64,000 nt of DNA from Eledone cirrhosa (taxonomy: Eukaryota). Both the position numbers and the translations under genes were made by a program. The stretch covers positions 38,378,001 through 38,442,000 of the forward strand of contig OZ024751.1 of the NCBI GenBank assembly GCA_964016885.1, written 5' to 3'. The notes below the pieces were generated by a model. It did not search any database. It saw only the letters and a program-made list of their open reading frames with translations, and was not told the DNA's origin. Below, piece by piece: positions 1-64,000 of this stretch (positions within the stretch are counted from its first letter, which is position 1; each line of letters begins with the position of its first letter).

Positions 1-146
1 GACTATAAATACATTACACGTCAGAGATTATTATCACAAATACATAGGCATATATATATATATATATATATACTGACTTGAATACATATATATATTTACG
101 CATATATAGACACATCTGTAGTATATGTATTTGTAAACACACACAT

Positions 147-190
<44 letters not shown>

Positions 191-611
191 CACCTTGATC
201 TCCTTGACCGACCAGTCTGTCGGGCGTCCATTCAGCGCCGCTGGTCACACCACGCCGTCCATTCCTTTATGGATCGTGCTTTTCTCATCCATGTAGTCCC
301 AATCGTATTCTTAAAATCGTAACTCTTCCCTCGCGGAGGCCTTCCGTGTGGTCGTTTCCGCTCGCGCGGGTACAACCCCGGCAACTGCGCGGGTCCACCG
401 ATTATCGGTGAACCGGGCGACGTGTCCAGCCCATCTGAACCTGCTGCGCATATATTCCGTGATGGCGTCCCTCACGCCGGACTTCTGTCTGATGACTTCG
501 CTCCTGATGTGCTCTCTCAACGAGATTTCTAGCATTGATCTCTCCATGTTGTATGGCAGTGAAACTTGGGCTACAACTAAGAGAGAAGAGCAGACGCTGG
601 TAACGGCTCAA
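191..611 (-). mobile_element. 5'-truncated RTE-clade LINE 3' end with an inverted 5' segment
   Basis: The minus strand encodes MERSMLEISLREHIRSEVIRQKSGVRDAITEYMRSRFRWAGHVARFTDNRW, the RTE post-RT RWAGHVAR motif. The immediately upstream peptide MLYGSETWATTKREEQTLVTAQ is on the plus strand at 546-611. Flanked by TA/CA microsatellite. Confidence 0.9.
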
Positions 612-615
612 ATAA

Positions 616-660
<45 letters not shown>

Positions 661-3658
661 AATCTTTGTGGGCGTATATGATCGTATAAAACAGTAAGAT
701 ACATCAATGTTCGTTCAAATTTTAGATGCTAATAGTGAAGCTTCTCATAACATTTAAATAATCAACGGGGGCCGTTACAATAAACTACCGTTCAAGAAGT
801 GTGCTCGATATAATTGACTCTTCTCTCTCCTAAAAATTGGTGAATTTGTGCCTAAATGGGAAATCATTATTAAGCTGGTTTTGCCCCTAGGCCACCACCA
901 CGAGTCCGTATATCCATATAATTAAACTAATTACAAACACCCGTATACATTTTTAGACATTTTTTCAAATTGAAATTTGGTTAGCCCCTATTTCTACCAG
1001 TGCAATCTAAAACAGAATCGCTATAAAGGAAGGAATCTCTTTAAAGATGGCATTGGAAATGGAAAATCTTTGGAGTATTTTCCTTAGTAATTAGGTTAGA
1101 GTATTATGACTGTTTTGGTTAATCCGCTAAATATGTATGTCTATGTGTAAACAGACGTTATGTAAATCTATTGCGTAATAGATTAATCATCTAGATCTCA
1201 TCCTTATTCTTCATCTCCTCTCCATTACAGGCCTTTTCCTTCTGTGAAAGAAATTGCCTGTGTTCAGAGATAGATATGGATAAGATTCTCTAGGTCTAAA
1301 ATGCTCCGAAAATTCCACTTGTCTCTTCTGCCCCTCTAAAACAGCACCAAACGTTACAAGTCGATACCCACACGCATATTAAATGCAGTTTTAAATGAAA
1401 TTGGATTTCAATAATTCTATTTAATATTATGTAAATGATTTACGAAATTAATTCATATGTAGTTCAAATACTTAAAATTATCACATTAGATATTTGATAA
1501 AAAGGTCTATCAATTAAACTTATTACACTTTTTTCCCCAAAGAAGCAATGTTTTGAAATAAATGTATGAACAAATGATTTTGCATAACTTATAGAATTAT
1601 GGCTATATAACCATCGAGCAGTGGACAGAATTTCAAATCACACATGTTCTGAACAGTTTACCCTTAATATTTATAGATAATATGTTTGCAAAAATATACT
1701 TAATACTTTCTAGATATTTTTTCATTCCATATAAGTTTTCTACTGAGCAGCTTTTTTCTTTATCACGAGTTTTATTTCGTGGTTATTCATACTTTATGCG
1801 TACCTAAACTCGTTTTCAAATCCTTTTAGTATCCCCTCAGTCACAGATTTATTCAGTAAATATATTTAAAGTTTTTTGTTATATCTTCTTATTTTTTTCT
1901 ATCCAATTTATCTAATATAACTTGTGTCGTCTAATCACCATTATCGTATTCATCATCGCCATTTTCCACCATATTTTTGTCTTCTTTGTATATTTCTTAT
2001 AGCAAAGGATCTGTCTCATTAATTACCACTTAAGATTTAATTCATATATATATTTTCTTATCTAAAATCGTAAATATATCAGTTGGAGCTTCAGACAGCT
2101 TTTTGTAATCTCGATTAATCTATGTATTGACACAAATTCAATTTTGTTCTGTGTCATGGAAAAAAATAAAATAAAATGAGTATGAGACAGAAAAAAAAAG
2201 AAAAATAAACGTTAAAAAAATCTGAAAAATTAATCCTGACATTGAACAAAGATAAAAAAAAAGCCAGTTTGATAAGAAATGTGTTAATAATACCATTTGA
2301 AGATTATTTGGGTGTCTGTAGAGAGAAGACATATCTATGTTAACGAGATGACCGTTTTTCGTTTGTTTTTTTAGCCGTCACTAACAGAAGCGCTTTCATT
2401 TGATCTCGTCACGTCTAGGATATTAGACGAAGAAAGCATCTTCCTAGCAATACAGACGCTGAATACCAAAGCTAAATATACAAATAAATTAAATAACCAT
2501 CGTGAAACTAAGCCAGTTAAAACGACTGAAAACAGGAGAAATGGAATAAGTGTCGGGTCTAAATAACAGTTTGACAGCAGTCAGATTTATATTATTATTC
2601 TAGAGTCTCTCATCACGAGAAATAAATTCATACACAAGAATCTTGGCAACTCAGGGTTCTATACGATTTCGATTTCTAGTTGCATCTACTTTCGACCATT
2701 GCTACCATAATGTCAAAGGAGAGAGTCTGTCCCCTGTGATTTTCAAAACATTAAAATAATCAAGTTTTTGAATCAATAAGCTGATGTAGTGTGGTGGTTT
2801 TCTAGGATCATTAGAGATAAAATACTTTGTTGTCCTATTTTTACATCCCACCCGTTCAAATTTGCCTTTCATCTTTCCCGGCTAGATAACATAAAGAACC
2901 GGTCAAGAAGTCTGCTCCAATCATCAAAGTAATGGAACGTAATATAATTCATGTTTTTCTTTGGGGGGAGCAATGACGTTAATTGTAGTAAGAAATTCTG
3001 CTATACATTTTGTTAAAACCTCTGGAAAAAAGCGAGTGATGTTACAAAGATAAGTGGATTTAACAAGCCAAAGATCAATGATATGTAGGGTCTTTGATGA
3101 TCTGGGCCGTATAAAACAAGGTTGGGACCCCTTGGCTTTAATATATTTTGAGTACACTGCCACTTTAACCTTCCGACCCACTACAGCAAAGAGAAATACA
3201 AAAACTAATATAGAAAAAGTGAAGGGCTTTAGATCTCTTTCTCAGTTCCATTCTCACACTTGCTTTTTTAATCTCTGAAAGAAATCAGGTATATTCAGAC
3301 CTGGGGAGATATGGGCTCTGCCATGTTTTAGAATGCCCTAGAAAGGCCGTATATCAATACGTCGCCACGACGATTCCCTCGTAAATTACGAGACCTATTC
3401 TAACTATACATATTCTATCGTAATCTTTTGGACTGACTTTTATGGATATATTTCTCCCTCTGTTTATGTACTTTCTAGGTTTAACCTATATACCCTTATA
3501 CATATATTTCCCCTCTATTCCAACATGTCTGCAACTGTTGTTGCACTTTTGCATTGCGTTATATCAAAATTGTGTTTCTCTTTGCTTTCCAGATACTTCT
3601 TTCATACTCTCGTTATTGTTTCTTTGCTCCTAGTCTATCCGACTCTGCGCTCATTAGT

Positions 3659-4474
<816 letters not shown>

Positions 4475-5698
4475 AAATATAAGTATATTTTGTCTGCGTC
4501 TACGTTTTATTAGCATATTAGCATCCACTAACTACAGGTCAGGTGTAATGTGCATTTTTACAACTTGCCTCGTCGCCCCGCCTCTACAACTCCCATCTCC
4601 TTATACATTGTCAACCCATAATTAGTAGAATATATAGATAAGTTGGACCGAGTTCAAAGCGATGCGTATTATGCTATATTAATGGTAAACGCCGAATACT
4701 GTGGCTTCGTCGGTGGTGCTACTTGTAGTCATGCTAATATTTGCAAAGGTGATGGGGTAGTGTTTGGCTGTGGAGAACACCAATTACTCGTATAACGAGT
4801 CACTAATTCCGGATCTTATTGTTGCCAATTTCAACACGAAATACGTTAAATTATGTCCTAATTGAGAAATTTACTCCAATCAAGAGTTCTTGCCCAAAAA
4901 GCTATAAACTCAACATGAGAAAAATAGACGAATATTTTGAGGTCAAAGTTTAAAGGCGCAGACAATGGCGGGAAAAGTTGGTGTGTCGGTGGTGGGTGGG
5001 TGTGGGCTAAGGTGAAAGAGGAAAGACGAAACAAAGTGATCAACGTTATCTATTGCAAATATGATACTTGCTTGATGAAGACGTACTTCATGAGATGGGA
5101 ATTGGAGGTAGTAAGATATACATATATATATACATATATATAGTAATAATAATAGTAATAATAATAAATGTGAAGACTAAAATCCAAAGAGGGCTCGATA
5201 AGGATAAATATATACGAAATATATAAGAACCCTAGGGCAAATATTTATTAAAATAACAGATTAAATTTAAGCGAAGAATCGCTGCTCTCAGATTTAACGG
5301 GATCTTCTGAAACACTTTAATTCGTTATTTTAATATGTATATATATATGTTGAGAAAGTGGCTTCCTTGTTCAATCATCTTACCAGAAGCCTAACATTAT
5401 TTATGTAAGCGGACAGTAATTGATTTAGGAGCCACAGAAACCCAAATGGTGGATTTTACTAACCTTCCAGGGGTCCGGGTAAAGTTTCAATCACAAATAT
5501 TTTTTATTTGTTTGACCCGAATTACTTGATCATTTTTTTGGCTATGCGAATGATTGTTTAACCATCGTCTCAGTGTGATTGGCCTTTAACGTTTGTTATA
5601 GCTCTGGTTCATCTGAATCATTGAGCACTTGCCTCACATCTCGGAGGTTGTTTTTCGTTATTTCGTGGGCCGAAATGCGATTCTCGATATTCTCGATA

Positions 5699-5814
<116 letters not shown>

Positions 5815-6525
5815 CAGAGAAATGGCGGAGGATTTGAAAGAAAATATGGAGATCAGTTGTTAATATAGATTGTATGGGTGGAGTGAGAGAGAGTCTGACA
5901 GAGGAAAAAAGAGAGAACAACATATCTAGAAATGTGTGTATGTAAGGAACTAGCAGTTGAAACGGCAAGCTTTCTAATATGATTGTATCTAATAAACGGT
6001 TTTCTATACGGCTTATCTTCATAACCATGCCCATACGAATACATTGATATAAGTATACATATATAATTTTGTAGATGTATATATGAAAGACCAACCTACC
6101 TTAACTGCATGATGTGGATCCTGGAAAAAAGAAAATAACATCTGCTAAAGTGACTGTGTGTATAACAATATGCTGTTGAACGAGAATAATATACATATAG
6201 ACATACACCAAATGATTGTTACATATTTCCGCTTATAAGTTGTTTTGTGAGAAATATATCTATAATATCGTATTTAATTTGAGGGATATAGAAATTAATA
6301 TAGAAATTAATTTCTTATAATAAGCACAAGGATCCCCTATATATTTGATATAAATACCAGCCGATAACAGAACACAAATTTACGATCATCATAGACACAT
6401 ATCATTGTTTACAGTCAAATCCATCGTTGTTTCATTTGGTTTAAACAGGTATACACCAGATCTGTTGGCTAGTGAAGGAACAGAATGGTGAGAACACGGG
6501 TTAGAATGGTTGTAGTGAATCGTAC

Positions 6526-6623
<98 letters not shown>

Positions 6624-6835
6624 ACATCGAATATAGGGAAGAGACAAGTAATACAGAATTTACGGTAATTGCATACCACACCAAGGCCATCCAATACTAC
6701 ACAGATATTATTGCGTTTGAGAGATGCACACACACACACATATATATATGTAGATTAGATGTACAAAACATATAGAGTATATAACTTCAGTGTATATTAT
6801 TAAACGTATTTCATATTTAAATTACGTCTAGAACA

Positions 6836-6915
<80 letters not shown>

Positions 6916-7506
6916 CACGTTTTTATGTGAGCGTGTCTGTGGAGGTGTTAGTGTGTTTATGTGTGTGTTTGTGTGCATAATTTGTATGTATATATCGGTA
7001 ATTATTTATGAATTCCATTACTTTAGCTACTTTTGCCTGGGAAACTAAAGAGTAAAGCAAATTTACAAACAAAATTATGTGTACATGTGTACAGTCACAC
7101 TGTGACTATTTGCGTGTCTTTCTCTTATACATGCATGGATACGTATATATTATTCATATTTTCAGCACAAGAGTAAATATGGCGCCTGGTCGTCTGCAGT
7201 CACTGCTGGGCCCTATAGTCACAGCGACGTGTCCGGTTTAATAGCAAAAGATGACGCTTCACTTGTAAATGCTATTATTATCAAATAAGTAGAATTAAAA
7301 AATAATAACGAAAGAGACATTGGCTTTTGATGTCCCACAATGAGATGTTTGCAAATAATTGTACAATTTCAACGATATTTACACGGCCAACCCCTTGATT
7401 ATTAAAGTGATGGTTGAAAAGGTAGCTAAATAGAACGGTAGATAAATAGTAATTACCATACATCTATTTATTTTGCCGTTTATATATGTAAATGAATGTA
7501 TGCATG

Positions 7507-7538
<32 letters not shown>

Positions 7539-7561
7539 CTTAAATATTAATAAATAAATGA

Positions 7562-7596
<35 letters not shown>

Positions 7597-7681
7597 TATA
7601 TACGTAGATATACACATATATACATATATACACACACATATATATATACATATATATACGTATATACATACACAAATATAT

Positions 7682-7734
<53 letters not shown>

Positions 7735-7837
7735 TATACACATATGTTTGTATGTATTATGAATATATATCTGTAACTAGCTGTTTAAATGGCAAGAGCT
7801 CAGCCATTGGGGTCCTGACTTATAATATATATATATA

Positions 7838-8003
7838 GAGGGTCGGACGCCATGCTTTCCAGAATAGTTACGTCCCTTTACGATCTGAGTTCAAATCCCG
7901 CCGAGGTTGACTTTGCCTTTCATCCTTACGGATTCGATAAAATAAAGTACCAGTAATGGTCTGGGTAATTGCTGGCCTTGTGCCTAAAGTAGGAACAATT
8001 ATA
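7838..8003 (+). mobile_element. tRNA-derived SINE, 5'-truncated
   Basis: B-box gagttcaaatccc, core gttgactttgcctttcatcc...gataaaataaagtaccag, tail ggccttgtgcctaaagtag. Close match to the copies at 13471 and 26160. Confidence 0.85.
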
Positions 8004-9261
8004 ATATATATATATATATACATATATATATAATTTATATACACTTCTTTCAAGTTTTAGTGTTGTAAGATCCTTGATTTGAAATTTGGCACTGAAACAG
8101 ATATTTTTCTATATGGGAGGGTCATGAGGTCAAAGTTTTAATACGATTATAGACACGCACACACACACACAACCCCCCCCATATATATATATATGTATAC
8201 ATATATATACGTCCGTAATATTTGTTTGCAAATTTAATGGTACCAACACTGTTTTAGCCGTTCAATATAATAAACCTTACCCTTTACATTTTCATAACAT
8301 TTATACACCAAATTAAGCGAAGTTGTTTTCCAAGTAGTACTTTACAGATGTGATTTTCTAACAAAATTACATTTCATACGAAATTAAATAGTTTAAATAA
8401 GCTTATTTTTATTGATTAATGTAAAATAATGAGTCTATTATCTTCTCTGCTGGAAAGACAAGCTTGTTCTGCCAGAAACACGTTTTAGACTTTGAAATTA
8501 ATGAGCCACCGATTAAGAAAATGTCAGTCAGGAAACAATTATCTTACAGCTATCTACTGTTGTTTTCTGTTTCAGCAGAAACCTCTTGTTCCAACCTTCT
8601 GTCTTTCCTAATATCTCTATATCAAGATAGAGATATAAGGATATTTTCTCTCTATTTCAGTTTCCATATTTACGTGCTGTTTTTTGTTGTTTGTCTTTTT
8701 GCATGAATAAACATTATATTTTTATCAATCTTGGGATCAGTGTTACCATTGTCATCATTGTAATTTTCCCTCCTTAGGATGATAGCCATCACCTTTATTA
8801 TAATCAGCATCCTTATCGTCATTGTCTTAGACTTCATCACCGCAGACAAAAAAAAAACCATTCATCATCATTATCATATGATCAACACCTATTTCATTAT
8901 TTTGGGAAGATAAATTTCATTTTTTATGGATTTTAGATTATATTTCATGAAGAGATGGCGGCTTCTGATATTGTCCAAATCTGAATGGCATATGTGTATG
9001 GTTTGAACTTACATATATTAACCAACATATATTTCATGTCCACGATGACATCTTTCCTGGTATGCTATATCTACGGATCTAGGGTACTTCTCATATTGCA
9101 TGTATGGACGCGTAACACATAATGGAATGCTAGGGACGCGTCATTGTGATACGACTTGCCTTGGGGATTTTAAGCGTAGTTGATTCTATTTCTTTCCGGG
9201 TCTGAACACAGTTGATTAATTCGAAAAAGAGGAAATGAGAAAGAGTTACAGAGGGAAAAAT

Positions 9262-9417
9262 CAACTCAGCTACTTAACTCGTGCTTCTTTTCTACATCTC
9301 AAAAGGACGAAGGCGAAGTTGACATCGCTGGGATTTGAACTCAATCCGTAGAATGCCGGATCGTATGCCACACATCCTTTTGTAAGTTGTTCTAAGGATT
9401 TTCGCAATTCGCCGCCT
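9262..9417 (-). mobile_element. diverged tRNA-derived SINE
   Basis: Antisense B-box ggatttgaactc, core aggacgaaggcgaagttgac, and a 5' end matching ggcggcgaattg. Confidence 0.65.
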
Positions 9418-9905
9418 ATGTTTTGTTATATTACAGCTGTTATATTAATACGTGTTAAGAGGGTAGCAAGATATTTGAAGGGTAATTAACCGTCATTTGG
9501 GTGGATTGGGGTTTAAATCGTTAAAGTCTCTTTGTTGGTTCATCACCACCTGCCATGTAATGTTTCTTTCATCATAGACATCAATTTACTTAAATCGAAT
9601 GTGAACATGAACCGTCAATATCTTCTCAATCTGGAAATGTTTTCCAAGGTTCTAAGGACCTGATTTCCCCTCCCATCTTACGGCTAAATAATTAACTGCG
9701 AAGACAATTCGTCAAAAAGGTTTCTCAGCTATAAAGTCGATTAGGTTGCTTATTCCTTCCTGTAATTTTGTAAAAGCCATATAATCTATCCCGCGTAGAA
9801 TTATAACTGTTTATGCGCAGATACACACACACACACACACAAACACACATACACACATACACGCACACACACATACACACACACTCATACACACGCACAC
9901 ACAGG

Positions 9906-9956
<51 letters not shown>

Positions 9957-11863
9957 GGAAAAGAAAATATAGATTATGGGGAAGGAGATATATAAATAGA
10001 TGAATATATATATGTTTAGATATACGGGTATATATACATACACACATACATACACATATGATTGTGTGTATGCATCTATGTATGTGTGTATGAGTGAGTG
10101 TAGTATAAATAGAAAGATAACCCATTATAGGTAAAGTTGAAGGGGTGTACACGGTGATACCCGGTAATCTCTTTCATGATAACATAAAATGAAATGAAAT
10201 GATGTACAAATCTATCAATGATAAAGTGCTCTCTATCATATCAATTTGATACACGGAACGAGGTGGGGGACATTATTTTAGAACAGGATGAGAAGAAGAG
10301 TTATAGAGATACATTTCCACCTTTGATATATTATGATGAAAATACTTTGAACTTTAAAATTGTAGCTATTTGGATAAATGTGATGAATACACATTTTATA
10401 AAGAAAGAAAAATAAATTACCAAAATCAAAATAAAAAATGGGAGTGTGTAAAACGGAGCCTCAATAGACATAACTAGTATAATTGGAATCGCAGAATAAG
10501 AGAATAAGAGAATAATAATTTACATTGTCATATCAGAAGATAAATATTTCTATGTTGCCTTTAACAGATGTTTCTAGAATGTCGGTGTTTTTGAAGAAAT
10601 CGATGAAATAATTGATATCGGTTTTCTCTATTATTTGGGAACATGATGAAGTTACCCTCACTATTTTTAAGCGGGATTCTATATGTTTTGAATATGTATA
10701 ATGTAAGTATAAGCTGTTATATAGTTACCTTTAAGTATAAGAAAAATAAGGTTTTCGTGGTTGCTTTGTATCATTCCTCGTATGAAATGTTATGTTGAGT
10801 CATTTTGTTGTAAATTGGGAGGATCATTTATTAAATCACTTGAAATTCTTGATTATTTTCAAAATAATCAAAACTAGAGTTTTTCATTAAAAATATAGTA
10901 ACGTAAAAGTTAATATAACCATAAACATAATAATCTAAAATAGAATATTGTTATATTATATTAAACTTTATACGATGAAGGACCACATGATTGAGAAGCA
11001 AGCCTATTAACTACACAGCCATGCTTAAGTCCACCTGGCCATACTATATAAAGGAATTCTCTTCCGATATCTGTGCTTCATTCGGGCCGGTGCTTATACG
11101 TTTGTCTTGCCGTTACACGACTAAGAGAATAAGACGCCAGTCCATCGCAGAGTTACACTTAATTTTCAACTGATTGGACTTGCACAGCCTGACAGTATGT
11201 TTTTTTTACTGAAGAAAACATGTATCACCATAACAAAAAATCAAACCCACGACATTATGGTCGTAAATCCAATATTGTAACTACTAAGACAAGCGACTTC
11301 ATTACATGTCCTATATTACAGACCGAGTAAATTCTGATCCAGCTGTAGGAGAGATTAATTTCAATTACTTAAGGCAAAATATGATCTGATCCGAGAAAAT
11401 TGAGGAATTATTCTCCTTGTAATAATATTTTTGTTTACTTTGAAGCTTAAGTACGTGAATAGTTCGTAATATTGTAGTTTTAGATAGCTCCGTGCTGCTT
11501 TCATAAGGAATCCCTTTAAAGCTAGCCATGCCTGCATTGTATTTATGAGATTTAACTACTCAACCAATACACAAACATACAAACTATCTGTCTTCCTCTC
11601 TCTCTTTCTCTCTCTCTCTCTATCTATCTATCTACCCCATCTCTCTATCTCTCTCTCTCTGTCTCACACACACACATATCAATATATAAATAAACATTAT
11701 ATATATATATATATAAAATAATAATAATAATTGTTGTAAATAATGACTGTTAATTTTTAAGTATCGCAGGAATTACTCGCTTATCAATACATGCCTGGAT
11801 ACACACACTACACACAAGTACACATATACATATATTTATAAATATATTCACACACACACACAC

Positions 11864-11942
<79 letters not shown>

Positions 11943-13470
11943 TTATATATATATATATATTTATTTATATATATATATATATTTATTTATATATATATAT
12001 ATATTTATATATATTTATTTATATATATATTTATTTATATATATATATATATTAGTTATTAATCTCAAAATCGTTATGACAGTGTGTTTCAAACGTAGAA
12101 TAATTCGAACATAAAAGGATCAGTTTCAGTACAAGCAGACGATAGACGGTTCGTCATTTATAAAGTAAATTGAGCACAATATCGGTAAACACTATTACAG
12201 ACATGTTAGTAGTTAATTGTGTGGAAAGAAGATTTGAAGAAATTATAGAAGTTTATAATTGAAACTCTGAACTATATGAGAATATTACTCTTGTGATTTA
12301 TTGCTTGTATCTCTTCAATTGACACACTGTACTCTATTAAATATTTCGGACGTTTATATATATTTATGTTTCATATGATGAGTTTAATATTTTGATAATA
12401 TTTCATTTTTTTCTAATTATTACTAGCATTATACTCTTTCTCGATATACCTGTAGAGAGGATTGAAAATTGTGAAAGCTTAAACATTAATGTCGTTATAT
12501 AGGTGAATTAGTTTACCTAAATCATGTGAATTAACTTCGGCGGGTAATAGAGGTAAAAGTCTAGTATTGGCACCTTCTTTCGGTTCATTTAACCTGATTT
12601 GGTTGTCTGTTCCGATTATTACCCGGGAGATAGAGAAGGAACAATTAGATTTCTTAACGTTAAATGTTATTCCCAGAGAAAGCAACTGATTATTTGGGAA
12701 TCAACATATGTTTTCCTCATAAAATCTTCTATTTGCTAATTGCTAAATACGGAGATATAAACTACCATTTAAAATTAGTAACATTTGTAATGTTAGTTAT
12801 TTCATTATTTAATTATATATATTAATAACATCCTATCCAGAGCATAGTTTACCATTCTGCGGAAATTATAATTAGAATATGATAATGTTTACTGCCATTA
12901 ACAGAATTTAGAAAAAACAAACATACGGATATATATTTCATACTAAAATATATCCAGCTGATGAAATGATTATATTATTTCGTTAATAATATGATTTTAC
13001 CTGATAACATTATATGATACACGTTCTTATGATACACATCTCTATCAAATATTGTTATACTTGTTAGGAATCGTCAGGTGGGTAAATTAGGGGTATACAG
13101 GTACAGGACCCAAGAAATAAAAATTGTTTTTGACTTAACACTTTAGCGTGTCCGTGTATGATTGTCGGCGAGGCAATTATAGTAATTGATAGATGAATCA
13201 GGTTGGACAAAACACACTTTTGTGGGCAATATTCTAAATTACACTTCAGTCACAATATACTTACTTCCTCTCAGCTTCTGAATGAATACACCATTGCAAT
13301 ATCTGGTGATCAAATGGGCACCACGTGATTGAATTTACTCAACTTGGCTATTCTTACCACGGGACTTCTTTACTTTACTAAAGGCAATGAATTATAAATT
13401 ATGATTAATGTCACATAATTGTTGTGACATTCGAAAGTTTTCAGTATAAAAATTCAGAAATGTGTGTTTT

Positions 13471-13659
13471 AATAATTGCTTCTACTTTTTGGCACAAGGC
13501 CAGCAATTACCCACTGCATTACTGGTACTTTTATTTTATCGACCCCGTAAGGATGAAAGGCAAAGTTAACCTCGGTGGGATTTGAACTCAGATCATACAG
13601 GGAGGTAACTCTATGCTTCAAAGCATGGCGTCCGACCCTCTACCGATACTGCCAATCCA
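13471..13659 (-). mobile_element. tRNA-derived SINE
   Basis: ggcacaaggccagcaattacccactgcattactggtac...ggatgaaaggcaaagttaacctcggtgggatttgaactc...ccgatactgccaatcc, same family as 26160. Confidence 0.88.
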
Positions 13660-14407
13660 TATTAATGAAAGCCAATACATATATGGTTATATAGACAAAC
13701 TTCGATTAGATTGAAGCCTCTATGGGGGTGATGCCAGACTAAAATTTAAAATCCAAACTTAAAATAACAACTGACTTAAATTTGCATTTGTATCTAATTG
13801 AATAAGATGAAGCTGTCATTAGTATTGATATATTTGTTACAATCATTTCCTATTAGTTCTACTCTTTCGTTGGCTAACATCCATGTGTTTGGGATTTAAT
13901 AGGTTGTCAAAGAAAACTCGATACAATATATATTTTCTCGAATTTTCTGAATTTGATCCAAAATCAATAGTAACTTTATTTTTGGTTTAGAGATTTATTA
14001 TTTAAGATTCATCTATTACATTTCAGTTTATTTCTAGAATTTACGGATAATTGAATATGCAATTTATTCATTAACTTTTGACGGAAGGAGTAGACACACG
14101 ATATAGTGGCTAACAACGAAAATACGATGTCATATATCAACTAGGTAACGTATCAAATATATAATAGTTTCATACACGAAACAAAGCATGGGAATGTTAT
14201 ATGAAGGAGATGGTATATACTTATGTAAATGATTGTCGAAATATATATATATAGAGAGAGAGAGTGATTGATATTTGTTGGTGATCACTGGACAAGTAAT
14301 CCACAGGATAGGAAAAGATAAAGATTCATATCATAAGTAATTGTCTTATTACATTTGAGAAGTTAACCTAAAATTCTCGAATACAACGGTCATGAGAAAA
14401 CGGAGGA

Positions 14408-14690
14408 AGGCGTAAAACTAAACTCGTTATCTTCAAGTCGGTGTTCGTGCCAACCTTTACTTATTGTCATAAATCTTAAGTAATGACCGAAAGAATAAGA
14501 TAGCGAATACCAGCAGCCGAAATGGGGTTCCTCCGAAGAGATATGGGTTAACGTTACTCGATAAAGGGCATAATTCGTAGATTAGAGGTCAGTTAGGTAA
14601 AATTTGATACCCATAATATTCACATTAGTGATCAATACGACATTACAATATGGAATTGAAATCATATTGAAGAATGGATCACCAAATAAT
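14408..14690 (+). mobile_element. degenerate RTE-clade LINE ORF fragment (post-RT region)
   Basis: My translation KTKLVIFKSVFVPTFTYCHKS*VMTERIR*RIPAAEMGFLRRDMGLTLLDK matches the RTE pattern S.fvP.LTYG.EsW..T......qAAEM.FLRR. Contains in-frame stops. Confidence 0.8.
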
Positions 14691-15701
14691 TACAAAATAT
14701 CTCTGACGTTTAGCGACTTTTCAATTACAATGTAAAACAAAACAAAACAATATCCAGTGTAGAAACTAGGAAATAAAAAAGTATAAAATAGTGGGTCGGA
14801 AACGTAAGTAACATGTATTGCCAATATTTTAAAAAGAAATCTTCAAAAATATATGCTTCTATATTCTTTTGGCGCTGTAGTATTGGTTTCACGTTTCACT
14901 GCTAAACGTATAATTCATTCAATCCAAAATTTATGTTCTTGTCTATGTACTTTAAATTTATATAGCTATTCAGATGGTAGATTTTTGCTCTTTGACCGTC
15001 TTCATCTGTCTATCATAGTTGCAATAATGAGGACTACATCAAATTAGGAAGATGCAACAATAATTTATATTTTCTGGGGCCACGGAGAAGGAGAGAGTTT
15101 TGACGGGATATTACTTTGATAAACTATATAAAGAAGAAATCATTAGATCTGCATCCATAAATTTGTAAAATGCAATATTTCATTGATTCTGTTCGCATCA
15201 GAGAGAAGCTAATACTGGAACAGAAAGAATATAGTCTGAATATATAAAGTCTGAAGACTTTAGGTGGTGGGAGAAGCAGAAACAGAAAATATTTCAAAGT
15301 TCACTACGTAACAAAGAAATCATCCAGGATAAATGGCTTTTGGTAACAGAAAAATATTGCCATTGTTTTCTAAGAATCTGCATTTCATTTCTTCTCTGAA
15401 GAACAAGAAGATAATTCCTCAAGCTGTAAGAGAAACGAAGAAGAAGAATTCATGTGATTTATTTTAACATGAACCGCAATGGGATTTTGCACCTGGAGGC
15501 AACTAACTCTTAACAAATATATGGCAGTATGTTAAAAGAAAATAACGAAGAAAAGATAAAGAGAAATATATAATGTTCGATAAATGGCTTTAGTTGTAGT
15601 TAAGGAATATTTAAAGAACACGTGTAGTAATTTTTTTCCTTTCTATATATGTTTTCATTTTAACTGAATATTGTATATATATATATATTTATAAATATAT
15701 A

Positions 15702-17175
15702 TTGTTATACTTTGGGAGGGTCATATTGTTGTAATAATATTGCCCGAATTAATAACAGAACACACTCACTGTTTGGTTGGTTTTCGCTTCTGTATCTTTT
15801 ATATCAGTTAATTTATTCGGTCCTCAATGTTTACCATTGACTGATCAACGGTAAAAAATACAGATATAATATAGACACAAACATATATATATAGTCTAAC
15901 AAAGTTCTTTCGTTGCACATCTGCAACATCGTCAGTGGTGCTATTATGTTTCTCCTGTTGTTTTGTATGTCTACGCCATCTTTATTAAATCTGTTTATTT
16001 ATTTATTTATTTATTTTTGTCTTCTTCTCTGCGCATGCGTTTGCGTGTGTGTATAGTGTTTGATGTGTGTTCGCGTTTGGGTGACTGTGTTTTGGTTATT
16101 GTATTCTATCTTAGTTTACTAATGTGTGTTTATATGTGTTTGTTGTTATTGTGCTTGTGTATATATTTATTTAATTATTTATTTATTCATTTATATTTCT
16201 CTTAGGTCAGTATTGTTTGGGTGTTGTTGTTATTCCATTCATTTTTTCTGTTTAGCTTTGACGTTCTAAGTTCTATTTCACTGGCCGCTCTGATTTGCCT
16301 ATCTGCTGGATCATTTCTATGTTTAGATATTATTTTAATTTCTATGTTGTCTATGTTACCGCCATGTTGTTGTCCGGCATGTTCGTATAGTTCTGAACCG
16401 TTTTTTCTTCCTTTTAGTTCCCCCCAGTGTTGCTCTATCCTTTCACCTATGCTACGAGCTGTCTGGCCTATGTATGTTGTTGTCATGTTTCTGCAAGTAC
16501 CCTCTTATGCTATATACTACTTATGCTATATACTACGTTTCTAGTTTTACAGTTTATCCGGGGGTTTACTTTACATATGATACATTTCCTGTTAGTACAG
16601 TGGGTTTTCTTAAAAGGGTATGTTTTGCTGATCTAGGGATTTTATGGCGGTTCCTGTCTTTTCTACCACCTTAATCTTTCGGTGGGTCTTTCTCATGGTC
16701 TTTCTACATTGGTTAGCTAATTTCCCTCCAGGGGTAGCGTCCACGAACATGACACTCTGGTATCTCTGGTTGTCGTACCATGAGGTGGCTTTCCCTATCT
16801 TATGTTTAGTCCTATCTAAGCTATTCCATGATTCGCTCCTGTATAATGGGCAAATTCTTTTCATGTCAAGTTTTATGAGGGTCTTATACTTCTCCGTGGC
16901 TCCTTCGTATACTCTGATTCTGTCTCTTTGGTTGTAGCCAGAGAACTGCATGCGGTTGATGAAGTGTTGGATGTGTGTTTCCATTTCTGTTGGGTCGCAC
17001 ATGCGGGACACGTTCTTCATCACTCGTACCAAGTCTGCGATCAGAATATTAAACTTAGCACTACTGGACATTGCTGAGTTTTTGAGTGTATCAGGTATTT
17101 GGAGGCCATGGGTTTAGCGTAGTATGAGTGGAGAATTTGGGCTCTCTCGTCTATAGTGTTAATCCAGAGTTCCGT
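15702..17175 (-). mobile_element. Penelope-like retroelement, 5'-truncated and disrupted (RT thumb, Cys linker, GIY-YIG endonuclease, 3' pLTR)
   Basis: ORF pieces YYAKPMASKYLIH, ILIADLVRVMKNVSRMC, CKTRNVVYSI, YIGQTARSIGERIEQH and LNRKNEW. The terminus ttgttatactttgggagggtcat is shared with the element at 56192. Has frameshifts and a 16-bp internal duplication (gtagtatatagcataa on the minus strand). Confidence 0.92.
15897..15940 (-). ncRNA. minimal type I hammerhead ribozyme in the PLE pLTR
   Basis: Minus strand cacca-CUGACGA-u-guugca(gaug)ugcaac-GAAA-g(aa)c-UU-ugu. Core intact, 6-bp stem II, imperfect stem I. Confidence 0.75.
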
Positions 17176-17295
17176 ATATATAAATATAGTTTAGTACTAC
17201 AACGACGCTATACCATGTACGCAAGTTTCGTGGATCGTATATATATATATACATATGTGTGTGTGTGTGTGTGTGTGTATGTGTGTTTGGGTATA

Positions 17296-17370
17296 TACGA
17301 GGGTAGGCTGATAAAGATACTCTCACGGAATGAACAAATGTGTTTTATTTTTCAACATAAACCGAGGAAG
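17296..17370 (+). mobile_element. possible mariner-type TIR end
   Basis: TA-CGAGGGTAGGCTGATAAAG resembles mariner termini (TACGAGGG...). No partner TIR or transposase found. Confidence 0.4.
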
Positions 17371-18103
17371 GAAACAATGCAGTTATTAATATGAAGACTG
17401 GAAAATACTGTATGCATGACTCCTTCATAGCCAGCCTACATACTATGCAGTCTAGACTATTATGTATTTGTGTTGGTGGCGCTGGTGGTGGTGGTGGTGG
17501 TGATGGGAGTGTGCGAGTTTGCGCACGCGTGTGTGTGTGTGTGTGTGCGTATATATATAAATATTATATATATGTTTCTAGTGCACTTTTGTCGCCTATA
17601 TCTGTAATAGCAACACGTGGTAGAAGCGACACGGCTTTTCCGGTGATTTGGGGAGTTGTGAGAACTCTAAAAATGTAGTCTGGATCGCATAGACAGTCAT
17701 TTGATATATCACTCTAACGATTCAACCAATTCGCCTCCTGAAAATAATCATATAAATCTTTACAACGTTCTGTTTTAACCCTACTGTTGGTAAAACCTGA
17801 TTTATTGTGGTGTATGTGGCGGCCATATTACTTATACATTCTTCACAGTATTCTAATGTATATCTGTGATTCGTTTTATCTCCTGAGAGTAGAACTAACA
17901 CTTATCCGTCTCTGATATAGAAAACATGAAATAGATATGACGATCTTCACAACGCTAATATTTATCTGTTTTCCTTTATCATTGCATTACGAAAGATTTC
18001 CTGAGTATAGAATGCATAATATAAACAAGACAGAAAAATAAAAACAAGAAATAGCTCGTATGTTGTACATTGATATCTACAAACATAACTCTGTATATTA
18101 GGG

Positions 18104-18205
<102 letters not shown>

Positions 18206-18429
18206 TGTGAAAGCAAAACAAATCTATCCTTTCAAGAATTACAAATGTTTATATGATCGAAGTTTATTTTTGATTAGTGTAGTACTGTGGATATACTAGG
18301 AAATATATTCCTTGGTATGAACATAGTGTACTGTATGTAAAATGTCTACAACTAAATCGAACAATCGTTCTCAGCTTGTGAAATTGAGACGAGTGGAATC
18401 ATCAATATTCTTACCAAACAACTTAATAA

Positions 18430-18718
18430 AAAATTATACAGGATGGCCCTCGGTCGGATTTGTTGATGCTTGCTCCAGTTGTTCAAATATCACATTCGTT
18501 TGCCCGTGCACTTAACGTCTAAGCGTCTGAGCATTGTAGATATATATGTGAGGTAATGTTCTCCCCTTGAATTTTATTGGCAGCAGACTTTCAGATAGTT
18601 TTCGGTTACCTAGTTTCACACCAAGCTTGTGTCAAAACGAGTAGGCTACCACACAGGGCGATTGAAACCGAGACCTTGTGATTGCAAACAATTTTTTTTA
18701 ACTTAGACTATGCTGCGT
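18430..18718 (-). mobile_element. degenerate SINE of a second family
   Basis: Antisense tRNA-like head (gattgaaaccgagaccttgtgattgcaa...ttaac), similar to the relics at 11060-11300, 36050-36125 and 61900-61995. Confidence 0.45.
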
Positions 18719-18726
18719 CCGAAATA

Positions 18727-18902
18727 TAATGATTTCTAGTATATGAACAATGATCTCAGTACATTACTGGTGCTTTATGTTATCGACTCTGAGAGGATGA
18801 AAGGCAAAGCTTACGCCTACAGGATTTGAACTCAGAATGTAGAGGGCACTGTATGTCTATAATCATGTTGTTCGACACACTACTGATTCTGCTAATCCAC
18901 CA
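18727..18902 (-). mobile_element. diverged tRNA-derived SINE
   Basis: cattactggtgc...tatcgac...aggatgaaaggcaaag...ggatttgaactcag...gattctgctaatccac. Confidence 0.75.
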
Positions 18903-19622
18903 ATATTTCATATTACATTGCACCCGCAATATAATATGAAATATCGTCAGATATTTGCCATAAAGTAGATATCAATATAACACAGATACTGCCACCTATG
19001 AGAAACCAACGAGGAATCTATTCAAACACTTTTTCATAGGAATGTTGCATGTATCGTTCTATCTCTGATCAAATTCAAATAACGTTTCTAGCATATAACC
19101 AATTTCTACGACTCATTTATTTTATTTATTCAACTAGCTTATACACGAAATAGATATTTCCAACACAGACTGAACCCAAACAGAGAATTCTAAGAATGAC
19201 TACATTTACTCTTTATTTCACTGTTGTTTTAATGTTGTGTATTCAGGGATTTACTATAGGAATCTAAAACCAGTGTATGTTAAACGCTTTAGATTTGATA
19301 TTCCGGGTATTATATTCGTAGCGTGCTTTATTGCGACAGTATTGTCTGTACAATGTAAACGATAGAATTTTTACAATCCACGGGAAATGGCCTCGTCAAA
19401 GTCTGCATCTCTCTGTTTGTATGTTATTCTCTGAAGTGAATAGAAATTTTCGACCACCAGTGCAGACGATAAATTGTGTTGGGATTTAAAGCAGAAACTA
19501 GGTAAACAACCAAATGAATGGAGATTATATATAAGCAGTTTTTACCAATTATAGAAAAATAATTGCTTGGTTTTATGTGGGCAATAGAGGAAAAAGGCAT
19601 ATAAAAACAATATATATATATG

Positions 19623-19709
<87 letters not shown>

Positions 19710-20896
19710 TTACGATTCTGCATGTATATTTAAACAGACATACACGCATACATACATAAACACACATAGTTTCACATACATATATATTTAATCTCACACA
19801 CTTATGCATGTATATATATGTGTATATGTATGTGCATAAATACACAACCCCATTGTGTATCTGTACTGATATATATATATTTATATATATAAGTGTGTGG
19901 TGTGTGTGTGTGTGTGTGTGTGTATGTGAGTATGTATATTAGTACATGCAAATATATATATCATAGTTCAATATAACTGATTACTCTCCATAACATCGCT
20001 GTTGTAGCAAACCTAAATATGAACACGTAGCATAGATTGGCATGTCAGCGCAGTCGTTACAAATTACCCAACAGAAATTAACAATCAACAATTAAAATAA
20101 CAACGATAACGACACTAATAATAAAACAAACATAACGATAAAACAAACAAAAAGCTTTCATTTGTTTTGCAAACAATAAAAGTCACGAAAAAGCTGAATA
20201 ATTATGAAAACCTAAATGTCATTTGTCAACATAATTTCTACTGAAATGGTTAATGGCTCTGCGAAATCAAATCTCGTTTGGAGCATAATATTATTATTAT
20301 ACACACATTTCCCCCTATCTAATGCAGTTAGTTTTGATACAAAAGATGTTATTTTGAATGTCAATAATCGTTTGTTGTTATTTCATATTCCAATTTTCAG
20401 CTTGACAGTATACTAACACGATTCAGCTTATAAATGGCTATGAACCAAATTCCGCCGTTAATAATAAAATCAAAGTTATTTTTTCTGTCTTAATTTGTTA
20501 AATGTAACTTGATGCTGACAGTGGTATCACAAGAAGTCATACATGTCTAGCAATATGAGTAAACGTAATGTTTATAAGAATCTTAATACCTATTTTGTTA
20601 TCATTCATGTGAATGAAAGAGACTGCCAATGTTTTAAAAAAATTGTTTAAAAAATATTCAGGAATTGTGAGATATTTTGTTATGTAACTACTTTTCACAT
20701 TACTATTGTGATGTTTGAAGAATAACCTAAACACTACTTACGTGGAATATAGTTGTCTATCGTCATAAGGAGGCATTCGAATTAGATACACATTTTCATC
20801 TAGTCTCATTGATCAAATTTCCAGTAAAACACACACAAGTAAGTTTATATATATATATATATATATATGATTCATTTTTCCATTACCATTACAAAG

Positions 20897-20981
20897 GGTC
20901 TGACGAGCTGCAGGTTACAGAGTCGGGTTAGATTGATACATATCGAATCTTGAGCTGATCAGTGGCGAAACGCGCGTCACC
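20897..20981 (+). ncRNA. type I hammerhead ribozyme with long stem II, in a probable PLE-end fragment (~20870-21130)
   Basis: ggu-CUGACGA-gcugc...(50-nt insert that can itself fold)...guggc-GAAA-cgcgcg-UC-acc. Stem III is palindromic (acgcgcgt) and the cleavage triplet is GUC. Confidence 0.8.
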
Positions 20982-21129
20982 AACGTAATGAAGACGTAAC
21001 CAATCGTCCTTGTTATTTAATTTCACTATAATACACTCTGTCTTGCTCCACACCTCGACACTGAAGTGAACCTAAACACCGAGTGCTCACTCGGGTGAAC
21101 CTACGGTAACTCCAAGTTACACTCCCTGG

Positions 21130-21230
<101 letters not shown>

Positions 21231-21555
21231 GGAACGAGTAGGACCCCGACGGCTAATTCTGGACTAAATGAAAATGTTTATCCTGGTATATGAATAGCCG
21301 AGCTTCTCAGGGGGTAATTCCATATATGGTAAAAGTGATTGTCACAAGGATTAGTCAAAATTTGTTGTTGAAACACATAAATCTATCATGGCAATTTGTG
21401 GAGGGAAGGGGTAGCTGAACCTGCCAGTAGAAGAAAGAGGGAGAGGGGTGGAGGAAACCCAGTCGTGCGTCGATAGTGGCAACTACAGCAGGGCAGGAGG
21501 TCAAGCAAGTATACTAGGGAGGGGGAGGGGGAGGAAGTCGAAACAATAAGTAAAA

Positions 21556-21605
<50 letters not shown>

Positions 21606-22695
21606 TAACAGATTAAACTTTAAGCAAAGAATTGCTGCCCATATTTTGGGTACTAGCGACTTATAGACTCCTTTATTAGTACAGTGTATTCTGTTACAAA
21701 ATATACGACAAAGTTTCTAATTTCACCACCGACTTCTAATCACGTGATGTTTACATATATTTAAATAATGACGAACATTGAATTCAATATGTATTTGTCC
21801 ACGCAATGTAATTTCACGCAAGTTTTGTGGTGTTGTTATCTTTCTAAATGGTCCCAAAACAGTGTATAACTACCATAGCAGACATTGTGACCCTAGATAG
21901 ATCAACAGAATCTTCAGTATGCGTCGAGACTGTGATCGTCCTGACCAAAGGCTGAATACAGTGGAGATTTGTACATGTTGCTAGTCTTGCACACCTCCTC
22001 CAACACACACATTCAGACACAGAAAAATATATCCATACGCACACATGAACACACACACATGTATATACACCAGCTCGACCAATTCTACCAACGAAAATGG
22101 AAACAATCTTCCTTGACAAGTTATATGAGTGAAGAGGCTTGAAGAAGGAATAAAAAAAAATATATATATATATATATACACATATATACATATAATTTCA
22201 CAATAGTGAAATATATTCTCGTACATATTATTGACACCATTATAAATCATCTCATGCGTTCATTCTTTGCTATTTGCGGTTTTATTCATACGTTTTCTAT
22301 ATATTTATTCTTTGTATGAAATGAAATGAACGAGTTGTGGTGTGTCGTATACGTGATGACTAGCAAGATGTATTATGGTTCTTCTCCTCGGCAATAGAAT
22401 CCTATGAAATATTTGGGATAATATTAGGTGAATCAGAACATGACACTGTACGATATTCATTAAATTCAACTAGGTATTATTAAACAGATAGCTGTAAATA
22501 GATTTGAGCACGATACAATGTATCACATGGCACTGTCATATCAAAATTATAGTCATACATTATATATAAGTTTATATCCCTATACACATATGAAAGGCAC
22601 ATGTACACCACGCTACATACAAACGTAGAGCTGCACATAAGAATATATATATATATGTATATATATATACATGTATATATATGTATATATGTAAA

Positions 22696-22750
<55 letters not shown>

Positions 22751-22843
22751 AGGTGGGAATCCCAAACGCAGAAAATACGTGTAAAACTAATCGGTTGCGA
22801 TGATTAAAAGCTTAAAAGTTCAAAATTCCATAGTGGCTACTGT

Positions 22844-23112
<269 letters not shown>

Positions 23113-23197
23113 AATAAACGGGCTGCGTGGTTGCGAATTGGTCTTTAAAGCGATGAAATACCAATGATGGTTGGAAGATCACTGATGAAGGACTAAC

Positions 23198-23249
<52 letters not shown>

Positions 23250-23712
23250 TATAGTTATATTTCACTCACTCCCTGCCAGTCCCTCCGTCTCTGATAGTCA
23301 CCCTCTCTGCTAGTCACACTCTCTGCTAGTCACCCTCTCTCCTCTAGCTCACTTCCTCCCTCGTCTGCAACTGTAAGCACTCTCTTCACTCGCTCACACG
23401 GCTACAGCGAGGACATGTCTTTTTTCTCTCGTCAAACTCGCCAGATCTTATGTTCGAAATGAGTTGTTGACTTGATACTTTTCCTATGTTTCATCTCTTG
23501 ACGTTGCTTCACCCTTTGTGTCTGTTTACACCCCCCTACCCCTATTTAATCCCAATAACTTATTTTAGTTATTGTTCTCCCTAGGCTGATGTATCGTGTC
23601 TCTCTAACCCGAAGAAACACCTATGATACCTAACATGGATATTACCCTCTTAGGCCCGTAACTTTTATTTTCATTATACTTACTGCAACCAACAGCTCGC
23701 CATTTTACTCAT
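23250..23712. repeat. unclassified interspersed repeat fragment with a 16-bp tandem unit (ctctgctagtcaccct)
   Basis: About 3 tandem units at 23289-23340. GC-richer island bounded by (TA)n on both sides. Confidence 0.5.
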
Positions 23713-23734
23713 ATATATATATATATATGTGTGT

Positions 23735-23810
<76 letters not shown>

Positions 23811-24146
23811 ATATATATATATATATATACATATATATACTTATGTATGTGTATAGGTGCCTAATGACATGGGGCCTGTCTGTGTAGAGAGTTCCATTTG
23901 TTTAGTCATAATACGACTGTGTCTGAATGGAAACTTTTCATTACGGGATCTTTCTTATATTCTTATTACCTACTAATATCTTTAGTTCGGAAGAATGAAA
24001 ACATGTAATGTTTGCAGACATGCACAAGAATATATCATATATCGAAAACAAGAACTGGTATGTGATTATATATATATATACATACATTTAGACATATTTA
24101 TATATAACCGAAGACATATAATATTCAGACGCGCACACAGATACTT

Positions 24147-24220
<74 letters not shown>

Positions 24221-24223
24221 AAG

Positions 24224-24333
<110 letters not shown>

Positions 24334-25731
24334 AGTGGTTACACAACAGTTAGTTCACCATATATATATATATATACATATATACTATGTGTGCTGTGTG
24401 TGTGATGGGTGAGAGAGAGAGTGAGATATACAGTCAGGTAATGCATGTAATATATACATATAGATGGTATGATTACGTTATATACATGCGTGCTTATTGT
24501 TCTGTGCACCTCTTTGTCTATGTTTGTCTATGTGTATATATACTTCACTATATTAGATTATAAAATAGAATAAATATGTTTTAATGTTCCTCACTAGAAT
24601 TCTGTTCTGAAATGCAAATCTGAAATGTTAATGCTCGTTTATTACTCACGTATTGATTCATAAAATTTTAATTCTATAATTCGTATTATGTATTATTTTC
24701 TCTTGTCTTGGCAATATCTGTTAAAATGATTCATGCTGCACTCTTAAAATTTGCATATTACATTTAGCAGCAAATCGGATTAATAGCAATAATAATATAT
24801 ACATAGAAAGGTTATATGCATATATTTTTCTTCTATAGAAAAATTTATTCATCACAAGACCTTAATATGTCTCTTAAGTAGCTAACATGGCGATAATAAT
24901 TAATAACTTATTATTTCCGATGATATAAGTTTGGATTTTATTATGGGAAATATATTAAAATCACGGAAAAGTATGAGACATATCGCATCAATTATAGTAG
25001 AAAACTTACATAAGCTTTTGTTTGTTTTTTTACATACAAGCATAAAACAAACAAACGAAATAAACCCAAGTGTTTTCCAACTTTATTTCATTAACTGAAT
25101 ATAGGAAAAGTACGACGATAATACCATCAAAATGGAACATGTAAAATATATTAATGCCTAAATTTAAATCATGTCTGCTTTTATTATGTTCTGATTCGTG
25201 TTTGGCAAATAGTTAAATAATATTTTAATTACATTTGACAATATATTTTAGTGTATACATGTAAGTATGTCTGCTCTGGTGCAGTCTTATATCTATATAT
25301 TTATACGAACAAATATAGTATAAAAGTTTATCATATGCATGGAAATGGTGAGGAATAAGCGCAACAATATACCACCACAACCAACACCACCACCAAAACC
25401 ACCACAGCTACCACCATGACAACACACCTCCACTACTAATACCACCACAGCTACCACCATCACAACCACAACTAAATATGTATCAATAACCCTAATGTTA
25501 TATTAACAATAAGATTAGAAAACTAATATTTATAATACTACTACTAATAAATATAGTTTTACTATTATTAATTCAGATAATAATCATGTTAGTAATGGTT
25601 GTGCTAGTGGTACATGTGTTGTTTGCTGCTGGATGTGGTGAGGATAACGATAGCTTTATTTGTGAGTAACGATGAAGATGTTGTTAATAATAATAATAAA
25701 AATATTAATAATAATAATAATAATAATAATA

Positions 25732-26386
25732 CAGGTGAAGGTGCTGTGGGATTTTAGGATACAGACGGACAAGAAACTGCAACACAATAGACCTGACCTG
25801 GTGGTTTTGGACAAGGAAAAAAGATCGTGCCTGATTGTGGATGTGACCTGCCCATTCGACACGAGAGTGCAAGAGAAGGAGAGGGAGAAAATTAACCGAT
25901 ACCAGGACTTAAATTGGGAGGTAAAAAGGGTTTGGAACTGCCATGAAGTCAAAGTGGTCCCGATTGTCATAGACGCACTAGGTACTATCTCAAAGAGTTT
26001 CCAGGGATGGTTAAAGAAAATTGGCCCCGCCACGCTTTTTGGAACGCTTCAAAAGGCATGCTTGCTGGGAACAGCAAGAACCCTCCGAAACGTCCTGAAT
26101 ATCTGAGGCTGCAGGTAGTGGCTTGATATTCATTTCAACAAATTTTCCAGTTAAATAACTGTTTCTACTTTAGGCACAAGGCCAGCAAATTACCCAGTGC
26201 ATTACTGGTACTTTATTTTATCGACCCCGTAAGGATGAAAGGCAAAGTCAACCTCGGCGGGATTTGAACTCACATCGTAAAGAGATGTAACTATGCTGGA
26301 AAACATGGCATCCGACCCTCTACCGATACTGCCAATCCACCGCCATTTTCCAGTTAAATAACATCAATGACTGTGACTCAAAGAAC
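25732..26386 (+). mobile_element. R4/Dong-type non-LTR retrotransposon 3' end (restriction-like endonuclease)
   Basis: KVLWDFRIQTDKKLQHNRPDLVVLDKEKRSCLIVDVTCPFD...EKINRYQDL...VVPIVIDALG, a PD-(D/E)xK RLE motif. Stop at 26104-26106. (TAA)n on both sides. Confidence 0.92.
26160..26344 (-). mobile_element. full-length tRNA-derived SINE nested in the R4 3' UTR, 18-bp TSD
   Basis: A-box tggcagtatcgg, B-box gagttcaaatccc. Direct repeat attttccagttaaataac at 26142-26159 and 26345-26362. Confidence 0.93.
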
Positions 26387-26448
<62 letters not shown>

Positions 26449-27899
26449 TGATGATGATGAAGACAATAATAATGATGATGATCATCATCATCATAGTAGA
26501 AACTGGATACATTTGTGGTGGGAATGATGATGAATATGATGAAGATATGTATAAATGGAAAGAGATGTTTATGAGCAATGTAATGTTGTTATCAACAATG
26601 GAAAGCAAAACACAAACAAACGATCTTTAAGACGATAAACACCGACACGAGTAGCAATCTGAATAGTACTAAAGATTACAATGATGGCGATGATTTATAA
26701 TAAGAATTATTAAAAAAATAGTCCTATGACTACTGATACTTATATTAATATTAGCTAAAATAAAAATGATTAAAATATTATGATGGTAATATTAATAACA
26801 ACGAATGTTAATAACAGGAATGAAAGCAATAAGAGAAACACCGAAAAATTAACAAAAAAACCTCGCAATTAATATCAAATGGTTATATTTTTTCTAAATC
26901 AATAAATGTAAGAATTAAGTTTAAGTCTTGTCTTTTCCAGCAATACTTTATATATATTATACATTCTCATGTGATCATGAACATAACAAAACTAATTGAT
27001 TATGTACTTATAAAACAACATGTTTCCTCATCTTTACTTTGTTGATTATTTTCGACATTAAAATCAAAGTACCACCTGTGTATATATAGTTCGATAATGA
27101 TAGTTATGGATGCATGAATTGACACTTCACAAACTCACAAACAGGTATAGATTATAACTTACGTTCTTTCATTGCATTGCTAAAATTAAAATGGCATATG
27201 CACGCTACAATGTAGCAATAAACATATATATATATGAGTGTGTGTATGTGTGTGTGTGGGGGGGGGGGGGGGGTGTATGTGTGTGTGTAAGTGTGTAAGT
27301 GTGTAAGTGTTTCGAGAGAGAAAGGTGTGTATGTAATTAATTATTATTAGTGACTGTTAACTCCTAGATTTTGCCAATAGTGTCTGTTTCTCAAAGCACA
27401 GAGGTAGGTAGGTGCCTATCTCTTTCTCTTACTCTATGTTTGTGTGTCTGTGTGTGTATGTGTGTGTGTGCGTGTCTGTCTGTATGTGTGTGTATGCATC
27501 CGTGTATGTGTGTGATTACTGGCATATTTATCAGAGAATGAAATATCATGGAAAGTAATGCTCATTCACCCAATATTTATTTATAATTTATATATCATAG
27601 GAAATATATTTCAATGACACTGATTTACATTTGTACGTATGAAATAGATATCTAGGTTTATAAACATATGGCACATTATATATAAAGAAAATACGTAAGT
27701 TTCGGGCGGAGGAGAAGTTACTTGCATATTGATAAATATATCAATATAACCTTGGAATTCTAACCTTCTTCTAGTTGGTTTGTTAGATTGGCACCAAGAA
27801 GAATTTAAACCAGCTACAATGTCAGTAGCATCGTGACATTGCATTCTTTTCGAAAAACATTGATCGAAAATAACTGATCGTTTTGTTAAGCGAAGACAA

Positions 27900-28372
27900 A
27901 TTTTCAAGGAGTTGGCACAATTTGGCTGTCTGACAAGCCATGCTAAGAATATTATGGTGAAGTTACGTCTCCCAAATAGCTATTAGGTTAGTTGTCCAAG
28001 CACGCTCAACTGTCCGTAATGAACATTGGCTAAATTACTGATAGCTGTAGGTCATTGCTGCCATCTGAAGTCAGCTACTGCTTAATGGCTGGAAACATCT
28101 TCCGACGGAATCCTGGCAGAAACACATTCTTCGGATGGCCGAAGATGAAAAGTTCCTTTAAACAGACTTATATTGACGTAAGCACTGCTAGGCGAAATCT
28201 AATGAGCTGGTTTGCTTTGCAATGCCATGGTCTAGTAAAGAATGACACAATATTGACAAAAGGCATTACGAAGTTGGCTGCTGTGTCACAAAGGTTGATC
28301 TCATTTACATTAAAAACCATGAATATGTATAAGAGGAAGCCACAAACTATGTCTTCATGCCAACGGACGCTG
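27900..28372 (+). mobile_element. highly degenerate RTE-like LINE C-terminal relic
   Basis: Weak similarity: LRILW*SYVS, KHAQL, LPSEVSY, MKSSFKQTYIDV..ARRNLMSW and terminal SCQRT, compared with the RTE LPK..FYG / SHQRT ends. Confidence 0.4.
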
Positions 28373-28708
28373 CATAACTATTTAAGAATATCGCATTTCA
28401 CTTATGGTTAATCAAAGCGCTTTGTTGACTAGACGAATTATAGAATTAAGGAAATTTCAAACTACATAGTTATAAATATTTCTTAAGAACTATTGAAATA
28501 TCGAAGAATGATTATAGCTACATAATTCATTAGACATACTGCATAATATTTGCATGAATTACTACCACATACTTGTCTTAAGATAGAGAAATAATTTCGT
28601 CATTCGTAATGCAAAATATCCGTTTGAACACTTAGTTATATTGAAATAAGTTTAGCATAAATTGTACTAATGTCTTTGTATATATATCTATATATCTATC
28701 TATCTATC

Positions 28709-28803
<95 letters not shown>

Positions 28804-28952
28804 ATATATATATATATTTATGGGCGTGTGTAGATGTATATAAATAATATATATGTGTGTGTGCGTGTGAGTGTTTGTGTATGTATATATAGAAACGTAA
28901 ATATATACACATATATATATTTATCAATTATACATATCAATGCCTTTCTCTC

Positions 28953-29068
<116 letters not shown>

Positions 29069-29470
29069 TTGATATGTAGAAATGCGTGAATATATGTGAG
29101 TGTGTGTATATGAGTATGTGTGTTTGTGTTTGTGTGTGTAACAAACGAGTAAAATCTAAATTATTCAATGTTTTTTGTTAATATGAAATTTTAGAATCTG
29201 TATAAATCTCCGCTGTTTAAATGTAATTGAATTGCATCAAGCTATATTTACATGTATATTTAATAATTTTAAATACCGTTTGAATATAATATGTTATAGA
29301 AGTATAAAAGAATATAATAGTAATATTTTAATTTATACTCTTCAAAATATATTTTTAATTTTAGAGAGTAACAAATAAGTTGGAAAACTCTTCTAGGAAT
29401 CGAGTTTAAGAATAGAATACAGAAAGTAAATAGTTAGATATTTCTCCCTCCCCTTCTTTATTATATATAT

Positions 29471-29577
<107 letters not shown>

Positions 29578-29755
29578 TTATACGTATTTTGTATATCTAG
29601 CGATATATATATATATATATATCGAATGTAGAAAAGAAACACACGAGTTGATATATATAAGAACAAATAGTAGTAGGTAAACATATTATTTCAGTAGAAA
29701 ATGTTGAAGGGATTTATTTCAGTGAGATATCAAAACATTAATTTATTTATATATA

Positions 29756-29890
29756 CAGTGGAACCATGGTTCACGGAGACCTCTCATTTAGTACAAATCG
29801 GTTCACGGACAATTTTCTGAACATAAAACCTCTCGATTGACGAAGGATATCACGAGTAACAAACACGCAAGCCCGGCTTGAGTCGCTCTT
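29756..29890 (+). mobile_element. Tc1/mariner (pogo/Tigger-like) terminal fragment
   Basis: TA-CAGTGGAACCATGGTTCACG resembles Tigger-type TIRs (CAGTGGAACCTCGG). Repeated subterminal ggttcacgga motifs. Confidence 0.55.
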
Positions 29891-30380
29891 GTTATAGTTC
29901 GATTTTTTATTAAACTGCCTTTTTACAAGCCATGAAGATGTACACTTTTGTTTGTAGATGCGGAAATAGGTTTTGCTGTGTTCTGTACCCCTTATGTGAA
30001 CGCATAACAAAACAAACAAGAGAAATGCTTCTGTCTTCTGTTATATACTCTGTCTGAGGACTTTACCTGATTTATAATATTTCATTTATAATTTTAGGTG
30101 TTATCATTGTTTTATATGTCATTCAGTTTATATAGTTAAGTTTCATACTTTTTCATATTTCTGCATATGTAAGTCAACAATATATATGTTTGCGACAGTC
30201 ACTGATGTTTTGCCTCGAAGCAGTCTCAGCTGATAGTTAGTTGCGCTTGAATTAAAGTGAAACCTATAAGTAGCTGCAAATCTTTATGTTATACAATAAA
30301 CATTTGCGACTCAAGAATTTCTAAATATATATCAGACAGTATTTTGTCAAATTCTTATATATGATATACTACTATTTCAG

Positions 30381-30455
<75 letters not shown>

Positions 30456-30687
30456 GTATATATATTTACACTGTATATAGGCAGACGAGGCAGGGAGAGG
30501 GTGAGTGGAGGAGAAGTTGTGATAAATAACTAGACAGACACCCATACAATAATATCTAAACATTAACGGTCATATTAGCAGAATGAGTGTGGGTTAATAT
30601 AAAACTAAATGAATTAATATTTAAGAATCAAAGGTTATATACAAAGATTGTTAGATAGATAAAGATTATATTACACACACACACACA

Positions 30688-30756
<69 letters not shown>

Positions 30757-33700
30757 ATTTATATATTTAGATAGAAAGATACATATATATATATATTTAT
30801 GAATGCGTGTTCGTCTATGAATTTTAGGAGTATATGTGTGTGTTCGTGTGTGTAAGTGCGTATCCAAATGCTAATGAATCTTGCTTCATTGAAATATATT
30901 TATAAAGATAATTGAGAATATTTCTTTGAAAATATAATAAAATAGATCTTCGTTATTTCAAGAAATGTTTGTCTTGGTTGAGAATTTGAATATTCCAATC
31001 GTTAGAATTACCATAATTTTTAGAAACAACTTTTATATCAGAACCATTTGGAATCAATTATAGTAGAATGTATATCATGCATTTATCATGATCTGTGAAT
31101 TGCTATAACGTAGAATCTATTAACAAATGACTTCTAACGTTATTCATTATTTGGTTTAAATAGATTATTTAATAAAATTTGCTACTAAACTCGTATATTT
31201 CAGTTTACTAAATATGAAATGGAGACTTAAGCCCAATATTAGATAAAATTGTGAACTATTCACCCCTATTTTTCTATGTTTTGCTTTGACTCTCCTAAAC
31301 AAAACCATATATTTTACAATGCTGTATAGAAAATGTATATCTCATTCACAATATATACATATGGGAAAATAATCTAAAATATGTGCAGTGGTATGTATAG
31401 AATATACATTAAGAAATAAGAATTCGAATATTCACAGTTATGGTGCTGTTTCCACTACTAATTCAAACTCAGATGTGAATATTTATATGTACGTATAGAA
31501 TTTTAATAATACACGTGAGTTAATAGGATGGTCATATGCCGGTTTCACAGGATCTAAGAGATATGTTCTTGTATAAGTTCCAGAAAAATGCATATATTTG
31601 CGATTGTCCTTAATGGCAAGTTATATCATTCACGGTAACAATTGCCAAATAGATTGTTTTCATTAATTAATTTTATTGATTATCCTATGATAACCATACC
31701 CAAAACGAATAATTACTTCGAGCGAAAGAGCAATCTATATAGTTGTACTTAAAATTCTATATAACCGTACGTTTAAAAAAAGAAATGTTATTTTTAGCAA
31801 GCGATACCATGTGGTTTTTCTTGTATGTTCGTCTCTATTACAGAAGTATTACTGAATTTGATTCAAATAGAAATTGAAACTCACTCCGATAATCTTCGCT
31901 CTTTCCTTATGTCAGAGAACACACGTACTTATATACATAATGCTATGCATTATATCATATTATATTTTATGTATGTATATTTAAAATCTCCAATATATGA
32001 ATTTTATACGAAAGTATTATATATGCTTGAAGAGATTCAACTATACTGAACTTATAGCATAAGTGCATTATTCCCGGTTTTTGTGATTTAAATTTTAAAT
32101 CTCAGACTTCTGAAATCGATCTTTTGATAAAAATACATTTCTCCCTAATATATGTATATTATAGTAAATGTGCAACAAAGTGGACAGAAATGATTTACAT
32201 ACGAAGTTGTTAAAGAAATTATTGCAATGTCTACCTATATCTTTAGAGTATATTTTTAAGCCAAACTTTTCCATTTCATACAGTTTTTATAATCTTTCTG
32301 TTTAGCAGAAAAAAAAATTTTCTCGCTGAAAAATGTTTTATTTTTTCAAATTATATTTGTCTGTCTTAGGTCTTATTTCACCAAACACATATTCATATTT
32401 TATATTAATATATTATGCAGAGATTTAGCACGCGTATGAATATAAACAGACATATTTCAAGATCTGTTTTGAAATATTTCCATGAATTCTGATATAGTTG
32501 AAGTTGATTGCATCCCTCTTTAGATTTATAATGTTTGCTATATTCCAGTAAACAACGGCTATAATACCCTAAAAAAATATAGTAGACCGCCAATTCAATA
32601 TAAATAGTTTCAGCATTTGTAAATCTACTGAATTGTTCCATTTGTCATTATATTTCTTGAAATATAACCTAAAGTAATTTATTCGCTATCATTTTTTTTC
32701 CTTATCAGAGACAATGCAGCTTTCATGATATACTATTAATTTGCTAACCATATATTTATTATTCCTGCCTCGGTATTGTTGAGAATATGAGGTTGTATTT
32801 TTAATGTGTCATAAATTAAAATATAAATCTATGGAAAAGATTATAGATAAAAACTCTGGGGCAAAAACAAAATAACAAACAAACATAAAGTAAACAGAAA
32901 ATAAGTATATTCCCTTTTAAAGCCCTCTTTTCTCTCGTCAAAAACGTCACGTTTATCAGTACCGTTCTTTCCTGTTCAACAATACGATGCATGCTAGGTG
33001 TAACACAAGAGAGATACTTTACGGGGTTGTTGAGAGTTTTACGTAGAGTGTAATGTAATGTTATTCATTGGGGTAGAAGTAGAAGAGGGAATCAAATATT
33101 AAATATTTTCCAATTATCTCCATGATCTTAGAGACGGTAGGTTTATGAACTGTAGGGCCATGGTTACTGGGGTCAATATAATCCATTAAATTGTTTTGAG
33201 TAGCTAATATCTTCAGACACATATGAAGAATTGCATCTTGGTTCACAACTTCTTCATAAATTAAATTCCTTGAGTCATACACACACACATATTTGTCTGT
33301 GGGCGTCTCTGGGTGTTTGTGTGCGTGTGAGTGTGTGTATGTGCATATGCGGTTGCCTGTCTATGTGTTTGTGTGAGTCTGTGCCAGTGCGTTTGTATGT
33401 GAATCTCTCCCTCTCGATTACTGCATTTTCTGTTTACTAGTTTCTTATTCATGTTTTTTTCTTCTTAATTTACCTTATTCTCATTCAACTTCATTCAACC
33501 TCTACCCCTTTAGCTGACTTTCCTTTCTCAAACATTTGCCTTTTATTCTTTCCCCATATCTCTCTCACTCTTTCTTGCTATTATTCAATTTCCTCCTTTC
33601 CTTGTGTTCCATATATCCTCCAAATATTATTCCCCGTTTCAACCAACCCTATTTTAATTGATTTATTCCTTGTACCACACCATTATATTCCCTTCATTGT

Positions 33701-35547
33701 GACAAATTCGCCTCCATTTAAAAACATTATTTTCTTCCATTGCTTTTTCGACTGGAAATATTATTTAACTAATTATATTCCTATACATAACTAGTCCTTA
33801 TTCTCTTCTCTATATAACACCTACACCACTTAATACATTAATACATGCTTATAATTCATTTATGTATATATAACTTTAAGGTTTTCTGCTTGATTCTATG
33901 GTTAATCCAGTAGAGGTCCAATGTTGTAATTCGAGATGAAGCGGTGAAATAAACTCAAAGAGAATTCACTTAAAATTAGGAATGTCTGGTGTGAAGGTGA
34001 CAATAAGGAAATCGACTTGGAAGCGTTTCATAAATAAAGTTATATTTTATTCGGAATATATTTCCATATCTTAAACATTGCAATCTTTGAACTACAATTT
34101 CCCATCAGAAATATCTATCTAAAGAATGATTTACATTTGTGCTCGAGTATTTAGTTGCTCAATAAACTAAACATCCCCACCGTAAGTTAATATGGATGTG
34201 GTTGTGAATTCCAGACATTCATGTAAACCTAAATTAATTATCAGACAGAATTACATTGAAAGAATGTGAAAAAGTCGGCACCCTTAAATTATGAGTATGA
34301 TCTAACCGGTGCGCTTCTAAGCCATTTCAGTCACAAAGCTTGAGTCGACTTGAAAACAATTGCAAATAAATTGGCTCAAATTGCCACGAACTTGGATCAA
34401 ACCGGGGACTTACTGAATACAATGTGACCCGCACCACCAATACCACCGGCAGCCATACATGTGCAAACTTTTCAAACGGTGACTAGTCACATGAGTGTTT
34501 TATGGGGAGAAGATACGAGACATTGGACGGCAAATTCAAGCACATAACATAATATCAGAGTTAAAAAGAAAGTTATGTCAACGTGAATAGAAACCGGTTT
34601 GTGTTCTCTAACCATGACTTTTAATTCAGTATTTCACATTTTATAGCTAAGCTGATTATTTAGAATACAATACTTAGTAATAGAGTTGTGATAGGATCCT
34701 CACTAACTATTAAAGTAAACCTGTTCTTGAAGTTAATGGCCCAGTAAACTATTTATTTACCAAAATTAGATATCATTTTACTGCAAATATTCTAAAAAAT
34801 CTACAGAACATTCATCGTAAATTTTATTTAAAAATGAAAGTTATGCGATAAATCACGTGGACACGTACGCACACGAACAAGATTTTAAAAATCAAAATCA
34901 ACTTAAACATCAACAGCAACAAAACAAACAAAATCGAATATAGAACTATATAGTTCACAAAATGATGATATCATTTAACTAGCGATGACTGTATTTATTT
35001 ATTTATATATTTATTTATTTCACATATACTTTTTTATTTATTTATTTCAGAAATTTACGAGCTGATATGAGAGAAATATATCTTAAAGTAAAAAGATATC
35101 AGAATATAGCATTAAATTGTACTGGCTGCTGTTGTTTTTCTTTTTGTTTGTTTTTTTGGCTCTTTTCTTTTTTAATTATTAGTATTAGTATTGAAATTAT
35201 TATTATTATTTTACTCTCTGTGGTTTGTTTGTGGGTTAGAGAGGATTAGATAAAAATGTATCCTCAGATCATAAATATCAGATTTTATCGCTTAAATTGT
35301 CAAATTATTATTGAGCTATTATGCTATACCATTCCCCCACTTGCTTCTATTCTAATTTCTATATTTCATATTCATTTTTTTCTCTCCAAAGAAATATCGT
35401 TAAATTGATTTTTTTTCACTTCCTTAAAGTTGAGTTGGCCGATTAGATATATGCGATAGATTCTCCGTCGATTGCTACGAGAGCGTTGAATTATTCGAAC
35501 AATTGAACTATTTTAGAATTTATGTAGAATTGGAAAGTATTGTGCAG

Positions 35548-36125
35548 ATATCCTCAAGTCGAATTAGTGTGACAGTGTATATAACAATGGTGAACCTTTT
35601 AAATGACAGGTACAATGCATCTTATATTATATCTAAGTGGACAATTCTTCCACTGACACTTGGGCGCTTTACATAATTCTCCAGCCGAATCAGCGTGACA
35701 CAATATGTGACAAGGCTAGACATTTAAATAAAGATACGTCATATCTTGTATTATATTGTAAGTGGTTGAGTATTCCAAGACCACATATTTTCTTAACGTA
35801 AGCCCCTAGCCGTATCTACATGACGCCTTATGTGACAAAGCTGGTGATGTTTGCATTTCAAGTAAAATCCTTCTTGTATTATAGATAAATTGGCTGAGTA
35901 CTCCATGGATACGTGTACTCTTAACGTGATTCTGAAGTCGAATCCACCTGGCACACTAGGTGACAAGGCTAATTATTATTTGAATAAATCGTAAAATAGA
36001 TCCGACAGACTTCTATACACTTTCAACCATTAGAGCGATCGATAAGCCATTTCCCAAGATGTTATGCAGTGGAATCGACCCTACAATCTCCGGATTGTAA
36101 ATCGAGTTTCTTAAGCATTGGTCGT
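35548..36125 (-). repeat. degenerate ~125-130 bp tandem array (3-4 units) ending in an antisense tRNA-like SINE head
   Basis: The anchor tgtgacaaggct recurs at ~35707, ~35831 and ~35960. The head gcagtggaatcgaccc...ggattgtaaatcgag lies at 36065-36110. Confidence 0.6.
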
Positions 36126-36459
36126 GTCTCTAAATATATAAGTTATTCTCCTATACACTTGTTATCAATCAACCAAACAGTAACGTCTATAAGCGCGAAA
36201 TTTAATGTTACAACGTCTTCATCCGATTGGTTCTGAAATAGTGCAGAGGAAGATTGCTTCCAATAAGCTTTCTTTTAATAGACAAGAGTCATATTCAGAC
36301 GAAATATGATACGACCTCACTATCATAAAGCTATACAACTAAATATTCAATTTGATTACTTGAGATGTTTGACTTACAAATTAGATTTAATTTTTACTCA
36401 AAAGACTCGTGCAGCATATAAATAAATTTGAGTGTCAGTTGGAGAAAATTTATTGATTG

Positions 36460-36488
36460 GAGAGAGAGAGAGCGAGAGAGAGAGAGAG

Positions 36489-36525
<37 letters not shown>

Positions 36526-36547
36526 GAGAGAGAGAGAGAGGGAGGGA

Positions 36548-36637
<90 letters not shown>
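36460..36637. repeat. (GA)n microsatellite
   Basis: Directly visible. Confidence 0.97.
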
Positions 36638-36643
<6 letters not shown>

Positions 36644-36956
36644 ACAAAAAGGGAGGTAGAAACAAAAAGAGAGGTAGAAATAAGGCAATATTATAATTGA
36701 AATTGGGAATGTGAGAATAAGAACCAAATATTTATTCTACTCCAGTTTATATCTAGATCAGGCGCACACTAGTCTCTTCACTCTAACTGTTGTAAATCGA
36801 AGGGAATTTATTGCACAATAAATTACCAATTGGCTTGCTATATGCAACACTATCTCTTCATGCAAACATAACACAAATCCTTCAAACATTCAGACTGTCC
36901 CCACTCGATTCCCTAGTGATATCAGACTTAGACAATCCACTATCAACAGGGATGTA

Positions 36957-37002
<46 letters not shown>

Positions 37003-37283
37003 ACATTTCCATTGGATGGAAAATTGAAGTAAAATAACCCAACTCGTACATCTGAAAATGAGATGAACCAATACATATTGCGTTTCCCTTGGTAGAATAC
37101 AGAAGTTAATCTGAAGTTTGTTTCATTATAATTCAATGTATTATGAGGACTAATTTTACATATAAGACATATTGGCGGAAATTAAAGAGTTATAACACGA
37201 GGCCAGAACGTGTTCTCGCAATATTAGCTTGGGTTAGATTAATTTTATCGAGATTTTAATTCATATTATTGACTTCTGTACAT

Positions 37284-37391
<108 letters not shown>

Positions 37392-39457
37392 TAGTTGCTA
37401 AATTCTCAGTTTGAATTGATTTATATACGTCTCAATTAAATATATGAACGCAATAATTTCACATACCTCCTCCATTGCTGGAAAGCTGAGTATTTATAAC
37501 ATGATAAGAAATCGCCATATCATTGTTGAAATTTTCAAAATTCTTCTATTAAATGTTAAAGAATCGATTACTTGGAGGTTATCTCCAACAAACCTGTGAA
37601 CCATATACGAATGGAATATAGTCTCGATGTTCATTTGGCAACAATACATGGCAACAAATCAAATGCTCATAATATATTTATTTTATGCTTCTTATCTCAA
37701 TTATAATTTAGCATTTAATCTATGTATGTTGTCAAGCTTAGCTAGCTTTAAGAAGTAATCTACGTTACCATAAATAGTGGATCTCTTATGAACCCATGAA
37801 GGCGATAACTCTGTTTGCAATACAGCTAAAATAAGAATATATCAAATTTGCCGCAGGAAAATACTTGAACAGTTTACTAAAGTTTAGTAGTACCAACATT
37901 TTCTGAAACTATGGTTTAGAAGTTGCGTGTAATATGAACAATATATAAAAAGAAAATTCAGCAATTTTCATGTATAGAACATATAACATTTTTATTCATA
38001 TACATCTAACGAGAATATGGTGAGACGTTCTCGGGTTTGATAATTTCTCCAACATTTTTCAGCACCCGTTTGTGTCTACGATGTGCTGAATAATCTTGGG
38101 AAAAAAAGGTAAAACCCAGAACTTTTAACAATCTCTCGTTGAATGCACTATAGTGGTTACATTTCTCTTCCTATTATTCTTTATTTTTGAACGGATTCCC
38201 TCTTATTTTCTTTTGCTTCACAACAAGCATTGTGTCATTAGAAGTCTCCATTCTTCCCGGTCGCACTACCTCGCATGGCCCGCTTCCAGGTCAATTATCT
38301 GTCCGTTTTTTTTGTTCTATGGCAATCAATTTTGATTAATGGAGGTAAGGTTGCTACCCTTACACGTCCTCCTTCCTCTCTTCTCAAATAAGATAGAACA
38401 CTAACTTTCAGTCCCAATCCAGGTACAGACACCGGAAACTAGGACTACATAGGAATCAAATCCTTTCAATTTATTTTCATAGCAACATTATGTCGTTCTA
38501 TATCTATTAGAGACAATGACTCGGCACTTCCAAATATTACCGAACAATTTAGTGTCTGAAATCTAGTGAACTAAATTTAGCCGATCCTATCAATATTCAG
38601 TAGTGTCTATAAATATGTACATATTTGGTTGTAATGTTGCTTAACATATCTACGAGATGCGATATTCCATAAAACATACGCGATTGTCATGTAAATTATT
38701 CTAATACGCCAAACATCGATATAATTATGTTATCTTTATCCATACTAGTGTAGTAAGTAAATGTGATAATCCTGTGTGGAGAGAGACTTGTCCAACACTT
38801 GAATCTGTTAACAATCTACCGAATCTGGAAATGCGATGTTGTAATTTTCTGGCTCTCTACAATGTTAGAGAATCATTCTGACCAATAATTAAAACCAAAT
38901 AATTGCTTAAGATTGTCTCAGCTAGCAATACGTTACGTGCATTATCTGAGACAGTCAATAATGACAATAATATAAATTAATGAAGAGTTAATGATGTTAT
39001 ATAAAGTTGTAGATATCGCCTAATAAATCCAATGGTTCTGTTATGCTATGTATCGTGTGCTTCAACAGCAATATATTCATCTTAATATTATGGCAAACAA
39101 TTGATCATTTTTAGGGAAGTAGACTTAATTCCAATTAATATCGTCATTATCTCAAACATAGATGTATTTAGCGGAGTATATTCTGCTGCAAATGTTCGAC
39201 ATTGATAGCAGTTTTTGTATAACTTCCTTTCTTCCTTAAACTAAGCAATGAGTCACCGAAAAATATCATGAGTTTCCTTGTCTGACTAAAGCAAGTAAAG
39301 TATGTACTGCATTCGGTTTTTGATTATTTCATAATCATACTGTTTTACTTAAACCCAATATCCCAGACTCAAACGTGATGTTATAATTTTAACAGTGACT
39401 AAAAATGTGATATATCGTTATATGTGTGTTTTTACATAGATATAAATGCATATGTGA

Positions 39458-39518
<61 letters not shown>

Positions 39519-40728
39519 TATATATATATAGAGATAGAGAGAGAGTGAGAGAGATAAAGAGAGAGAGAGAGCGAGAGCGAGAGAGAGAGAGAGAGAGAGA
39601 GAGATGAAGAACAGAAATCATTTGACATGTTAGTGTGTTAGATATATATATTACTTGATCACTTGGGAAATAAAAAGATACACAACTATCCTACCATTTC
39701 TGTTCTGAAGTGTATATGCTGCTGTTCGTCTTGTTATCTTTGTGTTTCTACTATTCTCAATAACAAAACAAATATCCCACCGTCTCTTTAAATATTGAAA
39801 GTAAATGAATGATTTAAATCCCTGTTCAAATCTCAACGTTATCTTATTTTATTAACATTTAATAAACAATATTTGTATTAGAACATTTTAGCATAGATAT
39901 GTATGACATACTTTTACGATATTTGCAGATTTTTGTCTTATAACAGTTAGGCTGTGATTTTATGAAGGAATAAAACAGATTGAAACATACTACCGTAACT
40001 TATTCCTTGGTAAGTTATATAAAAAAATAAAATCAATTTAGCTTTATACGATCGAATATTATTTATTAAATATGAGAATCATATTTATGTTAATACCTGG
40101 ATTTCATTGGGACATAAATATGGTTTTAGATTTTGAATATCATTACGGTGAATGATTGTTTAGTGTTTTTTTTATCTTTTCTTTTTTACGGGATGTAATT
40201 GTGTTCGTCGCTGATGTGAAAACGAATGTAAATGCTCAAAAGTGGCTAAAATAGCTTCGTGAAAAGCAGCAGAAATTATTGTCTGCTGTATTCAAGGCAT
40301 GACAACATATGCATACCAAGTGCTTCCCATGGAATTCAAAGGAAAAAAAGAAGAAAAATTGCAGAATACGAGAAATACAAAAGAAAATGATAATGATAAA
40401 GAATGTTAAAGTAAAAAAAAAAGAATTAAAATAAGAATAAAAATACATATACAATGTTAAAGGTAGAAGAAAGAATGAAAAAAAAATGAACAGGAGCGCT
40501 CGTTTCTGCTCAATTTAAAGAGCTAAGAGGGCGGTCAGATGGAAAGACAAACCCTGCGGACATTATTCATCGTACAAATCGCAATGAAATGGAGTGGAAT
40601 AATGGTACAAAACGACTAAAGATGGAAACATCATTAAGATGCTATAACAGGCGTGAGTGAAAATTGCAAAGTGAATTGAGGGTGAAAAAACTAAGTTCTA
40701 GGCCGTTTCTTAGGGATAAAGGAAATTA

Positions 40729-40778
<50 letters not shown>

Positions 40779-41797
40779 CAACCACAGTAATAGTAATAGT
40801 AATAGTAATAGTAATATATAAATAAATGAGGAAAGACATTATAAAATAAAATAAAAAAACAAATTAATAGAAAAGCGAAAAAGCAAGTATGAAGACAATA
40901 GAGAATATTTGATTTATAAAGAATTACAATAGCAGACTCTTTCCTAGCTGTGACAGATTTTTTTTCTATCGGAGAATGTGAATCTCTAATAACAAAAGAA
41001 AATACGTTTAAAAAAAAATGAAAAGAAAATCAAATCAATACAAATGATGAATTTAAAAAAAAAAAATGAAAAATGAATAAAATAACGTATGAATGATATA
41101 GCAGAGAGCGGTAGTGTGAGGTAAAGAAGGAAACATAGAGTTAGAGAGTGAAGGGAGAAGGAAGGTCTATTGAAGCAGATAGCAGACCACCAAGTAACTT
41201 CCATTGATGAAATCATATCAACAGAACGCGTGTGTCAGAACCTTCTAATAATAGAAACTCACAAGGATTAATTTGGCGGAAAAATATGTTCTAGTCGCAT
41301 AATAATAATCGGAATAATTTGCATTTACAAATAGCTGTTTCGCCATCTTCTAATATGATACACCACGGACAGTTTCAAGAATAAGAATAATAAAAAAAAA
41401 GACAAAAATTGCTGAAGCTATGAATACCCAATCGGGTAGCTTCTAGATCAACAGTATCATGCAGAGATTTTAAAATATTATATTTGTCTTTCTACAAGAT
41501 TTCTGTTGTTTCTTTTACTATTTTTCGTTTTTCTTTTGTTTTTTTATTTTCTTTAATATGTTCACTAACACGGTAGAAAGAGCGCATAACTGTAGCAAAT
41601 TCGATTAAATAAAAAAGAATAAAGAAATTGAAAAAACAAAACATGAATTGCAAAACCCCAACCAGAATCAGCAGAAAAGCCGGGCGATAACTCGGAGTTA
41701 AGTAACCGAAGATTCTGTACAATTAATCGATGAATAATGAATAATAATATTTTTACTATATAATTCTTACATATTGCATTACTGATGATGATGATGG

Positions 41798-42047
41798 TGT
41801 TCTCTGGCTGCACACACTTTTGGGTTTGAAGAGCTGACGTGCTTCCTTTTGTTCTTTCTCCTCGGCACCAGGGCCTCACTTGCTTCCGCCACTGCATTGG
41901 TGAAGTTCCCGTACCTCCTCGTCACACTCTCCTCAGTCCATCCAATCTCTCTCTCCTCTGTCTCTCCACACAGAGCACTGAACCTGTTCCTCACTTCCAC
42001 TGTGAACCTCTCCTGTAGTTTAACATCTTCCTTGAAAGCTCTCCATT
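41798..42047 (-). mobile_element. LINE fragment (endonuclease-RT linker; RTE/RTEX/Proto2-like)
   Basis: WRAFKEDVKLQERFTVEVRNRFSALCG...YGNFTNAVAEASEALVPRRK carries the F...l.NRF..L motif typical of this linker. Open frame. Confidence 0.8.
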
Positions 42048-42099
42048 CATATGTGTGTGTATTAATATATATATATATATATATATCATATATATATAT

Positions 42100-42144
<45 letters not shown>

Positions 42145-42641
42145 CATGTAGTCTGCAGGGTGTGTTTAGATAGAATTGTTACTACGACGGTGCCATACTA
42201 TGTACGCACGTTTTGTGAGTCCGGAGGACCACCTTGTCCAACCTGATGGATATGACTATACATATGTATATATACATATATATATATATGATTTTTTTCT
42301 AACATCCTTGCACCATGTAGATCTAAATTTGTTTATCCCTACTGTGAAGAGGATTTAAACTTTCTGATAGTCTATAGACTTTACGAGGAGATTGAATAGA
42401 GGAGGCTGGCTGAATTAAATTCATGATTTGCAGAAGTCGGTGCAATAAGGTGCTGGTTTTAAACTCTATCATCAGATGGTAGGCAAGTACAACATACAAT
42501 CCAATGCGCTCAGTTGGCACCCACTTGGTGTTCTAGTTGGATCAATTATAGACAGTTGATACTGCTAGAAACCTCTGGAATGCGTGTCTGATGATTTTAC
42601 CATCACACCTCTTCCAGGAATAAGTTTGTGAGGAGAACGGT

Positions 42642-42740
42642 GAAGAAGAAGAAGAAGAAGAAGAAGAAGAAGAAGAAGAAGAAGAAGAAGAAGAAGAAGA
42701 AGATGCTGCTGCTACTGATGATGATGATGATGATGATAAT
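42642..42740. repeat. (GAA)n plus (GAT)n microsatellite
   Basis: Directly visible. Confidence 0.97.
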
Positions 42741-43695
42741 AATGATCATGCCTAATTGTTTAAGTAGTAAGAAAGAAAAATAGATCAATTTCAATGCTAT
42801 TTGAACTCAAAACAGAGAGAAAACAAACTGTATAACATTAAATATTTTGACAAGCATATTTCCCTTTAGGATACACCATCGATCTTTCATAACGAAAAAT
42901 AATAAAATGTTCAATCAATACTATATTTCTTTCCCATTAAATATTACGGGAATTTTACAGTTTTTACATATCATTTCTTCACATCATTTTCTTTACTTAT
43001 ATTTTTTACTGCGCATTTATAGAGCTAATATTTCGAGTAGGAATTACTTCATTTTTGTAATTAAGTAGCTGGAGTTAAATGAATCAATTATATACACCTC
43101 TTCAATGTAAATTATATCAGGAACAACATGGATTATTAAGAGCAAGTAAAGAATTTGAATATAAAGTAAAGAAGTGAAGAACAGTTTAAAATGGCAAATC
43201 CATATTCTCGTAATGAAGTTTATGTAAAGACATTTTGTAAAGATTTTAATCTTCGTTTGGCGCTTAACGTTAATCGTGATTGATTTTTTAGAGGAACTCT
43301 TAAGGTTTGTTTTATATATATATATAATATTTGTATGTGTATAGTAATAACGAACAAATTAAATGCTGTACATGGTACCATAAGTTTTTAATGATTTTAA
43401 TATTGCAGAGGCAATCTTGAATCATTTAAAAGAAACGAGGCAATTCTTTCTCACAAAAACCGGGATAATAATACTATATTCGTTGCTATCATTAGCGTTG
43501 TACTCATCAAAAGAGAAAACCGGAATAATTGAAAGTTATGTAACGTGTTTGATATATGAAATTCAGAGAAAAATATATAAAGTATAACATTTATGTAAAG
43601 TACTGCGAAAAATTAATGTTGATAAAAATAACTTCTTAATTAAAGAGAAAAAATCTACGTACGCAAAAGTGGATTGAGTCATATTTTTCTTTGTA

Positions 43696-43803
<108 letters not shown>

Positions 43804-43807
43804 TATT

Positions 43808-43858
<51 letters not shown>

Positions 43859-44058
43859 NNNNNNNNNNNNNNNNNNNNNNNNNNNNNNNNNNNNNNNNNN
43901 NNNNNNNNNNNNNNNNNNNNNNNNNNNNNNNNNNNNNNNNNNNNNNNNNNNNNNNNNNNNNNNNNNNNNNNNNNNNNNNNNNNNNNNNNNNNNNNNNNNN
44001 NNNNNNNNNNNNNNNNNNNNNNNNNNNNNNNNNNNNNNNNNNNNNNNNNNNNNNNNNN
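43859..44058. other. assembly gap (200 N) within (GA)n
   Basis: Run of exactly 200 N, a fixed-size scaffolding gap. Confidence 0.99.
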
Positions 44059-44150
44059 AGAGAGAGAGAGAGAGACCATATAGAGCACCTTGGTTCATCG
44101 GTTGGAAGAAGTAAAATACATACATATATATATATATATATAAATATATT

Positions 44151-44190
<40 letters not shown>

Positions 44191-44225
44191 CATATATTCA
44201 TATATATATATATATACATATATAT

Positions 44226-44306
<81 letters not shown>

Positions 44307-44453
44307 TATATATATATGTGTGCGTGTATGTATATATATATACATACTACTGTATGTCTGTATACATAAATGTATGTACGTGTACATACTTATATTTAAG
44401 TAACAGCCGTACTAAGAGTGGGAAATGCAATTTCGTTTCATTTTTTCCGTTTA

Positions 44454-44486
<33 letters not shown>

Positions 44487-45015
44487 TAGATGAAGATTGT
44501 ACACATAACGTCCTTTGAAGTGAATTTCTATGTTATTTCTTTCGTATAAGGTACAAAATATCGTATAATATAAGATATTACCTTCAAACTATGTGTAACC
44601 CTTTAGAAGTTTGAAATATGTTTAGGGAAATTTTAAAGCTCTGTGTTATGATACAAATTCAGATAGTACATAAAACTTCGTTTATAGGAATCTTTCTTGC
44701 CCCTACTTTTCCCGTGTTGTTCATATTATATATTAATTATAGAAATTTAAAGTGAAATTTAGACTTTACTCGCAGAAGTTCGGAAAAAAGCCATTAATTG
44801 CAATTGTTCATCGGCTATGCTATGAAACTTGAAAGTCTGAAATTTATTAGACCCTTGTACCGGCGACCTCGAGTATATTATAAGGCCCAATTGGCTAAAC
44901 AATCTATGTGAGATGTAATAGGAGTATCATTAGTGAGGGCAGCGGCTGGTATAATGTCATAAAATTAGTTGACTATCAATTATTCTTTGCATATCCTCCC
45001 TATACAGAGTAAAAC

Positions 45016-45084
45016 CTAGATCCAAACTTTTCGGATCTAGCTGTCGGAACGGCCGGAGCTCAGCCGTCGGGGTCCTGACTCTTT

Positions 45085-45087
<3 letters not shown>
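45016..45087 (+). mobile_element. terminal fragment of a dispersed repeat ending ggggtcctgactctttccc-(TA)n
   Basis: Homologous ends at 7775-7820 (+), 21231-21255 (-) and 50623-50736 (both orientations). Confidence 0.75.
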
Positions 45088-45126
<39 letters not shown>

Positions 45127-45191
45127 CTACATATAGAGAGATAAATACATAGTAATACATATGTATACATGTACTAACCGGTATATATATA

Positions 45192-45279
<88 letters not shown>

Positions 45280-45286
45280 CCACCCA

Positions 45287-45407
<121 letters not shown>

Positions 45408-45878
45408 CAATTGCATCAAACATCGAAACATATAATCATGTTATTGCGAAACATTTAGAAGTTGATAAACAAACGAGTAAATTTGTAATATAAGTTGTAA
45501 TATTATAAGTTACCAAACGAGAGTTACTATAACAAAATCTAAACAAGAGAAATATTGCAACAAAAACAGTAATTCCGAATATTCCAGACACGATTATCAA
45601 TAGTCACATCACCGTAACATACTCACTTGAATGAAAATTATTGCTAAATTGCAAACATAAACGCGGAATTGTGTTGATAAAAAAATGTATTAATATAATA
45701 TAATCGTATTATATCGCTTGTATGCAATGCATTAATATTATTAGTTCTTAATAGTTTTCACATATAGCTTTTCCTTTAAAATAAATAGTTCCACATAGTA
45801 CGCATTCGCTTTTCATTACTTATCAATTCTATGCATCAAATTTCTCTCTTTTACTCTCTCTCTCATTCTCAAATATAC

Positions 45879-45928
<50 letters not shown>

Positions 45929-45966
45929 TTGTATGTAGATACATAGGAAGATAGGTATCAAGCTGG

Positions 45967-46097
<131 letters not shown>

Positions 46098-46254
46098 TTA
46101 TATGTTTGTCTCTTGATATAAATAAATATATATATATATATATATATATACGAAACATGATATATATAAAGAAATCTGTTTTTACGAAATATATCTCCAT
46201 ACATAGCCCTCTCAAACACACAGACACACACAAACACACATAAGTGTGTGTGTA

Positions 46255-46289
<35 letters not shown>

Positions 46290-46462
46290 CATGGACACAC
46301 TGGAAGAGGAAGACCAAGGTTGACGTATGTTGATGCCCTAAGGTCAGACACTGGTCTGTTGGAGACGCAGGACATGGCAGCGATAATGAGGGACAGAGAC
46401 CGCTGGAGAGAACTCGTCCATGGATCTCGGGAATTTTACCCGCTTTAGATAGATAGATAGAT
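46290..46462 (+). mobile_element. LINE extreme 3' end (RTEX/Proto2-like) with (TAGA)n tail
   Basis: HGHTGRGRPRLTYVDALRSDTGL...MRDRDRWR* followed immediately by agatagatagatag. Confidence 0.85.
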
Positions 46463-46864
46463 ATATATAAGTAAGCGAGGTATCGTGTAAGGTAATCCAA
46501 GTAGAGGTTATGAGTAATCAATACAGTTGATTGGATGTTTCTAACGTTCGGTGTTGTTTGACTGGATAAGATATTTACCTAGTTGTGGTGTTCAGGTGGT
46601 CGATAGTTCCTAGGTAAGCGGTCCCTGGAAGATTAATAATGAAGGAGTGGTGGATAAACTATACACTATATATTTTGGCTAGAGACTGTATCGATGTTTA
46701 GGGAAGTATCAATAAATTTAACACTTCAGTATGGTCTAAATATTATACACAATTAATTTATTCGGGAAAAACAAAAAACAAAGCAAATTTGGAAATTGGT
46801 ATACAGACATTGGGGTATACGTTATAGAAGGGGCGGTTTTTAGGTGTGTATATATATATATATA

Positions 46865-46928
<64 letters not shown>

Positions 46929-47070
46929 ACAATTTCTATACCTTTCATTTATATATATATATATATATATAATATATATATATATATTATATATTATATA
47001 TATATTATATATATTATATATATATTATATATATATTTATACATATATATATATTATATATATATATATA

Positions 47071-47158
<88 letters not shown>

Positions 47159-47162
<4 letters not shown>

Positions 47163-47289
47163 TTAATATACATGAGATTCTACAGGACTAGAACTGTTTC
47201 ATTCTTTAGAAATCATCAGGAATGATTCCTGATTATTTCTAAAGAATGAAGCAGATCTAGTGCTGTAGAATCTCATCTATATTAAAACT
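47159..47289. repeat. fold-back palindrome (65-bp arms, 1-nt loop, 5 mismatches) containing a hammerhead in each arm
   Basis: 47159-47223 is the reverse complement of 47225-47289. Confidence 0.93.
47177..47223 (-). ncRNA. type I hammerhead ribozyme (the plus-strand partner at 47224-47272 has core mutations)
   Basis: auuc-CUGAUGA-uuuc(uaaa)gaau-GAAA-cag(uucuaguc)cug-UA-gaau. Stem II is weak. Confidence 0.7.
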
Positions 47290-47620
47290 TGTATACTCTG
47301 CTATGTATTGAGTACCTTACTTACTGTGGTTACCTCCGATTCAACCCGGAATAACGTACCTATATATATATATATAATGTCTTCAACTTTTAATTTTTGT
47401 ATTTTTGTACCTATACAGCAGCGCTGTATGATCCTATATTTGCACTGAGCTAAAATACACCTAGTAAGTAAGCAAAATTTACTATCATTAGTATTACTTT
47501 TATATATATTTATATATATGTGTGAATGAAGTAGTTCCGTCGGAAAAGTCCAGGAAAAAAGAGTGCTCTATGTAGGTAACAGAGCTTAATAGTTATGTAA
47601 TAAACAACATAAGGCAATTA

Positions 47621-47683
47621 TTTCATTTACCAGTGGTTTCTTAAAAGCAAAAAAAAATGTTTTTTTCAATCATCAGAATGAAA
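47621..47683 (-). ncRNA. type I hammerhead ribozyme
   Basis: uuucauu-CUGAUGA-uugaaa...uuuuaa-GAAA-ccacugg-UA-aaugaaa. Confidence 0.8.
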
Positions 47684-47762
47684 AAATCCTGGCTTATTTA
47701 TTAACGTTGGATTTTAAAAAAAAGTTTTTAAAATCCAACGTCAATAAATATGCCAGGATTTT

Positions 47763-47823
47763 TTTCATTCTGATGATTGAAAGCAAATTTTTTTTGCTTT
47801 TAAGAAACCACTGGTAAATGAAA
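47763..47823 (+). ncRNA. type I hammerhead ribozyme
   Basis: 7-bp stem I uuucauu/aaugaaa, CUGAUGA at 47770-47776, ~11-bp stem II uugaaagcaaa/uuugcuuuuaa, GAAA at 47804-47807, near-palindromic stem III accacuggu, GUA triplet (predicted cut after 47816). Confidence 0.85.
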
Positions 47824-47875
47824 TAATTGCCTTATGTTGTTTATTACATAACTATATTTATATATATACATACTC

Positions 47876-48072
47876 GTTTCTTATATAGGCACAAGGCCAG
47901 TAATTCTTTTGGGGGGAGGGGAAAGTCGATTAAATCGACCCCAGTGCGTGACTGGTACTTTATTTTATCGACCCCACAAGGATGAAAGGCAAAGTTAACC
48001 TCGGCGGGATTTGAGCGCAGATCATAAAGAGCCGTAACTCTATGCTGCAAAGCGTCCGACCCTCTACTGATA
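47876..48072 (-). mobile_element. tRNA-derived SINE (long variant)
   Basis: Same family as 26160 but with an extra ~35-bp segment, ggggggaggggaaagtcgattaaatcgacc. Confidence 0.87.
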
Positions 48073-48329
48073 CATACTGATAGTTGACGAGTAACACTAG
48101 TTAATATAACTGATACGTACAGATATATGAACGCGTTCATATAATCACATACATACGTATATGTATATACATATATACACACACACATATATTCATATAT
48201 AGACAGATACATGAGTGAAAAGAATTGGTGTTCGGATGCGGATAGAGCAACAGTAAGAAAATGTGTCAAGTGTAAGATTTATTGTAAAGACTTACGTATC
48301 TAGTATGTATATATATATATACGTATGTG

Positions 48330-48370
<41 letters not shown>

Positions 48371-48437
48371 TTGTGTGTCTGTATATATATATATATATAT
48401 ATACGCACACAAACATATATATATATAATAAATATAA

Positions 48438-48470
<33 letters not shown>

Positions 48471-48471
48471 A

Positions 48472-48504
<33 letters not shown>

Positions 48505-48517
48505 AATATATATATAA

Positions 48518-48550
<33 letters not shown>

Positions 48551-48575
48551 AATATATATATAAATATATATATAC

Positions 48576-48608
<33 letters not shown>

Positions 48609-48886
48609 TGTCATTGTATACGTATGTATATATTCACTGAAGTTAGCAATGATATGATATATTATCTTAATTAAGTTGGTTTCAATGATCATTATTGTTA
48701 TATTAGATGTGAGGTTTATTGCTGTATCTGACGTACGGACAGACAAACCATACACGGCTGAAAGGCTCAGTCATTATTGTAAAATTTCTAAAGGTGTGTA
48801 GACATAAATTTAAATTTCAATTCAATGTTTATTCAAATAAATCAGTTTACAAATCGCAACAAACTTACCGTGTAAGTTTATTGACG

Positions 48887-48924
<38 letters not shown>

Positions 48925-49129
48925 GTATATATATGTATAAATAAAATACATTTATATAAATGATTATATTTATATATATATATATTTATATATAATTGTA
49001 CATATATACATATATATATACATTCCTGGGTGAGTGTTTGTACATCATACGCGTATGTGTGCGTATAATTGTCCATTTATTATTTATTATATTTACATAT
49101 AAGCATATAAATAACTATAATTCTACTAC

Positions 49130-49199
<70 letters not shown>

Positions 49200-49729
49200 C
49201 TCCAAGTCTTTCTCTCGTTCTCCAAGTCTCTTTATTTTGTTCCCACTCACATTCTCTCATTCTCCATTCCATTCCTTTCTCATTCTTTCTAAATATGTGA
49301 GTTTATATGCAGATGCGTGTGTAGTCCTATATTAAAATCTATCTAGAAATGGACCGAGTGAATGGTGAATGGGCCTTCTCTGTATATAAACCTGTAGGTT
49401 GAGGAAGATAAACAGAGGGAAGAAGGGAACACCTACAAAACGTGTTCCTGGTGTTGAGGGTTGTTCTATCCACGGGGTGCAAAACAACCCCGCAGTAGCC
49501 CCCCCCCCCCTAATGGGGATTTCAATTGTTTTATTTTTATATAGTTTATTGTTATTTATCATTGTTCAAGATTTTATGTAAAACCCCGCCGTCGCGTCTT
49601 GTAATGTCCCATTTTTGTGTGCCCCTGTGGCATTATAAAAAAAGATATCAATCTCTCTCCCTCTCTCTCTCTCTCTATCTCTCACTCTGTATCTCTCACT
49701 CTCTATCTCCCCCCCTCTCTCTCTCTATG

Positions 49730-49762
<33 letters not shown>

Positions 49763-49848
49763 TGCAGTCACTATTTCGATTCGACGTGTGTCTTGTCTTT
49801 ACACCTAAGAAGCTAAGAAGCGTGGCCACGGAGGAATATGTTATGCAG

Positions 49849-49912
<64 letters not shown>

Positions 49913-50325
49913 TTGCATGTATATGTTTGTGTCTCTCGGTGTTTGAAAGAGAATGTTTGCCTTGTGTATGTGTGAATACTTGCAATTTTCAACGGTCATT
50001 AAGTACATTATGTACGTAATTTATAAGTATACCTTAAGTGGTTATATGCTCCAACATTGCAACAATAACTGAAATATTATAAATGAGAAACAAATAGAGA
50101 AAAAATAATCCCGTTAGGCATGGAAAATGAGAATTAAAGCAAGTTCAATTAGTGTGAGCTGTATTTGGATTAACACGTTTCACAATAAGCTTCTGTTATA
50201 TACATACGTATGTGGGGGAATAGCGGTTTGTGTGTGTGTGTGTAGAGGGGGCTTTTCTTATTTAAAAAAAGCACACATGGGCGTGCACACACAAACGTGT
50301 GTGTGTGTATATATATATATACATT

Positions 50326-50361
<36 letters not shown>

Positions 50362-50622
50362 ACACCTTTCTGGTCTATTTGCTCATGTTCGCTATGCATT
50401 GTTCTTATTCCCTTATTAAATATGTATGGCTAGTTTAGTACATTGTTTTATCAACATCACTGTGAGTATTAACTTTTCGATGCTGTTACGTGCTTCAGTA
50501 ATGCTAGTGTTCCTATATGAATATATATATATATACATTATAACGAAGGAAGTGTGGTAAGTAACCAGGTGGACGATAACGCCCCAGAGTACTCGATGCT
50601 TTGGGTAGTAGAGGAGATAATT

Positions 50623-50733
50623 GGAAAAGAGTCAGGACCCCGTACCAGGACCCCGGCCGTTTCGACAGCTAGTTCTCGTTCAGAACTAGCTGTCGAAACG
50701 GCCGGAGCTCAGCAGTCGGTGTCCTGACACTTT

Positions 50734-50736
<3 letters not shown>
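50623..50736. repeat. fold-back copy of the ggggtcctgact repeat end
   Basis: Perfect 24-bp inverted repeat at 50653-50676 and 50682-50705, nested within outer imperfect arms ggaaaagagtcaggacc / gtcctgacactttcc. Confidence 0.9.
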
Positions 50737-50824
<88 letters not shown>

Positions 50825-50825
<1 letters not shown>

Positions 50826-51450
50826 TCGCGCATTTAAACAGCAATCATAGTGTTTGTAGTCTGTTTATGTTCACCCAAACACTTTTTGTCCGCCTGGCAT
50901 ACATTGAGTTTGCCCGTCCTACTCACCTGCGGATCTTCTCGGTGGAAGTAGATGTAGTTAGTGATGATAGAACCGAGGTAGAAGAATTTGTAGACGACCT
51001 GCTGCTCGTAGTTGTTGATGGTGATGATCGGAGGTGTTTGAGACCTTGTCCCAGTACCTTGGTATTCTTTAGACTAATAGTCAACCTGAATTCAAATGTT
51101 TGTCCACACGGTGCTGTATTTGCTTCACAGAGTGCACTGCCAATTCCGTGATTTCGGCAAACACCATTTCTCTGATGAGTACCTGAAGAATCCTGGATTT
51201 CACTTTCAGCTATGACAGACTAAACCGCTTCTCGTCTCATCTAGTATGGAGTTAGACACCTTCATTTGACGTTCTAAATGTGTGTTTCAACATGACTGCA
51301 AAAGAGATGTCAAATGGGATGGAGGCATGGAAAGAGCCCTGATTCACATTGCTGCTTATGTTAAATTCCTCCCAAGAAGAGTCATCAAATTGAAGGACAC
51401 CTTTCATACCAGCATAACAGAATTGGACTCTTCTGAGAAGTATTATTCTC
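50825..51450 (-). mobile_element. degenerate RTE-BovB-like reverse transcriptase fragment
   Basis: My translation GMKGVLQFDDSSWEEFNISSNVNQG...FAVMLKHTF...EGV*LHTR*D..FSLS*LKVK...LIREMVFAE...LTISLKNTKVLGQ...PIITINNY...FFYLGSII covers the QG, (L)FADD and YLGS motifs, all decayed. Confidence 0.88.
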
Positions 51451-52104
51451 GTCTATCTATATTTATCTTTCATTATATAATTTGATGAGAGAGTAACGTA
51501 CGAAAAAATCTTTTCCCACTATATCAAGCATTAAACTAATATATATATTCATTGTACTTTATTTTTTCCTGTGTTGGTTATTCGTATAAAATTCGTCTAT
51601 ATATTTATATATAGAGACATTTTTTATGGATATACATACATAGACACACACACACATAGTTATATATATATATATATATATAAACATACATATATATATG
51701 TGTGTTTGTGTATGTGTGTATATATATGTGTGTGTGTGTCCTCCATGCTTTATAATCCTTCTGCATGAAACTTCATTCTTGCCAATAAAGATATTGTTAT
51801 TATTAATTATTATTATTATGATGAATGATAATAATACTGATAAAAAGAACACTAATAATAACAATGATAATTATTATTATATCAAACGTAAATCAATCTA
51901 TATGTTTAGTTAATCTGTAAAAGGATAACAATACAAACGTATCAGACAACGTAACAAAAAAATTTACAAGTAAAACAACCGAAATGAGACAACAAAAGAA
52001 CCGCAAAATTAAATTTATTTATGAAAAGCAATCAAGAAAGCAAAAATGAATACCACAAAAACATAGAAATAAAAGTAATAAATTGGAATAAAATGTATAT
52101 GAAG

Positions 52105-52210
<106 letters not shown>

Positions 52211-52363
52211 TATGTACAAACAATAAAAATAAAGCTCCGAACAAAGCTAACAACAAAAATATAAACCAATGATTGTAACAAATAAATATATTTGTGTGTG
52301 TGTATATACATATACATACATACATGCATATATATATATATATATATATGCACATATATGCGC

Positions 52364-52411
<48 letters not shown>

Positions 52412-52444
52412 ACATATATACACACATACACACATATATATATG

Positions 52445-52479
<35 letters not shown>

Positions 52480-52941
52480 GGAGTATGTGTATATTCATAT
52501 AATTGCTTTTCTATGTTTATTAGTTTTAACAGCGCGTGACCTTAGGTTGGCGTATTCGATTGGATCTCAAAGAGATATTATCTCATCAAACACAATTTAA
52601 TTTCAACTGTGTGTTTTTGCAGTTAAGATGGATGTTAATAATTCCCACTTGTGCCAAGACTAACGGCGCCTCGTTGTTACAATTAGGTCTTACTACAATG
52701 TTTTAACTAATACGCATGCTTGTTATCAATTAGGTGATTTTAAGCAATCATATAAACATTTTATTCCTGTGTTATGTGTGCTGTGTTGTGCTTCATTACT
52801 TGAACATAACCAATGACTAGCTGAAGATATAAATATATAAATTTGGATTTATTTAAGTTAATATTTATATAAATTTATTAAAGCCACCCACGTATATGCC
52901 TTCCTACATATGTATAATCACTGGCATGTATAAATACATTT

Positions 52942-53066
<125 letters not shown>

Positions 53067-53220
53067 TATGTGTGTATGTGTGCGTGCGTGCGTGAGTGTG
53101 TGTGCGTGTGCGTGTGTGTGTGCGTGTGCGTGTGTGTGTGTGTGCTTGTGTGTGTTCTTGTCTTGATGACCCGGTGATAGAGAAGGAATCACAACAATCA
53201 CTATATAGCCTTAAGAAAAT

Positions 53221-53312
<92 letters not shown>

Positions 53313-55062
53313 CACGATAAATTAACGGAGACATAGACTCTCCTTATTCCCTGTCAATAATGTGCTCAAAGGAAAAGGAATCCTGAGCTCTTTAAAATAC
53401 AATATGTTGAAAAGGTGTCACACTAGAGAGAGATAATGCGCCATCAATAAAAGACCACCAGTGTATGGAGTTTATAACATATGGAAGGCGGGGTAGACAC
53501 AGAATAATTAAAAATATAAATTAAAATGTATATACGTACCTCTATAACTATATAACACACGTTTCCAAATCCAAAGAGATCTGTTTCGCCAGGAAGTTGT
53601 TGACTGAAATGGAATAGCCCATGTTTCATCAGCGCGTGCAAGACTATACATTTCAGACAACTCTAAGAGAATATAAAGCGACCGTCCAGCTACACGCGGG
53701 AGAGCGATGTCACAGCGTGTTTAGGACAGTGAACCAATTGTATCTGAGTGACGAGCTGCTAGAAAGGGAAGCCCAAAAACCACACAAAGAAGTGTGCTCA
53801 ACCGAACAGAGAGAGAGGAAAGATTGTTATAAGGAGCGAAATATCACGATAAATTTTAATATTTTAATCCGTAAAATTGTTTAGATAAAAATGTTTCTGT
53901 TTGAAATAATTATTTAGGCAAATATAATCATAATATTCATACTAATGATAGTAATTATGATAATAGAAACAGAAGGAATAATGTTTACGTAAGTCTGGGT
54001 TTAAAAATATTTCTATTTCCTCATAAGAATTAACATCTTCATCAAAGAGAGTGTAGACATGTCATTTAAGAGATTTCATCTATATTAAAAAAGTGCATAC
54101 ATACAGGCACACATACATAAATGCATGCATACATACATATATACGTGCATACATATACACGTGCATACATGCATAAATGCATACATACATACATACATAC
54201 ACACATACATACATACATACATACATACATGCATACATAGATATTTTGAGGTGTATATGTGAAAGCGGAGGAAGGGCAACCATGGGTTTTACTTAACGCT
54301 AATTTTGATCGGATTTTAAGGAAAGACATTCCCTTTCAGTCAATTGGAATGACGTCATCGAATGAAAGACTGCTACATATAAGTAATCTGCCCTAGTTCT
54401 GTTGGTATATTTTCTGAAATTTAACATTTCAGGTAAAAAATGTTAAAATATATATATATATATTTATTAACGATATATTTATTGTTAAGTAATTGAGTAA
54501 CGCTCAGTTGGCCGCAGTTGAAATTTCTGCTTTGACTATCAAACTCGGTACGTACTAACCTCTTCATTAAATATGACGATATAACCTAGAGATATATTGA
54601 TTTTAAGAGTAATAGCTTGGGATTAAAAGGTCATTAGTTATTTAATTATCAGCCAAATGTACTGGTATGCATGTATAGATATTTCAAGAAATATCTCGAC
54701 ATTCTGCTGACCAAGAACGCGGATGAACCCGCGAGACGGGAATGCAAATAAGGGCTGCATCAACAAACTCCCTTTTGCATCAAGGGTCAATTAAGGAAAG
54801 CTGGATGTTGGAAGTGTGAAGCATGGCTTCACACTTTCGGCTGGAACGCGCAATAGAGTAACATATGTATGCATGTATATATGTATATATATATATATAT
54901 ACAGTATTTACGTATCGAGAGAGAGAAAAAAAGGGAAGATAGGTGATACATATAGTTATTTGCCAAGTAGCGTATGCCAAAGGTGCTCGATACTAGTGCC
55001 GGCAGTATTAAATATTCGGAGTGTTAATATTTAGTGGGCTAGAGAGTTAGCAGAGCGTAAGC

Positions 55063-55360
55063 ACGCGGAAAAGTAAGAAATCGGAGAATAGACCGTTAAA
55101 ACCACATCTTGTAACAGATAAAAATGTGTCTGGGAAAGACTGCTCTAACACCGGCCAGAGTTACCTCCCTTGATCTGCTGCAAAATCAAAACACGCTATT
55201 TTTGCGGGCAATGAATCTTGGCGTGAACTTAACCCCCAAAACTCTTTCGGAGCAGTGTAAGGAACACTTTTGGTTATTTATGCCCTTGAGAAACCCAACT
55301 GGGAGAAACGCACGTAGGTGCTGTTTTAACGGTCTATTCGCCGATTTCTTACTTTTTCAC

Positions 55361-55362
<2 letters not shown>
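55063..55362. mobile_element. 300-bp element with ~40-bp terminal inverted repeats and an internal variant hammerhead (probable PLE derivative)
   Basis: Left end acgcggaaaagtaagaaatcggagaatagaccgttaaaac versus reverse complement of the right end acgtgaaaaagtaagaaatcggcgaatagaccgttaaaac. Confidence 0.75.
55282..55321 (+). ncRNA. variant hammerhead (U3-A8 core)
   Basis: gccc-UUGAGAA-accca(ac)uggga-GAAA-cgcacg-UA-ggugc. The C3-G8 core pair is replaced by U3-A8. Confidence 0.55.
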
Positions 55363-55406
<44 letters not shown>

Positions 55407-55675
55407 CAGAGGAAGTGTGGTAAGGAACCAGATGGACCATAACGTCGAGGTTAAACATTTTCCTATATATATATGTGCCTGGGTGTGTGTGTGTGTATAT
55501 ACACTCACACTCACATATATGTGCAATGAGTGTGCGCATGGGTGGGCGTTTCGTATAGACGAATTCAACACAAAATAAAATTATATATATGTTTTCTTTC
55601 ATTCTTTATATATTAGCTTAAGGAGCAATATTGTCAGCTAATAATTTTATGTGCGTGTGTGTATGTATATTCATA

Positions 55676-55726
<51 letters not shown>

Positions 55727-55756
55727 CATGTGACATATTTCTCTGTGTATATGTAT

Positions 55757-55793
<37 letters not shown>

Positions 55794-56357
55794 AGAACTT
55801 ATGTTTACCGAATTCGCAGACCAGACCCCTTCTTCCTCCCGTTAGACCTGTGCGAAATTCCTTCCTTGCTCACATTTCAACCAGGTTTGATGGTCTTTAT
55901 TCTCTCGTTCACGATTCCACCGAATTTATATTCATAGAAATCCGGGACTTGTTTCTTTCTTCTTCATCACTTTCTGTTGCTTAAACCATTTTGTTTGTTT
56001 ACCCTAGCGTCCCCTTTATTTACGTGTCCCAACGACTTTTTTTAACCGTTGCTCGCACCAACCTGAGGTATATGGCCTTTAAAGCGACGAAATGCCTACG
56101 ACGATTGGAAGGCCACTGATGAAGGACAAACTTTTTCATATGTAACCCATTTGCAACGCCGCAGCTCCATTATTATCATGTTTACATATATATATTGTTA
56201 TACTTTGGGAGGGTCATGTTGCCAATAAGAAACACACGCACCAGTTGCTTTCACTTCAATTTATTATATATTTATAAATTTATAAATTTACAAATCTACA
56301 AACTTATAAATTTCTGGTTGGTTGGTTGGTTCCACAACCAGATAGTTGCTTATATAT

Positions 56358-56402
56358 AGTAATAGTCCTTTCGTCACACACTCTGTGACCTCTTCAGTGA
56401 CT
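56358..56402 (-). ncRNA. minimal hammerhead in the inverted pLTR
   Basis: Mirror of 57801-57845, with one mismatch in stem I (uuacu). Confidence 0.78.
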
Positions 56403-56620
56403 GGGGATTCCTTTCTTTGTTTCTGTGCCTTTCCTTTCTTCTGTCCTACGCCATTTTGTTTCTGTGTGTGTGTTGTGTGCTCAGTTTGCGCATGCGCCAC
56501 ATCCGGGTGTCTGTGTGTGTTTGTGTTCATTTATCTATTTGTTTATTTATTTATTTATTTATTGTTGGTTGGTTGTTTGTTCTATGTGTGTGTGTGTTTT
56601 CATTTTGTCCTTAATTCATT

Positions 56621-57592
56621 TTGTCCGTACTAGACACAGAGCTCTGGTTAGATACCATTAACAACCAAAAACAAATCCTCCATTCCCATTATGCCAAACC
56701 CATGACTTCCAAACATCTGATCCACCGAAACTCGGCCATTTCGGACCATACCAGAATCAACATACTGATTGCGGATTTGGGACGGGTGATGAGAAATGTG
56801 TCCCGCATGTGCAACCCCGAAGAACTAGAGAGACACATACAACACTTCATCCACCGTATGCAGTTCTCTGGCTACAATCAGAGAGATAAAATCAGAGTGT
56901 ATAGAGGAGCCAGAACCAAATGGGAAAAAATGGTAAATAATGACATAAATGGGACCTGCCCCTTGTAAAGGAGCAAATTTTGGAATAGAATAGAAAGAAC
57001 TAGGAACAAGGCCAATAGAATAAACTCATGGTATGATAGCAATAAATACCAGAGTGTAATGTTCATCAATACAACCCCTAGAGGCGAACTAGCCTACAAA
57101 TTTAGAAGGGCCCTAAATAAACGTAAACTCAATATTAAGATAGTAGAAAGACCAGGTACCTCCGTAAAAACACTTATTAGCAAGACATACCCGTTCCAAA
57201 GACCCTCATGTATAGATAAGAAATGTATAACCTGTAAAATAAGCCCCCATATTAACTGTAAAACTAGAAATGTAGTGTATAGCATAAGATGTGCTGAAGG
57301 ACAATGTAGAAACAAAAATATAGTGTACATAGGTGAGACAGCTCGTAGTATAGGGGAACGAATAAATGAACACTGGCGAGACCTTCAAGATAATAAAGAA
57401 TCATCTGTGCTCTACCAACATGCTAGGATAGAACACAGGGGGAAATTAGAGAACATAGAAATAAAAATAGAATCCACACACAGAAAGGATGCAATGTTTA
57501 GGCAAATTACAGAGGCAGTAAGCATAAAAGAATTACAACCATAATTAAATAGAAAATATGAGTGGAACAGCAACATCACAACTTACAATTAA
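56621..57592 (+). pseudogene. PLE ORF C-terminus (RT thumb, Cys linker, GIY-YIG endonuclease)
   Basis: Single frame with two premature TAA stops (56966-68, 57542-44): VLDTELW, HYAKPMTSK, CIDKKCITC..NCKTRNVVYSIRC, YIGETARSIGERINEH, RQITEAVSI, LNRKYEW. Confidence 0.93.
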
Positions 57593-57800
57593 GGACAAAA
57601 TGAAAACACACACACACATAGAACAAACAACCAACCAACAATAAATAAATAAATAAATAAACAAATAGATAAATGAACACAAACACACACAGACACCCGG
57701 ATGTGGCGAATGCGCAAACTGAGCACACAACACACACACAGAAACAAAATGGCGTAGGACAGAAGAAAGGAAAGGCACAGAAACAAAGAAAGGAATCCCC

Positions 57801-57845
57801 AGTCACTGAAGAGGTCACAGAGTGTGTGACGAAAGGACTATGACT
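57801..57845 (+). ncRNA. minimal type I hammerhead in the 3' pLTR
   Basis: aguca-CUGAAGA-g-gucaca(gagug)ugugac-GAAA-g(ga)c-UA-ugacu. Perfect 5-bp stem I and 6-bp stem II. Predicted cut after 57840. Confidence 0.85.
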
Positions 57846-58339
57846 ATATATAAACAACTATCTGGTTGTGGAACCAACCAACCAACCAGAAATTTATAAG
57901 TTTGTAGATTTGTAAATTTATAAATTTATAAATATATAATAAATTGAAGTGAAAGCATCTGGTGCGTGTGTTTCTTATTGGCAACATGACCCTTCCAAAG
58001 TATAACAATATCGGTTTCAACACACGATTTCAGATAAAGAATCTTGCTAAACAAATTCAGAAACGAAATACATATATATATATATACCAATACATCTCAT
58101 GTAAGATTATTTTTATAAGCATGTGTGGTGGCATAATGGGTGAATTATATGTGTGAAAACAAATGTAATGGGATCATACATAACTAAAATTAATTGAATA
58201 AAACAAATATCAGTAACATAAATACGTATTTCATAAAAACTCTGTAACACAGGCTATTTTATTTTATGTATTCATTGTGCACTCTGCTGCTGACCTTAAC
58301 AAAAACGGTTCACAGGCGATATAGAATATCGGTAACATC

Positions 58340-58520
58340 TCCTGATAATCTCTCTTGATCAATGTCTTCAATTATGGCCTTGCTTGCATCGGCCAGGCTT
58401 GTCAGTCTGTTCACTGTAAAGAGACCACATAATATATATCATAGGCAATGGAGTCCATACCTAATCACTTAGTCTTCTCTCTTGAACTAATAGTTGTGGC
58501 TTCCATTTTGAAAACATTGC
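58340..58520 (-). mobile_element. possible very degenerate RTE C-terminal relic
   Basis: Fragments ERRL, SLYSEQT..GRCKQG and TLIKRD across frameshifts. Weak. Confidence 0.3.
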
Positions 58521-58634
58521 TAGATATATAAGATAGACATCCGATATGATATATGTTATCACCGTCTTAGATAGTTACAGCTACTTTGAATCAACGTCTA
58601 CATCTCAAATAGATATATAGTTATATGGTACTAC

Positions 58635-58636
<2 letters not shown>

Positions 58637-58666
<30 letters not shown>

Positions 58667-58800
58667 CTTCTTCTTCTTCTTCTTCTTCTTCTTCTTCTTC
58701 TTCTTCTTCTTCTTCTTCTTCTTCTTCTTCTTCTTCTTCTTCTTCTTCTTCTTCTTCTTCTTCTTCTTCGTCTTCTAATAATAATAATAATAATAATAAT
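58637..58800. repeat. (TTC)n followed by (TAA)n
   Basis: Directly visible. Confidence 0.97.
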
Positions 58801-59090
58801 AACCGATACCAGGACCTAAAGTGGGAGGTGAAAAGGATTTGGAACTGCCATGAAGTCAAAGTGATCCCGATTGTCATAGGCGCACTGGGGACTATCTCCA
58901 AAGGTTTCCAGGGATGGTTAAAGAAAATCGGCCCCTTCACGCTTTTTGGAACGCTTCAAAAGGCATGCTTGCTTGGAACGGCAAGAACCCTCCGATACGT
59001 CCTGAATATCTGAGGCTGCAGGTAGTGGCTTGATATTCAATCCAACGGACTTTCCAGTTAACCAACATCAATGACTGAGATTCAAGGAAT
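58801..59090 (+). mobile_element. second R4/Dong-type 3' end, shorter and without the SINE
   Basis: RYQDLKWEVKRIWNCHEVKVIPIVIGALGTISKGFQGWLKKIG...TARTLRYVLNI*, near-identical to the 25732 copy. (TAA)n on both sides. Confidence 0.92.
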
Positions 59091-59241
59091 AACAATAACA
59101 ATAATAATAATAATAATAATAATAATAGTAAGAATAAAAATAAAAATAATAAAAGTATTCTCTAATTACCAAACTGCACTACGTAAACTAAATTTATGAC
59201 ATGAAGCAAATGTACAAATATACACCTGTGACTCTCCCTCA

Positions 59242-59274
<33 letters not shown>

Positions 59275-60514
59275 CATGCGATTCTGTATCATAAACATCA
59301 ACTAATAAACAATACAGTACAGTGAAGGAATAAATTTGTTTAACACTTGATAAAGTAGGAAAAGTGTATAAGGAAGGAGCAAAACAAACAAAAAATTCGG
59401 GATTAAAGTACATTTGCTTTCATTCAGCCTCATGATAGATATCTGCACATATTCCGTCTACTAAATTTCCTACTAGAGGTATCTATTAACCCGATGCTAA
59501 AGATGAAGAAAATTGTTCAATATATCACGAAACACGTGGTTGCATGCGGTATAAATACATTAAGACATTTATATATATATATATATATATACGGCATGTG
59601 TATGTGTGATGTGTCTATGCGCGCGTGTGTGTTTGAATGTAGTGCACGCGATAAATCGTTAATCTTGAGTTCTACGTAAATATAGACTCGACATTTAAAT
59701 ATAATCTGTTATTTGATATGATGGTCACATTGTAGTGAATGTCTTATTTTCATTCTACAACTGGCCCCTTAAAACGACAATATTTTTGTCATATCTTCGT
59801 TCTCGAAATAAATGTCAAATTTGACGAAAATATCTGCCTCTCTCTCTCTCGAAGAAACGTTCACGTATACATCAAACATAATAGCTTAGGAAACATTATA
59901 AAGATATGCCATTCTAAACGTAAGTTTCAGTATCTATATGTGACGATTTCCTATCAAGAAATTGAGATGAAACATCGGAAATGAACTTTGACAGTAAATA
60001 AATGTAAACTTGGATGAGCGCCGAAAAAGAGCATATATAGAACAGGATTTTACAAGCTGTATGTTTCACCGAAAACATAAAAACATAACTTATGTCAAAA
60101 TTCCAGAGCTCGGATTTCGTTGAGTAGATCAGGAAATATAAACTATTTGATATGTAAAAAGACATTGAGGTTAGCAGAATGGTCAGCTTTCTTTGACAAT
60201 CAAACTAACTTATCATATTGCTTTGTATAAGTAGATATGTATAATATAATGGGAGTTAATATAATTGTTGTTGTTGTTCTTATTGTCGTTATTGGCCGTC
60301 ATTTTTCTTCGTCTCGATTTTGTTGTTTTTGTATTTCTAAGTATTATATTGAAACTAGTGTTGTTTGTTGGTAATACAGCAGCCATACTTCTGGAATATC
60401 AATGATAACAAAATAACAAAAAAAAAAAATTCACTCGAAACCTGAGTGGCTTTCACATATATTATGAACATTTCTGTGTTAATGTACTTAATACCGGTCG
60501 GAGATCAGAAACGG

Positions 60515-60662
<148 letters not shown>

Positions 60663-60800
60663 TAGTACATGAGCCTGTATATGAAATGTGTGTATATGTG
60701 GAGGCAATATTGAAAGCTAATTTTTTTCTAAATGCTGTAGTTGTAAGCTTATAAAGCACACACAAGTATATCTCATTCTCCCACTCTCTTTCTCTTTCTG

Positions 60801-60874
<74 letters not shown>

Positions 60875-61744
60875 TAGAAATCTATGTCCATATTTCATAC
60901 ATTAGTAATGGAGTGAATAAGTACAGTAAAGTGGAATGTAATGTAGCGGAAAGTTTAAAAGTGATCAAATATTTTCCTGTGTCTATTGGATGTTGAAGGA
61001 GCTTGTGAATTATTTTCAAACTTACTATTAAAATATTCCCATATTAATTGTTTGATCTCACTCTTTCATCGGATACAATTGTTGTTGGTCTGAGTTTGGA
61101 AACAGTGGCTTTCACAAACCACACACAGTTATACACACATACCCGAACACACTAGCTCACTCACACACACAAACACACGTATATATGTGTGAGTACATAT
61201 AAATTCACACACATGCACCCTCAATATGCTTATATATATATATATATATATATATAAGAGAGAGAGCGAGAGGAAATAAATGTGTGTCAGAGAATCTCAA
61301 TGAAAGTGATACATCGATATATATACCGATAAATGGCGCAAAAGCTAGTGTTACCTCTGTAGTAGCATTTCCTTGTTACTTATATATACATGGTATATTT
61401 GTCACAGGAAACATGTTTCAAAATAAAATCTTTCTAAATTATATTGCTTATTCATATATTCAGGGACAGATATAACTCAGCTTGACATGGCTGTGCTTTC
61501 GATTCTGTCTGCCGTATTCGCGGAATGTCAAGCCTATGGGCTCCCGTTTGAAAGGAGCGAGAGATATGGTGACATTCAGTGAAAGAGAGAGAACATCAAC
61601 AAACTTATACTTGTTAAGTCAAAATAGATGTTATTCTTCAAAATGTAAGTAACTTGTTATTTTGCTGTCATCTGATATGATAGTATGTTGTAAGTGTTGA
61701 AGTTTAAAACTAATCTACCATAGCTTATTTCTTCCAGTACTTAT

Positions 61745-61997
61745 TTCTTCCAGACACGTTTTTTATCGATCTCGTTTTGTCGAACCTCTAGAAAAATGTA
61801 ACACAAACATAAATATATTGCCTGACACATAAATACAACTAGTTTCACAGGTCAAACGTGTAGCAAATATAAACCAGAAGGTCAACATGAGGCGAGAGTT
61901 GAAGAGAGACACTTGCTCAAGATGCCAGGTAGTGGGAATGAACCTAAAACCTCATGGTTGCAAAATATAATCTTTAACCACACGCATATGCTCGCGT
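61745..61997 (-). mobile_element. degenerate SINE (second family)
   Basis: cttgctcaagatgccaggtagtgggaatgaacc...ggttgcaaaa...ttaaccacac, an antisense tRNA-like head. Confidence 0.55.
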
Positions 61998-62042
61998 TTA
62001 TAGATATCTTACATTATGCATTCATCCACACACCTACATAAA

Positions 62043-62148
<106 letters not shown>

Positions 62149-62275
62149 TATTATTTTTTTAAATTTTATTTGTACCCCTTCCACCGTTTTTCCTCCCTTT
62201 CCTCTCCCCCCTTTTTTCTAAATGTCTCTCCTCGACTCCCCTACACACCCTCGGAACTCTCTTCCCACACACATT

Positions 62276-62309
62276 TCGCCTGAAGAAGGGCTTATGCCCG
62301 AAACGTCGT
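62276..62309 (+). ncRNA. minimal hammerhead in a solo PLE-end-like fragment (~62143-62390)
   Basis: cgc-CUGAAGA-a-gggc(uuau)gccc-GAAA-cg-UC-gu. Palindromic acgu stem III, weak stem I. Followed by aataaa and bounded by (TA)n. Confidence 0.7.
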
Positions 62310-62404
62310 TCCCCCCACTCTCAAGAGCGTAAAACTAATAAACCTTGTTCGTACTGCCTCTCTGTTTTGTTCCCGTTCCATTTTTCACTATATATATATA
62401 TTTA

Positions 62405-62523
<119 letters not shown>

Positions 62524-63108
62524 CATATATATAATCGAAGAAATTGATGAAAGAGAAGCAAACCGTTAAAATATATTTATAAGAAGCTCTTACACAAAAA
62601 TACTCCACGTACATGAACACATAGATGCATAAAAAAAGCACAAACACAAAAATATATATATACATGTATGCAAATATAAACAAATATACATTCATGAAAA
62701 TACACTCATACACGACCAATCAGGACACCCACGCACTCACATGCACGGTTATTTCGTTCATATAAACGAACGTGTAGTCGTAATACGAAAGAAATAATTG
62801 AAAACAGGAACTATTACTACGATGCAAAATATTCTTGACAAAAATGAAAGCATGGATCAGAGAAAAGAACTGTCTAAATATACAAGAAGTAGATTGATGA
62901 AACCTTCAGAAAATATATCTGCTTTACTTTGAATTACTTTGAAATGCTCTATCAATAGCCATGGTTACAGCATATATATATATATATATAATATAAAAAT
63001 ATATGAATATATACGTATAGTGAATATAAAAAATATATATTCATATATGCATATATATATATATATATTTTTATATATATATTTATATATATATATATAT
63101 ACATAAAT

Positions 63109-63157
<49 letters not shown>

Positions 63158-63551
63158 GGCCCTCATACACTCACACATTATATATATACGCGAACGCAAA
63201 TGTCCTTGATCGTCAAAATTTAGTAGATCAATGATGAAAACTCTTTTATAGTATTATGTTGTCAGCTTCTGTTTGAAGAGAAAGGGAGATAAACCTAGTA
63301 GTGAATGGCAGTTAAAAAACAAAACAAAACAAAACGCTGATATAGAAAAAGCAACAAGAAAAAACAGCAGACAGAAGATAAAAGAGTGTTTTTATGTCTT
63401 CTCAGTTTTTATGCTTATGAGGTCAGCGTCTAAGAGCTTGTGTTTTTATGGTCGGTTGACTTAGTTAGGCCGGGTGACCCTGAAACAAAGAGGTCTGCGA
63501 AGAACAAATATGTTTATTTTATACACCCCCAGCAGAAAGAAAATAGATTTC

Positions 63552-63565
63552 GTAACCATGGCAAC
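63552..63565. promoter_or_regulatory. RFX X-box-like motif
   Basis: GTAACCATGGCAAC fits the 14-bp X-box consensus GTHNYY-AT-RRNAAC. Confidence 0.35.
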
Positions 63566-63679
63566 GAATAGCGCGCGTATATTATATATATATATATCAT
63601 ATAAATATAGAATATACATATATTATATATATATATTATATGTATATTATATATGTATATTATATATATACGTGTATAT

Positions 63680-63764
<85 letters not shown>

Positions 63765-63777
63765 ATCTGTCTATCTA

Positions 63778-63810
<33 letters not shown>

Positions 63811-64000
63811 CATTCATTCATTGATCGGACACACTAATTTCAGCAATAGTGAAATGCTTCTTTGAAAGACTGTGACGAAGAATAAAATACACCAGAGTAG
63901 GAAATGAAACAAAAGAAGAAAACAAAATACAAATACAACGCAAAACACAATAGTAAAAAAGGCAAAATAATAATATATAAAATTAGAGAACATTAATTTT

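Follow-up and report, generated by a model that had tools for sequence, protein, structure and literature searches.

Insertions of Penelope-like elements (PLEs) are described as often containing an inverted 5′-truncated copy and carrying a tail at one end (PMC8557442), and palindromes at their junctions, reported to be common, have been read as products of self-priming (Arkhipova et al. 2013, PMC3846280). Purified Poseidon protein is reported to nick and extend both strands of AT-rich targets and to begin reverse transcription at two start sites which bound the tail, the cleavage of the ribozyme being dispensable for this protein in vitro (PMC11167929). PLE hammerheads from animals are described as cleaving poorly in vitro, and dual minimal hammerheads located 100–700 bp apart on opposite strands in Schistosoma mansoni were ascribed to truncated PLEs (Cervera and De la Pena 2014, PMC4209133). 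Among PLEs, the Hydra clade is defined by protein motifs, namely RWK, DKT, a CxCX5C linker and the lack of CCHH, together with RT phylogeny (Craig et al. 2021, PMC8557442). According to File S2 of the same work, its hammerheads reside in the 3′ UTR and typically possess a helix III in the form of a 4-1-4 palindrome from AC to GT, and (TA)n serves as target.

Here we analyse a palindrome from the genome of Eledone cirrhosa which carries a hammerhead motif on each strand and is located in a window of 64,000 nucleotides, the term window denoting the whole stretch of DNA studied. We consider it, with a probability of roughly 0.87, to be a dead, severely 5′-truncated insertion of a high-copy PLE which probably belongs to the Hydra clade; two short hammerhead-bearing copies of its 3′ end were likely joined head to head at insertion.

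Architecture of the palindrome and its surroundings

The setting is AT-rich, microsatellite-laden animal DNA across the window. A preliminary description made from the sequence had reported a 267-bp palindrome with inverted arms of ca. 130 bp and without coding sequence, and both observations are confirmed. The arms (Table 1) are reverse complements of each other and alike in 126 of 133 alignment columns, the differences being four substitutions and three one-base gaps, and they enclose a loop of 4 nt (47721–47724). Folding of the stretch 47580–47870 yields −173.5 kcal/mol (z = −32), a stability reached by none of 200 shuffles. No open reading frame runs in sense through either arm; an overlap of an ORF start with the ribozyme, the arrangement of Poseidon PAc, was accordingly rejected. 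Further copies of the arm are not found within the 64-kb window, nor is there a head-to-tail repeat at the locus. A scan for sigma-70 promoters remained at chance level and, being of bacterial type, is not meaningful for animal DNA.

The extent of 47589–47855 given before is that of the palindrome but not that of the insert, which is larger and comprises 333 bp (47520–47852) in the order tail, inverted arm and direct arm, bracketed by a 15-bp duplication. This 15-bp word is likely a target-site duplication, although its low complexity makes it weaker than a 15-mer in mixed sequence would be; beyond it the left and right flanks are unrelated. The tail is present on the left side only and is 54–69 bp long. 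Positions 47520–47534 fall within or next to a masked stretch (47487–47531), and since the sharp read edge at 47535 may be an effect of this mask, the edge was not taken as the end of the element.

Table 1. Features of the palindromic insert; positions refer to the window
Feature	Positions	Strand	Basis and remarks
Left target-site duplication (putative), 15 bp, (TA)n-rich DNA	47505..47519		identical to 47853–47867; longest word common to the flanks
Tail (one-sided 3′ extension), 69 bp by the duplication	47520..47588	-	47535–47588 family sequence by read depth; 47520–47534 within or beside the mask
Left arm: inverted, 5′-truncated copy of the element 3′ end	47589..47720	-	alignment; 3 changes away from the family majority
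Type I hammerhead, core boxes intact, stem II 6 bp	47621..47683	-	predicted cut after 47628
Head-to-head junction on self-complementary T/A run	47712..47733		sequence; joints in family reads
Right arm: 5′-truncated, tail-less copy of the element 3′ end	47725..47855	+	alignment; tail-less ends against (TA)n common in the family
Type I hammerhead, intact	47763..47823	+	stem I 7 bp, stem II 11 bp, stem III 3 bp, GUA; predicted cut after 47816
Right target-site duplication (putative), 15 bp	47853..47867		overlaps the last 3 bases of the right arm

Several other repeats were observed in the window. A short interspersed repeat occurs in five copies which are 73–92% alike (7836–8033, 13468–13659, 18757–18901, 26151–26341 and 47870–48075), the last one starting directly after the palindrome insert. 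Located 300 bp upstream and adjoining (TA)n, an older second palindrome (47159–47289; 131 bp, 92%) contains back-to-back degenerate hammerhead cores of a different family with a longer helix III; its axis lies inside the 5′ strand of stem I, and its constrained hammerhead fold is weak. An imperfect palindrome of 120 bp (50620–50739) overlaps a repeat also present at 45030–45173 (85%) and contains no hammerhead by the descriptor. Three segments (311–607, 25666–26154 and 58800–59150) resemble, by eye, C-terminal pieces of non-LTR retrotransposon proteins.

A PLE-type fragment is found at 56183–58078. It has a C-terminal GIY-YIG match (Pfam PF01541, E 1e-4, 22.5 bits versus a cut-off of 22.6) and a CxxC-type linker, its look-alikes in the atlas stand at 0.96, and its ORF piece is broken by a stop near 56966. 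The fragment includes an inverted repeat with 420 of 425 bases identical and a minimal hammerhead core per arm, a 57-bp one-sided extension (tail) and a 10-bp duplication; compared with it, the palindrome has the same design minus the 970-bp body. A decayed relative of this PLE lies on the minus strand at 16000–17140 (69% DNA identity over 928 columns, 55% protein identity over 78 amino acids).

Hammerhead ribozymes of the two arms

A relaxed hammerhead descriptor detected three motifs in the window, two of them being the pair of the palindrome, and none in 200 composition-matched shuffles. The previous assignment of an intact hammerhead to each strand holds for the plus copy with respect to stem I, stem II and the GUA site; for the minus copy it holds for the core boxes but not for stem II, which is shortened from 11 to 6 bp. 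Calculated minimum-energy folds give the hammerhead for the plus copy and another structure for the minus copy, the hammerhead-fold probabilities of the single copies being ca. 5e-2 and 5e-5, respectively. Rfam, to which the preliminary description had pointed for confirmation, returned no hammerhead match, neither at gathering score for the whole window nor at E up to 10 for 47400–48100, where the 25 matches obtained are mostly hairpin models which fit any palindrome. In the family reads described below, the right-arm letter is carried at positions 47662, 47663 and 47703 by 641/717, 645/718 and 367/389 reads, respectively. The right-arm letters thus represent the family majority, which identifies the left ribozyme as the decayed one.

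Helix III of the plus copy is a 4-1-4 palindrome of the form AC-NN-x-NN-GT. Its pairing is calculated to contribute −8.2 kcal/mol between two molecules versus +0.4 kcal/mol as a hairpin, and because the palindrome is predicted to pair better intermolecularly, it would fit a dimer model.

The parent repeat family in sequencing reads

Reads and contigs from four runs out of 15 (X1, X4, X5 and X13) were mapped at 80% likeness to positions 47380–47750. X13 consists of raw RAD reads, ca. 85% of the run having been read, and X5 bears another organism label. RAD read counts are not equal to copy numbers, and the figures for joints, loose ends and variants refer to those listed, with 223 further loose-end and 35 variant rows and 2699 pieces beyond them. 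Family members on the mapped stretch amount to 2520 contigs in X1, 177 in X4 and 8 in X5 as well as 4409 reads in X13. The X13 depth is ca. 1640–1970 on the tail and 1500–1900 on the arm. As the depth on 47535–47588 is as high as that on the arm, the one-sided extension is element sequence and hence a tail. Toward the axis the X13 depth falls to 372 at 47705–47717, 80 at 47718–47730 and 8 at 47731–47750. At 47720, at least 256 X13 reads and at least two X5 contigs leave into a common, non-palindromic upstream sequence, which was read for 30 letters only, and at least 246 X13 reads and at least 25 X1 contigs represent copies which stop, like the right arm, at 47589 against (TA)n. Arm and tail together make up the 3′ terminus of a high-copy family. 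Its members include tailed and tail-less ones and for the most part reach farther in the 5′ direction.

Among the variants listed, 388 of 1201 reads deviate at the free core position N7 (47672), a G.U pair of stem II is replaced by G-C at 47643 in 621 of 1654 reads and an A-U pair of stem I by G.U at 47623 in 893 of 1751 reads; judged from these substitutions, the family variation respects the predicted ribozyme fold. The letter at 47693 is common to both arms and lacking in 891 of 931 reads. Being shared by the arms and rare in the family, it speaks for a single template lineage of the two arms.

The abrupt ends of reads at 47616 and 47619 coincide with an AATT word, and we interpret them as restriction ends of the RAD library. 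The flank of the locus (47380–47405) has zero depth in all four runs, so that the exact locus is without independent sighting; the organism of the run may be a relative. A stretch of the left flank (47419–47483) matches a separate low-copy repeat in X1, X4 and X13.

Fold-back junctions

Opposite-strand joints of X13 connect, among those listed, 47613 with 47642, 47613 with 47649, 47710 with 47720 and 47720 with 47720 (4–5 reads each, with 2 starts), and listed joints of X1 lead from 47587 to 47724, from 47635 to 47724 and from 47652 to 47725. A single X1 contig runs across the axis and has 4 additional letters. One of the X13 joints may be the palindrome locus in another individual. Several copies turn back close to one common TTTTTAAAA point, at junctions which differ. 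As the partner arms and loops differ among the joints at 47720/47725, the other joints are not copies of one palindrome, and the sequence data suggest the self-complementary T/A run as a preferred turning point. For 47725–47750 the mapping reference held the sense arm only, which biases the detection of joints toward the axis point, and the value of P = 0.004 for three junctions on one point, being post hoc and reference-biased, serves as a lead only.

The preliminary description had proposed that a common axis would indicate a mobile family and a unique axis a one-off insertion. This distinction turned out to be too simple: the axis region recurs, as expected for the former, but the junctions differ, and the combination fits a separate formation of the copies at a preferred point. 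In a scenario to which we attach little probability, the T/A run ca. 40 nt upstream of the ribozyme would be a built-in pivot of the Hydra-type family, where insertions would preferentially turn back and thereby yield two-ribozyme palindromes of 270–330 bp on a regular basis; some of these would in turn be transcribed and re-copied as a non-coding ambisense unit or would supply long hairpin RNA for small-RNA silencing of the parent family. If palindromes re-mobilise as units, they would constitute a new kind of non-autonomous element.

Folding of read-through RNA

The arms diverge from the axis in such a manner that the antisense copy is made first in a transcript of either polarity. According to equilibrium predictions, on which all folding figures are based, the hammerhead fold in RNA of the full palindrome is situated 63 kcal/mol (plus) and 71 kcal/mol (minus) above the ensemble, and the hammerhead probabilities of the full-length RNA are ca. 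5e-45 and 1e-50, one figure per strand. When the ribozyme is completed in prefix folds, pairing with the left arm already involves 94 of 99 bases of the right arm. A transcript starting at 47700, near the axis, attains a hammerhead probability of ca. 1e-2. Read-through RNA of either strand is predicted to zip up to a rod while the second arm is emerging, without cleaving itself. A fold of the plus ribozyme, likely in dimeric form, is predicted to be accessible only to transcripts starting near the axis. The switch between a rod and a self-cleaving fold envisaged in the preliminary description, in analogy to viroids, finds no support in these models because the antisense arm precedes the ribozyme on both strands and the hammerhead would cost ca. 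63 kcal/mol. Moreover, with one cut per strand neither unit-length nor circular RNA can be released.

Probable affinity to the Hydra clade

The element matches the form of helix III found in the Hydra-clade hammerhead table, where it is a recurring trait and not a formal definition (PMC8557442). A (TA)n target is present at the locus and at the loose ends at 47589; it is likewise described for Naiads and is thus not exclusive (PMC8557442). Comparison by eye revealed that the tail shares a 14-mer (47559–47572) and a 6-mer (47580–47585) with the 3′ end of Hydra-2_Ajap. This tail motif starts 42 nt after the cut site here and, by a hand count, 38 nt after that in Hydra-2_Ajap, and it forms a hairpin (47585–47565 on the minus strand) followed by a T run. 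On the basis of these motifs the element is likely a member of the Hydra clade, and it appears to be a Hydra family unlisted in Craig et al. 2021. Motifs of the arm gave no match in the supplements of PMC8557442 and PMC13282606, the line-wrapped sequences of which make this miss a weak one. The family was not found in the literature searched; Repbase, Dfam and bioRxiv supplements may catalogue it.

A scan of metagenomes by hammerhead pattern alone gave 118 matches at 117 loci. Eight of the matches have a stem of at least 4 bp, and five of these eight (L007, L010, L030 twice and L068) are plausible hammerheads. None of the hammerhead loci is similar to the arm in BLAST at E 1e-3, and no PLE protein match was obtained in the four hammerhead-bearing contigs. 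The tail motif occurs 41–42 nt past the cut site in three of the 117 loci, all of them hammerhead-bearing (L007, L010 and L030). The segments concerned (L007:1-200, L010 on the minus strand and L030:1-300) belong to unrelated AT-rich contigs with the same helix III, tail motif and spacing. L030 itself forms an almost perfect palindrome with two hammerheads back to back; it represents an unrelated family and has a different junction. In the window, the Hydra-type tail motif has a second match at 5601–5628, ca. 75 bp before a (TA)n run and with no recognisable hammerhead upstream, which is possibly an old remnant. The tail hairpin, positioned at a fixed 38–42 nt from the cut site in families from distant sources, is a candidate signal for the start of the reverse transcriptase in the Hydra clade.

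Origin of the palindrome

An extreme truncation-inversion product of a PLE, one of the two origins contemplated in the preliminary description, is supported by the duplication, the tail, the family 3′ ends and the published PLE architecture. The locus combines the traits of a PLE insertion: a 5′-truncated copy joined head to head with an adjacent inverted 5′-truncated copy, the optional 3′ tail at one end only, a type I hammerhead with a short palindromic helix III near the 3′ end, whose fold is kept in the family variants, and a target-site duplication, in this case a low-complexity word, in an AT-rich target.

The insertion might have proceeded as follows: The GIY-YIG endonuclease of the element would cut both target strands ca. 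15 bp apart, and reverse transcription would start at two family 3′ ends, one tailed and one tail-less. Both cDNAs would come to a halt near the T/A run, at a distance of ca. 40 nt upstream from the ribozyme, and their ends would be joined at this self-complementary sequence. For the joining step we prefer, by no means firmly, twin priming, to which fold-back self-priming of one cDNA is a close rival. The resulting product without ORF would presumably be a dead end.

Some features count against the derivation from a PLE. No reverse transcriptase/endonuclease ORF is linked to the family, whose upstream sequence was read for 30 letters. The tail of 54–69 bp exceeds the usually quoted 30–40 bp, and the hammerhead is unlike that of Hydra-1_Obim, the one published octopus Hydra family. 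Furthermore, the boundary 47720/47725 is common to several fold-back junctions, as might equally result from a recurring palindromic unit.

The parent might alternatively have been a short non-autonomous, retrozyme- or SINE-like element derived from a PLE and mobilised by a Hydra-type enzyme. This explanation involves the same insertion mechanism, the palindrome still being made at insertion, and differs only in the parent, whose RNA would carry no ORF. It would account for the finding that the last 200 bp occur in very many copies and in several subfamilies and for the fact that no ORF was seen, and animal retrozymes have been reported as derived from PLE pLTRs (bioRxiv 10.64898/2026.07.22.740005). 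However, neither a head-to-tail repeat at the locus nor a go-back joint among the six joints listed was found, and the decrease of depth in the 5′ direction fits ordinary truncation. We regard such a parent as quite unlikely.

The second, viroid-like origin contemplated before would be an ambisense ribozyme element of palindromic form which propagates itself as an entire unit and switches between rod and cleaving fold. In favour of such an element are the intact cores of both ribozymes and the inversions at the axis, where four X13 reads turn at 47720/47720, one X1 contig crosses and three X1 joints fall on 47724–47725. The junctions, however, differ in loop and partner-arm length, and at least 256 reads pass the axis point without inverting, most of the reads which reach the axis being non-palindromic beyond it. 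The two ribozymes are copies of one motif, the left one of which is decayed (641 of 717 reads with the right-arm letter at 47662). In addition, a hammerhead 63–71 kcal/mol above the ensemble and preceded by the antisense arm on both strands is predicted to be practically unable to form, and one cut per strand would not release an RNA of unit length. The ambisense element thus lacks support and is very improbable.

An artefact of assembly or library (fold-back read) or a MITE-type DNA transposon, suggested by the lack of depth on the locus flank in four runs and by the gapped assembly of the window (200 N at 43859–44058), is scarcely credible given arms that differ at 7 of 133 columns, a family tail on one arm alone, a 15-bp duplication around the insert with flanks unrelated beyond it and, for a MITE, unequal ends and variable 5′ lengths. 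A MITE assignment, which requires equal terminal inverted repeats and uniform length, was also rejected in view of the one-sided tail and the mostly non-palindromic copies.

Comparison with known systems

For PLEs, 5′-truncated copies arranged head to head, tails at one end only and hammerheads located on opposite strands are already on record (PMC8557442, PMC3846280, PMC4209133), and the single locus is an ordinary retroelement scar. In this compact example the target duplication, the family 3′ ends with and without tail and the point of inversion can all be seen, and the family is a high-copy one. The many natural junctions of this family allow a count-based test of twin priming versus fold-back self-priming; junction counts of this kind address the question of how the inverted copies of PLEs arise.

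The closest counterparts are the insertion units of EN+ PLEs (as described in PMC3846280 and PMC8557442), with which the locus shares the inverted 5′-truncated copy in head-to-head arrangement, the tail at one end, the AT-rich duplication, the 3′ hammerhead and the junction palindrome. It differs from these descriptions in that the palindrome has no remaining ORF, the arms meet at a 4-nt loop and the tail measures 54–69 instead of 30–40 bp. Within the Hydra clade (Hydra-2_Ajap, Hydra-1_Obim and Penelope-13_HM; Craig et al. 2021, Files S1, S2 and S7) the likeness concerns helix III, the (TA)n target, the tail motif of Hydra-2_Ajap and the position of the hammerhead toward the 3′ end; Penelope-13_HM is listed as having an inverted 5′-truncated copy and a hammerhead on each strand (PMC8557442). 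In contrast, stems I and II and the 3′ end are unlike those of Hydra-1_Obim and the other Hydra families listed there, stem II being long (11 bp) in the present element. The dual hammerheads of Schistosoma mansoni, as reported in PMC4209133, are similar as two PLE-type hammerheads on opposite strands, whereas the present palindrome has a helix III (3 bp in the monomer, 4+4 bp in the dimer), a mapped junction, a tail and a duplication.

Non-LTR retrozymes (Cervera and De la Pena 2020, PMC7229834) resemble the element in being non-coding, AT-rich, a few hundred bp long and present in high copy number with a type I hammerhead. They are, however, described as head-to-tail repeats which release circular RNA between two same-strand cuts, while the locus is arranged head to head; with one copy per strand and none elsewhere in the window, a retrozyme of this kind was rejected for the locus. 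Avsunviroidae and other ambisense hammerhead circular RNAs (PMC12382478, PMC6155905) likewise combine a hammerhead per polarity with a highly paired RNA. They are presented in these sources as circular RNA replicons, in which rolling-circle multimers are cut to unit length, whereas the palindrome is a piece of integrated DNA flanked by a target duplication, in which one ribozyme motif is present in two inverted copies. A viroid-like replicon was rejected on these grounds and on the predicted hammerhead probabilities of ca. 5e-45 and 1e-50.
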